From Ruminococcaceae bacterium UBA3903 (GTDB lineage: Bacteria; Bacillota; Clostridia; Oscillospirales; Acutalibacteraceae): a stretch of DNA of 64,000 bases. Position 1 is the stretch's first letter, and each line of letters opens with the position of its first letter. This document shows, piece by piece, positions 1-64,000 of the stretch. The stretch covers positions 5,900 through 69,899 of the forward strand of contig DGFJ01000007.1 in the NCBI GenBank assembly GCA_002391625.1, written 5' to 3'. Both the position numbers and the translations under genes were made by a program. The notes below the pieces were generated by a model. The model searched no databases. It had not been told where the DNA came from and saw only the letters and a program-made list of their open reading frames with translations.

Positions 1-559
1 CAATAGCTTCTTTAAGCTCTGCAACTTCTTCGTCTAATTTGTCAAGTGCACCATCAACACTGTCCCAATCAAAACCAATTTTTGACGCTTTTTGTTGAAT
101 TTTTTGGCTTCTCATTAATGACGGTAATGCTTTTGAAACACTGTCCATAGCCTGTGCTTGAGTTGACTGGGATTTAGTTTTCATTTTAATATCATCCCAG
201 TTTTTTAGCACCTTATCAGTAGTATCTGCTATAACATTTGAAAATACATGTGGATGGCGAATAATTAATTTTTTACAAATGCCGTCAGCTACATCATTAA
301 TATCAAAAGAGTTATTTTCACTTTCTATTTCAGCATGAAAAACAACCTGTAACAACACATCGCCCAGCTCTTCCTGCAAAAGCTTGGCATCGCCATTGTC
401 TATTGCTTCTACTACTTCATATGTTTCCTCTATAAAATTTTGTCTTATAGATTTGTGTGTCTGCTCAATATCCCAAGGACAACCACCAGGTGCTCGTAAA
501 AGCTTCATAATGGCAACTAGATCATTAAAGGTATATTGTTCTTTTTCCTGAAAATTCAT
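1..559 (-). CDS. mazG: Nucleoside triphosphate pyrophosphohydrolase MazG (N-terminal part; the gene runs off the left edge of the window)
   Basis: I translated the minus strand from the ATG at 559-557, which follows a GGAGGTG RBS: MNFQEKEQYTFNDLVAIMKLLRAPGGCPWDIEQTHKSIRQNFIEETYEVVEAI... This carries the CPWD / EETYE MazG signature. The frame stays open to position 1, so it is absent from the ORF track. Confidence 0.85.
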   Translation of the reverse strand, partial: MNFQEKEQYTFNDLVAIMKLLRAPGGCPWDIEQTHKSIRQNFIEETYEVVEAIDNGDAKLLQEELGDVLLQVVFHAEIESENNSFDINDVADGICKKLIIRHPHVFSNVIADTTDKVLKNWDDIKMKTKSQSTQAQAMDSVSKALPSLMRSQKIQQKASKIGFDWDSVDGALDKLDEEVAELKEAI

Positions 560-609
560 TATGAAAGTCACCTCCAAATATTAACAGTTAAAATGACTTG
601 AAGACCATT

Positions 610-2556
610 TTACCTTATTAAGTGACGTTTTTCAAGTACTTTTGCAATTTTATTTCCTTTAGGCAACATTTGTATATCCTCTTTTGAAATACCTCTTGTT
701 AAGAATAATACCATAATATACACTATTCCTGCAACAAGTATTGCAAAAACAGTTGAAATTTTACTAGGAATTATTTTTGATGCTAAACCGTAGCCCGCCC
801 ATGCGGCGGCGGCACAACAAACAGCAGATATCAGTGGCTTAACCAGTATTTTTGCAAAATTTGGAAGTATTTTCGTTTCCTTGCACAAGAAATATAAACC
901 TACAACAGTTATAAATAAATAACCCACTAATGAGCCAACTGTAGCACCCTGTATGTTAATAGAAGGTATTCCCACCAAAGTATAGTTAAGTATTATTTTT
1001 ATTATCATACCCACGGTTAGTAGCTTTAAAGGTAAATCCATACGTCCAACTGCTTGTAGCATACTGCATATTGGTGTGCTGGTTGCAATGAATATAACTG
1101 ATATACCCATAACCTGTAATACGCCTGATGCTATTTGTATTTCGTCAGGCTTGTTATATATCAAAGATAAAATAGGTGTAGCCAATACAGACATACCAAG
1201 ACCTGCAGGTAAGGTAAAAAGCATAGTAGAGCGTAAAACAGTTTCTATACCTTTTTTTAGTTGTCCCTTATCACGAGCTGTCCAGGCTGTTGTAATAGAC
1301 GGCAATGCGCTAGTACCAAATACTTGGGTAACAGCAGTAATTAACATCATTAGAGTTAAGGCATATCCATAGCAGCCAAATAAATACGTTTGTATGCTGT
1401 AGTCACCGGCGGAATCTGTGGCAAATCTGCTTGCATCTAAAAAGCCATAAATATTCTGTAATATTTGTGGGTCATTATTCATTATATCCAGTATTCTAGT
1501 TTGCACCAATATAGAATCTATATTGCCAGAAATACTCATTACAATAGCACCTAAACCAATAGGTATAGCCGTAGTAGCCAGCTGTTTAATAAGGGATTTT
1601 CCTGACCTAGCTGGTGGAGATGTGGCTAAATCAAGTCTTGTAATACCATCACCTTTAAATTTATATCTTAAAAGTAAAAATATAAATCCAAAGAATGAGC
1701 CTAACGCTATACCCATAAATGCGGCAGCTACAGTATAACCCATTAACAATGAATTAAAGGTTTCGTAATCGGCTATAGCTTCACCTAATATAGTACCATA
1801 TGTGTTAAATTCTGCTGTACACATATTGTTTACAAAATATGCCAAACATAAACCAACAAAAAGCTTACCTGCCGCTTCAATAATTTCTGATATAGCAGTA
1901 GGGGTCATATTTCTAAGACCCTCAAAGTAGCCTCTGTATATAGACATTAAACAGCCAAATAAAATGGTAGGTGCCAACATAATAATAGCATAAATGGTGT
2001 TTTGTGAATTAATTACCTGTACAAACAGAAAGCCACCAGCTATCATGGCGACAAAACATAAAATACCACTGGTTATAAAAAACGGTATTGAAATTCTGTG
2101 TATTTTTTTTATATCATTATATCGGTGCTGTGCTACGCTTTCAGATACCATACGAGATATAGCAATGGGAAAACCTGCCGTTGCCAACATAAATAAAGGG
2201 TTGTACAATTCATAGGCATTGTTAAACATACCATAGCCTACACCGTCCACGATATTAGCAAAAAGTATCTTGTATATCATACCCATGATTTTTACTATTA
2301 CCATGCTCATACCAAGTATCATAGCACCTTGTATAAATGACTGTTTTTTAACAGTTGTTTTCTTTTTGGCCGCCTGTGAAATATCTATAAATGCTTCATC
2401 ACTAGTTTGAGATGTATTTTTTTTAATTTCTTCGTTTTGAAGTGTAGAATTCTGCTGTCTTCGTTTTTTTATAAATTCTGGTTCTTCCTTTGTATATCTG
2501 TTTTGTTTCTTACTTTTACTGTAACGCTTATTACTATTATTAAAGAAATTTGCCAC
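610..2556 (-). CDS. MOP-superfamily polysaccharide / lipid II flippase-like membrane protein (YabM/SpoVB/MurJ-like)
   Basis: A 648-aa polytopic membrane protein with many hydrophobic spans. It lies directly upstream of mazG, as B. subtilis yabM lies upstream of yabN. It uses a GTG start and has a Lys/Gln-rich N-terminal extension of about 70 aa. Confidence 0.75.
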   Translation of the reverse strand: MANFFNNSNKRYSKSKKQNRYTKEEPEFIKKRRQQNSTLQNEEIKKNTSQTSDEAFIDISQAAKKKTTVKKQSFIQGAMILGMSMVIVKIMGMIYKILFANIVDGVGYGMFNNAYELYNPLFMLATAGFPIAISRMVSESVAQHRYNDIKKIHRISIPFFITSGILCFVAMIAGGFLFVQVINSQNTIYAIIMLAPTILFGCLMSIYRGYFEGLRNMTPTAISEIIEAAGKLFVGLCLAYFVNNMCTAEFNTYGTILGEAIADYETFNSLLMGYTVAAAFMGIALGSFFGFIFLLLRYKFKGDGITRLDLATSPPARSGKSLIKQLATTAIPIGLGAIVMSISGNIDSILVQTRILDIMNNDPQILQNIYGFLDASRFATDSAGDYSIQTYLFGCYGYALTLMMLITAVTQVFGTSALPSITTAWTARDKGQLKKGIETVLRSTMLFTLPAGLGMSVLATPILSLIYNKPDEIQIASGVLQVMGISVIFIATSTPICSMLQAVGRMDLPLKLLTVGMIIKIILNYTLVGIPSINIQGATVGSLVGYLFITVVGLYFLCKETKILPNFAKILVKPLISAVCCAAAAWAGYGLASKIIPSKISTVFAILVAGIVYIMVLFLTRGISKEDIQMLPKGNKIAKVLEKRHLIR

Positions 2557-2586
2557 CTAGACACCGTCCTTTATCACAAAAATACA

Positions 2587-2609
2587 GGCGGGAATACCCG
2601 CCTTTTTTT
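2587..2609. terminator. Rho-independent terminator (bidirectional in appearance) after the zinc-ribbon gene
   Basis: The GGCGGG-AATA-CCCGCC hairpin is followed by T7 on the plus strand and by UGUAUUUUUG on the minus strand. Confidence 0.7.
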
Positions 2610-2648
2610 ATTTGTACTTAATGAAATACAATATTAAGCTATTACAGA

Positions 2649-3257
2649 TTAATTGTCAAATTCTTTGTCAAAAAAATCCTTGGCATCATTTTTAATATCC
2701 TTAGCTGTTTCTTCGACCTCATCAAAAACCTCACCAATATTTTCCTTTAGGTCAACGGCTTTTCCGGCAATATCGTCCTTGATTTCTTCAGCTGCTTTTG
2801 TACAGCAAAAATCATCGTCCTTGGATTTTGCTTCATCCTCCACATCAAAGGCCATGTCGTTAACAGAGGTTTCTACATTTTGGGGCTTTTCCTCATCCAT
2901 TTCTAATCTGGCACCACATTTTGAACAGAAAGAAGCTGATTTCTCGTTTTCTCCACCACACTGCTTACAAATCTTTTTGTTTTTAGCAGCAATAATCATT
3001 TTTTGAGTTGCCTGATAATTGTCTTCCAAATCAGCTAACTCCTGTATCTTTTCCTTCATAATATCATGGTCTAAGTTACCTGTTTTAGAGCTTTCAAAAA
3101 CATAATCACCCAATGCTTCTTTTTTCTTGGAAATTTCGCTGCATAAACCTGCGGCCGCGTACTTTAATTTTGATAAATCTACAATCTGCTCTGCTTTTTT
3201 TCCAACAGCAGAAGCAGCTGATTTAGCATTAACTACTACATCGTCAAATAGACTCAT
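2649..3257 (-). CDS. Zinc-ribbon domain protein with coiled-coil N-terminus and acidic C-terminal tail (function unknown)
   Basis: CKQCGGENEKSASFCSKCGARL contains two CxxC pairs. The AAGGAG RBS spacing fits the second ATG (MSLFDD...), so I moved the start from 3266 to 3257. Confidence 0.6.
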   Translation of the reverse strand: MSLFDDVVVNAKSAASAVGKKAEQIVDLSKLKYAAAGLCSEISKKKEALGDYVFESSKTGNLDHDIMKEKIQELADLEDNYQATQKMIIAAKNKKICKQCGGENEKSASFCSKCGARLEMDEEKPQNVETSVNDMAFDVEDEAKSKDDDFCCTKAAEEIKDDIAGKAVDLKENIGEVFDEVEETAKDIKNDAKDFFDKEFDN

Positions 3258-3340
3258 ATATAACATCTCCTTATGGCTGTTGCCATTTTTTTATATTATA
3301 ACACCAGTTATATTCATATTCAACCAAATCCTATACAAAT

Positions 3341-4822
3341 TCAACGAAATATTTTCTCGTAAAACGGTTCATATGCCGATTTACGTTTAATCATTTCTTC
3401 AAACTGATTAATATATTCATATGGATATTTATAGTTAAATATTCGCTCTAAATAGTTTGTGTTTGGATTTTTAAGTTTTGTTACAGCACCTGCTCCACAT
3501 CCAAATATTGTGTGGGTTTCGTCCATAACAAAAACATTATACAATCCATCATAACCTTTTTTAGCATAACCAATATTTTCTAAATTGCCAACCATCCTGC
3601 TTTGTCTATATAGATAATACGGTCTGTATTCACATCTTGAAAGCTCAAGCTTACAACGAACGTGCATTTTAGCGGCATTTTCAGCATCTTTTTTGTATAG
3701 GCTCATACCCTGCGTTGTTAAATCAGATGCCTTTTTCATAGATAATGTATGAATAGTAATGCTTTCGGGGTCAAGCCGAATAATTTGGTCTAATGTATTA
3801 CAGAAGCTTTCGTAGGACTCGGTTGGTAAACCAGCTATTAAATCCATATTAATGTGTTTAAAACCTACCTGACGAGCCAATTGATACGCCTCTATTGTTT
3901 CCTGTGCCGTATGCTTTCTGCCTATTAGCTCTAATATGTCATCGTTAAGTGTCTGCGGATTGATACTGATTCTATCAGCACCGCCCTCTAATATTGCCTT
4001 TAGCTTTGCCTCGGTTATTGTATCTGGACGACCAGCCTCAACGGTAAACTCTCTGCAAGTAGACATATCAAAGCTATTATTAATAGTTGACAATAGTTTT
4101 GTCAATAAATAGGGCTCTAAGGTTGTTGGTGTGCCACCACCTATGTACACTGTTTCTAAACGAAGTCCAAGCTTTTTAACAATATCCGCTGTACTTTTTA
4201 TTTCTGTACATAAAAGCTCAACATACGGTTCAATAAGTTTTTTTGCTCGTTCAATGGACTGGGACACAAAAGAACAATAGCTGCAGCGTGAAGGGCAAAA
4301 TGGTATAGAAACGTATAAGCTAAATGACCTATCCTGAGATAAGTCTAATATTGCTTTTTCGTTTTCCTCCGTTGCAATAGCTAGATTAGCCTTTTCCTCC
4401 GTAACAAGAAATTTTTCTATATAGTGGCTGCGTGCATTTTCAAAGCCCATCTCGTCTGTTAATGCTCTAAAAAGCTTTATTGGACGAACTCCAGTTAGAA
4501 TGCCCCACGGCGGTGTATGACCTGTGTATTCTTGTAATAAATAAAAAATCAAAGTTGCAAGCACTCGCTCACATTCATTATCATAGTTGCTTATATTTGT
4601 ACTTACCTTTTCTGTTCTGCTACCAAAATAATCGCATATTTTAGCTGTTGCTGTTATAGCTACAAAATCATTTTCCACATTGGACAGGGACGTAATGACA
4701 CAAGGTGAAATAAAGTTAGCCTGTTCATCTCTACATACTTCTATTTTATCATTTGGAAAGAACAGGCGTATTAAATTTTCCATTTCATAATGAAATGTAT
4801 GATTGATAATATATAGCTTCAT
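3341..4822 (-). CDS. hemZ: Radical SAM coproporphyrinogen dehydrogenase-like protein HemZ
   Basis: Radical SAM motif CPSRCSYCSF. The 493-aa HemN-like body has the N-terminal extension typical of HemZ. Confidence 0.8.
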   Translation of the reverse strand: MKLYIINHTFHYEMENLIRLFFPNDKIEVCRDEQANFISPCVITSLSNVENDFVAITATAKICDYFGSRTEKVSTNISNYDNECERVLATLIFYLLQEYTGHTPPWGILTGVRPIKLFRALTDEMGFENARSHYIEKFLVTEEKANLAIATEENEKAILDLSQDRSFSLYVSIPFCPSRCSYCSFVSQSIERAKKLIEPYVELLCTEIKSTADIVKKLGLRLETVYIGGGTPTTLEPYLLTKLLSTINNSFDMSTCREFTVEAGRPDTITEAKLKAILEGGADRISINPQTLNDDILELIGRKHTAQETIEAYQLARQVGFKHINMDLIAGLPTESYESFCNTLDQIIRLDPESITIHTLSMKKASDLTTQGMSLYKKDAENAAKMHVRCKLELSRCEYRPYYLYRQSRMVGNLENIGYAKKGYDGLYNVFVMDETHTIFGCGAGAVTKLKNPNTNYLERIFNYKYPYEYINQFEEMIKRKSAYEPFYEKIFR

Positions 4823-5454
4823 TATAATACACCTAAATATGGATTATGTGATTTTTCATAATCTAACGTAGAGTTATCCCCATGTCCAGGATAAATAGTA
4901 TAGTTTTTAGTTAACTCAGAAATTTTATGCAGGGAGTGTTTCATTTCTGTGTCATTGCCAGTAGGAAAATCTGTACGTCCCATAGAACATTTCATTAACG
5001 TATCCCCTGTAAATATATTGTTATCAACAATATAACAACCGCTACCTTGTGTGTGACCAGGTGTGCTAACATAAGTGATTGAGCTATTGCCAAGTGGTAA
5101 TAGCTCATTGTTCTTTAGCAATATATCTGCATCAATAGGAGCTAAAGGCTGTGTCATTGTAAATTGGGATAGATTTAACTTCTTTTGTGTCAAAAAATCC
5201 TTTTCTTTTTCTCCAATGGCTATCTTAGCGTGGGTTAAAGCATATACCTTTAATACAAATCCAATATGGTCAAAATGCCCATGAGTAAGCAAAATATACT
5301 TTAGATTATTTTCGTGATTATTGGAAAGCTTTTGAAACAGCTCCATTGACTCATAGCCAGGGTCTATTAATGCTTGTTCACCAGTATCAGCATCAGTAAT
5401 CAGGTAACAATTTTCCATATAATCACCAAGAATAAATTTTTCAACCTTAATCAT
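4822..5454 (-). CDS. MBL-fold metallo-hydrolase (glyoxalase II-like)
   Basis: HGHFDH metal-binding motif in a 210-aa protein. It shares a 1-nt TAATG stop/start overlap with hemZ. Confidence 0.85.
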   Translation of the reverse strand: MIKVEKFILGDYMENCYLITDADTGEQALIDPGYESMELFQKLSNNHENNLKYILLTHGHFDHIGFVLKVYALTHAKIAIGEKEKDFLTQKKLNLSQFTMTQPLAPIDADILLKNNELLPLGNSSITYVSTPGHTQGSGCYIVDNNIFTGDTLMKCSMGRTDFPTGNDTEMKHSLHKISELTKNYTIYPGHGDNSTLDYEKSHNPYLGVL

Positions 5455-5909
5455 ACGGGTAACAACTCCTTAGAATTAAAAATCATAGTTACAGGACCGT
5501 CGTTAAGTAGGCTAACCTGCATATCAGCTCCAAAAACTCCCTTTTCTACTTTATGTACGCCATTATCCAGCATACATTGGCAAAAATATTCGTACAATGG
5601 GTTGGCTTTTTCAGGCTGTGCGGCTTTACCAAAATAAGGTCTGCGACCTTTTTTACATTCGCCACACAATGTAAAATTAGATATAACCAATACGTTTCCA
5701 CCAACATCGTCTAGCGACAGGTTCATTTTATCATTTTCATCACAAAAAATACGTAATGTTGCTAATTTAGCAGCCAATACCTCAGCGTCTATTTTTTCAT
5801 CATTATTGTCAACGCCCAATAATATTAAGAACCCCTTATCTATACTGCCAACAATATTATCATCAACAATAACCTTAGCATTTGCTACTCTTTGTATTAC
5901 AGCCTTCAT
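5451..5909 (-). CDS. dtd: D-aminoacyl-tRNA deacylase
   Basis: The MKAVIQRV... N-terminus and the 152-aa length fit Dtd. It lies immediately downstream of relA, as in Bacillus. Confidence 0.9.
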   Translation of the reverse strand: MKAVIQRVANAKVIVDDNIVGSIDKGFLILLGVDNNDEKIDAEVLAAKLATLRIFCDENDKMNLSLDDVGGNVLVISNFTLCGECKKGRRPYFGKAAQPEKANPLYEYFCQCMLDNGVHKVEKGVFGADMQVSLLNDGPVTMIFNSKELLPV

Positions 5910-5929
5910 TTATTATAACAATCCTTTCT

Positions 5930-8110
5930 TTACGTTCTGTTAATAGATTCTATACCATTAATAGCAGTCAATCTGTTGATAACGCCCTTTAAATGCTCCA
6001 TGCTGTTTACTGTAATGGTAAAGTGCATAACTGCCATACCATTTTTATTTTCACGAGAATTCATATTATGAATGAATATATGCATAGACGACAGCTGATT
6101 TGTTATATCAGCCAACAGACCTGTTCTATCTGTAGCAGTTATTATCAGCGTAGTTTTGTAGGACTCATTAATTTCTCCTGCCCAATGTGCTGAAACCCAA
6201 CGTGCAGGATCTTCACTGGTACTAATGTCCGATGGAACATTTTTACAGCATTTTTTGTGAATAGAAACGCCAAAGCCACGGGTAATAAATCCAATAATAT
6301 CGTCACCGGGCAATGGATTACAGCATTTTGACAATTTAATTAGCACATCATCAACCCCGTCGATAAGTACGCCACTATTAATTTTGGCTTTTCTAGGTTG
6401 ATTATCCACAATCATATCTGGAGTGATTTCCTTTTCAGGCTGTACATAATGCTTTACATATTCGTCCTTTATGCGAGGCATTAGCTTCCACAGCTGTATT
6501 CCCCCATAGCCTATAGCAGCATACAAGTCATCCATGGTAGTAAAATTTTTCTTCATGACAAGTGCAAAGAAATCTGCTAAATCCTTATCAGTAATTTTAA
6601 TGCTATTTCTGTGAAATTCTCTCTCTACTATACCCTTACCCTCTAAAATATTTTCTTCTCTGCATTCCTTTTTAAACCAAGACCGTATTTTACCTCTGGC
6701 TTCACTTGTTTTGACAATATTCAGCCAATCACGCTTTGGGCCACCACTGTCCTTTGCTGTTAGTATTTCTATTATTTCACCGGTAATTACCTTATGGTCA
6801 ATAGGGGCAATTTTACCATCTACCTTCGCACCAATCATGCTATTACCTACCGCAGAATGTATGGCATAGGCCATATCTATCACCGTTGCTCCCATTGGCA
6901 GGTTAATGACATCACCCTTTGGAGTAAATACAAATACCTCCTCTGGTGCCAGGTCTGTTTTTATATTTTTAATTATATCAGTTTCGTCCTCAAATTGATT
7001 TTCCAGCATCTGTCTAATCCACTGAACTTTTTCCCCCATCTTGTCAGTTTTATTAATACCCAGCTTATATTTCCAATGTGCTGCTATTCCATATTCAGCT
7101 GTATGGTGCATCTCCCAGGTTCGAATTTGCACTTCAAATGGGATACCCTCTTTACCTATAACTGTTGTGTGCAAGGACTGGTACATATTTGGTTTTGGCA
7201 TAGAAATATAGTCTTTGAATCTATTTGGCAATGGCTGAAAAAGGTCATGAACTATACCTAAAATGTTATAGCAATCATTTATTGTATTGACAATAACACG
7301 CACAGCAAAAATATCATATATTTGCTCTATGGTTTTTCCACGCATATATGTTTTCCTATATATTCCGTTTATGCTTTTTACCCTGCCCTCTAAGTAAATA
7401 TCATCTACTGTACCCTTGGCACGATTAACAATTGTATTTTTAATTTCATCTATAAAAATGGTACGCTCGTTTTCAGTAAGCTTTAGTGCTTGTTCGATTT
7501 CTTTATAGGCAACAGGGTCTAGGTACCGTAGCGAAAGGTCCTCCATCTCTTCCTTTACCGCTCTAATACCAAGACGATGTGCTATAGGTGCGAAAACCTC
7601 CATATTTTCTAAGGCTTTATCACGACGTTTTTGTTCACGCATACACTCTATTGTACGCATATTGTGTAATCTGTCAGCCAGCTTAATGATAATAACCCTA
7701 ATGTCATCGGCCATAGCAATAAGCATTTTTCTAATATTTTCAGCCTGTTGTACTTCTCGATTTAAGTATGGTATTTTTTTTAATTTTGTAACACCGTCAA
7801 TAAGATTGGCTATGCTGTCACCAAACTCCTTACGTATTTCATCTATGGATACGTTTGTATCTTCTACAACATCATGTAGCAATGCGGCTACAACAGACTC
7901 TGTATCCATACCTAAATCCACCAGTATGCAGGCAACAGAAGTAGGATGTAAAATATAGGGTACTCCTGACACACGACGTTGGTCACCATGTGCTTCCAAC
8001 GCTAGAGCGTAAGCTTTTTTTATAAGCTCAGTATCAAAATCTCTACCGCTTTTTTCTATCATATTCATCAGTTCATTAAAGTCCTGATAATGTACTATTG
8101 CTTTCCCCAT
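5930..8110 (-). CDS. relA: Bifunctional (p)ppGpp synthetase/hydrolase RelA/SpoT family
   Basis: A 726-aa protein with an HD hydrolase motif (LLHDVVEDT), a synthetase core (YISMPKPNMYQSLHTTV), and C-terminal regions in the positions of the TGS and ACT domains. Confidence 0.95.
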   Translation of the reverse strand: MGKAIVHYQDFNELMNMIEKSGRDFDTELIKKAYALALEAHGDQRRVSGVPYILHPTSVACILVDLGMDTESVVAALLHDVVEDTNVSIDEIRKEFGDSIANLIDGVTKLKKIPYLNREVQQAENIRKMLIAMADDIRVIIIKLADRLHNMRTIECMREQKRRDKALENMEVFAPIAHRLGIRAVKEEMEDLSLRYLDPVAYKEIEQALKLTENERTIFIDEIKNTIVNRAKGTVDDIYLEGRVKSINGIYRKTYMRGKTIEQIYDIFAVRVIVNTINDCYNILGIVHDLFQPLPNRFKDYISMPKPNMYQSLHTTVIGKEGIPFEVQIRTWEMHHTAEYGIAAHWKYKLGINKTDKMGEKVQWIRQMLENQFEDETDIIKNIKTDLAPEEVFVFTPKGDVINLPMGATVIDMAYAIHSAVGNSMIGAKVDGKIAPIDHKVITGEIIEILTAKDSGGPKRDWLNIVKTSEARGKIRSWFKKECREENILEGKGIVEREFHRNSIKITDKDLADFFALVMKKNFTTMDDLYAAIGYGGIQLWKLMPRIKDEYVKHYVQPEKEITPDMIVDNQPRKAKINSGVLIDGVDDVLIKLSKCCNPLPGDDIIGFITRGFGVSIHKKCCKNVPSDISTSEDPARWVSAHWAGEINESYKTTLIITATDRTGLLADITNQLSSMHIFIHNMNSRENKNGMAVMHFTITVNSMEHLKGVINRLTAINGIESINRT

Positions 8111-8141
8111 AAACTACAACCCCTTCTATTTAATTAAAAAA

Positions 8142-10181
8142 TCATTTTACCAATTTTTTAATTATCTCCGCACTTTGCAAATCCACCTTACCCTCAAACG
8201 GTAATAGCTTTATTAACATTTTACCCGAATTTTCCTTTAATTCTATTAAGGACAGCTCACTCATGGCATATAAAATAGTCATTAGCTTTCCATATGTAAG
8301 CTTTGTATTATTAAGCCTAGTGTATAAAACGCTGGCAGAGTAATGCCACCCGTCATGCTGCCGTAAAAAACGAAAAACTGAGGCAAATTCATCTCTAATT
8401 GGTAATAGGCTTTGACGCTGTATATCATTAATATCCTCGCCACGAACCAAAGCTTCAAAATCCCATAGGCTCTCTATGATTTTATCCATTTTCTGAGAAG
8501 TAAACTTTATATCTCTAAGTATAATAGATAGCGTGGTCTTTCCGTTGTAAACATTGACATCTATAGTAACGGCTAAATCCAACACATCACCCATAATATA
8601 CGGAAAGTCATCCTTTGCTGTACCAAACATCAAGGCTTCAATAGTGGTATCACCTCGTGTAAACACCAGTCGCAAATGTTTACCGCCACCTATAGGAATA
8701 ATACTTTTAAGCGTCATATTATATAAACCAAACAGCGGTGTGGGATTGCCAGCACCAAATGGTTCTAGTGCGGTTAATTGCTGTGCCATATCAACAGATA
8801 AAGCAGAAGGATTTAGCTTACAATCTATTTCTAAAACTGGCAGCGGCATTTTTCCTAAGCCTTTAGCATATTGGTTAATTCTAATAGTAAATTCATTTAT
8901 GTTTTCTTTATCAAGGCTAAGTCCCGCTGCCATAGGATGCCCACCAAAATGTGACAATAGATCAGAACAGCTAGTAATAGCATCTATCAAAGAAAAACCC
9001 TTTATACTTCTGCCCGAACCTTTAGCACCGTTTTCATCCCAAGTAATAACTATAACAGGCTTACCGTATATTTCCTTTAATCTGGATGCCACTATTCCTA
9101 TTACACCTGCATGCCAATTTTCACCGCTTATTACTATTATTCGTTGTGCCTTAATAGTGGGATTATCCTGTATATAGCTTTTTATCTTTTCTAAAATTTC
9201 TCGTTCAATGTCTTGTCGCAGGCGGTTATCTTCACCTAATTCAGCCGCAATTTCCTTAGCAACAGCAGCATCCTCTGTCAGTAAAAGCTTAACAGATTTT
9301 TCTGACAATCCAAGTCTGCCACAGGCGTTTATACGAGGAACTAAAGTAAAAGACAAGCGTCCAGCAGAAATTTTGTTACCCTTTAAGCCTGCATCATCTA
9401 ACAGTTCCTTTATCCCTAATCTTTCAAGGTTATTTATTGACTGTAATCCATATTTAACAATTATTCTGTTTTCTCCTGTTAAAGATACTATATCACCTAT
9501 AGTACCCATTGCGGTTATATCAGAATATTTTTTTAGAAGTAAATCTACATCAAGATTCTCATCCTCTAGTGCCATTAGTAGCTTAAATACTACGCCAACA
9601 CCAGATAATTCCTTAAATGGATAATCACAATCTGGTCTGTGTGGGTTAACAACTGCTACAGCATTAGGCAGTACAGCAGGTGTTCTGTGATGGTCTGTTA
9701 TAACAGTATCTATACCTAGTTCATTGGCATAATCTATTTCCAAAATGGCTGAAACACCGTTGTCAACAGTTATAATCAGTTTCACTTCATATTCATTAAT
9801 TTTGTCAATAGCACAAGTATTTAGTCCATAACCCTCGCTGTCACGTGACGGTATATAGTACATTACATCAGCACCAACACCATCTAAATATGAGTATAGC
9901 AAGGCTGTAGATGTTACACCATCAGCATCATAATCACCATAAATACAGATTTTTTCACCATCATTTAAAGCTTTATTTATCCTGTTCACAGCTTTTTCCA
10001 TATCAGTCATAAGGTATGGGTCAATAAGCTCATTGTCATCAGATAAAAATTGATATATAGACTCTTCCGATGTTATACCACGGATATCCAACAGCATAGC
10101 TATAATTGGCGGAACATCAAAGGAAGCCGATATTTCCTTTGCTTTGTCCTTATTAAGTTTTAAGACACTCCAATTTTTCAT
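8142..10181 (-). CDS. recJ: Single-stranded-DNA-specific exonuclease RecJ
   Basis: DHH motifs (YGDYDADG, ITDHH) and the DHHA1 motif GGHPMAAG. Confidence 0.9.
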   Translation of the reverse strand: MKNWSVLKLNKDKAKEISASFDVPPIIAMLLDIRGITSEESIYQFLSDDNELIDPYLMTDMEKAVNRINKALNDGEKICIYGDYDADGVTSTALLYSYLDGVGADVMYYIPSRDSEGYGLNTCAIDKINEYEVKLIITVDNGVSAILEIDYANELGIDTVITDHHRTPAVLPNAVAVVNPHRPDCDYPFKELSGVGVVFKLLMALEDENLDVDLLLKKYSDITAMGTIGDIVSLTGENRIIVKYGLQSINNLERLGIKELLDDAGLKGNKISAGRLSFTLVPRINACGRLGLSEKSVKLLLTEDAAVAKEIAAELGEDNRLRQDIEREILEKIKSYIQDNPTIKAQRIIVISGENWHAGVIGIVASRLKEIYGKPVIVITWDENGAKGSGRSIKGFSLIDAITSCSDLLSHFGGHPMAAGLSLDKENINEFTIRINQYAKGLGKMPLPVLEIDCKLNPSALSVDMAQQLTALEPFGAGNPTPLFGLYNMTLKSIIPIGGGKHLRLVFTRGDTTIEALMFGTAKDDFPYIMGDVLDLAVTIDVNVYNGKTTLSIILRDIKFTSQKMDKIIESLWDFEALVRGEDINDIQRQSLLPIRDEFASVFRFLRQHDGWHYSASVLYTRLNNTKLTYGKLMTILYAMSELSLIELKENSGKMLIKLLPFEGKVDLQSAEIIKKLVK

Positions 10182-10204
10182 ATAAAAAACCTACCGTTAA
10201 AATT

Positions 10205-11872
10205 TTATTTATCTGCCGATAATAGCATTTCCTCGGCGTGTTTCATAGTTAATTCTGTTATAGATACTCCACCAATTATGCGTGCCAGCTCTTTAACACG
10301 CTGCCCATGGTTAAGGAATTGTACCTGTGTATAGGTTCTGCCATCAGCCACATTTTTCTTTATAAAATAGTGGCTGTCAGCCAACGCCGCTATTTGTGCT
10401 TGATGAGTTACACATATTACCTGTTTGCTTTTAGATAAGCTTTTTAGCTTTAAACCAACCTTTTCTGTAGCGCTACCGCTTATACCTGTGTCAACCTCGT
10501 CAAAGATAAGTGTATCAATGATATCGTTGTTTGACAACACATTTTTTATTGCCAGCATCATTCTGGACAGCTCACCGCCTGATGCTATTTTTGAAACCGG
10601 TTTTGGTGGTTCACCAGGGTTGGTTGAAATTAGAAATTCTATTTTATCACAGCCAACACCGTTTAACGGGCATCGTTCCTGTAAAACCTGTAAATTGACA
10701 TTTGGCATATCTAGGTAAACCATTTCTTTTTTTACTTTTTCTGTAAACTGTTGGCAGATGGCTTGTCTTTTTCTGGACAGTGCCTTTGCCTGTGCTTTGG
10801 CGGATTCTACAATTTTAGCATATTCTGCATTTAGCCTATCCAAATTAGCCTCATATTGTTCCAAGGCTTCCAATTCATCCTGACACTTTGCTAAATAATC
10901 TAACATTTCCTCCGCTGTGCTGCCATACTTCCGTGAAAGTCTATATATAGTGTCTAAACGCTGTTCTATTTCATCTATTCCAAATGAATCCATAGGAGAA
11001 TCGTCAATTAGAGAAGCTATTTCCTGTGAACAATCCTGCAATTCATAGAACACGTTATTAATACGCTCATTTATATTGTTAACTTCTGATATATAGTCGC
11101 TTATTTCCGAAAGACTGTCCACTGTATCCTCTAGCATAGAAATTACACCACTGGTATCTTCATCACCATTTAAGCTACTATGTGCAAGCTCTAAGGCATT
11201 GGATATTTTTTCTTTGTTAACATAAACATTCTTTTCTTCCGTTAGCTGTTCATATTCCCCTGCCTTTAAATCTGCTTCCTCCAGCTCATCTATTTGGTAT
11301 TTTAGCAAATCAATTTTACGCTCTCTGTCAGAGTCGTTGGAAACAGCATTATCCAGCTTATGTCTGCATTCCTTTAGGCTGTTGAATGTATCCTTATATT
11401 CATCTAACCCATTTTTTAGCTGACCTAGGCTGTCAATATAAGTTATATGCTTTTCTGGTGACATCAGCTGATAGCTTTCATGCTGACCATGAATATTAAT
11501 AAGCTCTGATGCTATTTCTTTTAGGACACTAAGCGTTACTGGTCTTCCGTTAATACGACAATTATTTTTGCCGTTTATGTTAAGCTGGCGTTGCAATATT
11601 AGCTCATCATCATCTAGATCATAGCCAAGCTCAGACAGCTTATCAATAACAGAAGCTGTTACATCTGTAAATGTACCGCTAACAAAGGCTTTTGTTTCAC
11701 CTGTCCTAATAATATCCTTGGACATTCGGTGTCCCAGCAAAGCGTTGATAGAATCTATCACAATAGATTTACCTGCACCTGTTTCACCCGTAAGAACGTT
11801 AAATCCACCGGTAAAATCAATATTTGTTTTTTCTATAACTGCTATGTTTTCAATATACAAAGAATTCAGCAT
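10205..11872 (-). CDS. recN: DNA repair protein RecN
   Basis: Walker A GETGAGKS, a long central coiled coil, the SGGELSR signature, and the Walker B motif LIFDEVD. Confidence 0.95.
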   Translation of the reverse strand: MLNSLYIENIAVIEKTNIDFTGGFNVLTGETGAGKSIVIDSINALLGHRMSKDIIRTGETKAFVSGTFTDVTASVIDKLSELGYDLDDDELILQRQLNINGKNNCRINGRPVTLSVLKEIASELINIHGQHESYQLMSPEKHITYIDSLGQLKNGLDEYKDTFNSLKECRHKLDNAVSNDSDRERKIDLLKYQIDELEEADLKAGEYEQLTEEKNVYVNKEKISNALELAHSSLNGDEDTSGVISMLEDTVDSLSEISDYISEVNNINERINNVFYELQDCSQEIASLIDDSPMDSFGIDEIEQRLDTIYRLSRKYGSTAEEMLDYLAKCQDELEALEQYEANLDRLNAEYAKIVESAKAQAKALSRKRQAICQQFTEKVKKEMVYLDMPNVNLQVLQERCPLNGVGCDKIEFLISTNPGEPPKPVSKIASGGELSRMMLAIKNVLSNNDIIDTLIFDEVDTGISGSATEKVGLKLKSLSKSKQVICVTHQAQIAALADSHYFIKKNVADGRTYTQVQFLNHGQRVKELARIIGGVSITELTMKHAEEMLLSADK

Positions 11873-11901
11873 AAATAATCGTTCCTTTTAGTAAGCTTCA
11901 T

Positions 11902-12348
11902 TTATATAATTTTCTTAAGCTCTGATGTTAATGTAACGGCCTTGTTACTGCTACGAGCCACAATAAAAATAGTATCATCACCAGCAATAGTACCTAATAC
12001 ACCATCCCACTCCATAGAATCCAACGCAGTACAAACTCCCTGTGCCATACCGCTAATGGTATGCAATACTATCATATTAGAGGCAAAATCCACGCTAAGT
12101 ACGGTGTTTTTAAAAATCGTATTGAAATTATTGCTAATATCTATGCTGTTTTTATTGCCTTGAGAGTACTTATATTTTCCATTGCCAGCTGGTATTTTTA
12201 TTAGCCTTAATTCCTTTATATCTCTGGAAACGGTAGCTTGTGTAACCTTAAAGCCACCTTCACGGAGAAATTCTAATAAATCCTCTTGGGTTTCAATATT
12301 GTTTACTGCTATTAGTTCAAGAATTTTAGCATGACGCTGTGGTTTCAT
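11902..12348 (-). CDS. argR: Arginine repressor
   Basis: A 148-aa protein with a winged-helix N-terminus (QATVSRDIKEL) and a C-terminal oligomerisation domain (GTIAGDDTIF). It has the conserved position upstream of recN. Confidence 0.9.
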   Translation of the reverse strand: MKPQRHAKILELIAVNNIETQEDLLEFLREGGFKVTQATVSRDIKELRLIKIPAGNGKYKYSQGNKNSIDISNNFNTIFKNTVLSVDFASNMIVLHTISGMAQGVCTALDSMEWDGVLGTIAGDDTIFIVARSSNKAVTLTSELKKII

Positions 12349-12363
12349 TACAAATCACCTTTC

Positions 12364-13221
12364 TTAAACCCCACGTTCGTTCAATTTATCATTTAATACA
12401 GTATAAAAGTTTTTTTCATCCATAGAAATTAAAGTTATAGAATTTTCATATTTTGAAACCTCTATAGTATCACCACATGACAGCGGTATAGAATCTTGTC
12501 CATCAACTGTTAAATAAGCTAATTCGTTTGTTCTGTCGGATACTTCCATTGCCAATTTAGAGTTATCGCCAAAAATAACAGAGCGTGAAAACAACGAATG
12601 CGGACAAATAGGTGTTAATAATATACATTGTAAATCTGGCTGAATAACGGGTCCACCCGCTGACAGGGAATATGCGGTTGAGCCTGTTGGTGTAGATAAT
12701 AAAACACCATCAGCACGATAATCACATATTTTTTTGCCATTCAATGAAACTGATAAATCTATCATTCGTGACAATGATCCTCTGGAGATAACAGCCTCAT
12801 TAACTGCAATAGTTTCCGTAGTAATATTTCTCTTTTTTACAACAATATCAAGCAGCATTCGCTGTTCAGTATAGTATTCACCTGTTAATAAATTGTCTAA
12901 TTTATCAAGCTCAAATGGCTCCATGGTAGCTACAAAGCCCACTCGGCCAAAGTTAATTCCCAATAATGGTTTGTTGTATATTGTTGCATGCTTAGCAGTA
13001 TGAATAATAGTACCGTCACCGCCAATAGTAATGATTATATCTGACGCTTTTGCCAATTCGTCACAGTCAGCCACCACCAAAATGCTTCTGTCACAAAATC
13101 TGTTAGACTGATTTTTTTCTATAACAGGAATTACACCCATAGACAAAACCTTGTCCACAACCTTGTAGGAATATGCTACTGCTTCTGCCTTGCTAGAATT
13201 GGTTACTATTCCAATTTTCAT
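12364..13221 (-). CDS. nadK: NAD kinase
   Basis: GGDGT motif. The start is set at the ATG (MKIGIV...) 9 nt after an AAAGGG RBS, not at the TTG at 13230. Confidence 0.9.
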   Translation of the reverse strand: MKIGIVTNSSKAEAVAYSYKVVDKVLSMGVIPVIEKNQSNRFCDRSILVVADCDELAKASDIIITIGGDGTIIHTAKHATIYNKPLLGINFGRVGFVATMEPFELDKLDNLLTGEYYTEQRMLLDIVVKKRNITTETIAVNEAVISRGSLSRMIDLSVSLNGKKICDYRADGVLLSTPTGSTAYSLSAGGPVIQPDLQCILLTPICPHSLFSRSVIFGDNSKLAMEVSDRTNELAYLTVDGQDSIPLSCGDTIEVSKYENSITLISMDEKNFYTVLNDKLNERGV

Positions 13222-13226
13222 ACTTA

Positions 13227-14072
13227 TCAACCCTTTTTATCCAATGTTTTATGGGAAATTTCAACAAGCTCTTTTGGCAATATATCAGTACATAGCCGTC
13301 CATTATCTGATTTTTGTATATATATTAAATATTCTATGTTACCCTCTGGTCCCTTTATAGGTGAAAAATCTAAACCCAGCACAGAAAAACCATTTTCAAT
13401 ACAAAAGCTACATATCATTTCAACAACATTGGTATGCACCTGTGGGTCACGTACAACACCTTTTTTTCCTACGTTTTCCCTGCCCGCTTCAAACTGTGGC
13501 TTTATTAAGCATACAGCAGTAGCATTTTCATTCATAAGTTTTCGTGCAGCCGGCAGCACCAGCTTTAAAGAAATAAATGAAACATCAACTGAAAAAAAAT
13601 CAATTAAATCGGGAACCTCTTTTGTAGTAATATATCTAACGTTGGTACGCTCCAGATTAACCACCTGCGGGTTAGTGCGTAGCTTCCAGTCAAGCTGTCC
13701 GTACCCAACATCAATAGAGTACACTTTTTTAGCACCATTTTGTAACATACAATCAGTAAAGCCACCGGTGGAAGCACCTATATCCATAGTAATTTTATCT
13801 GTTAAATTAATAGGAAAGGACTGCATCGCTTTTTCCAGCTTAAAACCGCCACGGCTGACATATTTGGGTGTACCGCCACGAACCTCTATTTTAGATGTAA
13901 CAGGATAAACAGTACCAGCTTTATCAGCCTTTTGGTTATCAATATATACTAACCCAGCCATTATTATAGCCTTAGCTTTTTCTCTGCTTTGGGTATATCC
14001 TAACTCAAATATCAGTGAATCCAGTCGTTTTTTTTCAACCTTTTCTGCCACTTTTTTACTCCTTAATTCCAT
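13227..14072 (-). CDS. tlyA: TlyA-family rRNA 2'-O-methyltransferase (hemolysin A-like)
   Basis: An S4-like N-terminus followed by an FtsJ-type SAM motif, DIGASTGGFTD. It has the conserved position between dxs and nadK. Confidence 0.85.
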   Translation of the reverse strand: MELRSKKVAEKVEKKRLDSLIFELGYTQSREKAKAIIMAGLVYIDNQKADKAGTVYPVTSKIEVRGGTPKYVSRGGFKLEKAMQSFPINLTDKITMDIGASTGGFTDCMLQNGAKKVYSIDVGYGQLDWKLRTNPQVVNLERTNVRYITTKEVPDLIDFFSVDVSFISLKLVLPAARKLMNENATAVCLIKPQFEAGRENVGKKGVVRDPQVHTNVVEMICSFCIENGFSVLGLDFSPIKGPEGNIEYLIYIQKSDNGRLCTDILPKELVEISHKTLDKKG

Positions 14073-15918
14073 TAATTACATTTACTATGCCATCACAATC
14101 TAGGCTTAGCCTTTTTAAGCTGGACTGTACAGGCGCTTGCTTTATATACTTATCATCAATAGCTGTCAACGTAAATTCACAGTTATAGTTATAACGTGAC
14201 AATTCATAATCGAAATGCTCACCTACTCCACCTGTGGCCATACCTTCCTCAAAAAAGAAAATCCTGGAATAATTTTGTGCAAACAATATTGCCTCTTTTG
14301 GTATAGGCTTAATTCTATTTAGCTTTAAAATGCATACGGATTTTCCTTGTTCAGCTAACCGATCTAACGCTATACAGCAGTTTGAAAAGATTCTGCCATA
14401 GGTTATTATCAAAATGTCACTGCTTTGGTCGCCATAAATATCATAGGTCTTTTTAGAACTGTGAAAGTCCTTTGGTCGGTAGCTTTGACTGCCACGTGGA
14501 TATCTGATTACTATTACTTCGTTATTGGTATATGCAGAAACCTGCATTTCACGTTCCAGCTCATCAAAATAACAGGGGCTGTATATTATTACGTTTGGTA
14601 CAGGGTTAAGCAGCGATACATCGAAAACGCCCTGATGGGTTTCGCCATCTTCTCCAACAATACCCGCTCTGTCAACGGCTATAATTACATGTAGCTTTTG
14701 GAGTGCTAAATCATGAATAATCTGGTCAATACTGCGTTGTAAAAAAGTAGAGTAAACAGCAAACACAGGCAATACACCCTCGGCGGCTAAACCACCTGCA
14801 AAGGTTACAGCATGAGCTTCTGCTATGCCTACGTCGAAAAATCTATCCTTATATTCGCTTGCAAATTCTGTTAAGCCAGTACCAGCAGCCATGGCCGCTG
14901 TTATAGCACATATACGCTTATCATCTTTTGCCATTTCACATAGCTTTTTGCCAAACACTGCGGAAAAACCCACTTTAGAACAATTTGGTTCTCCAGTTTC
15001 TATGTCAAAGGCAGAAATACCATGAAAACCCTTTGGGTCATTTTCTGCAAAGGAATAGCCCTTACCCTTAACGGTAACTGCATGAACCAAAACTGGACCT
15101 GAAACGTGCTTAGCAGCGTTTAGTGTATTGATTAATTGATGTAAATCATGACCGTCCACAGGACCATAGTATGCGAAACCCATATCGTCAAACAAAGTGC
15201 TTTTATACACCATATTTCGTAAGGTGGATTTTGAATGACGAATAATCTTTCTTATGGGATTACCAAGTATAGGTGTATGTGACAAGCCCTTCTCAACTCG
15301 TGATTTTGCCTTTAAGTATTTAGGATTAATTCGCATACCCTTTAAATACTTTGCAACTGCACCAACATTACGTGATATAGACATATGGTTGTCATTAAGC
15401 ACCACTATGAAATTCTTTTTAGAACGACCTGCATTGTTTAGTCCCTCATATGCTAAGCCACCTGTTAAGGCACCGTCGCCAATTACCGCTACAGTACTAC
15501 CGTCTATATCCAAAAGCTCTTTTCCTCTGGCAATGCCATAGGCGGCAGAAATAGATGTACTGCTGTGACCAACGTTAAACGCATCATAGGGGCTTTCCTC
15601 CCTTTTAGGAAAGCCTGATATACCACCCTCGGTACGGATAGTGTCTATACTATCAAATCTGCCAGTTAGCATTTTGTGTGTATAGCATTGATGTCCTACA
15701 TCAAAAACTATGGAATCGTCAGTACCATTGAAAACCCTATGAAGTGCAACAGTTAATTCAACCGTACCTAAATTTGATGACAAGTGTCCACCGTTTTGTG
15801 AAACGGTTTCAATCATCTGTTCCCTGATTTCTTCACACAGAATATTAAGCTGTTCCAGTGACAAGGACTGTAGGTCATTGGGGGATTTTATTTTTTTTAA
15901 ATATTTAAAATCTGCCAT
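14056..15918 (-). CDS. dxs: 1-deoxy-D-xylulose-5-phosphate synthase
   Basis: A 620-aa protein with a TPP-binding motif (GDGALTGGLAYEGLNNAG) and DXS-type N-terminal motifs (GGHLSSNLG, VGHQCY). Confidence 0.95.
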   Translation of the reverse strand: MADFKYLKKIKSPNDLQSLSLEQLNILCEEIREQMIETVSQNGGHLSSNLGTVELTVALHRVFNGTDDSIVFDVGHQCYTHKMLTGRFDSIDTIRTEGGISGFPKREESPYDAFNVGHSSTSISAAYGIARGKELLDIDGSTVAVIGDGALTGGLAYEGLNNAGRSKKNFIVVLNDNHMSISRNVGAVAKYLKGMRINPKYLKAKSRVEKGLSHTPILGNPIRKIIRHSKSTLRNMVYKSTLFDDMGFAYYGPVDGHDLHQLINTLNAAKHVSGPVLVHAVTVKGKGYSFAENDPKGFHGISAFDIETGEPNCSKVGFSAVFGKKLCEMAKDDKRICAITAAMAAGTGLTEFASEYKDRFFDVGIAEAHAVTFAGGLAAEGVLPVFAVYSTFLQRSIDQIIHDLALQKLHVIIAVDRAGIVGEDGETHQGVFDVSLLNPVPNVIIYSPCYFDELEREMQVSAYTNNEVIVIRYPRGSQSYRPKDFHSSKKTYDIYGDQSSDILIITYGRIFSNCCIALDRLAEQGKSVCILKLNRIKPIPKEAILFAQNYSRIFFFEEGMATGGVGEHFDYELSRYNYNCEFTLTAIDDKYIKQAPVQSSLKRLSLDCDGIVNVINGIKE

Positions 15919-15950
15919 AGGACATCGTTCCTTTCGGCTGATACAATAAA

Positions 15951-16823
15951 TTAGTAATCTCTGCTTGCTAGTTTCAGCGCTAGGTCTTTTAAGCCTGTAA
16001 TATCACCTGAAAAATTCTCCAACGATTTTATAGCTTTGTCTGTTAGCTCATCTATTAAAAGCTTACATTTTTCCAAGCCTAGCAAAGAAACATAGGTGGA
16101 TTTGTTGTTACCAGCATCACTTCCCGTTGGCTTTCCAAGCTTTTTCTCATCAGCTACAACATCTAAAATATCGTCCATAATTTGAAATGCGATGCCTATT
16201 GACTCGCCAAAATCTCTGGCAGCTTGTACCTGCCTATGGGTAGCGCCGCCTATTATGCAGCCCATTTCACAAGCAGCCTTTATCAGTCCACTGGTTTTTT
16301 TGCTATCCATCTCTCTTAAAACATCTATATTAGCAGTTTTATCCTCATATGTTAGGTCTATCACCTGACCGCCCACCATGCCGACAGCACCACAATATTT
16401 TGCCAGTACGGCTACAGCCTTTGTAGCTCTATATGCATTTTCCTCTGTGGCAGAGGATGACATTATTTCAAACGCTAATGCCTGTAGAGCATCACCAGCT
16501 AGTAATGCTGTATCTTCACCATACACAATATGATTTGCTTTCCTACCACGTCTATAGTCATCATCATCCATACACGGTAAATCATCATGTATTAGAGAAT
16601 ATGTGTGTATCATTTCTACTCCACAGGCAAATGGCATAGCTTGATTAAGGTCACCACCACACAAATGCGAAAACTCTAATACTAAACAGGGCCTTATTCT
16701 TTTACCTCCAGCCATCAAGCTGTACTCCATTGATTCTATCAGTTTTTTTTCTATACAATCCTTTGATGGTAAATACTCTATTAAAGCTTCTTCAATCTTG
16801 CTAATCATATTCATAATATACAT
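15951..16823 (-). CDS. ispA: Polyprenyl (farnesyl) diphosphate synthase
   Basis: The two Asp-rich motifs DDLPCMDDDDYRRG and FQIMDDILD. The true start may be the ATG 9 nt downstream, at 16814. Confidence 0.9.
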   Translation of the reverse strand: MYIMNMISKIEEALIEYLPSKDCIEKKLIESMEYSLMAGGKRIRPCLVLEFSHLCGGDLNQAMPFACGVEMIHTYSLIHDDLPCMDDDDYRRGRKANHIVYGEDTALLAGDALQALAFEIMSSSATEENAYRATKAVAVLAKYCGAVGMVGGQVIDLTYEDKTANIDVLREMDSKKTSGLIKAACEMGCIIGGATHRQVQAARDFGESIGIAFQIMDDILDVVADEKKLGKPTGSDAGNNKSTYVSLLGLEKCKLLIDELTDKAIKSLENFSGDITGLKDLALKLASRDY

Positions 16824-16839
16824 TTTCCTTTTATCCGTG

Positions 16840-17037
16840 TTATTGTTCTTCCTTGGCGGTTAATACCGTTACCTTTTGCTCTGCATTTTTTAAGATTTTA
16901 TAACAATATGCAGATAGCTTAGTACCTTCTTCAAATAGCTTTAAAGCTTCCTCTAACGGTAAATCACCGTTTTCTAGGGTTACAACGATTTCTTCTAAAC
17001 GTGCAGACGCTTCTTCATACGATTTTGATTTCGCCAT
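16840..17037 (-). CDS. xseB: Exodeoxyribonuclease VII small subunit
   Basis: The MAKSKSYEEASARLEEIV... helical protein lies directly after xseA. The start is set at the ATG with proper spacing to the AAAGGA RBS. Confidence 0.85.
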   Translation of the reverse strand: MAKSKSYEEASARLEEIVVTLENGDLPLEEALKLFEEGTKLSAYCYKILKNAEQKVTVLTAKEEQ

Positions 17038-17042
17038 ATATA

Positions 17043-18248
17043 TCATTCCTTTATTTGATTTATTACGCAATCCAGCTTTCCCTTGCTTAATGTTATTTCT
17101 AAGTTATCGCCAACAGAAACATCATATATTGTTTTTACGGGCTTATCCTTAATCATGGGTATAGCGTAGCCTCTAGACAAAATATTAAGGGGACTAAGCA
17201 CATTGAGCTTAGCCGACAAAGCAGACAAAGCAAGCTGGTGTTCATGTAGCTGGTGTTGAAAAGAATTTCCAAGTCTATTAGACATATTATCAATGGTTAT
17301 GCCTAAATTTTGGATAAATCCTAAATCTGAAGACAATACCCTGCTGGTTGATAAGGCTTTTATCCTATTTTGTTCTGACGATATTTTGTTTTTTATCAAA
17401 TACCCTAGGGTAAAGCTTATATTATTTAAATCATCAAACAGCTTTAGCATATCTGGCACAGCCAATTCAGCTGCCGCTGATGGTGTGGGTGCCCTCATGT
17501 CAGCTGCAAAGTCACATATTGTAAAATCAGTTTCGTGTCCTACCCCTGATATTACAGGAATATGAGAGTTAGCCACGGTTCTGGCTAAGCTTTCATCATT
17601 AAAAGCCCATAAGTCCTCTATAGAGCCACCTCCACGACCAATAATAATAACATCAACATTATTGTTATTATTAAAATAATTCATTGCATTTATAAGCTCT
17701 GGTACAGCCTTATCACCTTGAACAGTGGCAGGATAAAGCAGTACATTGGTCAAGGGGCATCGCCTAGCTAAAATCTGTTCTATATCACGCCTAGCAGCAC
17801 CTGTTGATGATGTAATAACACCTATATTTTTAGGTAGCTGTGGCAATGGCTGTTTTTTACTGCTATCAAACAGCCCCTCGCTTTCAAGCTTAGCCTTTAT
17901 CTGTTCATATGCCACAGTTAGGTCGCCTATACCATCGGGCTGCATTTGTTCAATGTAAAATTGATACTGTCCAGTTGCTTCATATACAGATACACGACCG
18001 CTTGCTATTATTTTCATTCCATTTTCAGGTTTAAAACGTAAACGTAAGGCATTACCTGCAAACATTACACATTTTATTACAGCTTTATCATCCTTTAAAG
18101 ATAAATAAATATGTCCAGAGCGGTAATGGTCTATTAAATTGGAAATCTCACCTGACAGGAATATGTGATTTAAAACCTCGTCATCATCCATTAGAGATTT
18201 TACATAAAAATTAAGCTGTGAAATTGTTACAATGCTCAAAGCTACCAC
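17043..18248 (-). CDS. xseA: Exodeoxyribonuclease VII large subunit
   Basis: A 401-aa protein with an OB-fold N-terminus, the catalytic region GRGGGSIEDLWAFN, and a C-terminal coiled coil. It uses a GTG start. Confidence 0.9.
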   Translation of the reverse strand: MVALSIVTISQLNFYVKSLMDDDEVLNHIFLSGEISNLIDHYRSGHIYLSLKDDKAVIKCVMFAGNALRLRFKPENGMKIIASGRVSVYEATGQYQFYIEQMQPDGIGDLTVAYEQIKAKLESEGLFDSSKKQPLPQLPKNIGVITSSTGAARRDIEQILARRCPLTNVLLYPATVQGDKAVPELINAMNYFNNNNNVDVIIIGRGGGSIEDLWAFNDESLARTVANSHIPVISGVGHETDFTICDFAADMRAPTPSAAAELAVPDMLKLFDDLNNISFTLGYLIKNKISSEQNRIKALSTSRVLSSDLGFIQNLGITIDNMSNRLGNSFQHQLHEHQLALSALSAKLNVLSPLNILSRGYAIPMIKDKPVKTIYDVSVGDNLEITLSKGKLDCVINQIKE

Positions 18249-18290
18249 CCTGCCGTCCCCCCTTGCAACACCTAAAATTATATTAGGCTT

Positions 18291-19220
18291 TTAGTTACCA
18301 TCTTTAATAGCTGTCAAAACAGATATTCCACCTGCATTGTCAGATGAAAATTCTGGTTGTGAAAAAATTGCACCAAGCTTTTCTGTAAAAGAATTTCTAA
18401 TAATAGAGTTTGACATTACCCCACCAGAAAACAAAACAGGCATACTGCCATGCTCTACAATAATTCTTTTATACATATCCATCAGGGTTTGCTCAATGTA
18501 TGCCAAAGCATATGCCGCCGTCTTTTCAGGGCTGTTGCTTTCGTTAAAAATTTTTTCACATTTATTTTCCACACCGGAAAGGCAACAATTTGTACCTTTT
18601 AGTGTTGATTTTACTTTTAGTTTTTCATTATAGCGTAACGCTAGCTTTTCCAGCTCAGTACCACAGGGAAATCCCAATCCAAGCATTACACCTACCCTGT
18701 CCACTATTTGACCAGCATTTAAATCCAGCGTCACCCCTACGGGGGTAGCTGTAATAATATTATTTTTATCTGGTTTAACAATTAACGCTTCAGTTGTACC
18801 ACCTGAAACATGAAAAGCAAGAAAGGTTTTTGAAAGCAGTTCTAGCTTTTCAGCGGAATACAAGGCAGCAACAATATGTCCCTGTTGATGGGAAAACTCG
18901 TACAAGGGTACACCTAGCACCGTTGCCAGGATATGTGCGTTCGTGCTACCTACCGTGAAGCAAGGCATATATGAGCCTTCTATGCTTCGAGGTCTAGTTG
19001 ATACGCCAACAGCATTAATATCACCTGTGTATACAGAAAACAACTCATCTATCAAAGCAGACAGCTGCTGCGTATGCAAAAACACAGCATCGCTCTGTCG
19101 TAAACCGACTGTGCCATGTTTAACAGGCAGCAGCTTTTTCTTTTGTAAAACTGTGCTGTTACTGTAAACTGCCACAGATGTTGTATAGTTGCTGGTATCC
19201 AGACCTAAATATCCATTCAT
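18291..19220 (-). CDS. Kae1/TsaD-like (peptidase M22 / ASKHA-fold) paralogue of unknown role
   Basis: GLDTSNYTTSVAV resembles the N-terminal phosphate loop. HQQGH matches the HxxGH metal motif, and SGGVMSN matches the TsaD GGVAAN region. At 309 aa it is shorter than canonical TsaD. Confidence 0.6.
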   Translation of the reverse strand: MNGYLGLDTSNYTTSVAVYSNSTVLQKKKLLPVKHGTVGLRQSDAVFLHTQQLSALIDELFSVYTGDINAVGVSTRPRSIEGSYMPCFTVGSTNAHILATVLGVPLYEFSHQQGHIVAALYSAEKLELLSKTFLAFHVSGGTTEALIVKPDKNNIITATPVGVTLDLNAGQIVDRVGVMLGLGFPCGTELEKLALRYNEKLKVKSTLKGTNCCLSGVENKCEKIFNESNSPEKTAAYALAYIEQTLMDMYKRIIVEHGSMPVLFSGGVMSNSIIRNSFTEKLGAIFSQPEFSSDNAGGISVLTAIKDGN

Positions 19221-19651
19221 ACCGTTTCGTCCATATGCTCTTTAGCAATAGTACCTAACACACCATTAATAAAGGAGGCATCCTCTGCCGTTGAATATTT
19301 TTTGGCTAAAACAACCGCTTCGTTTATGGCAACGCCCACTGGATTGTCAGCCTTTGTAATATCTTCAACATACAGCATTTCACAAATTGCCAGCTGTAAG
19401 AGGCTTAAGCTAACCTTTGACATTCTTGAAATTTTCCATCCGTTGGAATTTTTCTCTATCATCCCGTTGATAGTGTCCTCGTTGATTGTTAGGTTATTAA
19501 TAAGCTGCAATGTAAAATCATCTATCTGAAAGTCCCTGCTCTCCTCTGCTTTCAAGCAAAGCTCCTCAGTAGTATCATTATTAAACTGACGCTCAAAAGC
19601 CAAAATAAAAGCTTGTTCCCTTGCTTGTCTACGTGAAAGTTCCATTTTCAT
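19217..19651 (-). CDS. nusB: Transcription antitermination factor NusB
   Basis: RRQAREQAFILAFE is a NusB N-terminal signature. The start is set at MKMEL, 7 nt after the AAAGGATGGG RBS, and the longer ORF from 19714 is rejected. Confidence 0.9.
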   Translation of the reverse strand: MKMELSRRQAREQAFILAFERQFNNDTTEELCLKAEESRDFQIDDFTLQLINNLTINEDTINGMIEKNSNGWKISRMSKVSLSLLQLAICEMLYVEDITKADNPVGVAINEAVVLAKKYSTAEDASFINGVLGTIAKEHMDETV

Positions 19652-19859
19652 TGGTACCCATCCTTTATATTTATGATGTTTAGGTGCTAATCTTATCTGA
19701 TTATTATACCACAATTCTGCATATAATCAAGAAAAACAGGTGGTAATATACAATTTTGTCTATTAATTATCCAACACATATTTTTCTTTATAGCTAAAAT
19801 ATTGTGTTTGCTTATCTAAAATGTTATAATCATCATATTAAATTTATGGGGTGTAACCA

Positions 19860-20900
19860 ATGAATAATAACTACGGATATGTACCGTTCAACGTACCAAA
19901 CAATCAAATTGTAAGCAATGATGTTATTAATAAACAAGCTGAAATAAAAGACATTAAAAGACTAGGTAACAAAATTGGTGGTTCACTGATTCTATATACA
20001 GTGCTTTCAAATGTACTTTCTATTGGATTATTACTTTTTGTTATAGTTAGTGGAGCATATGACCAAGCTAACCCTAACTATATTTCGGGGATAAATCCAA
20101 CGGCGTATTATCTGCTTTCTGGCTGTATATCCATAGCCACCGCCGTTATTTCCGGAATATTTTTATGTAAGCTGTCAAAAAACAACATAGACCATGTAAT
20201 CAAGCTTAAAATAGTAAATTTCAAAAAGACGCTGGCTTTGATGTTGGTATGTATGTCGTTTATATTTATTTCCAATATAGCTTTATCCCTGTTGAACTTA
20301 AATCTTTCACTGTTTGGTTTTAAAAACACAATACCAGAAAGCAACAGTGGCAGCTCCATTGTTGATTATGGCTTATATTTTTTATCAGTTGCAATTATTC
20401 CACCTTTAGTTGAGGAATTTTTATTTCGTGGTGCTATAATGGGCTCACTGCGAAAGTATGGAGATGGTTTTGCAATACTTATTTCCTCATTGCTGTTCGG
20501 GCTGGCACATGGTAATTTTGTACAGACACCTGTAACTTTTTTAGCAGGACTCTTAATGGGTGCTTTGACAATTTATACAGGATCGCTAATCCCATCAATA
20601 ATACTTCATTTTCTTAACAATTCATTATCTGTAGTTACCGATATTGCTGTACAAACCTTCGGAGAACAAATACCAAGTGTAATGTATACAGGCTTAATGG
20701 TAGTGTCCCTTGTTGTCGGATTGCTGGCTATGGCATATTTAGCAAAGAAAGACAAGCATATACTTACGGTTCTGCCATCAAGCACCATAGCTACCCTAAA
20801 ACAAAAAACGCTATATGTTTTCACAAGTGTTACCATAATTATTGTTGTTATAATTAACCTTATTACCGCAATAACAGTCGCAGTGGGTTCAGCATTATGA
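19860..20900 (+). CDS. CPBP-family intramembrane glutamic endopeptidase (CAAX protease-like)
   Basis: Motifs EEFLFRG, FGLAHG and HFLNN in a polytopic membrane protein. Confidence 0.85.
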   Translation: MNNNYGYVPFNVPNNQIVSNDVINKQAEIKDIKRLGNKIGGSLILYTVLSNVLSIGLLLFVIVSGAYDQANPNYISGINPTAYYLLSGCISIATAVISGIFLCKLSKNNIDHVIKLKIVNFKKTLALMLVCMSFIFISNIALSLLNLNLSLFGFKNTIPESNSGSSIVDYGLYFLSVAIIPPLVEEFLFRGAIMGSLRKYGDGFAILISSLLFGLAHGNFVQTPVTFLAGLLMGALTIYTGSLIPSIILHFLNNSLSVVTDIAVQTFGEQIPSVMYTGLMVVSLVVGLLAMAYLAKKDKHILTVLPSSTIATLKQKTLYVFTSVTIIIVVIINLITAITVAVGSAL

Positions 20901-21373
20901 GCAACAAGAACAACGAATTTATGGAGGCGGCATATAAATTAGCTAAACAGGCAGCTGACATAGGCGAAGTGCCTGTGGGAGCAGTTGTTGTTCATAAGAA
21001 TACGATTGTAGGCACAGGAATTAACCGACGTGAAACCGAGAAAAATGCACTGTGTCATGCGGAGATAGAGGCCATTAATAATGCTTGTAAAAGCTTAGAT
21101 GGATGGCGGCTATGGGATTGTGAACTATATGTTACATTAGAGCCTTGCCCTATGTGTACGGGCGCTATTATAAATTCACGAATTAAACGTGTGGTGTTTG
21201 GTGCATACGATAAAAAATCTGGTTCCTGTGGGTCAGTAATTAATCTTTTAGACTACCCATATAACCATAAGCCTGTCATAACAGGTGGTTATATGGAGGA
21301 TAAATGTGCAGAATTGTTAACCGATTTTTTTAAAAAGCTGAGGTATAAAAAAAACAGCAAGGAAGGTATATAG
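20897..21373 (+). CDS. tadA: tRNA adenosine(34) deaminase
   Basis: Zinc motifs HAEIEAI and PCPMCTGA. It shares an ATGA overlap with the upstream CPBP gene. Confidence 0.9.
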   Translation: MSNKNNEFMEAAYKLAKQAADIGEVPVGAVVVHKNTIVGTGINRRETEKNALCHAEIEAINNACKSLDGWRLWDCELYVTLEPCPMCTGAIINSRIKRVVFGAYDKKSGSCGSVINLLDYPYNHKPVITGGYMEDKCAELLTDFFKKLRYKKNSKEGI

Positions 21374-21394
21374 CACCTTCCTTGCTGTTTTGTG
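21355..21394 (+). terminator. Rho-independent terminator of the CPBP-tadA unit
   Basis: A 13-bp stem, CAGCAAGGAAGGT / ACCTTCCTTGCTG, followed by TTTTGTG. The hairpin overlaps the tadA stop codon. Confidence 0.75.
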
Positions 21395-21434
21395 TCTTTA
21401 TATAAATGCGTCTACGCTTAACATTAAGCTTTAA

Positions 21435-22712
21435 TTAGATTTTAGTATTAATATATCCTTTATCATACATAGCCTGTGCTGCCAATAGGATACCAATTTT
21501 TCCGCTGTGGAAGTTTAGTGAGCCTTGCAGCCATGCGGAATACGGCTCTCTTAGTGGTGCATCTGCTGATAATTCAATAGTTGAGCCTAACGTAAAAGCA
21601 CCAGCTGCCATAATAACCTGACTGTCATACCCAGGCATATCAGCGGGTTCAGGCACAGCAAAGGAATCTACTGGCGCACCAGCCTGTATTCCACGACAAA
21701 ATTCTATTAGTGCATCATTAGATTGTAAATTTAAAAGCTGTATAATATCTCCACGGGTGCTGTCCACCTTTGGGTCTACATCAAAGCCTAATAGCTGAAA
21801 TAATGCAGATGCAAATACAGCAGTTTTTAAAGCCTCCCCCGTTGCGTGTGGTGCATTAAAAGCACCTAGAAACAATTCCCTGTTAACGCCTAGCGTTGCC
21901 CCTTGCTCCTTTCCTATACCTGGTGTGGTTAAGCGGTATGCACATTGCTCTACTAAAGCCTTACGTCCGGCTATATATCCACCTGTTGGAGCTATACCAC
22001 CACCTGGATTTTTTATTAATGAACCTGCCATTATATCAACACCATAGTCTAGTGGCTGTTCTTTTTCTACAAATTCGCCATAGCAGTTATCAAGCATTAC
22101 AATGGCACTGGATGCTTTCTTTTTAGCTATATGGGCAATTTTGGAAATTTCATCTATTGTTAGGGATGGGCGTAGCTCATATCCACGGGAACGCTGTATG
22201 TAAACCATCTTTATGTCAGAGTTAATTGCCTGTTCTATTGCTGCGTAATCTGGTTTACCATTTAAATCTAAAGGAACCTCTTTATACTTTATCCCAAAAT
22301 CCAACAGCGAGCCTGAATAGTTACCGGATAGCCCAATGGCGCTTTGCAATGTATCGTAGGGTGTTCCTGTAACAGACAGCATAATATCATCTGGACGCAG
22401 CATACCAAACAACGCCACGGTTAATGCGTGTGTACCACAAACAAAATTATATCTAACCAATGCATCCTCTGCATTAAACACGGTTGCATATACTCTGTCA
22501 AGTGCCTCTCTGCCTCTGTCATCGTATCCATACCCAGTAGTAGCAGAAAAATAACTTTCGCTTACACCGGCCTTTTGAAAGGCATACAGCATCTTTTCTT
22601 GGTTGTATGCCTGTATATCCTCAATAATTTTAAACTGATTATCACACATTTTCATTGCCTCATCAGCCTTCTGTAAAATCATAGGATTTATATTAAAAAA
22701 TGGAGTTTCCAT
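21435..22712 (-). CDS. Methionine gamma-lyase family / aluminium-resistance (YnbB-like) PLP-dependent protein
   Basis: About 425 aa with a Cys/Met-metabolism PLP-enzyme-like fold and the typical YnbB N-terminus (...QAYNQEKMLYAFQKAGVSESYF). The start is set at METPFF after a GAAAGGA RBS. Confidence 0.75.
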   Translation of the reverse strand: METPFFNINPMILQKADEAMKMCDNQFKIIEDIQAYNQEKMLYAFQKAGVSESYFSATTGYGYDDRGREALDRVYATVFNAEDALVRYNFVCGTHALTVALFGMLRPDDIMLSVTGTPYDTLQSAIGLSGNYSGSLLDFGIKYKEVPLDLNGKPDYAAIEQAINSDIKMVYIQRSRGYELRPSLTIDEISKIAHIAKKKASSAIVMLDNCYGEFVEKEQPLDYGVDIMAGSLIKNPGGGIAPTGGYIAGRKALVEQCAYRLTTPGIGKEQGATLGVNRELFLGAFNAPHATGEALKTAVFASALFQLLGFDVDPKVDSTRGDIIQLLNLQSNDALIEFCRGIQAGAPVDSFAVPEPADMPGYDSQVIMAAGAFTLGSTIELSADAPLREPYSAWLQGSLNFHSGKIGILLAAQAMYDKGYINTKI

Positions 22713-22729
22713 AACAATTCCTTTCAATA

Positions 22730-23509
22730 TTAATTGGCAAAATAAAATTCTTTCCACTGTCCAACACTACTAAACCCCAGACATTTGTAAAACTGTTGCA
22801 GGTTAGTATCTGCATAGTGAAGATAAATGTCTTTTTTATTATAATAGCTTTGGATATATTTAATTAAATTTGTAGCATATCCTTTGCGTTGATATTCTGG
22901 CAATGTGGCTATACCGCTTAAAATCACACCTTGTGCTGTTACTGCCACGGCACAGCCAACAGACACCAGCGTATATGCATCATATGTCCCAAATATTGCA
23001 GCTGTACCTTTGCGTATTCTATGGGAAATATCTGGATAAAAGCTGTTAAAATCTGGAATAGCAAAGCTGTCTGACTGATTAGCTTTTATAACTGAATAGT
23101 AATCTCTAATACTTATTGTGTTGCTGACCCTATGACCCTTTAGCCCTGCACAGGTCTGCAAGGATTGGTATTGCATAACACCACCAATATTTACAGCGTT
23201 ATTATGAGCCAATGATAAAGCATATTGATTATCACATAGGACAGAGGTATACCCTATCATCTGAATAAAGGAATCCAGTTCTTCACAGTGGGACAAATTT
23301 GATAAATCAATGATAATCTGCCCACCGTATTTTGCTATACCCGTTGTAAAAACATTTTTATCATTTTTCTGATACCAAAAACTGCACAAATTTGGATAAT
23401 CCTTATAGGCATTATAAAGTGCAATTACTCTGGTGGAATATGGGTTAATCTGTAATTTATCAATATAACCATGCCAGTCTTTGTTATTACCCTGTATTAG
23501 CTTTATCAT
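22730..23509 (-). CDS. GNAT-family N-acetyltransferase
   Basis: The C-terminal acetyl-CoA motif GIATLPEYQRKGYATNLI. The start at MIKLIQ forms an ATGA overlap with the stop of the upstream M42 gene. Confidence 0.7.
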   Translation of the reverse strand: MIKLIQGNNKDWHGYIDKLQINPYSTRVIALYNAYKDYPNLCSFWYQKNDKNVFTTGIAKYGGQIIIDLSNLSHCEELDSFIQMIGYTSVLCDNQYALSLAHNNAVNIGGVMQYQSLQTCAGLKGHRVSNTISIRDYYSVIKANQSDSFAIPDFNSFYPDISHRIRKGTAAIFGTYDAYTLVSVGCAVAVTAQGVILSGIATLPEYQRKGYATNLIKYIQSYYNKKDIYLHYADTNLQQFYKCLGFSSVGQWKEFYFAN

Positions 23510-24534
23510 ATACAGTCGGACAAAATAGCGTTGGCAATAGCCTTTACCGTAACAGCTACAGCGTACAAATCGCTGTCCGCTATTAGCCCACAGCAAGAAT
23601 GTAAATATCTGCATGGTACAGAAACTGCAACAGTTCTGACACCGCTTTTTGAGCTGTGTATTGCACCCGCATCATTACCACCAGCTACTGCCTTTTTTAG
23701 CTGTGCTTTAACACCGTTCTCCTTACCACATTTCATTGCCAGCTTAACCAGCTGTTTGTCATATATTGTTCGTCTATCCATAAATGAAATTACTGCACCA
23801 TCACCAACGTTGCAAACCTGTTTGCAAGGCTCAACATTTGGGATATCAGCCGCAGTAGTGGCTTCAATTACTATGGCAAGGTCTGGCTCTACATCATACA
23901 CAGCACATTTACTGCCACGCAAGCCTACCTCTTCTTGTACAACAAAGGAAAACCACATATCGTATTCAAGGTCAGAATTTATCATTTCTATCATCATCAT
24001 ACAACCAGCACGATCATCTATTGCCTTGCCAATAATAATATTTTTTTCACAAATAAATGGACTAGAAAAGGACACGCTGTCACCTAGGTTAACAGCAGAC
24101 ATAGCCTCCGCCTTATCCTTAGCACCGATGTCAATACACATACTGCTATAGCTTGCTATTTTATCACGTTCATCGCTGTCTAATAAATGTACCGGCTTAG
24201 CACAAATAACACCGTTTATGTTATCCTTGCCAACAGAAACAGTCTTTCCCATAACAACACGCCTATCTATGCCACCAACCTCAGTGAATTTTAAAAAGCC
24301 ATCCCTGGTTATGTCTGTTACAATAAACCCCACCTCGTCCATATGTGCAGAAATCATTAATTTTTTGTTAGGAGTCTTCTTTCCCTTTTTAAAGGCGATT
24401 AAATTACCCATATTATCAGTTTTTATTGTAGTAGCATTATTTCTAATTTGTGAGATTATATATTTCCTAACATTCGCCTCATCACCAGATATACCATTAA
24501 GGCTGCACAGATTTTTTAGCAATTCTATATTCAT
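23506..24534 (-). CDS. M42-family metallopeptidase (aminopeptidase/endoglucanase-like)
   Basis: SGDE..., HMDEVGF, ALDDR-like (AIDDRAG) and QEEVGLRG motifs. The start is set at MNIELL, directly after the preceding stop. Confidence 0.8.
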   Translation of the reverse strand: MNIELLKNLCSLNGISGDEANVRKYIISQIRNNATTIKTDNMGNLIAFKKGKKTPNKKLMISAHMDEVGFIVTDITRDGFLKFTEVGGIDRRVVMGKTVSVGKDNINGVICAKPVHLLDSDERDKIASYSSMCIDIGAKDKAEAMSAVNLGDSVSFSSPFICEKNIIIGKAIDDRAGCMMMIEMINSDLEYDMWFSFVVQEEVGLRGSKCAVYDVEPDLAIVIEATTAADIPNVEPCKQVCNVGDGAVISFMDRRTIYDKQLVKLAMKCGKENGVKAQLKKAVAGGNDAGAIHSSKSGVRTVAVSVPCRYLHSCCGLIADSDLYAVAVTVKAIANAILSDCI

Positions 24535-25571
24535 TTTAATTCTGTACTCCTTTTTATAATATATTTGCATAATAGCATACTGGTATTTTCCAAATCATTT
24601 AAATCGATAACCTCTGCCTGTGTGTGCATATTTCTAAGCGGTATTGACACCAAGGCCGTTTTTATACCAGACCCTGTAACAGAAATACAGTCAGCCGTTG
24701 TACCTGTTGTGCCACCCATTATTTCCAGCTGATATGGAATTGAATTTTCTTCTGCTGTTTTTTGTAGGCTAGACACCATGCTTTTATTTAATATAGGAGA
24801 AATGCCAATCATGGGTCCATTAGACATTTTTCCGCACTGATGGGAAGCCACATCTGGCTGATTGGCAAAGCTAACATCCACTGATATAGCTTCATTAGGT
24901 GATACTGTAAAGGCACCGGTCCTTGCACCTAAGCATCCTGTTTCTTCCTGACTGCTCAACAGTATAGTAACCTTGCAATTAAGCCTTTCACTATATAATG
25001 CTTTAGCACATAATATTAATGCAGCCACACCAGCACTGTTGTCCAGTGCCAAGGAGGATATCCTGCTTCCTAAAAGCATTTTTGGTTCACAGTACATAAC
25101 GGCTCTATCTCCTAGGGATACTAAATCATTCACTTCCGCTGATGACAAGCCTGTGTCAAGCCATATGCTGTCACCTGACATTGCCTTGTCCTCACCCCCA
25201 TCTGTTAAATGTGGAGGTAAGCAGCATACAACAGAAAAAATCTCCTGCTTGCCTAAAATTTTTATTGGACTGCCAGCCAGTACACGTCTGTCTATACCGC
25301 CACAACCATCCACCTTTATAAAGCCACTATCATTAATATAGGTCACAATAAAACCAATTTGGTCAATATGTGCATCTAACATAATGTTATAGTCACTGTT
25401 TTTATCACCAAATACTGCCATTAGGTTGCCATTAAAATCCACAGTAACATCGCAGCACTGCTTTAACAGCTCCTGTGCAGCAAACAAGGCATTTTCCTCT
25501 GCACCTGAAACAGAATATGCTGTAGATATTTTAAACAGGGTATCCACCATCATGCACACATCCTTTAACAT
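24531..25571 (-). CDS. M42-family metallopeptidase (second tandem paralogue)
   Basis: AHIDQIGF, ALDNSAG and SQEETGCLGA motifs. It is paralogous to the downstream gene. Confidence 0.8.
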   Translation of the reverse strand: MLKDVCMMVDTLFKISTAYSVSGAEENALFAAQELLKQCCDVTVDFNGNLMAVFGDKNSDYNIMLDAHIDQIGFIVTYINDSGFIKVDGCGGIDRRVLAGSPIKILGKQEIFSVVCCLPPHLTDGGEDKAMSGDSIWLDTGLSSAEVNDLVSLGDRAVMYCEPKMLLGSRISSLALDNSAGVAALILCAKALYSERLNCKVTILLSSQEETGCLGARTGAFTVSPNEAISVDVSFANQPDVASHQCGKMSNGPMIGISPILNKSMVSSLQKTAEENSIPYQLEIMGGTTGTTADCISVTGSGIKTALVSIPLRNMHTQAEVIDLNDLENTSMLLCKYIIKRSTELK

Positions 25572-25572
25572 A

Positions 25573-26967
25573 TTATTTTAGATTATTTACCAGAGCTTTA
25601 AAGTGTTTGCCACGTTCATCAAAGTTTTTATATAAGTCGAAGCTGGCACTAGCAGGTGACATAGAAACAATATCACCATTTTTGGCTACCTCATACGCCT
25701 TAGCCACAGCCTGCTCCATATTGTCAACATCAATAATTACCGGATTGTTTTCTGAGTAATTAGGGGAGCTTATTACAGCTTCTTTAATTTTTGGGGCGGT
25801 AGCACCCATTAATATTAATATTTTAACCTTATCCGATATTACAGGACCTAAATCCTGATACGGGATTTTTTTGTCATAGCCACCAGCCAGCAAAATAATT
25901 TTTTCGTCATACAGTGACAGCGTACCTAAGGCTGTTCTTGTAGGGCTGGATGCAATAGAATCGTTATAGTATTTTACACCATGCAGCTCTCTGACAAATT
26001 CGGCTCTATGCTCCACTCCCGCAAAGCTTTTTGCCACTGATTTAATTATTTCAACATCTACTAATCCCCACACAGCAGATATAGCTGCCATATAGTTTTC
26101 CACATTGTGCAGACCAGGTATATTAATGATAGCTTTATTCATAATAGTAGTAGTTTCACCATAAATGTTAGCTATTATGTCCCCCTGTTCGTTTAAGTAT
26201 ACACCATTTTTAACCACACTTTTACGGCTAAATTTCAGCACCTCACCACGGCATAGACTGGTAAAGCTGTTTGTTATTTCATTGTCTTGGTTTAGCACTG
26301 CCCTGCCAAAACTATTTTGGTGTAAAATAACGTTTTTCTTTGCATCTATATATTCCTGCATATCCTTGTGCATATCCAAATGATTAGGAGCAAGGTTGGT
26401 AACAACAGCAATATCAGGGCTTTTTCTCATAGAAATCAACTGAAAGCTGGACAGCTCTACTACTGCCACATCATCATATTCTATTTCTTCGATTTTAGGT
26501 AAAAGTGGAGTACCAATGTTGCCACCCAAGTGAACTGTTTTACCTGTAGCCTTTAGAAGCTGTGAAATAATAGACGTTGTTGTAGTTTTTCCGTCACTGC
26601 CAGTAACAGCGATAATTTCACAAGGACACAAATCAAAGAATACTTCCATTTCAGAGGTTACCACCACACCGTCTTCACGCATTTTCACAAGCTCGTCCAT
26701 GTAATAACGCATACCAGGCGTTCTAAAAATTATATCAACATCCAAGTCTTTTAAATAATTTTCCCCTAAGCTTAGCACAGCACCGGCTTTTTCTGCCTTT
26801 TTTGCATTCTCACCTAATTTTTCTTTAGTCTTGCTGTCGCAGGCGGTTACTATCGCACCGTATTTTGAAAATAATTCTATTAAAGGTAGATTACTGTTAC
26901 CGATACCTATAAAGGCAATTTTTTTGCCCTTCATACTTGTTAAAAAGTTTTTTACTCTGTTATCCAT
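25573..26967 (-). CDS. murD: UDP-N-acetylmuramoyl-L-alanine--D-glutamate ligase
   Basis: The Mur ligase P-loop GSDGKTTT in a 464-aa protein with a Rossmann-like N-terminus (IAFIGIGNSN). Confidence 0.9.
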   Translation of the reverse strand: MDNRVKNFLTSMKGKKIAFIGIGNSNLPLIELFSKYGAIVTACDSKTKEKLGENAKKAEKAGAVLSLGENYLKDLDVDIIFRTPGMRYYMDELVKMREDGVVVTSEMEVFFDLCPCEIIAVTGSDGKTTTTSIISQLLKATGKTVHLGGNIGTPLLPKIEEIEYDDVAVVELSSFQLISMRKSPDIAVVTNLAPNHLDMHKDMQEYIDAKKNVILHQNSFGRAVLNQDNEITNSFTSLCRGEVLKFSRKSVVKNGVYLNEQGDIIANIYGETTTIMNKAIINIPGLHNVENYMAAISAVWGLVDVEIIKSVAKSFAGVEHRAEFVRELHGVKYYNDSIASSPTRTALGTLSLYDEKIILLAGGYDKKIPYQDLGPVISDKVKILILMGATAPKIKEAVISSPNYSENNPVIIDVDNMEQAVAKAYEVAKNGDIVSMSPASASFDLYKNFDERGKHFKALVNNLK

Positions 26968-27124
26968 GAATATTCGACCTTTCGGTTAAAAAATTTATTA
27001 CTATCGTCTGCTATTATACTTTTTTTGGCAAAAAATATCAACTGTATAGATTTATTAATGATATCATATTGAAATAAATTTACGCCAATGTTAAAATATG
27101 TACAAAAGAAACGGTGGTGTAAAA

Positions 27125-28510
27125 ATGATATACGATTTTATTGAGCTAAACAAAAGCAAAGGTTCTCCACTATATTTACAGCTGTACACCACCATTAAGA
27201 AAAGTATAGAAAACGGCAATCTTTCCTATGACAGTAAGCTGCCCTCTATACGAAAGCTATCAGAAGATTTATCATTAAGCAGAACTACCATCGAAAATGC
27301 ATACAACCAGCTGTGCGCCGAAGGATACATTCGCAATGTTCCACAAAAGGGATACTATGTACAAGCTACGGTTCACAAAATAGCACCAGATAAAAGCACT
27401 ATTGGTAAAATCGGATTACAGGACACATTTAAAGCACCAATTAAATACGATTTTACAGGTAAAAGCGTAGATATTGATAATATCAATTTGAAAATTTGGA
27501 AAAGATATATTCGTAATGTCCTAAACTGTGAATATTTAATAACTGCATATGGTCATCCACAGGGTGAAGAAGAGCTAAGAATAGCTCTTTCAAAATACAG
27601 CTATAGTGTGCGTGGTGTATGTGGAAAACCAGAAAATATAGTCATAGGAGCAGGTACTCAGCCACTGCTGTACCTAATATGCGGATTAGTGCGAGATTAC
27701 GGTGACACTATAGCAATGGAAACAGTTGGGTTTAATCATGCTCAACAGGTTTTTGAGGACTGTGGCTTAAGCATAGTTAAAATAGACAGCGATGACAACG
27801 GTATTACACCACAAAGCCTAAAGGATAGTGGTGCAAGGATTTTACTTGTTAATCCATCAGGAAATTTAACAACTGGTAAAACATTAAAAATGAACAGAAG
27901 AATGGATATAATAAAATGGGCCAATGAAAATAATGGTATAATAATTGAAGACGATTACAACGGTGAGCTTCGTTACAGTACACATCCCATCCCAGCTATG
28001 CAGGGCTACAGCAATGACAGAGTTATTTATATGGGTTCTTTTTCAAAGCTGTTGCTGCCATCCGTCAGGATAAGCTATATGACATTACCACAAAATTTAG
28101 TTGATAAATATAAAATAAACATGAGCAGATATAACCAGACGGCTTCTAAAATAGAACAGCTTGCATTAGCTAGATATATAAAGGACGGCAGTCTAGAAAA
28201 GCATTTACGAAAGCTTAGAAAAATATACAGCGAAAAGAGCGTGATAATGTCCAATACCTTAAAAAAGCAATTTGGTGACAGCGCAGATATATATTTACTA
28301 GAAACATCATTGGCATTTAATATTGTACTAAACAAAAAAACAGATATTAACCACCTATATAATAAATTGGTACAACAAGGAATAAAAATAATAAAAAACA
28401 AGTCAAAAGAAAATTCCTTTGACTTGTCATTTTCCGGAATACCTGTTCAAAATATTTCCACAGCTATCACCATAATAAAAAACACGGTTGACACAATCAA
28501 CCGTGTTTGA
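27125..28510 (+). CDS. MocR-like transcriptional regulator (GntR HTH fused to a PLP aminotransferase-like domain)
   Basis: An N-terminal GntR HTH (LPSIRKLSEDLSLSRTTIENAYNQL) joined to a class I aminotransferase-like body (GSFSKLLLPSVRISY). The start is set at MIYDF after a GGTGGTG RBS. Confidence 0.85.
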   Translation: MIYDFIELNKSKGSPLYLQLYTTIKKSIENGNLSYDSKLPSIRKLSEDLSLSRTTIENAYNQLCAEGYIRNVPQKGYYVQATVHKIAPDKSTIGKIGLQDTFKAPIKYDFTGKSVDIDNINLKIWKRYIRNVLNCEYLITAYGHPQGEEELRIALSKYSYSVRGVCGKPENIVIGAGTQPLLYLICGLVRDYGDTIAMETVGFNHAQQVFEDCGLSIVKIDSDDNGITPQSLKDSGARILLVNPSGNLTTGKTLKMNRRMDIIKWANENNGIIIEDDYNGELRYSTHPIPAMQGYSNDRVIYMGSFSKLLLPSVRISYMTLPQNLVDKYKINMSRYNQTASKIEQLALARYIKDGSLEKHLRKLRKIYSEKSVIMSNTLKKQFGDSADIYLLETSLAFNIVLNKKTDINHLYNKLVQQGIKIIKNKSKENSFDLSFSGIPVQNISTAITIIKNTVDTINRV

Positions 28511-28522
28511 AGGGGTATGTAA

Positions 28523-28768
28523 TTACGCTCTACCTAAAAGATAATCTACCGAAACCTCTAGGATATCCGCCAACGCAACTAACTCAACATCAGTTACATA
28601 TCTGATTTGCCCCTCTAATTTTGATAAGCCAGATGCGTTCATATCCACACCGCTTACCTGTAGCTGTGCTAAAAGTTCTTTTTGCTTCATACCCTTTTTC
28701 TTTCTGGCAATTTCAACTTTGGCACCAACTAAGTTCCTGTCACCCAATGCCTGTTTACGTAACCTCAT
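28523..28768 (-). CDS. XRE-family helix-turn-helix transcriptional regulator
   Basis: An 81-aa protein with a typical HTH_3 core (KGMKQKELLAQLQVSGVDMNASGLSKLE). Confidence 0.75.
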   Translation of the reverse strand: MRLRKQALGDRNLVGAKVEIARKKKGMKQKELLAQLQVSGVDMNASGLSKLEGQIRYVTDVELVALADILEVSVDYLLGRA

Positions 28769-28994
28769 TTTTCCACTCCATCCGATACCGCCATTGCAGA
28801 CTGTATCGTCATTATTTCAAAAAATACCACAAATATCAAGAACCATTATATAACGCAGTTTTACAAAAAACAAGCTGTTTACCATCTTTTTATGACTTTA
28901 TATACCAGAATTTCTAAAAATCTCTGTTTTATACAAATCACAAAAATGATTTTTGGTAATAAATTTTAAAATATATTATAAAGGAGCAAGTAAT

Positions 28995-29663
28995 ATGAAC
29001 AAGCAAGATTTAATTAACAAATCCAATAGCTTTATGAGTAGACTGTACGATAGCTTTTTAACTGCACCCGTACAATCATTAGATGTCCTTAACAGCAGTG
29101 ATACCTGTATTGTAATCATTGACATGATAAATGGCTTTGCAAAAAGCGGTGCATTATATAGTGACAGAATAAAAGCTATTAGTAATGATGTAGCCACATT
29201 GGCAAAAACCGCCCACAGTAAAAGCTTTAACGTTATTGCCTTTGCTGACAGCCACACCCCTAGCAGTACAGAGCTTGGTTATTATCCTCAGCACTGCATA
29301 AAAGGAACAGACGAGGCTCAAATAATAGATGAGCTTCAGGGTATTAAGGACATAACAATTATAGAGAAAAATTCCACAAACGGTTTTTTAGAGGACAAGT
29401 TTCAGCAATGGCTAATTACTAATAGCGAGATTAAAAATTATATTGTAGTGGGCTGCTGTACAGATATTTGCATTGAACAGTTTGCCCTAACTTTAAAGGG
29501 ATATTTTAATAAGAATAATAAAAAGTCCAGAATTATAGTACCAATAAACCTAGTTGCAACCTATGATTCACCAACCCATAATGGTGATTTTACACAGATG
29601 GCAGCATTATACACAATGAATATAAACGGTATTGAAATAGTAAAAAATATAAAATCTATTTAA
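28995..29663 (+). CDS. Isochorismatase-family cysteine hydrolase (nicotinamidase-like)
   Basis: Catalytic triad context: IIDMINGF (Asp), EKNSTNGF (Lys), VGCCTDICI (Cys). The start is set at MNKQDL after an AAAGGAG RBS. Confidence 0.8.
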   Translation: MNKQDLINKSNSFMSRLYDSFLTAPVQSLDVLNSSDTCIVIIDMINGFAKSGALYSDRIKAISNDVATLAKTAHSKSFNVIAFADSHTPSSTELGYYPQHCIKGTDEAQIIDELQGIKDITIIEKNSTNGFLEDKFQQWLITNSEIKNYIVVGCCTDICIEQFALTLKGYFNKNNKKSRIIVPINLVATYDSPTHNGDFTQMAALYTMNINGIEIVKNIKSI

Positions 29664-29669
29664 TTATTT

Positions 29670-29717
29670 GCACACCTGTGAACCTATTGTGAAGCTTAAC
29701 AGGTGTGCTTTTATTTG
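29670..29717 (+). terminator. Probable terminator after the isochorismatase-family gene
   Basis: A 9-bp stem, GCACACCTG / CAGGTGTGC, with a 21-nt loop, followed by TTTTATTTG. Confidence 0.55.
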
Positions 29718-29766
29718 TAAATAATTATATGTAGCTTCATTGGATTATAAACTTTTTACTTATTTA

Positions 29767-29796
29767 TTGAACTACAGTAGTAAAGTATGTTATAAT
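29767..29796 (+). promoter_or_regulatory. Sigma-A-type promoter candidate for the RND gene
   Basis: TTGAAC - 18 nt - TATAAT, about 45 nt upstream of the AGGAG RBS. Confidence 0.5.
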
Positions 29797-29839
29797 ATTA
29801 ACAAGCTTTTTATCTTAGTGTATTATAGGAGTTGAGTCA

Positions 29840-32800
29840 ATGCTTTCAAAATTTAGTGTAAAAAAGCCATTAACTGTTCTGGTGGCAGTTATACTGGTAT
29901 TAATATTAGGTGTGGTATCTTTTATGAAGATGACACCTGATTTACTGCCAAATATGGAGTTCCCGTACGTTATAATTATGACCACATATCCAGGAGCCAG
30001 CCCAGAAACAGTGGAAGAAACTGTTTCAAAGCCTTTAGAAAAATCCATGGCAACATTGGATAAAATAAAGGATGTTACCTCTACCTCCAGCGAGAACTAC
30101 TCTATGGTAATGTTAGAGTTTAATGATGACGTTAACATGGATTCTATTACTGTAGATATTAATGATAAAATATCAGCAGTAAAGGGTGTATGGACAGATG
30201 AAACAATAGGTTCTCCGTATATATTAAAAATTAACCCCAATATGCTGCCGGTGGCTGTGGCGGCTGTGGATATGGATGACAAGGACACTGTGGAGCTTTC
30301 CTCCTTTGTTAACGACAATGTAATACCTAAGCTGGAAGGTGTAGAGGGTGTTGCTAATGTTAACGTTAGCGGTATAGTAGATAAACAGGTCAACGTAAAG
30401 CTGTCACAGGAAAAGATAGACGCTGTGAACGAAAAGGTTCAAACCGCCATTAACCAAAAGTTTGCAGATGGCGAAGATGAATTGGATTCCTCTAAAAGTG
30501 GAATTGAAGATGGGCTATCACAAATAGACGACGGTAAAGAACAAATTGCTGACAACATTTCTCAGCTTGAGGATAAGCAAGGTGAGCTTAACTCTCAGCT
30601 GTCACAGGCAAAAAGCCAGCTTGATTCAAAACAAATAGAGCTGGTGGAAACAAAGCTCAGCTTAGTAGCAAAGCTTTCAGAGCTAGAAAATCAAAAATCC
30701 CAGCTGTCTGCCACTAAGGAGCAGCTGGAAGCCTTGCTTACACCACTTTTGCAGTTAGAAGCAACAGAAAAAGATTTACAGTCTACTGTGGAATTTTTAA
30801 CAAACGCCAATGATACGCTTACAGGTCTAAATGATAAAGCTACATACTACAATGATGAAATCACCGCTATTAACAATAACCCAGATTTATCAGCAGATGA
30901 AAAGCAGCTGGCGATAACAGATATAAAAAATAGTGATGATTACAAAAACATGATTCAGAGCTACACAGATTTAGACAACCAATTATCAGAATATGGTTAC
31001 ACACGTGAACAGGTAAGCAGTAAGCTAATAGAGGCTACGGCAGCGTTGGCTTTAACAGAAAATGGGCTACAGCTAATAGATAAAGCGTTAGGTCAGTTTA
31101 ATATGTCCCGCAGTGAGCTTGCCGATAATATCGCACAAATTAATGAGGGTATAACAGCTATTGACAGTGCTATACCCACACTTAACAATACCTTAGCACA
31201 GCTAGAGGCAGGGCAAGCCACCATTACTGATGCAAAATCCCAGTTAAATGAACAAAGTGCTACAGCAGCATCACAAATGGGTGAAGGCTTAACAAAGCTA
31301 ATTGTAGCTGACAGCTCCCTAGACAACACAAGGACACAGCTAAATTCGGCTATGACACAAATAGATACTGCTGTTACAGAATTAGACAGTCAAAAGGAAA
31401 AGGCCTTATCATCGGCTGATATGACAAAAACCATTACCATGGATATGGTATCAAAAATATTAACTGCACAAAACTTTTCTATGCCAGCGGGCTATGTATC
31501 AGATGACGGTGTTGATTACCTTGTCAGAGTTGGTGACAAGATAGAAGATGAGAATGAATTAAAAAATCTTATGCTATTTAACCCTAATATCGAGGGTGTA
31601 TCCCCCATCTTCTTATCAGATGTAGCAGATATTTTAGTAACAGACAATTCAAACGAAATATATGCTAAAATCAATAAAAACAACGGTGTATTGCTATCCT
31701 TTACAAAGCAGTCCACATATGCTACAGCAACTGTTTCTACCAGTATATCAGATAAGCTAAAGGCTTTAGAATTAGAAAACCCAAGTTTACATTTCACCAT
31801 AATGATGGATCAGGGAGATTATATATACTTAATCGTAAACTCTGTTTTACAAAATCTATTATTTGGTGCAGTTTTGGCAATTATCATTCTTTTGTTCTTC
31901 CTAAAGGATATTAAGCCTACCATTATAATTGCTTGCTCTATCCCTCTTAGTGTTGTATTCGCCATTGTACTAATGTATTTTTCTGGTGTTACATTAAATA
32001 TTATCTCCCTATCGGGATTAGCGGTAGGTGTAGGTATGCTGGTTGATAACTCTGTCGTAGTTATAGAGAATATTTATCGACTGCGAAACAAGGGGGTTTC
32101 GTCCATTAAGGCTGCCGTCAGCGGTGCGGCACAGGTGGCTGGTGCTATTACAGCCTCTACACTGACTACCGTTTGTGTGTTCCTGCCTATCGTCTTTATT
32201 ACAGGTATTACACGTCAACTATTCAGTGACATGGCATTAACTGTTGGCTACTCGCTAATTGCCAGCTTAATAGTAGCTTTAACCCTAGTTCCTGCAATGT
32301 CACAGAAAATGTTAAAGAAAACTACCGTTAAAGAACATAAGCTTTTTGATAAATTTGTTAACGGATATGAAAAAACAGCTAGATTTTCCTTACGTCACCG
32401 TATGCTGACAATTATGCTTGCCTTTGTATTATTAGTAGTTAGCTTAGCTTTAACGGTTGCTAGGGGATTTACATTTATGCCAGAGATGGACTCAACCAGC
32501 ATTGAGGTTACAGCCCAAATGCCAAAGGATAACACCTTTGAGGAATCTACACAGCTGTCAGACGATATCGTAGCTAAAATTTCAGAGATACCAGAGGTTA
32601 ATACCGTAGGTGCAATGGCTGGTGACGAGAACAGCATTCTGGGAATGGGTGGGTCATCACAAGGTGCTTCCGCTGAAACCATCACAATGTATGTATTGAC
32701 AGATGAAAACAAAACCAGAACCAACGGTGAAATCGCTAAAGAAATAGAAGAAAAATGTAAGGATTTTCCATGTACGATAACCGCTTTAGGTTCATCGTCT

Positions 32801-33949
32801 ATGACCTCATTAACAGCCATGAGCGGTAGCGGTGTTTCCTTAAAATTATATGGCGATGACCTTGATAAGCTACAGGAAATAGCAAAAAGTATAGGTGCTA
32901 AGCTAGAAACTGTTGATGGTACCGCTGATGTTGATAACGGTATTAAGGACACAACACCAGAGCTAAGAATTACTGTTAACAAGGATAAGGCCACCACTAA
33001 GGGTCTGACTGTGGCACAGGTTTATGCTGATATAGCAGCTGCCATAAAAACCAAAAATACGGCTACCAATATGACAATAGATAAGGAAACCACTGACGTC
33101 ATTGTAGTTAATGGCAGTGCAACGGATATGACCCCTGACGACATTAAGGATTATAAGCTAACTGTTACAAATCAGCTGGATAGCACAACCAGCACAGTTA
33201 AGCTAAAGGATATAGCAGAGTTTACGGAAACCACTTCACTTAATGCTATTAATCGTGACAATCAAAGAAGGTACATAACAATTACTGCTAACGTTCAGGA
33301 CGAATACAACATCACACTTGTGAATAATGATGTTAAGGAAGCCTTGTCTGGCTTTGATTTGCCTGATGATATGACAATAGAATATTCTGGCGAAAGCGAG
33401 TCTATTATGGATTCTATGTTCCAGCTGTTAGAGATGCTATTATTAGCAGTAGCCTTTATTTATCTAATAATGGTAGCACAGTTCCAGTCGCTGTTGTCAC
33501 CGTTTATAGTAATGTTCACAATTCCGTTGGCATTTACAGGCGGATTAATAGCACTGCTTATTACAGGCAACACAATAAGCGTAATATCCATGATTGGCTT
33601 TGTTATGCTGGCGGGTATTATCGTTAATAATGGTATAGTGTTAATAGATTATATCAATCAGCTGCGAGCCGAAGGCGTAGATAAAACAGAGGCTATCATA
33701 ACAGCTGCCAGAACACGAATGCGACCTATTTTGATGACTGTTTTAACTACTGTTTTAGGTCTGTGTGTTATGGCAGTAGGTGTAGGCACCGGCTCAGAAA
33801 TGATGCAGCCAATAGCCATTGTATGTATCGGTGGACTAATCTACGCTACATTAATGACATTATATGTTGTTCCTGCGGCATACTCATTGTTTAACAGAAA
33901 AGAGATTAAGGTCATTACAAAGGATGAGCTAGAGGTAACCGACGAATAA
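29840..33949 (+). CDS. RND-family efflux permease (AcrB/HAE-like) with a large coiled-coil insertion
   Basis: RND landmarks GLAVGVGMLVDNSVVVIENIYR and IGFVMLAGIIVNNGIVLIDYINQLRAEG, with a 12-TM, two-large-loop architecture. At 1369 aa it is longer than the usual ~1000-1100 aa. An AGGAG RBS precedes the start. Confidence 0.85.
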   Translation: MLSKFSVKKPLTVLVAVILVLILGVVSFMKMTPDLLPNMEFPYVIIMTTYPGASPETVEETVSKPLEKSMATLDKIKDVTSTSSENYSMVMLEFNDDVNMDSITVDINDKISAVKGVWTDETIGSPYILKINPNMLPVAVAAVDMDDKDTVELSSFVNDNVIPKLEGVEGVANVNVSGIVDKQVNVKLSQEKIDAVNEKVQTAINQKFADGEDELDSSKSGIEDGLSQIDDGKEQIADNISQLEDKQGELNSQLSQAKSQLDSKQIELVETKLSLVAKLSELENQKSQLSATKEQLEALLTPLLQLEATEKDLQSTVEFLTNANDTLTGLNDKATYYNDEITAINNNPDLSADEKQLAITDIKNSDDYKNMIQSYTDLDNQLSEYGYTREQVSSKLIEATAALALTENGLQLIDKALGQFNMSRSELADNIAQINEGITAIDSAIPTLNNTLAQLEAGQATITDAKSQLNEQSATAASQMGEGLTKLIVADSSLDNTRTQLNSAMTQIDTAVTELDSQKEKALSSADMTKTITMDMVSKILTAQNFSMPAGYVSDDGVDYLVRVGDKIEDENELKNLMLFNPNIEGVSPIFLSDVADILVTDNSNEIYAKINKNNGVLLSFTKQSTYATATVSTSISDKLKALELENPSLHFTIMMDQGDYIYLIVNSVLQNLLFGAVLAIIILLFFLKDIKPTIIIACSIPLSVVFAIVLMYFSGVTLNIISLSGLAVGVGMLVDNSVVVIENIYRLRNKGVSSIKAAVSGAAQVAGAITASTLTTVCVFLPIVFITGITRQLFSDMALTVGYSLIASLIVALTLVPAMSQKMLKKTTVKEHKLFDKFVNGYEKTARFSLRHRMLTIMLAFVLLVVSLALTVARGFTFMPEMDSTSIEVTAQMPKDNTFEESTQLSDDIVAKISEIPEVNTVGAMAGDENSILGMGGSSQGASAETITMYVLTDENKTRTNGEIAKEIEEKCKDFPCTITALGSSSMTSLTAMSGSGVSLKLYGDDLDKLQEIAKSIGAKLETVDGTADVDNGIKDTTPELRITVNKDKATTKGLTVAQVYADIAAAIKTKNTATNMTIDKETTDVIVVNGSATDMTPDDIKDYKLTVTNQLDSTTSTVKLKDIAEFTETTSLNAINRDNQRRYITITANVQDEYNITLVNNDVKEALSGFDLPDDMTIEYSGESESIMDSMFQLLEMLLLAVAFIYLIMVAQFQSLLSPFIVMFTIPLAFTGGLIALLITGNTISVISMIGFVMLAGIIVNNGIVLIDYINQLRAEGVDKTEAIITAARTRMRPILMTVLTTVLGLCVMAVGVGTGSEMMQPIAIVCIGGLIYATLMTLYVVPAAYSLFNRKEIKVITKDELEVTDE

Positions 33950-33967
33950 TAATATGTAAAGCAACAC

Positions 33968-34016
33968 AAAAGCTCCCACCTTGTAGCCACATCGTTACAG
34001 GGTGGGAGCTTTTTCG
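33968..34016. terminator. Rho-independent terminator after the RND gene (A-tract/T-tract flanked)
   Basis: A 13-bp stem, AAAAGCTCCCACC / GGTGGGAGCTTTT, with a T run. Confidence 0.75.
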
Positions 34017-34090
34017 TATTATATTAATTTTAATAAAACTGTAGATAACCTGTCTGTATAATTCATTTTATCCTTTATTACAATTTTCTA

Positions 34091-35224
34091 TTAATCAAGC
34101 AACATAGAAACAAGCTTTTCATAGGAAAAAATATCATTTATATAACAAGCATCAAAAAACGCACCAAGATTTTCTTCTGAATATTCTACCTCTTTAGAAT
34201 AAGCTTTGGTGTTGGCTATTCTGTTTAATAAAGTAAATTCATAATTATTTGCAATCCAGCTGTTAATATCAAAAATATAATTTACAACACAGCTAACAAC
34301 AGCTAACTTAACCTTTGATACCACATCTTCATCAAAAACAGCTTTTAAAAAATATCTATATATAAAATATACAGCAATATGTTCATACTCATATTGACTT
34401 TCAGCATGGTAAGCATCAAATTTTTCATTGCTGTTCATTATGACAGGCAATTTATTTGAAATTTCGGTCAAGCTGTTTTTCCACTGGTCATTGATTGGCT
34501 CTAAAGTATTAAGAAACTGTAAAACGTCTTTTACAAATTCTGTTTTATTCAATCCACAATTACTGCCTTTAGAAATTTCTGTTATTATTTCACTACAGAA
34601 GTTTTCATCCTTATATTGCCATGATAAATCCTTAATATACCTATATTTTTTCATCTCAATACAGTCCTGTATATCCTCCCCCATTGTCAGCGTCAGGGCA
34701 AAACGTTCTAACAACGGAATGTTACGGTTTTGCAGCACAGCTAAAATAGTATCACGAGCCAATATAAGCTGACTAAATAGCTCATTATCATAATTTATAT
34801 TTTGATTTTCATCATCGGTCTCAAATGTTACAAATTTAACAGGCTCATCATTAGAAAATAACAGTCGACAGCCCTCCTCACAGCACAAGCCAATACCAAG
34901 CTCTGTCAAATTATCAAACCATTCATAAAAACGTGGATGGTTTTTGCAAATCTCACACAAATGCTTCTCCCCTAGATTAATAATAACATCACACAAATTT
35001 TCATTGTTTAAAAAAGGACACCGTTCATCATTAAGAATAAAGCTAGGTTGAGCTATATTATTTATACATGAGTGTAACCGTTCACCAAAAGAGCCATTTA
35101 GACCTTGATAAAAGCTATTGGTTTTATTATCAATATCTATTTCCCACCCGATACAACAATTGTCTGTACAGCCAGAACCAATGCAATTAAAATCCTTATA
35201 GAACCAAGGTACTCTATTAACCAT
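34091..35224 (-). CDS. FliB-like Cys-rich protein (flagellin lysine-N-methylase family candidate)
   Basis: The N-terminus MVNRVPWFYKDFNCIGSGCTDNCCIGWEIDID carries the C-x4-C-x3-CC cluster that I recall from FliB/YkgJ-type proteins, and the ~380-aa length fits. This is recognition from memory only. Confidence 0.5.
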   Translation of the reverse strand: MVNRVPWFYKDFNCIGSGCTDNCCIGWEIDIDNKTNSFYQGLNGSFGERLHSCINNIAQPSFILNDERCPFLNNENLCDVIINLGEKHLCEICKNHPRFYEWFDNLTELGIGLCCEEGCRLLFSNDEPVKFVTFETDDENQNINYDNELFSQLILARDTILAVLQNRNIPLLERFALTLTMGEDIQDCIEMKKYRYIKDLSWQYKDENFCSEIITEISKGSNCGLNKTEFVKDVLQFLNTLEPINDQWKNSLTEISNKLPVIMNSNEKFDAYHAESQYEYEHIAVYFIYRYFLKAVFDEDVVSKVKLAVVSCVVNYIFDINSWIANNYEFTLLNRIANTKAYSKEVEYSEENLGAFFDACYINDIFSYEKLVSMLLD

Positions 35225-35388
35225 AAAAACATTTCCTTATAAATTATAAATTGATATTACGGTAAAACATATAACAAACATCATTTTAAAAGACTTTTTT
35301 ATGACCGTAATAATTTTATATTACTAAACAACAATTTGCTAAAATTTACTAATAAATTTTCGGTATCTAATCACAGCCGTCAGCCGTA

Positions 35389-36123
35389 CTAGCATATTAG
35401 AATATGTGGTGCTTTTGTGTTATCCAGTAGTCGTAAATATTTTTTCATATCCTGAACTGAAACCGCAACACAACCGCCTGTAGGAGCTTGACCGCAATGG
35501 AAAAATATAGCGGCACCCCTACCCGCTATTATTGGATAGGTATTGTCCTCTATTACACAGCCATATTCATAATCAACAAACTCTATCATATGTTCCGCAC
35601 TGTCCCAGTCTTTATTTTCTGTACCGACAACAAGCTGATTATAAAACCTTGACATAGGGTCATCAACCCAGTAGTAATTATCCAAAATTTTAAAGCTGTT
35701 TAATCCGGTTTCTGGCTTTTCGTTAAGGTAAAAGGCATCGCCAAGTGAAAACAATCCTATTGGTGTGCAAAAATCCCCTTGTACTATCTCTTGTGTTACT
35801 CCGTTGTAGCCAACGTAGCCTGCAGTGTCGCCTATTACCTGCGTCCATTGGCTATCATTATTTTTTTCATACATGGAAACTATGCATTTTTGCCCATTAG
35901 ACTTAACCGTTACCAGCTGTTCAAAAGTAAGGTCATCTATGCTGTAAGTTGTATTACCCAAAAATGTGTTCAAGCTATTTGATTGATTTGAAAAGCTGGT
36001 TGTTTTTTTTGGTGCTACAGAGCTATCCTTGGGGAGAAAACAGGACACAAGCACCACAAATATTACTAATGCTATTACTACAAACAAGAAAATCAGTATT
36101 GCTGTCTTTTTATTTTTTATCAT
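35389..36123 (-). CDS. L,D-transpeptidase (YkuD) family protein, membrane-anchored
   Basis: An N-terminal TM anchor and a C-terminal catalytic motif, FFHCGQAPTGGCVAVS (His ... Gly-Cys). Confidence 0.75.
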   Translation of the reverse strand: MIKNKKTAILIFLFVVIALVIFVVLVSCFLPKDSSVAPKKTTSFSNQSNSLNTFLGNTTYSIDDLTFEQLVTVKSNGQKCIVSMYEKNNDSQWTQVIGDTAGYVGYNGVTQEIVQGDFCTPIGLFSLGDAFYLNEKPETGLNSFKILDNYYWVDDPMSRFYNQLVVGTENKDWDSAEHMIEFVDYEYGCVIEDNTYPIIAGRGAAIFFHCGQAPTGGCVAVSVQDMKKYLRLLDNTKAPHILIC

Positions 36124-36328
36124 TCACAGGTCACTTTCCTTAGCACAAAGCAGCTTTAATATTATAGGTAGGAAATTGATAATATTTATTAATTAATTAT
36201 ATCGTAAGAGTTGTAAAAATTCAATATATAATTGATAGTGCTGACAAAAAGCTTTACAAAACCTTATTTACTTGGTACTATTTATTAAGTGTACCATGAA
36301 TTTTTACTTATCAGATAAGGAATGATGT

Positions 36329-37282
36329 TTGAAAATGGCAACTAAAATTAGATATACCTGTGGGGTTATTATGGTATTGTTAATGATAACAGTGGCAGAC
36401 ATAACAAGAGAGTATGAGATAATTTTTCCTGAAATAGCTGCATTAGTTTTAGGTGGCTGGATAGCTGGCAAGCACCCTTGGAGGGTGAATAAAATACAAT
36501 TTATATTGTTCATGTGTTTAGCGTCAATTTTGGGTATTGTGATGGTAAGGATAGAGATTATTCCACTAATTGCAAAAATACTGATTTCTTTTGCAATATG
36601 CGGTGTTGTGTTGATTTTATGTAGGAGTACAATGTTACCAATGATTTCAGCGTGTATTCTTCCTATATTAATGGGTACTGAAAGTATTATTTACCCCATC
36701 TCTGTAACCGTTATGGTAATAATAATTGTATTAGTACAGAACTTATTTGAAAAATGTAATCTACGAGATGAACATATTTTCATGCGTAACAAGTCAGCCA
36801 TGAAGCTAGAAGCAATACGTTGGGGTATGTTATTTATTACTGTTTTGATACTGAGTATTATAGCAATTAAGTTCAATTATATTTTTTTAATTGCTCCACC
36901 TTTGATAGTGTGCTTTGCAGAGTTTTCTTATATACATAGCAACGTTAGGAAAAAACCATTAAACACATATGGTCTGATCGTATTATGCTCCGCAGCTGGA
37001 GCGTTGAGCAAATATCTCTTTTATTATATGCTAAATCTGCCACTTATAGTTTCTGGTATTGTTATTGTTTTAATTTTGTTCTGCATATACTACAAAACAA
37101 AAATGATTTTTCCACCATCAGGTGCTTTGGCTTTACTTCCACTTATTATTAACAATTCAGATAGTATGCTTTCGTACCCTATTCAGGTTGCAATAGGTGG
37201 AGGCACTATGATAATAGCTGCTATGATGATTGGAAACATATTAAAAAAATATTCCCATGAAAATCATATAAAAACAATGTGA
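36329..37282 (+). CDS. Polytopic integral membrane protein of unknown function
   Basis: A 317-aa, very hydrophobic protein with about 8-9 predicted spans. I recognised no family motif. Confidence 0.5.
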   Translation: MKMATKIRYTCGVIMVLLMITVADITREYEIIFPEIAALVLGGWIAGKHPWRVNKIQFILFMCLASILGIVMVRIEIIPLIAKILISFAICGVVLILCRSTMLPMISACILPILMGTESIIYPISVTVMVIIIVLVQNLFEKCNLRDEHIFMRNKSAMKLEAIRWGMLFITVLILSIIAIKFNYIFLIAPPLIVCFAEFSYIHSNVRKKPLNTYGLIVLCSAAGALSKYLFYYMLNLPLIVSGIVIVLILFCIYYKTKMIFPPSGALALLPLIINNSDSMLSYPIQVAIGGGTMIIAAMMIGNILKKYSHENHIKTM

Positions 37283-37288
37283 CAAGTG

Positions 37289-37330
37289 AAAAACGTTTAC
37301 CACGGTTATGTTACCGTGGTAAACGTTTTT
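37289..37330. terminator. Bidirectional terminator between convergent genes
   Basis: A perfect 17-bp stem, AAAAACGTTTACCACGG / CCGTGGTAAACGTTTTT, with an 8-nt loop. It overlaps the stop codon of the HD gene. Confidence 0.8.
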
Positions 37331-37910
37331 ATCTTTTCGTCACAGATGATGTATTTTTTTCCCTAAGATATGTTGATTCTAAATCAGATAGGTGTAGCTT
37401 AACCGCAATGGGGTATTTTTCATATGCTTGACTTATAGCAAAGCCACCGCCATCATCAAAACCACCCATATGCCAACGGATAGCCATAGCTTCGTCAATC
37501 TTTAATCTCATAAAACGTTCAATCAAAAAAACAGATTTTTCACCATGACCATATGGAAAAACATCGTCAATAGCATAATACGGTTGTTTTTCCCATTTGC
37601 CCGTTTCTTCATTCTTTACATTTCTAGTTGATACCTTATAAAACTGTGCTTTGCATAAATCATGGAGCAATGCACATATTGCAAAGCTTTCTGCACTATC
37701 CTTTTCATCGTTAAAATGCTTTTCCATCATAACGTCATAAACACTGAGGCTGTGCATTATTAGACCTTGCTCACAGGCACAGTGATACTTACTACTGGCT
37801 GGTGCAGTAAAAAAATCGGTTTTTTGCAGCCATCCTAACAACTCCTCACTGCCCTGTCGTGAAACATTTGCACGAAAGATTTCTAAAAACTTTTCCTTAT
37901 AATCAAACAT
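37329..37910 (-). CDS. HD-domain phosphohydrolase
   Basis: KYHC... and LLHDLCK motifs (H...HD) in a 193-aa protein. Confidence 0.7.
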   Translation of the reverse strand: MFDYKEKFLEIFRANVSRQGSEELLGWLQKTDFFTAPASSKYHCACEQGLIMHSLSVYDVMMEKHFNDEKDSAESFAICALLHDLCKAQFYKVSTRNVKNEETGKWEKQPYYAIDDVFPYGHGEKSVFLIERFMRLKIDEAMAIRWHMGGFDDGGGFAISQAYEKYPIAVKLHLSDLESTYLREKNTSSVTKR

Positions 37911-37920
37911 CTTCTACCCC

Positions 37921-38472
37921 TTATAATAAATCAGCGTCGTACACAGCTCTCTCCCCACCTACAAACCGTGGTCGAGTTCTGGCACATATTACCCTAGCTT
38001 TTCCGATAATGGCATTGTTAACAGCAACAGGTACGGCGGTACGCTTTAGGTGCATACCAATTAGCACACCACCTATATCAATACCAGCCTGTGCCTTGAT
38101 TTCATCAACAACCACAGGACATTCCAAATTATTATACGTACAGGTAGCGAAAGAACCGCCAGCCTTAGGTTGTGGCACAACGTTTACAACCTCAAGGCCA
38201 TATTTTCTAGCAGCCTCTTTTTCTATTACGATAGCACGGTTTAAATGCTCACAGCACTGTGCGGCAATATATATGCCCTGCTCCTGCAATAATGGATATA
38301 TTCCCTCAAAAGTGGCTTTTGCAATATCTGGACTAGAGTTGGTTCCTGGATTATCACCTAGAATTTCGCTGCTGGAGCAACCAACTACTAAAATATCACC
38401 CTTTTCCAGTTTAGCAGCTTTTAGCAGGTCACTTACAATTCGTTTAGCATCGCTTGTTATATTTTCTAACAT
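37921..38472 (-). CDS. UPF0340 / TIGR01440-family protein (YwlG-like)
   Basis: KGDILVVGCSSSEI near the N-terminus and the ~180-aa length match my memory of B. subtilis YwlG. Confidence 0.7.
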   Translation of the reverse strand: MLENITSDAKRIVSDLLKAAKLEKGDILVVGCSSSEILGDNPGTNSSPDIAKATFEGIYPLLQEQGIYIAAQCCEHLNRAIVIEKEAARKYGLEVVNVVPQPKAGGSFATCTYNNLECPVVVDEIKAQAGIDIGGVLIGMHLKRTAVPVAVNNAIIGKARVICARTRPRFVGGERAVYDADLL

Positions 38473-38633
38473 TTGTTAGCACCTTACCTCTATAATATAT
38501 TTACCTATATTATAACTCATTATTTTCAAATAATCAAATATTAGGTTGTACCTGTACATAATAAAAAAACTCCCATTGACCATATAATACCAATCTGTTA
38601 TAAGATGGATTATAAAATTAATGGGAGATTATT

Positions 38634-40778
38634 TTATAGGAACAATCTTGCAATGCTGGCAAACACAATGCAGGCAACGATTCCAATTAACGTTGGTATT
38701 ACAGCAGCCAGTAAAGTCCATTTTTTACTATTAGTTTCTTTTTTTATGGTCATTAATGTTGTAGAACAAGGCCAATGCATCAAGGAAAACATCATCATAC
38801 AAATAGCAGTAACCCACGACCAGCCATTATCAACAAACAGCTGTTTCATTTGAACCAAACTATCTAATTCTAAAATACTTCCCTGTGCCATATATGCCAT
38901 GATTATTATTGGAATAACAATTTCGTTTGCTGGAAATCCCAGTATAAAAGCAATAAGTATTACACCATCCAACCCCATTAGCTGTGCAAATGGATCTAAA
39001 AATGCCGCACAATGATTTAGCAAGCTAACATCACCAATATAAATATTTGCCAGTAACCAAATAACTAACCCCGCAGGTGCTGCTACAACTATGGCTCTGC
39101 CCAAAACAAATAATGTCCTGTCGAAAATAGAACGTACAATGACCCTGCCAATCTGTGGTCTTCTATAGGGTGGCAGCTCCAATGTAAAAGAGGATGGAAC
39201 ACCTTTTAACAAAGTTTTTGACAGCAAACGTGTTACGCCAAATGTTATTAATACACCTGCCAAAATAACAATGGTCAGCAACAGTGCAGATAATAATGAT
39301 GAAAAAGCACCCCCAGCAGCACCAATAAAAAACATTGTTAGTATGGCAATCAATGTTGGAAATCTACCATTACAAGGTACGAAATTGTTGGTAAGAATCG
39401 CCAACAACCGTTCCCTTGGAGAATCTATTATACGACAGCCAACAACGCCCGCTGCATTACAGCCAAATCCCATACACATAGTAAGAGCCTGCTTGCCACA
39501 GGCACAGCAACGTTTAAAGGGCTTATCTAAATTATATGCAACTCGTGGCAGATAGCCTGCATCCTCAAGCAAGGTAAACAAGGGGAAAAATATGGCCATT
39601 GGTGGCAGCATAACAGATACAACCCATGCCAAAACACGGTACATTCCCAATACTAAAATTCCGTTTAGCCATTCTGGAGCATGAATATAATTAAAAAAAT
39701 CTGTTAGTCTGTCCTGAAACCAAAACAATCCGTCAGCAATTAGCTGTGATGGGTAATTGGCCCCTGCTATGGTAATCCAAAAAATAAAGGCAAGCAGAAG
39801 AAGCATAACTGGATAGCCTGTTGCTCTACTTGTTAATATTTTATCTATTTTTCTATCAGAAACACTATATTTATTTTTTTCATATGTAACTGCGTTGTCG
39901 CACACTCGCTCTGCCAAATTAACTAATGCAGTAACAATCATATCTTTAAATTTATCTGACGTAATTCCTGCTTGTGCCAGCATTTTATGTGCTTTCTCTA
40001 ATGCTATAAACAGCTCTGGACTTTTCAAGAAATCCTCACCAAAGTATGAGTTAATTTCCTGTACAAGGGATTCGTCCTCATCTAACAGTTTTAAGCTTAA
40101 CCATCGACTGTTTAATTTATTTAAAGATTTCTTTCTTACTATTGGTTCAATAATTCCAATGGCTTCTTCAATTATTTCTGGATATTGTATCTGTAAGGGC
40201 GAATTTTGTGTTGTATTACCAGTCACTTTATCTAAGGTATTCATTAGCACAGAAAGGCTCTTTGTTTTTCGTGCAACCGTACTAACAACAGGTACTCCCA
40301 ATCTTTTAGATATTGCAGTCAGGTCAATGGTAATGTTTTTTCGTTTAGCTTCATCCATTAAATTTACGCAGACAATCACCTTTTTAGAAATTTCTATGGT
40401 TTGTAAAACAAGATTTAAATTTCTTTCCAGACAAGTTGCATCACATACAACGACAACAGCGTCAGGATCACCGAAGCAAATGAAATTTCGTGCTACCTCC
40501 TCTTCAGCGGAATGAGCCATAAGTGAGTAGGTTCCAGGAATATCTACCATAACATACGACTGGTTTTTTGTAGAACAATAGCCCTGAGCGTTAGCAACAG
40601 TTTTTCCCGGCCAATTACCGGTATGCTGATTCATACCGGTTAGTCCGTTAAAAACTGTACTTTTACCTACATTTGGGTTACCAGCTAAAGCAATAACCTT
40701 ATCGCTTTTTCTTTGCTTTTTAATTTCAAGACCAGAATCTACCGCCTTAATTCCTAACGAACTGTTTGTCAAGCCCAT
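38634..40778 (-). CDS. feoB: Ferrous iron transporter FeoB
   Basis: An N-terminal G-domain (GNPNVGKST, DIPGTYS, NLMD) followed by a large polytopic permease. It overlaps the feoA stop by 10 nt. Confidence 0.95.
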   Translation of the reverse strand: MGLTNSSLGIKAVDSGLEIKKQRKSDKVIALAGNPNVGKSTVFNGLTGMNQHTGNWPGKTVANAQGYCSTKNQSYVMVDIPGTYSLMAHSAEEEVARNFICFGDPDAVVVVCDATCLERNLNLVLQTIEISKKVIVCVNLMDEAKRKNITIDLTAISKRLGVPVVSTVARKTKSLSVLMNTLDKVTGNTTQNSPLQIQYPEIIEEAIGIIEPIVRKKSLNKLNSRWLSLKLLDEDESLVQEINSYFGEDFLKSPELFIALEKAHKMLAQAGITSDKFKDMIVTALVNLAERVCDNAVTYEKNKYSVSDRKIDKILTSRATGYPVMLLLLAFIFWITIAGANYPSQLIADGLFWFQDRLTDFFNYIHAPEWLNGILVLGMYRVLAWVVSVMLPPMAIFFPLFTLLEDAGYLPRVAYNLDKPFKRCCACGKQALTMCMGFGCNAAGVVGCRIIDSPRERLLAILTNNFVPCNGRFPTLIAILTMFFIGAAGGAFSSLLSALLLTIVILAGVLITFGVTRLLSKTLLKGVPSSFTLELPPYRRPQIGRVIVRSIFDRTLFVLGRAIVVAAPAGLVIWLLANIYIGDVSLLNHCAAFLDPFAQLMGLDGVILIAFILGFPANEIVIPIIIMAYMAQGSILELDSLVQMKQLFVDNGWSWVTAICMMMFSLMHWPCSTTLMTIKKETNSKKWTLLAAVIPTLIGIVACIVFASIARLFL

Positions 40779-41029
40779 TTTTCTGTTCCTCCTTGACAGG
40801 AGTCTATCAGAATATTTTTACAATCATCTGAACGTATTGCAATTACTGCACCTCGAATTAGGAAAGCTGATGGATCGCCCCCTGGGCTGCGACCTAAGCA
40901 CTCTATATGTGTATTTTCAACTAATCCAATATCCAGCAACCGCCTTCTCATACTTCCTGAAGAATTAAGTGCACTTACAATCCCACGCTCACCTGGTTTT
41001 ATATCATTTAAATTATAATATCTATTCAT
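40769..41029 (-). CDS. feoA: FeoA-family protein
   Basis: An 86-aa SH3-like FeoA (RRRLLDIGLVENT) immediately upstream of feoB. Confidence 0.85.
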   Translation of the reverse strand: MNRYYNLNDIKPGERGIVSALNSSGSMRRRLLDIGLVENTHIECLGRSPGGDPSAFLIRGAVIAIRSDDCKNILIDSCQGGTEKWA

Positions 41030-41049
41030 AGTGTTATCGCCCTTCGAAT

Positions 41050-41071
41050 AAAGTTAGGATAAGGAAACTTT
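41050..41071. promoter_or_regulatory. Candidate metalloregulator operator in the feoAB / dtxR-family divergent region
   Basis: AAAGTT-aggataagga-AACTTT is an inverted repeat with 6-bp arms. Its right half, TAAGGAAAC, resembles what I recall of MntR-type half sites. Confidence 0.3.
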
Positions 41072-41133
41072 CTACTGATAGAATATTCAGGTGTAATAGA
41101 AAGTGTTACATATATATTTAAGGGAGTATAGCA

Positions 41134-41574
41134 ATGAATAATGCAGATGAATTTTATACAATAAAAGGTTATCAGCTAAACCAACATATAGGCTTAACCA
41201 GTGCAATGGAGGACTATCTAGAGATGATTTATCGTATGCTTCAGCATAGTCAACAGGTCAGAGTTAATGAGCTGTCTAAAAGTCTGCACGTAAAGCCGTC
41301 ATCTACTTCAAAGATGGTTCAACAATTAAGTGATTTAGGCTACATACAAGGAAAAAAGTATGGTGTTATTGCTATTACTGACAAGGGTGAGGATTTAGGT
41401 AGATATTTATTACACCGTCACAATATCATCCATGATTTTTTACGGTTACTAAATCATTCTGATACTGAATTGGAGGAGGCAGAAAAAATTGAGCATTTTC
41501 TAAGTAAAAGAACAGTGGAAAACCTAAATAATCTAACTAATACATTAATCGCAAATAAAATATTTAACTTGTAA
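41134..41574 (+). CDS. DtxR/MntR-family metal-dependent transcriptional repressor
   Basis: A 146-aa protein with EDYLEMIY at the N-terminus, a winged HTH (VRVNELSKSLHVKPSSTSKMVQQL), and a metal-binding helix (HRHNIIHDFL). It is divergent from feoAB. Confidence 0.85.
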   Translation: MNNADEFYTIKGYQLNQHIGLTSAMEDYLEMIYRMLQHSQQVRVNELSKSLHVKPSSTSKMVQQLSDLGYIQGKKYGVIAITDKGEDLGRYLLHRHNIIHDFLRLLNHSDTELEEAEKIEHFLSKRTVENLNNLTNTLIANKIFNL

Positions 41575-41587
41575 CAGATATGAACAA

Positions 41588-41779
41588 CTTACCCTTTACC
41601 TACTTGGCAATTTGGTAATTGACGGTGACTCACCGCCATCCTACTACAATACCGTACATGCCCTTTGACATATGGCGTTTTGATTATTCAAAGCTGTGCC
41701 TATTGGCTGTGTGTTTCCCACTACTAGGGAAAACTAGGGGACCTTAATCCATTAAGCTTACGCCAATTCAGGGCAAACC
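41588..41779 (-). ncRNA. Candidate structured small RNA, unclassified (a 6S-like rod is one possibility)
   Basis: A roughly 190-nt island that looks more G+C-rich than its AT-rich intergenic surroundings and has no ORF. The ends pair (UUGCCCU/AGGGUAA and UUGGC/GCCAA). There are internal hairpins at UUUCCC-UAGUAGU-GGGAAA and GGCGGUG-AGU-CACCGUC. Three helices contain G-U pairs only when read on the minus strand. Confidence 0.3.
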
Positions 41780-41826
41780 AAAAAAAATCAGGTGATAGCG
41801 AAATTACTATCACCTGATTAATATTT
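41780..41826. terminator. Bidirectional Rho-independent terminator (ilvE on the minus strand, dtxR-family gene on the plus strand)
   Basis: A perfect 12-bp stem, ATCAGGTGATAG / CTATCACCTGAT, with an 8-nt loop. It is flanked by A8 upstream (U8 on the minus strand) and by TAATATTTTTA downstream. Confidence 0.8.
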
Positions 41827-41896
41827 TTATGTTTCTAATTTTTGAGAACTATTTATAAGCGATTTACATTTAAGTTAGCTGCAAACAAGCTTAATA

Positions 41897-42964
41897 TTAA
41901 ACCTCAACTGTCCAACCCATTGTATCTTCTATTTTACCCCATTGGATTCCTGTTAAGTTATCGTACAATTTTTGAGTAATTTCACCTATTTCGCCATTGT
42001 TAATTGACATCACCTTATCGCCCCATTTTAGCTCACCAATAGGAGAAATAACAGCAGCTGTACCTGAACCAAAGGCCTCCTGAAGCTTGCCATCGTCATA
42101 TGCCTTGGCAACCTCGTCAATAGATAGATGACGTTCCTCAACCTCATATCCCCATGAACGCAATAACTCAATAGAGGACATACGTGTTATACCTGATAAA
42201 ATTGAACCCTGTAGACTAGGAGTAATAATCTTATTATCAATAATGAAAAATACATTCATTGTGCCAACCTCTTCAATGTACTTTCTTTCCACACCGTCTA
42301 GCCACAGAACCTGTGTATATCCCAGCTTTTCAGACTCATCCTGAGCTTTCAGTGAAGCAGCGTAGTTACCAGCGGTTTTTGTAAAGCCCATACCACCTCT
42401 AACGGCACGAACATAGTTCTGCTCAACGTAAATTCTAACTGGGTTTAGTCCCTCTGGATAATAAGCACCAACTGGTGAACAAATAACAGCAAATGTTAAA
42501 TGATGTGCAGGATGTACACCAACAGCAGCATCTGTAGCAAATATAAAAGGACGCAGGTACAGTGATGTACCCTCAGCAGTAGGAATCCATGGCTCTTCTA
42601 TTTCTACAAGCTTCTTTATTGCCTCAACACAGAAGGCCTCGTCAACCTGTGGAATACACAAGCGTTCATTAGACACGTTTAATCTAGCCATATTTTTCTC
42701 AGGTCTGAACAATAATGTTTTGCCATCAGCATTTTTGTAAGCCTTCATACCCTCAAAAACTTCTTGACCGTAATGCAGGCACATAGCAGCAGGTGACAGC
42801 TCAAAAGGTCCAAATGGGACAATTCTTGGGTTATGCCAACCCTCGCCCTTATCATAGTTCATTACAAACATATGGTCTGTGAATATTTTACCAAATCCCA
42901 AAGAACCTTGGTCTGTTGGTTTTTGTTTTGGATTTTTTGTTAGTTCAATTTTAATCTGTTCCAT
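41897..42964 (-). CDS. ilvE: Branched-chain amino acid aminotransferase
   Basis: A 355-aa fold-type IV PLP enzyme with FEGMKAY and [11 protein letters not shown] (Lys region) motifs. Confidence 0.9.
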
Positions 42965-43063
42965 TATTTATACCCCTCAGTTAAATTTACTAAATTTTGC
43001 AATTTTTATTTTATCACTTATTATTGCATTTTGCAAGCTACCACAACAAATACTGCAAAATTG

Positions 43064-43942
43064 TTATTCTATCATCACTTTTTTCATATCCTTAGGCAAA
43101 TCAGCAGAAAGAAAGATTTCTTTTTCTGTTACCGGATGCAGAAAACCCACTTCACCGCAATGCAATGCCTGTCTATTAATTGCTTTTAAGCTACCGCCAT
43201 ACATATCATCACCAGCCAAAGGATAGCCAATGTATGACATATGCACCCTAATTTGATGTGTCCTGCCCGTTTCTAATTTAATAGCTAACAATGTATGATT
43301 GCTGCTAAATTTTATTGGTTTATAGTGGGTTATTGCTGTTATACCACAAACGCCTGCTTGTCGCTGGATTGTATGGCCTTCCTTCAAGGCTATTTTTGCA
43401 TTAACTGTACCTTCGACCTTTAGCTGTCCATCACAAATAGCATAATAGGTTTTATCAATATTTTTCCCTAAAATAGCCGCAGCATATTTATTTTTAGCAA
43501 TGACCACCAGCCCTGTAGTATCACGGTCCAATCTGTTAATTGCACGAAAGGTTCGTATTTCGGATTTTGACTGCATATAATAGGCAACACCATTTGCTAA
43601 TGTATCTGTAACATGGTTATGTGTTGGGTGGACAGGCATATATGGTGGCTTATTAATTACCATTAAATGCTCATCCTCATAAATAATGTCTAAATCCATT
43701 TTTATAGGAATTATATCGTTCCTGTCAGCTGGCAAATTAATCACAACTTCATCACCGTTATACACTTTATCAATGGCTCTTATATGCTCCCCATTACAGG
43801 TAATTCCTAATGGAGTTTGTTTTAGCTTAATTAGCATACGAGTTGAAACACCGCAGTGATTTTTCAAAAAGTCCTTTACAGTTATGTCATTATGATTTTT
43901 TGTGACCTGAAAAGTTATATTTGTATTATTCATAAACCCCAC
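43064..43942 (-). CDS. RluA-family (RluD-like) pseudouridine synthase
   Basis: An S4-like N-terminus, the catalytic motif NRLDRDTTGLVV, and HQIRVH. Confidence 0.85.
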   Translation of the reverse strand: MGFMNNTNITFQVTKNHNDITVKDFLKNHCGVSTRMLIKLKQTPLGITCNGEHIRAIDKVYNGDEVVINLPADRNDIIPIKMDLDIIYEDEHLMVINKPPYMPVHPTHNHVTDTLANGVAYYMQSKSEIRTFRAINRLDRDTTGLVVIAKNKYAAAILGKNIDKTYYAICDGQLKVEGTVNAKIALKEGHTIQRQAGVCGITAITHYKPIKFSSNHTLLAIKLETGRTHQIRVHMSYIGYPLAGDDMYGGSLKAINRQALHCGEVGFLHPVTEKEIFLSADLPKDMKKVMIE

Positions 43943-43943
43943 A

Positions 43944-44234
43944 CTACTTTCCCAAAAGAATACTAATTAACAAAATCACAAAAACCTCTGCTAAAAAAAT
44001 AGCTGGTATTCCAATCATGAATTTTAATTTTCTAGTTTTATGTCTAATAATATGCATGGTTATATACATTCCCACTGCCCCGCCAAATGCAGACACTAAC
44101 AGTAACGTAGCCTCTTTAACTCGCCAGCCATGGTGAACTGCTCTATATTTATCAAGGATTGTTATTATTACAGCAAACAGGTTAACAGCAATTAAATATG
44201 TAATGATTATAGTTATATGCCAAGGCAGTTCCAT
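43944..44234 (-). CDS. DUF1294 membrane protein
   Basis: The pattern DKYRAVHHGWRVKEATLLLVSAFGGAVGMYITMHIIRHKTRKLKF is typical of DUF1294. Confidence 0.8.
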   Translation of the reverse strand: MELPWHITIIITYLIAVNLFAVIITILDKYRAVHHGWRVKEATLLLVSAFGGAVGMYITMHIIRHKTRKLKFMIGIPAIFLAEVFVILLISILLGK

Positions 44235-44317
44235 AAATTAGCTCCTTTTGTAATAAATGAAGTGATATTTGCTTATATATATAGCAAGATAAAATCAAGG
44301 AAAGGATTAATAATAAA

Positions 44318-45586
44318 ATGGTTTATCGAATAAAAATTAAGTCACCATTTGTAGTAGCTGTTTCATTGTTGCTGGTTACTGTAATTTTATCAATAATAAT
44401 AACAGGAAACAATGGTCAACAGAAAAAAGCCCTTGATGCCAACCAAGCTTCAATATCTACAGAGCTAACACAATTTCAACCTGTTAATGGGGAATATAAA
44501 AAGCACAGCGGGGATATGCAGGCTGTTTGGGTGTCATACCTATCCCTGTCATTGAAGGATGATTTCAGCGAACAAGCTTTCAAGGAGAATTTTGACAATA
44601 TAATAAAAACAGCAAAGGAACATAAAATTAATACCTTAATAGTCCATGTGCGTCCATTTGGTGATGCTTTATATCCATCTAAATATTATCCTTGGTCACA
44701 TATTTTAACAGGCACACAAGGAAACGACCCAGGGTATGACCCACTAAAATACATGATAGAAGCCACACATAACGCTGGTTTGGAGTTTCAAGCATGGATA
44801 AATCCTTTGCGAATAAAATCCAAGGATATACCAAAGACCCTGTGTGACAGCAGTTTATTTAATAAATGGAACAAGGAGGATAAAACAAAGGACTATGTTT
44901 TATCCTATGAGGATGGTTATTACTTAAATCCAGCCATAGACGAGGTAAGAGAAACAATTATTAATGGTGTTCAAGAAATAGTAGAAAACTATGCTGTAGA
45001 TGGAATACATTTTGATGATTATTTTTATCCCACAGAAGACAGCTCCTTTGATAAAACCTCATATAAGGCATATTTAGATAGCCTAGATGACGAGTGTGTT
45101 CCACTGACGCTAAACGACTGGAGATGTGCTAATATAAACAAATTAATTGCTGGGGTTTATGGAAAAATTCACTCTATAACAAATAACGTAGAGTTTGGGA
45201 TTTCTCCACAATGTAACATAAATAATGATATTAATATGGGTGCCGATGTGTACTCCTGGTGCAGCACCTATGGATACATAGATTATGTCTGTCCACAGCT
45301 ATATGTAAATTTTGACCACGCACTTTTACCATTTAACACAACAGCTGACAAATGGAAAAAATTAATAACCAATGACAAAATAAAATTTTATATAGGGTTA
45401 GCTGTGTATAAGGCAGGCAGTGATGTAGATGATGGCACATGGGAAAAATCTAATGATATATTAAAGCAAGAAATAGAATATGGAAAAGAAATTGGCGTAG
45501 ATGGATTTATGCTATATGACATTGAATATCTGGTTAAAGAACAAACACAAAAAGAAGTGGAAAATGTTATGTCTGTTTTAAATTAA
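44318..45586 (+). CDS. Glycosyl hydrolase-like family 10 (GHL10 / YngK-like) protein, signal-anchored
   Basis: An N-terminal TM anchor with TIM-barrel-like motifs VHVRPFGDALYPS and DGIHFDDYFYP. Confidence 0.7.
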   Translation: MVYRIKIKSPFVVAVSLLLVTVILSIIITGNNGQQKKALDANQASISTELTQFQPVNGEYKKHSGDMQAVWVSYLSLSLKDDFSEQAFKENFDNIIKTAKEHKINTLIVHVRPFGDALYPSKYYPWSHILTGTQGNDPGYDPLKYMIEATHNAGLEFQAWINPLRIKSKDIPKTLCDSSLFNKWNKEDKTKDYVLSYEDGYYLNPAIDEVRETIINGVQEIVENYAVDGIHFDDYFYPTEDSSFDKTSYKAYLDSLDDECVPLTLNDWRCANINKLIAGVYGKIHSITNNVEFGISPQCNINNDINMGADVYSWCSTYGYIDYVCPQLYVNFDHALLPFNTTADKWKKLITNDKIKFYIGLAVYKAGSDVDDGTWEKSNDILKQEIEYGKEIGVDGFMLYDIEYLVKEQTQKEVENVMSVLN

Positions 45587-46861
45587 CTCTCCTATACATT
45601 TAGACGCTGTTACATTTGTAATCTTAATCCTTCGTATTTCACCGCCAATAGGCTCATTCGTCTTTACCACAACAGGTGTGTAGTTCCTTGTATAGCCATC
45701 AAAGGTTCCCTCGTGTGGCGTTTCAAATAAAACCTCTTCCACCCTGCCTATTTGATTATGCAGCGATTGAATTCTGGTTTCATCAGTTATAGCTATCATT
45801 TTTACAGAACGTTTTTTCTTTGTTATTTCATCCACCTGATTAGGTGCTTTATCAGCAACAGTACCAGGGCGGCGTGAATATTCAAAAACGTGTGCCTTAT
45901 CAAAGGCTACCACCTTAGCGAACTCTAAGGATTGGTTAAACTCCAAATCAGTTTCACCAGGAAAGCCAACCATTATATCTGTTGTTATGGTACAGTTATC
46001 AAACGCATTCCTTAGATTGTTGACTATTTCCAAATAATCAGCGGTGTTATAATGTCTGTTCATACGTTTAAGTGTTTCATCACAGCCACTTTGTAACGAC
46101 AGATGGAACTGTGGGCAAAGCTTATCCATTTTTGATATTCTATTAATAGTGTTAATGTCCATCCGCTCAGGCTCCAATGAGCCAAGACGCACCCTCTCAA
46201 TACCGTCCACACTACAAGCAGCCTCAATAGCATCTGCTAAATCCATATTAAGCTCTTGACCATATGCTGATAAGTTTATCCCCACCAATACAATCTCCTT
46301 GTAGCCGCTGTCAGCTAGTCTTGTAAGCTCCTCTAATATGCTGTCCAATGATTTTGAACGTACCCTGCCACGGGCATAGGGAATAATACAATATGAACAA
46401 AAGCGGTTACAGCCATCCTCTATTTTAACAAAGGCACGGGTACGTTCGTTAAAGGTTGAAACTATCATAGGTTCAAAAGCATCATCCTTGGAATGGTCCG
46501 ATACATCTATAATTCTTTGTGGATTTAGCAAATACCTTTCAATAGCTGGTAAAAGCTTACCTCTATTGCGATTGCCAAGTATTATGTCAGCATCACCAAG
46601 GCGTATATCATTAGGAAACGCTTGGGATAAACAGCCAGTTAATATAATTATACAATGTGGGTTTTCTCTGCGAACCCTATGCAGCAGCTTAACTGCCTTA
46701 CTATCGCTGACAGAGGTTACTGTACAGGAGTTAATCACAACAATATCTGCTAAATTTTTATCATCAATATGTGTATAGCCAGAATTAATAAGTTTTTCGT
46801 GCATAATTTGTGATTCGTACTGGTTAACCTTACAACCAAGTGTTATAATGTAGAATTTCAT
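45578..46861 (-). CDS. mtaB: Radical SAM methylthiotransferase, MtaB-like (tRNA ms2t6A37)
   Basis: The MTTase N-terminus MKFYIITLGCKVNQYES, the radical SAM motif CNRFCSYC, and a C-terminal TRAM domain. The start is moved from 47152 to 46861, since the 97 upstream codons look non-coding. Confidence 0.75.
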   Translation of the reverse strand: MKFYIITLGCKVNQYESQIMHEKLINSGYTHIDDKNLADIVVINSCTVTSVSDSKAVKLLHRVRRENPHCIIILTGCLSQAFPNDIRLGDADIILGNRNRGKLLPAIERYLLNPQRIIDVSDHSKDDAFEPMIVSTFNERTRAFVKIEDGCNRFCSYCIIPYARGRVRSKSLDSILEELTRLADSGYKEIVLVGINLSAYGQELNMDLADAIEAACSVDGIERVRLGSLEPERMDINTINRISKMDKLCPQFHLSLQSGCDETLKRMNRHYNTADYLEIVNNLRNAFDNCTITTDIMVGFPGETDLEFNQSLEFAKVVAFDKAHVFEYSRRPGTVADKAPNQVDEITKKKRSVKMIAITDETRIQSLHNQIGRVEEVLFETPHEGTFDGYTRNYTPVVVKTNEPIGGEIRRIKITNVTASKCIGELI

Positions 46862-47029
46862 AAATAATTTATCTCCAAATATAGAATAATTTGTCAAAAT
46901 CCTTTGAACAATCATAGAATATGTTAAGCAATTCGTTGAAGAATTTAGCTTATTTCGTTTTTTAGTTGACCTTCTCAAACCTAAGTGGTAAGATAATACA
47001 CGATAATTATAGGTATTGGAGGAAGTAAA

Positions 47030-47272
47030 ATGTATAGCACAACTATTTCTATTCCTAATATTGACGCTGCAAAAAATTTTGTAGACGTTATGGGAAAATA
47101 CAACGGTTTTTTTATGCAGATTAAAAGTGAGAATCTTACTATTGACCCTCACTCAATCATGGGTGTGTTAAGCCTAGACTTAACAAAAAAACTAACTTTG
47201 GAAACAGACGAAAATTATCCACAGGAATTTATTAGTGACATCTCTTTGTTTGTTGTCGAACCAGAAGACTAA
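47030..47272 (+). CDS. HPr-like small protein lacking the His15 phosphorylation site
   Basis: HSIMGVLSLDL matches the HPr KSIMGVMSLGV region (Ser46 context). The GIHARPA His15 loop is replaced by NIDAAKNF. Confidence 0.55.
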   Translation: MYSTTISIPNIDAAKNFVDVMGKYNGFFMQIKSENLTIDPHSIMGVLSLDLTKKLTLETDENYPQEFISDISLFVVEPED

Positions 47273-47376
47273 GCTTGAATTAAGTATAAATTCAACCTAG
47301 ATAAAAGTCAATGATTAATGTGTTATCCCTTGTAATTGCTATATCAACAGTTATATCCGTAACATAATTCATTACA

Positions 47377-47415
47377 AAAGCCAACGTACATAAATTGTAT
47401 GTTGGCTTTTTGTTT
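47377..47415 (+). terminator. Rho-independent terminator after the HPr-like gene
   Basis: A 13-bp stem, AAAGCCAACGTAC / GTATGTTGGCTTT, with one G-U pair that forms only on the plus strand, followed by TTTTTGTTT. Confidence 0.7.
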
Positions 47416-47435
47416 ATATATTATGTATTATTATA

Positions 47436-48014
47436 CTAATCTATTTTTTTGCCATTCATCTTTACTATTTTACCTGGATTACCAACAACTGTACAGTTAT
47501 CTGGTATATCCTTTGTGACAACAGCACCAGCACCTATTTTACAGTTGTTTCCTACATGAATACCACCGATAACCTTAGCACCAGCAAAAATGTCAACATT
47601 ATCACCGATGGTAGGTATATCTATTCCATTAATCTTTTTACCTCTGCCAATAGTAACCTGCTGATAAACAGAACAATTTTCACCTATCCTGTTTGCAAAC
47701 ACAATGGTACTGTACCCATGATAGATTATAAATCCCCCACCAATTTCGCTGTCAATTTCTATTTGCTTCATAGGTTTATAGAAAATTTTTAGAATTTTTG
47801 AGTATGAACGATTGTAGTGAGAAACACGATTATAAAAAAGATTTCTAAAAGCTGCATTACGACGTAACAATTTACGCAGCATATAATTATAGGTTTTATC
47901 GGTTGTACCGTAATTACGAATGATATCCTGTGTAACAGTAGCTTTATTTGACATCTTATTATAAATAATTACTGCTGGGGTTGAACGAATAAAATGAATT
48001 GCTCGTAAAATCAA
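47436..48014 (-). CDS. Hexapeptide-repeat (left-handed beta-helix) O-acetyltransferase, serine acetyltransferase-like
   Basis: C-terminal hexapeptide repeats (IGDNVDIFAGAKVIGGIHVGNNCKIGAGAVV). It lies 37 nt downstream of hisE on the same strand. Confidence 0.7.
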   Translation of the reverse strand: MILRAIHFIRSTPAVIIYNKMSNKATVTQDIIRNYGTTDKTYNYMLRKLLRRNAAFRNLFYNRVSHYNRSYSKILKIFYKPMKQIEIDSEIGGGFIIYHGYSTIVFANRIGENCSVYQQVTIGRGKKINGIDIPTIGDNVDIFAGAKVIGGIHVGNNCKIGAGAVVTKDIPDNCTVVGNPGKIVKMNGKKID

Positions 48015-48051
48015 AATCGTTTTCTCCTAATATATAATAAACTTCACAAAA

Positions 48052-48381
48052 TCAACTATTTTTATCTACCTGATGAAATGTTTTTAGATTGCCGGTTTTG
48101 TTGCTTCGTTTATCAAGCTCTGCCAATACATCCTCTAGCTGTATACCTTGATTAACCATCATAACCATTATGTGATACATTAAATCAGATATTTCTAAAA
48201 CAGTTTCCTTATTATCATTGTTCTTAGCAGCAATTATTGTTTCACTGCACTCCTCACCGCACTTTTTAAGAATTTTATCCAAGCCCTTATCAAATAAATA
48301 GCATGTATAAGAACCCTCAGCTGGATTGTTTTTTCTTTCCAAGACAGTGTTGTATAATTCTTGTAATACATCGTTGCTCAT
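48052..48381 (-). CDS. hisE: Phosphoribosyl-ATP pyrophosphatase
   Basis: A 109-aa MazG-like helical protein (KKCGEECSETIIAAKN, EISDLMYH) at the end of the his operon. Confidence 0.9.
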   Translation of the reverse strand: MSNDVLQELYNTVLERKNNPAEGSYTCYLFDKGLDKILKKCGEECSETIIAAKNNDNKETVLEISDLMYHIMVMMVNQGIQLEDVLAELDKRSNKTGNLKTFHQVDKNS

Positions 48382-48406
48382 ATTATGTACTCCTTAATAA
48401 TATATA

Positions 48407-48721
48407 TTATTTTAATTTTGTAAAAAAGCAGGTATGGTTACCTGTATGGCAAGCAGCACCTGTTTGTTCTACTATAATTAAAAGGGTATCATCATCACAG
48501 TCACCAAATATTTCAACAACCTTTTGTAAATGACCAGATGTAGCACCCTTGTTCCAAAGCTCCTGACGTGAACGGCTAAAAAACCAAGTATAGCCTGTTT
48601 CAAAGGTTTTCTCCATAGATTGTCTGTTCATATATGCAAGCATAAGAACCTCACCTGTGGATTTTTCTTGAATAACCGCAGGTATCAGCTCACTTTTTTT
48701 AAAAAACTTTTCGTAATCCAT
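48407..48721 (-). CDS. hisI: Phosphoribosyl-AMP cyclohydrolase
   Basis: A 104-aa protein with the motifs [19 protein letters not shown] and DCDDDTLL. It is a separate gene, not fused to hisE. Confidence 0.9.
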
Positions 48722-49471
48722 TTACACTTCTTCTCCGTTAATAAACTTTTTCTCTGAACGATAACCTAGCTCAACAGCAGCCGCTAAATCTAGGTCACCT
48801 GTGTATATTGCTCTGCCTGTGATAGCACCATAAACGTTCAGTGCTGAAATATTCATAATATCCTTTAGGCTGGCAACACCACCGCTGGCGATTATGTTAC
48901 AAGAAACGCTGTTCATCAAATCATCTAATTGACCTAGATTTGGTCCTGACAGCATACCGTCCTTAGAAATGTCTGTAAAAATGATATACTGTACACCGAT
49001 GTCCTCCATACGCTTAGCCAGTTCAATATAGTCAACATGAGATTGGTCTAACCAACCTTCTGCACATACTAAACCGTCCTTAGCATCTATGCCAACGGCT
49101 ATTCTGCTGCCATATGTTTTAACAGCGGCCTTTACAAAGGCTTGATCCTTTATAGCTGCAGAGCCTAGGATAACACGGCTAATCCCGTTACCTAAATAAG
49201 CATCTACTGCTTTCATATCCCGTATGCCGCCACCAACCTCTACAGACAAGCCACTGCTGTTAGCAACCTCTAAAATTAGTTCTCTGTTTTGTGGTATACC
49301 ATCCTTGGCACCGTCTAGGTCTACCATATGCATCCATCTGACACCAGCCTTTTTAAAGGCCTCGGCTGTCTTGTGTGGGTCATCAGCAACCTTTTCGACT
49401 GTGTTGTAATCACCCTTTTTTAGGCGAACACAGTTCCCGTCTTTTATATCTATAGCTGGTAATACGATCAT
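48722..49471 (-). CDS. hisA: ProFAR isomerase HisA
   Basis: The N-terminus MIVLPAIDIKDGNCVRL and the motif VGGGIR are HisA-type, not HisF-type. Confidence 0.9.
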   Translation of the reverse strand: MIVLPAIDIKDGNCVRLKKGDYNTVEKVADDPHKTAEAFKKAGVRWMHMVDLDGAKDGIPQNRELILEVANSSGLSVEVGGGIRDMKAVDAYLGNGISRVILGSAAIKDQAFVKAAVKTYGSRIAVGIDAKDGLVCAEGWLDQSHVDYIELAKRMEDIGVQYIIFTDISKDGMLSGPNLGQLDDLMNSVSCNIIASGGVASLKDIMNISALNVYGAITGRAIYTGDLDLAAAVELGYRSEKKFINGEEV

Positions 49472-49503
49472 AATATTACGCCTTCCTTTTGAAAAGATTA
49501 AAG

Positions 49504-50085
49504 CTATTCAAGTATGCCCTTTGTAGATAAGGGCTTGTTACTGTCAACCCTTTTTACAGCACTGTTAAGTGCGTGTGCAGCTGCTTTAAAAATAGCCTCT
49601 ATTATATGGTGACTGTTGCTACCATATTCTGAATTTATATGAAGTGTCATGCCCGAATTAAAGGCAAAGGCACGGAAAAACTCCTCTGTCATACAGCAGT
49701 CATATCCCCCAACAACCTGTTGTGGATACTCTGCCTTAAAAACTAGGAATGGTCTGCCACTAATGTCCACAGAGGCAAACGCCAATGCCTCATCCATAGG
49801 TATATGAAATGAGCCATATCTAGCAATACCAGATTTATCACCAAGTGCTTCGCTAAAAGCCTTTCCTAGGACAATACCAGTGTCCTCTATTGTGTGGTGA
49901 CAATCTACGTTAAGGTCACCCTTAACAGCAACAGTTAAGCCAAAACCGCCGTGTACAGCAAAGGCTGTTAGCATATGGTCAAAAAAGCCTACACCTGTAT
50001 CTATGGAAACGTTACCGCCATAAATGTTTAGTGCTACAAAAATATCGGTTTCTTTTGTTTTTCTTTTAATTTCTATATTTCCCAC
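49504..50085 (-). CDS. hisB: Imidazoleglycerol-phosphate dehydratase
   Basis: A 193-aa protein with DCHHTIED and SNSHHIIEA motifs. Confidence 0.9.
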   Translation of the reverse strand: MGNIEIKRKTKETDIFVALNIYGGNVSIDTGVGFFDHMLTAFAVHGGFGLTVAVKGDLNVDCHHTIEDTGIVLGKAFSEALGDKSGIARYGSFHIPMDEALAFASVDISGRPFLVFKAEYPQQVVGGYDCCMTEEFFRAFAFNSGMTLHINSEYGSNSHHIIEAIFKAAAHALNSAVKRVDSNKPLSTKGILE

Positions 50086-50097
50086 GGATACACCTTC

Positions 50098-51159
50098 CTA
50101 TTTAAAATATTCCTTTAACAGTTGAATTAATTCACTATTTTCCTGTTGTGTACCTGTGGAAATTCGCAGGTATTCACCCATAAAGCGGATGGCAACACCA
50201 TGTGACAAAAGGTATTTAAAAACATCCTCAGACACGTTTGATTTAATGTAAATAAAATTGCAACAGCCGTTGACCATTGACAATTTATCAGGGTATTGGC
50301 ATGCCAGTGCTTTAAGGTCATTATACAAGCTTTTTCTCAAAGTTACAATTGTTTTCCTAACATTTTTTAAATATTTAGTATCAGAATAAATTAATGTACC
50401 AATCTCTTGTGTCATAGTGTTTACATTATATGGAGATTTAACAGCACGAAACGCCTTTGTATTAACCCTGTTAGATACGGCAAAGCCAAGTCTGATAGCC
50501 GCTGCACCCACAGCCTTTGAAGCTGTACGCAGGATAATAAGGTTATCAAAATCGTTAACTCTATCCAGCAGTGATTCCTCCCAAAAATCCATATATGCTT
50601 CATCAAGTATTACCAGAGAATCAACAGATGAAATAAGCCTAATTATATCTTCACGTTGTACACCTAACGAGGTGGGATTGCACGGGTTAGAAAAGATAAC
50701 AGCTCTGGCCTTCTTTGCGTTAACAGCGTCTATAACGCTGTCAATATTAACGGTATAATCATCATTTTTCTTTACGGCACAGCAGTTAACCTCTGACAAC
50801 GCCCCATAAAAGCTATACATTGAAAAATCTGGTTCAATAGTCAGCAGTGTTTCGCCCTTCATCATGAAAGCCTGCATAATAATAGAAATTAGTTCATCAG
50901 AACCGTTGCCTGCGGTTACGTTGTCAGCGTCAATACCGTAGTAATCCGCAAAGGCATCACATACGCCTGCTGCCATAGGGTCTGGATAACGGTTAAAATC
51001 TACACTAGCTATTTTCTCTTTGATTTTACGCATCATGTCATCAGGTAGATTAAAACAAGATTCATTAGCATCTAATCTAATTTTAAAATTGCCACTGACA
51101 GGCTCATATGGTACAAGATTTCTTATCTTATCATTTAGGTTATACATAAAAGCTATCAT
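50098..51159 (-). CDS. hisC: Histidinol-phosphate aminotransferase
   Basis: A class II aminotransferase with the RTASKAVG Lys region, in a his operon position. Confidence 0.85.
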   Translation of the reverse strand: MIAFMYNLNDKIRNLVPYEPVSGNFKIRLDANESCFNLPDDMMRKIKEKIASVDFNRYPDPMAAGVCDAFADYYGIDADNVTAGNGSDELISIIMQAFMMKGETLLTIEPDFSMYSFYGALSEVNCCAVKKNDDYTVNIDSVIDAVNAKKARAVIFSNPCNPTSLGVQREDIIRLISSVDSLVILDEAYMDFWEESLLDRVNDFDNLIILRTASKAVGAAAIRLGFAVSNRVNTKAFRAVKSPYNVNTMTQEIGTLIYSDTKYLKNVRKTIVTLRKSLYNDLKALACQYPDKLSMVNGCCNFIYIKSNVSEDVFKYLLSHGVAIRFMGEYLRISTGTQQENSELIQLLKEYFK

Positions 51160-51173
51160 CCTTTTGTGTGATT

Positions 51174-52466
51174 TTATTCATCCTTTGCTCTTACAATTAT
51201 GGAATTGGCATGAGCTGTTAACCCCTCAGCGTTGGCCAAGGCAATAATGTCACTGCTGTCTGCTTGTAAGGCTGATTTAGTATAGTATATAAAGCTTGAT
51301 TTTTTTATAAAACAATCAACTGATAATGGTGAGAAAAATTTAGCTGTACCGCTGGTAGGCAACACATGGTTAGGTCCTGCGTAGTAATCACCCAATGGCT
51401 CTGGAGAGTAATTTCCAAGGAATACTGACCCTGCATTATCAAGCTTTCCAATATACTCCATAGGATTGGCAACACAAACCTCTAAATGCTCAGGAGCTAA
51501 AATATTAGCGTACTCTACAGCATCATCAATATTTTTACAAACAATAATAACACCATAATCATCTAAGGCCTTTTCAATAATTTCCTTACGTGATAAGTCA
51601 GCCATTTGCTTTTCCAACTCAATCTTAACCAGATTTGCCAGTTCCTCGCTGTCTGTTAATAAGATTGAAGATGCCAGCTTGTCATGCTCTGCCTGTGACA
51701 TAAGGTCAGCTGCCAAATAATCAGCCTTGGCTGTTTTATCTGCGATAATAAGAATTTCGCTGGGACCTGCTATCATATCAATATCGACTACACCGTACAG
51801 AAGCTTTTTAGCGGTTGCAACAAATATATTTCCAGGTCCCACTATTTTATCCACCTTAGGTACGGTTTCAGTGCCATAGGCTAAAGCAGCTACTGCCTGA
51901 GCACCACCCATTAAAAATACTCTGTCAACACCAGCTATATAAGCCGCTGCCAAAATATCTGGATTAGGCTTACCATCCTTGCCCGGTGGTGTAACCATAA
52001 TAATTTCTTTAACACCAGCAATTTTTGCAGGAATGGCATTCATTAGCACTGACGATGGATATGCAGCTGTACCCCCTGGAACATATATGCCCACACGTGT
52101 AAGTCCACGCACACGCTGACCAAGAATAACGCCATTTTCCTTGGTAGTAAGCCAGCTTTGTTGTAGCTGTCTTTGGTGAAAATCTGCGATATTTTTAGCA
52201 GCGTTTTCAAGTGCTACTAAAAATTTTTTATCACAGGTTTTAGCAAGCTGTGATATTTCTTCCTTTGAAATTTCTGTTTTTTCTACCTGTGTACCGTCAA
52301 ACCTTAATGTATATTCAGTTACTGCTTTATCACCATTTTGTCTAACATTTTCAATAATATCAGAAACAATAGCAGTAACGTCTTTATTTGTACTTTCGTT
52401 TCTGGCTTTTAGGTCTGCCATGAAATTATATTCTGCTGTGCCGTCCGCCTTTACAGTTTTTATCAT
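51174..52466 (-). CDS. hisD: Histidinol dehydrogenase
   Basis: Motifs SQAEHD and [13 protein letters not shown]. The start is set at the ATG (MIKTVK) after an AAAGGA RBS, not at the upstream TTG at 52484. Confidence 0.9.
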
Positions 52467-52495
52467 ATTATCATATCCTTTCAAATGGAGTGATG

Positions 52496-53131
52496 TTATC
52501 TTTCCTTTATAGCTTGATACATTTTATCCACTATTTCCTCTATTTCCCTTTTGCGAAGCTTTAAAGATGCATTGTTTGCTATTAATCGGGCTGATATAGG
52601 AACTATGTCTTCAAAAACCTCTAAGCCATTTTCCTTTAATGTCGATCCTGTTTCTACAATATCAACTATTGCATCAGACAAGCCCAGCAAGGGTGCCAGC
52701 TCAACGCTGCCTTCGATCTTTATACAATGAATGTCCATGCCCTTTTTCTCAAAAAATGTTCTGGCAACATTTGGGTATTTTGTAGCGATGGTCTTTACAT
52801 TGTATCCACCAAAAAAATCAGCACCCTTTTTTCCAGCTAATGCGAATTTGCATCTGCCAAAGCCTAGGTCTAACAGTTCAAAAAAGCCAGTGCCGTTTTC
52901 TAAGATAGTATCCTTACCCACTACTCCCAAATCACATACACCATGCTCAACGTATGTAATAACATCAGCAGCCTTTGCTAAAACTACTTCTATTTCTCCA
53001 TTATCTATAGGCAATATTAGCCTTCTGCCTTTATTTCTAACAGCGTCACAATTATACCCTAGCTCTTCAAATAATGCCACTGTGTCCTTTTCCAGTCGAC
53101 CCTTTGTTAATGCTATTCTAAGTGGTTTCAT
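52496..53131 (-). CDS. hisG: ATP phosphoribosyltransferase, short form
   Basis: A 211-aa protein with DIVETGSTLKENGL. The short form is consistent with the adjacent hisZ. Confidence 0.9.
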   Translation of the reverse strand: MKPLRIALTKGRLEKDTVALFEELGYNCDAVRNKGRRLILPIDNGEIEVVLAKAADVITYVEHGVCDLGVVGKDTILENGTGFFELLDLGFGRCKFALAGKKGADFFGGYNVKTIATKYPNVARTFFEKKGMDIHCIKIEGSVELAPLLGLSDAIVDIVETGSTLKENGLEVFEDIVPISARLIANNASLKLRKREIEEIVDKMYQAIKER

Positions 53132-53157
53132 AATATTACTACCTCATTTCAAGTTGC

Positions 53158-54357
53158 TTATTTATCTACATCTAATATATTAGTTGTTTCGCTTACAATA
53201 TAAACCCTTGGTATGTTTTTCTTTTTAGCATATACCACAGCATCTATCTGTGTTTCAAAGGTACTAACCTCGCAGCGACTGCCACTCATGGATAGCTGGC
53301 GTGCCTGATTAATAGCGTCCATTTCAAAGCCGTCCTCACCATGAACTAATATATCTATTGACATATCATTTTTTACAACAGATTTTTTCAGCAGCATATT
53401 TGCCAGCTCATGAACATTAATACCAAAACCAGCAGCTGGCATAGGGTTTTGAAACTCTGACAACAGCTCATCGTATCTACCACCAACCAGTACAGCATCA
53501 CCGCTGCCCTCAACATATCCACTAAATATAATACCACTGTAATAGTCATTACGCTGAACAAGTCCCAAATCAACAATAAGCTTATCACCCATAAATATTT
53601 GTGATAACGCCTCATACATTTCCTTTAAATAGTACAAAGCCGCTTCTGCTTCTGTTCCCTTAAACAATGGGTACGCTTTTTCAAATACTTCCTCACCACC
53701 GAATAAACGTGGCAGCTTACGCAGGGCAGTTACAGTATCGGTTTGCTCTAGCTCATCTAATATGCTATTAAGTGCAGAATAGTTTTTAGATTCTATTGAT
53801 AAACGAACCTCTTCACGCTGATAATCACTAATAGGCAGCTTATTAACCAACGCTCTAAAGAAAATTGCGTGTCCCAGCTCAATTCTAAAATCTGGTACAA
53901 CCTTCTGCATTGCTTCTATAGCAGCGGTTATCAGCTCTAGGTCTGCTCGCTTACCGCTTACGCCCAAAAGCTCCATACCAGCCTGTCTAACCTCATTACT
54001 TCTGCCGGCAAGGCTTCTATTATTTCTATATAATATCTGATTGTATGACAGTCTAAGTGGCAGTGGCTCTGACTGCAATCTAGTAGCTACCATTCTTGCA
54101 ATTGGCAACGTGGAGTCAGGACGCAGAACCATTAGCCTCCCCTTTTTGTCTGTAAGGATAAACATATCCTCTTGGCTAATGCCAGAATGCTTTAGAGCAA
54201 ATGTATCAAAAAATTCCATACTAGGGGTGAACACTTGATTATATCCCTTTGAAGCAAATACATCATCCATAATTTTACTAACCTTGTTCACAGCAGTACA
54301 TTCTTCAAATAAAAAATCCTTTGTGCCTTCTGGGGTTATTTTGTAATATTTTCTCAT
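53158..54357 (-). CDS. hisZ: ATP phosphoribosyltransferase regulatory subunit (HisS paralogue)
   Basis: A 399-aa class II aaRS-like core without an anticodon-binding domain. It is the first gene of the his operon. Confidence 0.85.
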   Translation of the reverse strand: MRKYYKITPEGTKDFLFEECTAVNKVSKIMDDVFASKGYNQVFTPSMEFFDTFALKHSGISQEDMFILTDKKGRLMVLRPDSTLPIARMVATRLQSEPLPLRLSYNQILYRNNRSLAGRSNEVRQAGMELLGVSGKRADLELITAAIEAMQKVVPDFRIELGHAIFFRALVNKLPISDYQREEVRLSIESKNYSALNSILDELEQTDTVTALRKLPRLFGGEEVFEKAYPLFKGTEAEAALYYLKEMYEALSQIFMGDKLIVDLGLVQRNDYYSGIIFSGYVEGSGDAVLVGGRYDELLSEFQNPMPAAGFGINVHELANMLLKKSVVKNDMSIDILVHGEDGFEMDAINQARQLSMSGSRCEVSTFETQIDAVVYAKKKNIPRVYIVSETTNILDVDK

Positions 54358-54395
54358 AGCTCTACCTCATTCTCTAAAATAAACTGGCATAACGC

Positions 54396-54425
54396 TTTAG
54401 CGTGCTAATATAATAACACGCTAAA
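54396..54425. promoter_or_regulatory. Candidate operator: a perfect 9-bp inverted repeat over the -10/+1 region of the his promoter
   Basis: TTTAGCGTG (54396-54404) - 12 nt - CACGCTAAA (54417-54425). The spacer contains the predicted -10 box. Confidence 0.35.
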
Positions 54426-54438
54426 TTAAGTTTGTCAA
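54410..54438 (-). promoter_or_regulatory. Sigma-A-type promoter candidate of the his operon
   Basis: On the minus strand, TTGACA (54438-54433) - 17 nt - TATTAT (54415-54410), about 50 nt upstream of the hisZ ATG. Confidence 0.55.
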
Positions 54439-54454
54439 TACTGAATATGTCCCT

Positions 54455-54490
54455 AAACAAAAATGCAGGGAGCGGTTGCCCACACCCTGC
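54455..54490 (-). terminator. Rho-independent terminator of the MBOAT-DHHW-FkbH-ACP operon
   Basis: On the minus strand, GCAGGG-(14 nt)-CCCTGC followed by AUUUUUGUUU, 14 nt after the ACP stop codon. Confidence 0.65.
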
Positions 54491-54503
54491 ATCTAATTTA
54501 AAA

Positions 54504-54746
54504 TTATCTGATTCTGGACGCAATGATGTCAACCATTTCACCTACGTTTTTCATTGATGAAATCTCACCCATTTTAAACTTAATCTTGAAAGCCCTTTCT
54601 ACCGCACCTATTAAGGTGATATGCTCTAGGCTGTCCCAATCATCTATATCGTCAGCCGTTGTGTTAGGTGTTATTCTGATAGAATCATCATCAAATACAT
54701 CACAAAATACACTGTTTAGTTTACCGTAAATTTGTTTTTTATCCAT
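54504..54746 (-). CDS. Acyl carrier protein (stand-alone, Dlt/FkbH-associated type)
   Basis: An 80-aa acidic four-helix-type protein with the phosphopantetheine attachment context DDWDSLEH. It lies 7 nt downstream of the FkbH-like gene. Confidence 0.8.
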   Translation of the reverse strand: MDKKQIYGKLNSVFCDVFDDDSIRITPNTTADDIDDWDSLEHITLIGAVERAFKIKFKMGEISSMKNVGEMVDIIASRIR

Positions 54747-54753
54747 AATTATT

Positions 54754-56559
54754 TTACTCCTTATTGTTTTCAGTTAAATCGTTGCCTACAACCGTAATAA
54801 CATTATTTTTATTTGAATAACTATCTACTGCCATTTCCCATATAGTGTTTCCTTCGCTGTCCTCATTTATTTTTTCAAATCCAAAGGTTTTATACAGCTC
54901 ACGAACCATATTATTTTTGGCTGTAGGATAGTAATATCCCTTAATTGTTTTTACACCCTGCTCTATACATTTTTGTACCAATATATCTAACATTGCCAAT
55001 TCCATATCTCTTTTTAAAACACGACAGCTCATTAACCACAAGTCTATGTTCAATACATCGCCGTCTTTTTTTCCTATTACAACAGATACAACGCCGTTAT
55101 CACCAAATTTGTCTATAAGCTTACCATATAAACGTATATATTGGTCGCTTTCAAATACTTCTTCCATTTCTGCGACGGTATAACGTTTAGTAGTAACATT
55201 AAACTGGTTGCTCTTATTAGAAAGCTGGGTGATACGTTGAATATATACTGGTAAAAAGTCATCAATAGTAGCCTTCATATTCATGCTAAGTAAGTAATCC
55301 TCGTAGTTACCAAAGGTAGCTTGCTGTGCTGCCCTTTCTACATTTGCTTTATACATTTCGTTACGTTTTAAATCGTCCTCACTAAATGTAGTAACTTCAA
55401 AAAAGCCGTTTCTGTCCAATGTGGTAATATAGTTTTCTACAGTGTCCATTACAGGTGCAGACACACCATTTAACTGTGCCTTTACTATCTCTCGTTCGGC
55501 TGGATTGTCGTCCACGAATACAATAGACTCTGGTAGAATATTTAGCTCTGCTGCTGTGTTGGCGATATTAATATCTTTATTTTCCCAGTTGGCTTTTATA
55601 ATGATAAAATCATCAGGTTTTAATACACCTTCAGGATGATTTAAGCCATCAACAGCGTTTTGATGGTCATTTTTTGAACAGACTGTTAGCATTATACCTA
55701 AATCTTTTTGGCTTTTGATAAACTGTTGAAATTCGTAGTAGCTTTGAGAAACACCTGTTTCCTGACCGATTTCAATGTTATCTACTCCATCATCGCCAAC
55801 TACTCCACCCCATAGTGTGTTGTCCAAATCCAATGCCAAAGCCTTTTTATTTTTGCCAAAAATGGATTTTATAATATTGGCAATGTTAAATGCAAGCTCA
55901 GGGATAGCATCAATACACATAGCATATTTATACATATTCCAAAACAGCGGGTTTGACCATTCCTTTAAGCCGTAGCTGGCAGAAATGAAATTAATATCAT
56001 TAATATAAAAATTATCTGTTTTTTGACTATAACAATAGAGCATTGTGTTTAGTCTAGTGATAAAGTTACTGCGTCCTCTGTAATCGCTGCAGTCCTTATT
56101 TCCCATTAATCTATAGAAAGGCAATTCAAAATTATTTTGAATTATAGGGCATTTAAATTTTTCTGAAACAGATTGCCACATTTGCTTAAAATTTTCAAAA
56201 GTAGAATTTAACAGGCTGTCAGTGTCCTCCTTTGAAAATCTTGGCGTTGGATAGCTTGCAATGTTTCTGTTTGTAGTATGAATAAAAACTATGTCTGGCT
56301 GAAAATCTAACAGCTCCTGTGGTGGAAACATAGCGTCCTGCCAATACTGTGCATATTCTGACTGGTAAAACGTTGGCTCTATCCCTGCATTTAGCAGGAA
56401 TAGCTCCATAATATTAATAATTTCATTAATGGTTGAACCACCTAAAACTGCTATTTTTTTCTGCAGTCGCGTGCTGCCATCAGCAAGAAGTGCTTTTTTT
56501 ATAGATTTCTTCTTTTTAGAAACATAATCAGAATCAAAAGGATATTCTAACTGGTACAT
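54754..56559 (-). CDS. FkbH-like HAD-IIIC family enzyme with a C-terminal GNAT-like domain
   Basis: The HAD motif I LALDLDNTLWGG, followed by VCSKN and DDNP motifs. The 601-aa three-domain layout is typical of FkbH-like proteins. Confidence 0.75.
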   Translation of the reverse strand: MYQLEYPFDSDYVSKKKKSIKKALLADGSTRLQKKIAVLGGSTINEIINIMELFLLNAGIEPTFYQSEYAQYWQDAMFPPQELLDFQPDIVFIHTTNRNIASYPTPRFSKEDTDSLLNSTFENFKQMWQSVSEKFKCPIIQNNFELPFYRLMGNKDCSDYRGRSNFITRLNTMLYCYSQKTDNFYINDINFISASYGLKEWSNPLFWNMYKYAMCIDAIPELAFNIANIIKSIFGKNKKALALDLDNTLWGGVVGDDGVDNIEIGQETGVSQSYYEFQQFIKSQKDLGIMLTVCSKNDHQNAVDGLNHPEGVLKPDDFIIIKANWENKDINIANTAAELNILPESIVFVDDNPAEREIVKAQLNGVSAPVMDTVENYITTLDRNGFFEVTTFSEDDLKRNEMYKANVERAAQQATFGNYEDYLLSMNMKATIDDFLPVYIQRITQLSNKSNQFNVTTKRYTVAEMEEVFESDQYIRLYGKLIDKFGDNGVVSVVIGKKDGDVLNIDLWLMSCRVLKRDMELAMLDILVQKCIEQGVKTIKGYYYPTAKNNMVRELYKTFGFEKINEDSEGNTIWEMAVDSYSNKNNVITVVGNDLTENNKE

Positions 56560-56578
56560 AATTACACCTCGTAAAATT

Positions 56579-58189
56579 TTATTGAGCTGTCACTTTAGAT
56601 GAAGCGGATGCTGTTACAGCTTCATCAACAATTTTTTCACTACTATTTTGTGAAATTAGGTTTGCTAGATTATCAGCGTTTTCACCAACAACTGAATAAG
56701 AGCTACAGGTAAATAGTAAATCTGTAATGCCTAAATCCTTAACAAAGTTAACAAGATTAATTTGTGAATAACGCATATCCATAACGTAAATTTCAGAGAA
56801 GGAGCTGGTGTAGAACGGTATTTCAGCATTGCCGTAGCTGTCCTTTACCACGCACAGCTTCCTACCGTTGGTGACATCAGTTTTAACCTTAACTATGCTG
56901 TCATCGCCACCCATAAATGTTAAGTAGGCGTTGTCCGTGTCTGTGTTAACAAGCAGCTCACCTTCATCTTGGAAATTAAACGATTGATCATAATAGTAGG
57001 TTTTATATTTATTTTTAGGCACGTAATAGGTAAATGTTTCAGGGTCATTTTTAATATTGACATCACCTGTAAACGCATACATAGTTCCTACAAAGCCTTC
57101 AATATTCTGTGGTGTATAGGTGCTAATATCAGCAAAAGGCACACCCGCTGTTGATGCAAACAGCTGCGAAGCATAGTATGCACCAAGCGGCTGCCAATGG
57201 TGATCTGTTCGGCAATAAATTGGCTCTGTTGTATGCTGTTTTAAAACATCACAAGGATTAATTGAAGCTATACCAGAATTCATCTTGCCGGCAATTTTAT
57301 TAAAGCAGTCAGATTGGCTGGTTGTATAATCAGAATATTGCAATGGAGTGTAAAATTCACAAGCCAACGGATTAGGCATAGAATAAACCTTTACGCTGGA
57401 GCCTAGCTTTGCGTGAATATCATTCAGCGCCTCAATGTATGAGGTACCTGAACCTCCGCCAAAAAGCTCTAAGGCTCGCCAATGACCATCCTGATTAACA
57501 GAAATTAATCCATTATTGTAGTTAGCATCTGCATTTTCCTGAGTGTAATCCTTGTCAGTAGCAGCTTCTGTAGGCTGTTGAGCATTACTGGATGTTACAT
57601 CAGTCGGTGAAGCCACGCTAGAATCCTCAGATTTACTGCTGTTTACAACCTGTATTTTACCAGTAACCTTAACATTATTACTAGATGGAAAGCCTAATAA
57701 GCCCAGCATAGAGTTACTGGCATTTTTTAGGTCATCTCGAAAAGGCACAGTATCATCATAACATTTAGCAATAGAACTAGTAAATGAACCAGAAAAATAG
57801 CTTTCAAAGGAAAAGCTAGGCATTGTCGCCAAGGTTCTGTTTTCTGTTTCAGATACTGTAGGGTGAGGCAAAACCAAAATCAGAAAAGCTATAATAAAGA
57901 ATATTGGCACAATAACGAGCAAGCTTATTATTGAAAAGCCATTTTCTAGGGCAGATTTGCTTAACCCATCAATACCTCGTTTTTTGTTATCATGAGGTCT
58001 TCTGCTTGATGAGGTTCTATTGGTTGAAGAACGTCTGTTGCTTGTTTTCGATGATGAATAAATATTTCTATTAGAATAAGAGCGGTCACGAGTATTGCGT
58101 TGTTCCTCTGTATTATCACGTGTACCACTGGGCTTATCTTCAAAATATTCTAACGAATATGGCTTATCTTCATACTTGTTTTCGTCCAT
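56579..58189 (-). CDS. DHHW-family protein (AlgJ/AlgX/PatB-like extracytoplasmic acyltransferase candidate), single TM anchor
   Basis: The RTDHHW motif. An ~85-aa Ser/Arg/Asn-rich N-terminal tail precedes one TM span (FSIISLLVIVPIFFIIAFLILVL) and a large external domain. Confidence 0.75.
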   Translation of the reverse strand: MDENKYEDKPYSLEYFEDKPSGTRDNTEEQRNTRDRSYSNRNIYSSSKTSNRRSSTNRTSSSRRPHDNKKRGIDGLSKSALENGFSIISLLVIVPIFFIIAFLILVLPHPTVSETENRTLATMPSFSFESYFSGSFTSSIAKCYDDTVPFRDDLKNASNSMLGLLGFPSSNNVKVTGKIQVVNSSKSEDSSVASPTDVTSSNAQQPTEAATDKDYTQENADANYNNGLISVNQDGHWRALELFGGGSGTSYIEALNDIHAKLGSSVKVYSMPNPLACEFYTPLQYSDYTTSQSDCFNKIAGKMNSGIASINPCDVLKQHTTEPIYCRTDHHWQPLGAYYASQLFASTAGVPFADISTYTPQNIEGFVGTMYAFTGDVNIKNDPETFTYYVPKNKYKTYYYDQSFNFQDEGELLVNTDTDNAYLTFMGGDDSIVKVKTDVTNGRKLCVVKDSYGNAEIPFYTSSFSEIYVMDMRYSQINLVNFVKDLGITDLLFTCSSYSVVGENADNLANLISQNSSEKIVDEAVTASASSKVTAQ

Positions 58190-58232
58190 GGCAATTCTCC
58201 TTGTGAGTTAACATAAAATGAGTTTCATTTTA

Positions 58233-59651
58233 TTAGAATCTAAAATACAGGAATGGATTGTTTGTTGCATTAACCAATAAAATAGTACAAATTACCAATA
58301 ATCCACAGCAGGAAACAGTTGACAAAATTTGTCCTGTTGCAAACCTTTTGTTTGTACTGTTGAAAAAATCTTTAAGCTTTGGCAAGACAGGCAAGCAACA
58401 CATCACAGAAGCTGCGAATAAGAAAAAGTTGTTCAAAAAGCTTGTCCATGTTATAGTGTCAAACATAGCGCTGCCGTTTGTAATCATGCTAATGCCAGAA
58501 ATATTAAGGAAAAACTGTCCCAGCTGGCCAAAGTCTTCAAAGCAGAAAATGCCAAAGCCAATAATAATTACAGCCTTGCTATATAAATGTGAAGCCCAAA
58601 CTGGCCATTTTTTCATACGCTTTTTGCCTAGCTTTAGTTCTAGGAATATAAATGCACCAAAATATAATCCCCAAATAATATAGTTCCATGAAGCACCATG
58701 CCACATACCTGTGCAGAACCATACTAAAAACAGTCCCAAATATTTACGAGGTCTTCCCAAAATAGGAACATACAACAAATAATCACGGAAGAATGAACCT
58801 AAGGATATGTGCCATCTTTGCCAGAACTCTGAAATATTTTTGCTTATGAAGGGGTGTCTAAAGTTTTCGTCAAAGTGAAAACCAAATATTCTGCCCATAC
58901 CAATTGCCATATCAGAATAACCGCTAAAATCAAAATAAACATACATTGAATATACAATAACAGTATACCATGTACCACCAACAGACAGATTAGAAATATC
59001 ATTTCCAATAAAAAAGGTGTTAACGATAGCATACAAATTATTAGCCAAGATAACCTTTTTTGCCAAACCAACCATCAACCTAAAGGCGCCCTCTTTAATG
59101 TCTGTGGCTGTAATTTTTCTATTATCAATTTCATCCTCAATGACACTGTACCTAACGATAGGTCCAGCAACCAGCTGTGGAAACAAGGAAACATACATCA
59201 AAAACTTTGGATAAGCATGCTGTACCTTTACTGTACCCCAATAACAATCCATAATATATGAAATAATCTGGAATGTGTAGAAGCTAATACCGATTGGTAA
59301 TGCGATATTTGGCAATGGGATAGATGCACCTGTAAAATAATTAATATTTCCTACAATAAAGTCACTATATTTGAATACTATCAGCATACCTAGGTTAAAT
59401 ATTAATGCCAACGCTACAGCCAATTTTGCACCCGTCCGTTCATAGTGCTTTTCAATAAGTAACCCAATAAAATAGTTAACTATCGTACTAAATAATAAGA
59501 TAAAAATACATAACGGCTCACCCCAAGCGTAAAAGATTAGGGAAAAAACTATTAGAACAATGTTTCTATTTTTAGATTTTTTTGTAACAAAATACGCAAT
59601 CAAGCAAAGTGGTAAAAACACATACAAAAAAAATAAATCTGAAAATACCAT
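58233..59651 (-). CDS. MBOAT-family membrane O-acyltransferase (AlgI/DltB/PatA-like)
   Basis: FYAWGEP near the N-terminus, FWQRWHISLGSFFRDYLLY, and a conserved His in TGMWHGASWNY. An AAAGGAG RBS precedes the start. Confidence 0.9.
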   Translation of the reverse strand: MVFSDLFFLYVFLPLCLIAYFVTKKSKNRNIVLIVFSLIFYAWGEPLCIFILLFSTIVNYFIGLLIEKHYERTGAKLAVALALIFNLGMLIVFKYSDFIVGNINYFTGASIPLPNIALPIGISFYTFQIISYIMDCYWGTVKVQHAYPKFLMYVSLFPQLVAGPIVRYSVIEDEIDNRKITATDIKEGAFRLMVGLAKKVILANNLYAIVNTFFIGNDISNLSVGGTWYTVIVYSMYVYFDFSGYSDMAIGMGRIFGFHFDENFRHPFISKNISEFWQRWHISLGSFFRDYLLYVPILGRPRKYLGLFLVWFCTGMWHGASWNYIIWGLYFGAFIFLELKLGKKRMKKWPVWASHLYSKAVIIIGFGIFCFEDFGQLGQFFLNISGISMITNGSAMFDTITWTSFLNNFFLFAASVMCCLPVLPKLKDFFNSTNKRFATGQILSTVSCCGLLVICTILLVNATNNPFLYFRF

Positions 59652-59764
59652 TGTGCAGCTCCTTTTCTTTAAAAGTTTGCTAATATTATAGCAATAATAT
59701 GTTTATATTCACATCTACAAACGGCTTAGCAAACATAATTTAGTAAATTATTCATAATTTTTCC

Positions 59765-59793
59765 ATATTACCTTTTATTAGCCAGTGTGTAAA
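59765..59793 (-). promoter_or_regulatory. Sigma-A-type promoter candidate of the MBOAT operon
   Basis: On the minus strand, TTTACA (59793-59788) - 17 nt - TAATAT (59770-59765). This leaves a leader of about 105 nt before the AAAGGAG RBS. Confidence 0.45.
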
Positions 59794-59907
59794 CACAATT
59801 TGTCTAATTATATCACTTTTTCCGTTGATAGTAAAGATTTCCCATTATGAATTTTATGTAAAATATTATGATTTTCAGCGGATATATTTTTAAGTGTTTA
59901 TTCATAT

Positions 59908-59949
59908 CAAAAAAATCACAGTAGACCAGTTATTATACTGACCTACTGT
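59908..59949 (-). terminator. Rho-independent terminator after the AI-2E transporter gene
   Basis: On the minus strand, ACAGTAGgtCAG...CTGgtCTACTGT (7+3 bp with an internal mismatch) followed by GAUUUUUUUG. Confidence 0.65.
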
Positions 59950-59972
59950 TAATGAAATAAATACTGTACATA

Positions 59973-61244
59973 TTATTTTTCTTGATTTTTTCTAGCATGA
60001 AAAGCTTTGTAGATTTTTGATTGCTTAAAGAAATACGGTTTCTTTTCTTTATTGTGAATTATGTCTGTATTGGGTTCCTGACCCAGCTCATCGGCATATT
60101 CACCTTCAGAAATTCTTCTGTTTACATCTGTGCCAAGTAAAACATATATTATTGAAAAAACAGGAACTGCTATAAACATACCTATTACGCCAAACAATCC
60201 TCCACCAATAATAACGCTGGTCATTATCCAAAAGCCAGAGATACCAATAGAGCTGCCCATAATTCTAGGTCCTATAATATTACCGTCAATCTGCTGCAAT
60301 ACTACAATAAATACAGTAAACCATATGGCCTCTATAGGGTCAATAATAAGCATTATTAGCACGCTGGGTACAGCACCTAGGAATGGACCAAACACAGGGA
60401 TAACATTAGTTATACCTATGATAACACTAATTAACAAGGCATAGTCAAAACGGAAAATTGACATACCAACAAAGCAAAGCATGCCTATTATCAAAGAATC
60501 AATTATTCTGCCGTAAATATACCTGCCGAACATTTTGTTAGAAAGCTGGGCTATATCCAAAACCTTTGGAAGGAACTTTGAAGGAATGTATGCATAGGTT
60601 ATTTTTTTTGTTTGATAGATTAGCTTATCTTTACACGCCAACAGATAAAATGATACTATTAGACCCATACTAATATTATAAATATTAGTTGTAAAATTAA
60701 CGGTAAAGTCAAACAGACTAGGAGCAATATACGTTGCCGCATTTTGTATAAAGGCTTTTAGCTCTCCGCCGGTTACTAATTTTACTATATCATTAATTAT
60801 TTGAAACAGGTCGCTGTCCTCTGGTATTGCGTTATTAAGATATTTTGTTGAGAAATCTATTATTGACTGCTGTAGAGTGTTGGCATAGCCTGAAAAGTTT
60901 TTTGTTAGCTGTTCAAAGCTGGCTATTAATTGTGGTATTAATATAACAATTAAAAATGCAATAATTCCAAATACAATAACATATGCGGTTATTAGTGCTA
61001 AAGGTTTACGCAGTATTTGCAAAAACTTTCCTTTTTTTGCAAGGCCGCTGTACGCATGGTCAGCAAAAAACGCATAAGGCTTGTTTATTATATACGCTAT
61101 ACAAAAACCAACAATAAATGGTGTTATTACAATTAAAACAAAACCCAGAATATCCCATACAACCTTAAAATTGTTCATTATAAAAAACAACAATGCGGCG
61201 AACAAGATCAACAATAAAAAGCTTTTAAACTTTTTTGAGCTCAT
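59973..61244 (-). CDS. AI-2E family transporter (PerM / UPF0118)
   Basis: A 423-aa polytopic protein with a typical C-terminal core (ITNVIPVFGPFLGAVP ... GPRIMGSSIGISGFW). Confidence 0.85.
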   Translation of the reverse strand: MSSKKFKSFLLLILFAALLFFIMNNFKVVWDILGFVLIVITPFIVGFCIAYIINKPYAFFADHAYSGLAKKGKFLQILRKPLALITAYVIVFGIIAFLIVILIPQLIASFEQLTKNFSGYANTLQQSIIDFSTKYLNNAIPEDSDLFQIINDIVKLVTGGELKAFIQNAATYIAPSLFDFTVNFTTNIYNISMGLIVSFYLLACKDKLIYQTKKITYAYIPSKFLPKVLDIAQLSNKMFGRYIYGRIIDSLIIGMLCFVGMSIFRFDYALLISVIIGITNVIPVFGPFLGAVPSVLIMLIIDPIEAIWFTVFIVVLQQIDGNIIGPRIMGSSIGISGFWIMTSVIIGGGLFGVIGMFIAVPVFSIIYVLLGTDVNRRISEGEYADELGQEPNTDIIHNKEKKPYFFKQSKIYKAFHARKNQEK

Positions 61245-61272
61245 TACATCTCCCCCTTTTCCTTGAAATGAT

Positions 61273-64000
61273 TTATCCGAACAGTGACATCTGGCTGCTT
61301 TCCGGCAATCCGTTTAAGGCATTAACGCTTCTTAAGGTATCAACAACAGCAGTAGATATTTTTGCACGTGTTTTTAGTTCCTCTATAGATAAATATTTCC
61401 CCTGCTTACCACAATGTGCCAAGCTTTCTGCTGCTGATTCACCAACGCCGGTCAAAGAACTAAACGGTAAACGTATTTTACCATCCTCTATAATAAATTT
61501 TTTAGCATCTGATTTATATATATCAATAGGCAACACAACTATTCCTCGTGCCAGCATTTCATTAACAATTTGCAATGTAGCAAACTCGGTTTTGTCTTTC
61601 GCTGTTGTGGCATAGCCCTTTTGCTTAATATTGTTCATTTTTCTTACAACAGCATCCTTACCCTGCAAAACAGTTGATGCATCAAAATCATCACTTCGCA
61701 CGGAAAAATATGCTGCATAATATGCAACTGGTGTGTGAACCTTGTACCAACCCAGTCGTAATGTAGCTATCATATATGCTGCTGCGTGTGCCTTTGGGAA
61801 CATATATTTTATCTTCATACAAGAGTCTATATACCAATCTGGCACATTATGCTCCTTCATAGCATTAATATGTTCTTCTGTCAACAGTCTGGTAGCATTG
61901 CCTTTACGAACAATCTCCATTATTTTAAATGCCATTTTAGGCTCTAGCCCCTTATGGAGCAAATAGGTCATAATGCTGTCACGTGTACCAATAACATTGG
62001 ATATTGTACAGGTATTTGACTTAATAAGCTCCGCAGCATTACCTATCCAAACATCTGTACCATGTGACAAGCCAGCTATTTGCAGAAGGTCAGTAAATGT
62101 TTTAGGCTGAGTTTCAATAAGCATTTGTCGCACAAAGCCTGTGCCAACCTCTGGCAATGAAAAGGTACCTGTTTGAGAATCTATATCCTCCGGCTGTACA
62201 CCTAATGCCTTGGTGGAAACAAACAATGACATAACATCAGGGTCACTCATAGAAACATCCATAACGCTGACACCTGTATATTCCTCCAAATAATGATAAA
62301 TTGTAGGCACATCATGTCCTAGCTCGTCCAGCTTACATATTGTATCATGTATAGAGTGGAAATCAAAATGTGTTGTAATATTATCGGATTTTTGGTCATT
62401 GGCTGGGTGCTGTACAGGACAAAAGTCATATGCTTCATAACCACGAGGTACTACAACCATACCACCAGGATGCTGTCCTGTTGTACGCTTGACACCTGTA
62501 CAGCCAGTGGATAATCGTAATTCTTCTGCCTTGTGCATTACCATTTCTTTTGTTTCACAGTATTTTTTTACATATCCGTATGCAGTTTTATCAGCAACAG
62601 TAGCGATAGTGCCTGCCTTAAAAACATTATCCTTTCCAAACAGCTCCTCGGTATATCTGTGAGAGCTGGATTGATACTCACCGCTGAAATTAAGGTCAAT
62701 ATCAGGTGTTTTATCACCTTCAAAGCCCAGAAATGTTTCAAAAGGTATTTCATGACCATCCTGCTGGTACTGGGTCCCACATTCAGGACATTTTTTAGGC
62801 GGAAGATCAAAGCCAGAGCCGTAGCTGCCGTCTGTAAAAAATTCGCTATGCTTGCATTTTGGACAAACATAATGAGGGCATAACGGGTTAACCTCTGAAA
62901 TACCAGACATAGTAGCAACAAAGGATGAGCCAACCGAGCCTCGTGAGCCTACCAAATATCCATGTGCTTCGCTGTCTGCAACCAGCTTTTGAGCTGTCAT
63001 ATACAATATAGAGAAGCCATATTTTGTAATAGCACCTAGCTCCCTGTCTAATCTTTCCTTAACTATATCGGGTAATGGGTCACCATACTTGTCCTTTGCA
63101 CGCTGCCATGTAATAGATGTCAGCTGTTCCTCCGCACCATCAATAAAAGGCGGAAAAACGCCCTTTGGTATAGGTCGCACGTTTTCTATCATATCAGAAA
63201 TAATATTAGTATTTTCTACCACTACCTCGTAGGCCTTTTTCTCCCCTAAATAGGCAAATTCATCCAACATTTCTGCGGTTGTTCTGTAATATAATGGTGC
63301 TTGATTATCAGCGTCACTAAAGCCTTGCGCTGCCATTAATATTTTGCGATAATCACTGTCGTGGGGCTCCATAAAATGCACGTCACAGGTAGCTACCACA
63401 GGGATATTTAGCTGTTCACCGAGCTTAACAATGTTTTTATTATACTCCTGCAGCTCCTGTATATTCTTAGCTGTACCATTGTTCACCATAAACATATTGT
63501 TGGCAACTGGCTGTATTTCTAAATAATCATAAAATGATGCAATTTCCTTTAGCTCTCCCCATGGCTTTCCATCTAACATACCACGGAAAAGTTCGCCCGC
63601 TTCACAGGCACTGCCTATTATTAATCCTTCTCTGTACTTAATAAGCTGTGTTTTAGGTATTCTTGGCTTTTTATAGAAGTAATTTAAGTGAGCCATAGAA
63701 ATTAATTTGTATAAGTTTTTTAGACCCACTTGATTTTTTACTAAAATAATTTGGTGATATGATCTCAGCTTTTTAAAATCAGCACCTGTTATCTTTACGT
63801 TAATTTCCTGAGTAGATTTAAGCCCAAAATCTTGTTTTAATCTATCTAATAAATTAATAAATATTCTGGCTAAAATCTCAGCATCATCAGTGGCACGATG
63901 ATGATTAAAATTGCCTAAGCGTAAATACTTTGCTACCGTATCAAGCTTACAATTTTTTATATCCTTTAAAACGGCCCGACAAATTGCGACTGTATCAATA
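61273..64000 (-). CDS. polC: DNA polymerase III PolC-type alpha subunit (C-terminal ~900 aa; the N-terminus lies beyond the right edge)
   Basis: The polymerase core, the zinc module [14 protein letters not shown]...CPECG, and a C-terminal HhH. I translated 63730-64000 and the frame stays open in frame (...[15 protein letters not shown], exonuclease ExoIII motif). The start at 63729 in the ORF track is therefore an internal GTG. Confidence 0.95.

Follow-up and report, generated by a model that had tools for sequence, protein, structure and literature searches.

Which acyl group is exported, and from which donor, by an operon in which an MBOAT acyltransferase and a membrane-anchored transferase of the DHHW family lie beside an acyl carrier protein (ACP) and an FkbH-type loader? 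The question is raised by four minus-strand genes of Ruminococcaceae bacterium UBA3903, found within the 64-kb stretch of DNA analysed here (the window). In the Dlt system (DltA, DltB, DltC, DltD and DltX), which is responsible for teichoic acid D-alanylation, a loader in the cytoplasm charges a small carrier, an MBOAT conveys the acyl group through the membrane to the tyrosine of an FxYxxF motif, and the last step falls to an anchored SGNH-like enzyme (PMC12148441). A preliminary description of the locus had recognised all four Dlt roles in the operon, with a chemically different enzyme in the place of DltA, and had read it as a carrier-fed acylation system, a reading that is supported by the sequence comparisons reported below.

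The genes follow each other in the order MBOAT, DHHW, FkbH-like and ACP with gaps of 43, 19 and 7 nt, and both the open reading frames and the peptide motifs first quoted from them were recovered exactly (Table 1). A Shine-Dalgarno sequence (AAGGAG or GAGGTG) is located ahead of every one of the four genes, that of the ACP falling within the 3' end of the loader gene. On the basis of the spacing, of these ribosome-binding sites and of the terminators on both sides, the four genes form a single transcription unit. At the end of the operon, the hairpin followed by a U-run that had been noticed earlier is an unusually stable element (z = -4.87), equally good folding being obtained in 0 of 200 shuffles. 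A consensus scan also assigns to hisZ a promoter of its own, TTGACA-17-TG-TATTAT, at 54438-54410. At the other end, the strong terminator of the AI-2E permease gene, a feature absent from the preliminary description, isolates the operon and constitutes its 5' boundary. The intergenic region upstream of the operon is 321 nt long, and the promoter formerly placed there, TTTACA-17-TAATAT, does exist as a site; however, a better candidate lies upstream of it, and the call of an operon promoter is weak because the number of promoter-like sites (35) does not clearly exceed that in shuffles (24.3 +/- 6.1).

Table 1. Position of the operon genes, of their diagnostic motifs and of the flanking signals in the window.
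Feature	Position	Strand	Basis
AI-2E permease gene intrinsic terminator	59918..59949	-	13-bp stem, 6-nt loop, T-run
Promoter and leader region	59652..59917	-	Consensus scan; matches to consensus only
Promoter candidate TTTACT-17-(TG)TATAAT	59835-59807	-	10/12 matches, extended TG; upstream of TTTACA-17-TAATAT
Promoter candidate TTTACA-17-TAATAT	59793-59765	-	9/12 consensus matches
AAGGAG ribosome-binding site of MBOAT gene	~59661-59666	-	Sequence
MBOAT acyltransferase, 472 aa, predicted PatA1/AlgI-like	58233..59651	-	PF03062
WHGASW motif with conserved MBOAT His (aa 317-322)	58686..58703	-	Aligned to DltB GFWHGITW
C-terminal FLYFRF (aa 467-472), FxYxxF acyl-shuttle motif	58236..58253	-	After two extra helices
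Membrane-anchored DHHW (SGNH-like) transferase, 536 aa	56579..58189	-	PF14286
FkbH-type loader, 601 aa	54754..56559	-	TIGR01686, FkbH_N, HAD-IIIC
HAD motif I DLDNT (D244, D246, T248)	55816..55830	-	Invariant in FkbH alignment
SCRV motif, Cys512 predicted acyl-S-enzyme site	55018..55029	-	S511, C512, R513, R517 invariant
Acyl carrier protein, 80 aa	54504..54746	-	PF00550 24.9 bits
WDSL motif, Ser39 predicted phosphopantetheine attachment site	54627..54638	-	Shared WDS motif
Operon-end intrinsic terminator	54454..54494	-	Hairpin dG -26.6 kcal/mol, then UUUUUGUUU

HMM searches in Pfam and NCBIfam matched all four of the family assignments originally proposed (MBOAT, DHHW, FkbH/HAD-IIIC and PP-binding). 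The first protein is a member of the MBOAT superfamily (76.3 bits vs a Pfam gathering score of 27) and a homologue of DltB, since it aligns with DltB 6BUG at 5e-21 across both conserved His motifs, RWHISL and WHGASW corresponding to RWHMSL and WHGITW of DltB. Its identification as DltB itself was rejected: the score against the DltB equivalog TIGR04091 is 160.5 bits, below the curated cutoff of 375 (NCBIfam), two extra helices (aa 405-426 and 437-460) precede the C-terminal tail, and the shuttle motif is fused at the C-terminus, with no separate DltX microprotein as in Dlt. The role of FxYxxF as an acyl shuttle, and its fusion to two extra transmembrane helices in PatA and AlgI, have been described (PMC12148441), and the operon MBOAT would accordingly be classified by its sequence as a PatA1/AlgI type with a fused shuttle rather than as DltB-like. 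In this respect the Dlt analogy of the preliminary description has to be amended, whereas its claim of a different loader stands. Among the MBOAT orthologues from 56 related loci, which are 61-69% identical, the C-terminus reads N[PV]FLY[FW]RF in 52 of 52, and the corresponding end is FLYQGF in S. meliloti and FIYAGF in Tistrella.

The second protein falls in the DHHW family (131 bits vs 25, Pfam), matches PDB 4NZK at 6e-88 and B. cereus PatB1 at 3e-9, and has, as first reported, one hydrophobic transmembrane helix (aa 87-105), together with a cytoplasmic low-complexity tail. It carries the motifs ENRTLA (116-121), DHHW (329-332), KDSYGN (449-454) and DMRY (471-474), of which the last three align with the catalytic blocks of PatB1 (the Ser, DHHW and DxRY blocks being kept), for which the roles of the catalytic residues in DHHW/PatB1-type enzymes are known (PMC9487903). 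No match to DltD was obtained for this outer transferase in Pfam or NCBIfam.

The loader belongs to the FkbH family by its score against TIGR01686 (262.5 bits vs a cutoff of 146.65, NCBIfam), its HAD motifs, its conserved C-terminal Cys and the adjacent dedicated ACP; it also matches HAD-IIIC, Pfam FkbH_N (42 bits) and PDB 3SLR (B. fragilis BF1531, at 1.6e-52). Its three domains, FkbH_N (aa 36-231), a HAD-IIIC phosphatase (~239-360) and a GNAT-fold domain (~425-590), give it the architecture of the Streptomyces tetronate-cassette enzyme. The GNAT-like character noticed earlier in the C-terminal region is confirmed as a GNAT fold at the level of an AlphaFold model, for which Foldseek returned Ard1 and RimI matches (TM 0.6-0.7, probability 1.0). 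The GNAT fold in other enzymes binds pantetheine. When aligned with ZmaN and a tetronate-cassette FkbH, among others, the loader retains every invariant residue, namely D244, D246, T248, S295-K296-N297, K328 and D350-D351, as well as S511-C512-R513 and R517. It is ~27-29% identical to the characterised loaders, by homology to which its substrate specificity is assumed. An acyl-S-enzyme mechanism has been described for OzmB (PMC9057759). As to the carrier, the PP-binding domain and the Ser of the DSL motif are present, while NCBIfam gives only weak, sub-threshold matches to AcpP-like proteins and none to DltC. The WDS motif is found in 41 of 41 and 55 of 57 FkbH-adjacent ACPs (96/98), and also in the Streptomyces tetronate ACP.

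The preliminary description had staked its reading on the co-conservation of the FkbH/ACP and MBOAT/DHHW pairs, and this is what was found. Among the related Acutalibacteraceae loci whose upstream flank extends to 3.3 kb or more (n = 56), MBOAT and DHHW genes are both present, on the same strand and colinear with FkbH (order MBOAT, DHHW, FkbH), in 53 cases, and the ACP follows FkbH in 70/72 related loci. The genes flanking the operon in the window are shared by 0 of 80 related loci, and the four-gene module moves as a unit through unrelated genomic contexts. Clusters of FkbH-like, ACP, MBOAT and anchored SGNH-like genes, differently ordered, are also present on S. meliloti pSymB and on Tistrella pTM1, the alphaproteobacterial recurrence of the combination being at ~30% identity and with shuffled gene order, and the same four roles are clustered, again in other orders, on 17 of 22 long contigs from soil, peat and lake; the GC content of the environmental contigs with four roles ranges from 35% to 71%. 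Five environmental loci, which as in Dlt have a separate DltX-like microprotein (41-43 aa, C-terminal xVYQGF) and a short DltB-like MBOAT, contain FkbH, ACP and an anchored SGNH-like gene but no DltA, a layout that is otherwise fully Dlt-like. At least three different MBOAT/SGNH lineages, in several gene orders, have become linked to FkbH/ACP. The AMP-binding signature PS00455 is absent from the 64-kb window and from the 80 related loci, and the conserved module encodes no other acyltransferase or AMP-binding enzyme, which leaves the MBOAT as the sole candidate for using the acyl-ACP.

Compared with known systems, the operon shares with Dlt a loader, a carrier, an MBOAT and an anchored SGNH-like enzyme, but the loader is FkbH/HAD-IIIC and not the adenylating DltA, the outer enzyme is of the DHHW family and not DltD, and the predicted acyl group is glyceroyl, not D-alanyl. 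With PatA1/PatB1, which O-acetylates the secondary wall polysaccharide of B. cereus and is grouped here with PatA/PatB, AlgI/AlgJ/AlgX and the clostridial CcsH/CcsI, it shares a fused-FxYxxF MBOAT paired with a DHHW-family transferase; unlike the PatA/AlgI-type systems, which have no carrier or loader, it co-conserves both an ACP and an FkbH loader. As in glyceryl-ACP formation by FkbH, OzmB and ZmaN in polyketide and tetronate pathways, a HAD-IIIC enzyme with a C-terminal Cys-bearing domain is adjacent to a WDS-type ACP, but here no dehydrogenase, O-methyltransferase, ketosynthase or PKS follows downstream, and the acyl-ACP is predicted to go to a membrane acyltransferase instead of an assembly line. 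An FkbH-like enzyme and a small ACP are likewise associated in the glycan loci of the C. jejuni cj1302 flagellar glycosylation region and of B. fragilis BF1531, where the acyl unit is presumably consumed by cytoplasmic enzymes, no MBOAT or SGNH partner being present in the 6.4-kb B. fragilis contig. To our knowledge, the function of the FkbH-like enzymes of these two loci is uncharacterised. The operon is MBOAT-SGNH acylation in a new form, probably carrier-fed and with an FkbH-type loader, and no earlier description of this recurring four-gene combination was found in the literature.

We incline, by a modest preponderance of the evidence, to the view that the operon encodes a carrier-protein-dependent MBOAT-SGNH pathway by which a glycolysis-derived glyceroyl (2,3-dihydroxypropanoyl) group is esterified onto an extracytoplasmic envelope glycopolymer. 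The FkbH-type enzyme would take 1,3-bisphosphoglycerate to form an acyl intermediate on Cys512, its HAD domain would remove the phosphate, and its GNAT-fold domain would transfer the glyceryl unit to the ACP, onto the phosphopantetheine arm carried by Ser39; that glyceryl-S-ACP is made from 1,3-bisphosphoglycerate we infer from the conserved residues of the loader. The charged ACP would then dock at the cytoplasmic face of the MBOAT, which would carry the acyl group across the membrane to Tyr469 of its own FLYFRF motif, and the anchored DHHW transferase would receive it on the catalytic Ser451 and deliver it to a hydroxyl of the wall polymer. The acceptor would most plausibly be a phosphate-containing, teichoic-acid-like polymer or a secondary wall polysaccharide; since the window holds no polymer-synthesis genes, this target is predicted from the relatives.

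Several observations count against such a pathway. The closest homologues of the MBOAT (Monoglobus 46%, C. estertheticum 45%, B. thuringiensis 45% and Pusillibacter 40% identity) belong to two-gene MBOAT+DHHW units that lack FkbH and ACP and presumably use acetyl-CoA, and the fused shuttle is the architecture of PatA, which uses acetyl-CoA (PMC12148441). Both favour an explanation in which two separate activities serve one polymer, the MBOAT and DHHW proteins performing a PatA1/PatB1-like O-acetylation from acetyl-CoA and the FkbH/ACP pair supplying a glyceryl-derived unit to glycan assembly, at a cytoplasmic step whose enzymes are encoded elsewhere, so that the genes would be neighbours only because they act on the same polymer. 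An MBOAT is missing beside the FkbH+ACP pairs of the B. fragilis capsule locus, of loci L172, L047 and L060 (where those of L047 and L060 follow TagF-like genes) and of Subdoligranulum, and the pair can therefore feed other acceptors. We nevertheless judge this explanation improbable: it leaves the acyl-ACP with no other transferase in a module that travels as four genes, it has to accommodate the repeated linkage to different MBOAT/SGNH lineages, and in the variant with DltX and a short DltB-like MBOAT a carrier is present without DltA, so that FkbH is the sole possible loader. The co-operonic and co-conserved ACP and loader argue against acetyl-CoA as the donor of the MBOAT.

The carrier-fed pathway might also operate with another group, if the loader uses a different phosphorylated acyl donor or if the ACP-bound unit is altered elsewhere to lactyl, O-methylglyceroyl or hydroxymalonyl. 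The low identity of the loader to characterised enzymes leaves room for this, and some related loci carry genes for a SAM methyltransferase, MaoC-dehydratase+SDR or VOC proteins between FkbH, ACP and MBOAT, which is compatible with tailoring of a hydroxylated ACP-bound unit; in aeruginosin-type synthetases, glycerate supplied by FkbH domains is later methylated. However, no tailoring gene is found in the window operon or in 53 related loci, and the loader keeps all the residues invariant with ZmaN and the tetronate-cassette FkbH, so we hold another group to be unlikely too. Membrane lipids, lipoproteins or secreted small molecules as the acceptor might be suggested by the lack of glycopolymer genes near the operon and by Paroceanicella, in which the FkbH-ACP unit adjoins the lipid-modification genes mprF and acvB, but they are very improbable, given that the characterised DHHW, AlgX and DltD relatives covered by a review act on glycopolymers (PMC9487903) and that in 14 related loci the module is immediately preceded, in the same orientation, by GT2+TagF-like, Stealth and AT3 genes.

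Beyond this operon, the chances seem to us evenly balanced that the related loci represent a second class of carrier-protein-dependent MBOAT-SGNH pathways, of wide phylogenetic distribution, in which FkbH diverts a glycolytic intermediate and glyceroyl, lactyl or O-methylglyceroyl groups are exported onto envelope polymers, the latter two derivatives pertaining to the variants with tailoring genes. If so, this would be a previously unrecognised envelope modification, in which the FkbH/ACP donor would have been plugged into several MBOAT/SGNH lineages, one of them with a separate DltX-like microprotein, and it would mean that the phosphopantetheine donor of bacterial MBOATs can change from CoA-borne to protein-borne and back.

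The four minus-strand genes of the module, encoding an MBOAT, a DHHW transferase, an FkbH-type loader and an acyl carrier protein (ACP), were found by ORF calling at exactly the positions proposed in the preliminary description, with intergenic gaps of 43, 19 and 7 nt, and the domain assigned there to each product was recovered by Pfam and NCBIfam profile searches. The same description spoke of a GNAT-like C-terminal region in the loader, and Foldseek on the AlphaFold model (mean pLDDT 73; C-terminal domain 70-94) indeed places a GNAT fold at residues ~425-590. Each gene is preceded by a Shine-Dalgarno sequence, that of the ACP gene falling within the 3' end of the loader gene. The downstream hairpin with a U-run is borne out (dG -26.6 kcal/mol, z -4.9), and this terminator and that of the AI-2E permease gene upstream enclose the operon. 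The proposed promoter site is present, but a better candidate, with an extended -10, is found 40 nt further upstream and consensus promoter matches are not enriched over shuffled sequence, so that the promoter call is weak. The source genome is a MAG from an anaerobic digester, in which the module lies between the polC and AI-2E genes on one side and the his operon on the other; a search of the window (1-64000), the region upstream of the his operon included, gave no Rfam match at or above the gathering score, so that the operon has no associated riboswitch or leader RNA.

Features of the operon and of the loci compared with it (L-numbers denote loci extracted for comparison, with coordinates within each locus; other coordinates refer to the window)
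Feature	Location	Strand	Remarks
MBOAT gene	59651-58233	minus	472 aa
DHHW gene	58189-56579	minus	536 aa
FkbH-like gene	56559-54754	minus	601 aa
ACP gene	54746-54504	minus	80 aa
Upstream terminator, AI-2E permease gene	59949-59918		bounds the operon on its 5' side
his operon promoter	54438-54410		TTGACA-17-TG-TATTAT, directly after the module terminator; hisZ at 54357
DltX-like micro-ORF	L140, about 9183-9314
DltX-like micro-ORF	L149, about 10893-11018
DltX-like micro-ORF	L150, about 8076-8207
DltX-like micro-ORF	L153, about 5348-5479
DltX-like micro-ORF	L159, about 7724-7855
Anchored protein, S. meliloti pSymB	L082:7005-8234		CP140883.1, U8C34_13475; annotated 'TonB-dependent receptor'
MaoC dehydratase+SDR fusion	L114:9918-11366		8 loci
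SAM methyltransferases	L095, L150, L092, L156, L084:5568-6503, L083:8315-9283
VOC/glyoxalase genes	L082:4588-5055, L083:9280-9747, L172:9729-10133
B. fragilis capsule locus	L171:647-5017
Variant with second GT2+TagF-like gene	L047:1525-10053
Variant with second GT2+TagF-like gene	L060:1333-10063
Plain MBOAT+DHHW pair, Monoglobus pectinilyticus			46% identity to window MBOAT
Plain MBOAT+DHHW pair, Clostridium estertheticum			45% identity to window MBOAT
Plain MBOAT+DHHW pair, Bacillus thuringiensis			45% identity to window MBOAT
Plain MBOAT+DHHW pair, Pusillibacter faecalis			40% identity to window MBOAT

The acyl-shuttle motif FxYxxF is fused to the enzyme in PatA- and AlgI-type MBOATs and resides on a separate microprotein, DltX, in the D-alanylation (Dlt) pathway (PMC12148441). 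The window MBOAT (Pfam MBOAT, 76 bits) has the fused-shuttle architecture of the PatA-type systems, with two additional C-terminal helices and the terminus FLYFRF, and all 52 MBOAT orthologues end in N[PV]FLY[FW]RF. Its alignment to DltB spans both conserved histidine motifs, and it scores only 160 bits on the NCBIfam DltB equivalog model, against a cutoff of 375. The proteins of the operon belong to the MBOAT superfamily, the DHHW family and the FkbH family; the operon would work in the manner of Dlt, yet it is no member of that system, the DltA, DltB-equivalog and DltD/DltX features all having been sought and not found.

The DHHW protein (Pfam DHHW, 131 bits) has a single TM helix at aa 87-105 and matches an uncharacterised structure from E. 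siraeum (4NZK, EUBSIR_00411) at 6e-88 and B. cereus PatB1 at 3e-9, with alignment of the KDS(Y/F)xN serine and of the DHHW and DxRY blocks, the roles of which have been described (PMC9487903). Residues 1-85 form a cytoplasmic tail rich in S, R and N, and a Ser/Thr-rich linker spans ~175-215; the DHHW partners in MBOAT+DHHW pairs without FkbH or ACP are shorter (365-398 aa). Among the four module genes this is the least conserved (40-64% identity), and some related loci have a second DHHW paralogue beside the module, arranged in tandem in L027 but upstream of the MBOAT gene and divergent from it in L012 and L015.

The loader matches Pfam FkbH_N (42 bits), NCBIfam TIGR01686 (262.5 bits; cutoff 146.65) and HAD-IIIC, and its N-terminal and HAD parts align with B. 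fragilis BF1531 (PDB 3SLR) at 1.6e-52, within a family of FkbH-like proteins that comprises 4,824 clusters (50% identity) with E below 1e-30. The loader was aligned with ZmaN (zwittermicin cluster), the enzyme of a Streptomyces tetronate cassette, three proteins from alphaproteobacteria and distant representatives; invariant throughout are D244, D246 and T248 (DxDxT), S295-K296-N297, K328, D350-D351, S511-C512-R513 and R517, positions that correspond to the HAD phosphatase motifs and a conserved cysteine. OzmB works by way of an acyl-S-enzyme intermediate (PMC9057759); the corresponding candidate residue of the loader is Cys512, and the modelled GNAT-fold domain fits a pantetheine-binding transfer role. 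The ACP (Pfam PP-binding, 24.9 bits) carries the sequence W-D-S-L, of which the WDS part is shared by 96 of the 98 FkbH-adjacent ACPs examined and by the tetronate ACP.

A scan of species-representative genomes gave 405 loader relatives, the best 80 of which (70-80% identity) come from Acutalibacteraceae and 'Ruminococcus' MAGs, Pseudoruminococcus massiliensis and Hominenteromicrobium mulieris. The preliminary description had named a lack of joint conservation of the FkbH+ACP and MBOAT+DHHW pairs as one finding that would refute its proposal, and the pairs are co-conserved: of the loci extending 3.3 kb or more upstream, 53 of 56 have MBOAT and DHHW genes colinear with the loader gene, and of those extending 400 nt or more downstream, 70 of 72 have the ACP gene. 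The window's flanking genes recur in none of the 80 close loci and, as the four genes are kept together, the module travels as a four-gene unit. No AMP-binding enzyme is encoded in the window or in these 80 loci.

A protein profile search with the mixed loader alignment led back to the same clade from rumen and gut and added no diversity; more distant contexts were sourced from a plasmid collection and from a metagenome scan that took the alphaproteobacterial loader type as its seed. The S. meliloti plasmid pSymB encodes, at L082:5433-10467, an MBOAT (ending FLYQGF), a 409-aa anchored protein, an ACP and an FkbH-like protein, and Tistrella pTM1 an anchored 340-aa protein, an MBOAT (ending FIYAGF), an ACP, a SAM methyltransferase and an FkbH-like protein. 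Identification of the pSymB ACP with the published SMb20651 was rejected, SMb20651 being co-transcribed with an acyl-CoA-ligase-like gene in a different system. The metagenome scan yielded 80 soil, peat and lake loci (GC 35% to 71%), with an adjacent ACP in 56, an AMP-binding enzyme in only one, and an MBOAT within 4 kb in 17 of the 22 having at least 4 kb on each side; the usual neighbour of the MBOAT is an anchored protein of AlgX/GDSL type or a Pfam-less one with a G-x-S...H pattern. Linkage maintained despite shuffled gene order is a classical signature of functional coupling.

The Pfam-less anchored partners (families c3 and c6 and the S. meliloti and Tistrella proteins) gave negative results with hhalign against the DHHW family; c3 reached only 69% probability against the AlgX/GDSL-type family c7, and its profile found in the PDB only a GDSL-like acylhydrolase at E = 0.67. 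Their putative SGNH-like nature is suggested by the TM anchor, the invariant G-x-S and the H of a DxxH-like block. The S. meliloti protein, encoded between the MBOAT and ACP genes, has no Pfam match and combines an N-terminal TM anchor with a GGS block and a C-terminal DPGH block; judged from these features it looks like an anchored SGNH-like partner, and its database label is probably wrong.

The strongest supporting observation comes from five environmental loci with the order FkbH>ACP>anchored SGNH-like (G-x-S...H)>DltX-like ORF>DltB-like MBOAT. The MBOATs there are short (405-412 aa) and without the C-terminal motif, and reach 185-207 bits with the DltB model; in all five an ORF of 41-43 aa stops a few nt before the MBOAT start codon, its product being a DltX look-alike that has a single TM helix and ends in xVYQGF. 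This variant resembles Dlt in every role, except that FkbH stands in place of DltA.

Alternatively, the MBOAT and DHHW proteins might be an ordinary O-acetylation pair, with FkbH/ACP feeding a cytoplasmic step. The closest homologues of the window MBOAT in the plasmid collection belong to plain MBOAT+DHHW pairs that lack both FkbH and ACP (L173-L176), often alongside DUF4358 and GDSL esterase genes, and FkbH+ACP pairs exist without an MBOAT. In the B. fragilis capsule locus, UpxZ and a Fer4/FrhB/hexapeptide protein are followed by BF1531 and an 80-aa ACP, and a Bacteroidales locus has an FkbH gene together with VOC and ACP genes amid AT3 genes. In L047 and L060, as also in L050 and L074, a second GT2+TagF-like gene stands where MBOAT/DHHW would be, with an orthologous FkbH-ACP pair (71-72% identical) directly downstream; here either the MBOAT/DHHW genes lie elsewhere in the genome or a cytoplasmic enzyme consumes the acyl-ACP. 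The Subdoligranulum locus L081 (FkbH+ACP) gave no MBOAT or DHHW by tblastn, but its large adjacent ORFs have no Pfam match and the locus was set aside as uninformative. However, the conserved four-gene module holds no other enzyme able to use acyl-ACP, the FkbH/ACP-MBOAT association arose repeatedly, and FkbH is the only loader present for the carrier protein of the DltX-type variant, and for these reasons separate activities are considered unlikely. The FkbH-linked MBOAT of S. meliloti is only ~30% identical to that of the window, to which the plain pairs are closer, so that FkbH-linked MBOATs do not form one clade; the FkbH/ACP donor pair has become combined with different MBOAT/SGNH lineages. 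Acyl-CoA and acyl-ACP both carry the acyl group on phosphopantetheine, which makes a donor switch of the MBOAT mechanistically plausible, and the plain pairs provide a natural comparison set for donor-specificity residues.

The preferred reading, in which the FkbH loader forms glyceryl-ACP and the MBOAT and DHHW proteins pass the acyl group to an envelope polymer, is held at somewhat better than even as a whole, and dependence on the carrier protein, taken alone, is considered likely. Glyceroyl is the acyl group that the conserved FkbH catalytic set would predict. In many distant loci accessory genes for SAM methyltransferases, MaoC+SDR fusions and VOC proteins are interleaved with FkbH, ACP and MBOAT; they lend the glyceroyl assignment support, since their products would be plausible tailoring enzymes of a hydroxylated ACP-bound unit. 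Such enzymes might turn glyceryl-ACP into lactyl, O-methylglyceroyl or epimerised units, and the ester decorations would then form a family. A parallel is found in aeruginosin-type synthetases, where the FkbH domain supplies glycerate that is methylated. The target is the weakest step of the explanation, there being no polymer gene in the window. AT3, Stealth and GT2+CDP-glycerol-glycerophosphotransferase-like genes, none of which occurs within the window, lie directly upstream on the same strand in 14 related loci (L014, L020, L030, L035, L036, L040, L046, L051, L054, L055, L059, L063, L069, L075), the GT2 fusions upstream of the MBOAT being of ~900 aa, a hint that the target is a polymer that contains phosphate and is teichoic-acid-like or capsule-like.

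In 2025, the groups behind the Dlt and PatAB mechanisms described the non-Dlt MBOAT/SGNH pathways as users of acyl-CoA without a carrier protein (PMC12148441); the operon and its relatives suggest that this statement is incomplete, a substantial share of the FkbH-like loci examined being linked to an MBOAT. The searchable literature, with subscription-only work outside its scope, holds no paper that combines MBOAT and HAD-IIIC, and for MBOAT and FkbH only unrelated aeruginosin/suomilide natural-product work. The proteins of the orphan structures 4NZK (DHHW partner) and 3SLR (FkbH-like N-terminal half) probably belong to FkbH/ACP-linked glycan modification systems, and would thereby gain a functional context. 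Among the cultured carriers open to experiment are Pseudoruminococcus massiliensis Marseille-P3876, Hominenteromicrobium mulieris CLA-AA-H250 and S. meliloti with its plasmid pSymB. If the proposed pathway is correct, it would constitute a natural experiment on MBOAT donor selection and would tie central glycolysis directly to envelope chemistry. The ester would then be a new kind of surface decoration in bacteria that are abundant in gut, rumen and soil, and would probably influence charge, hydration, recognition by phages and lectins, and immune sensing.
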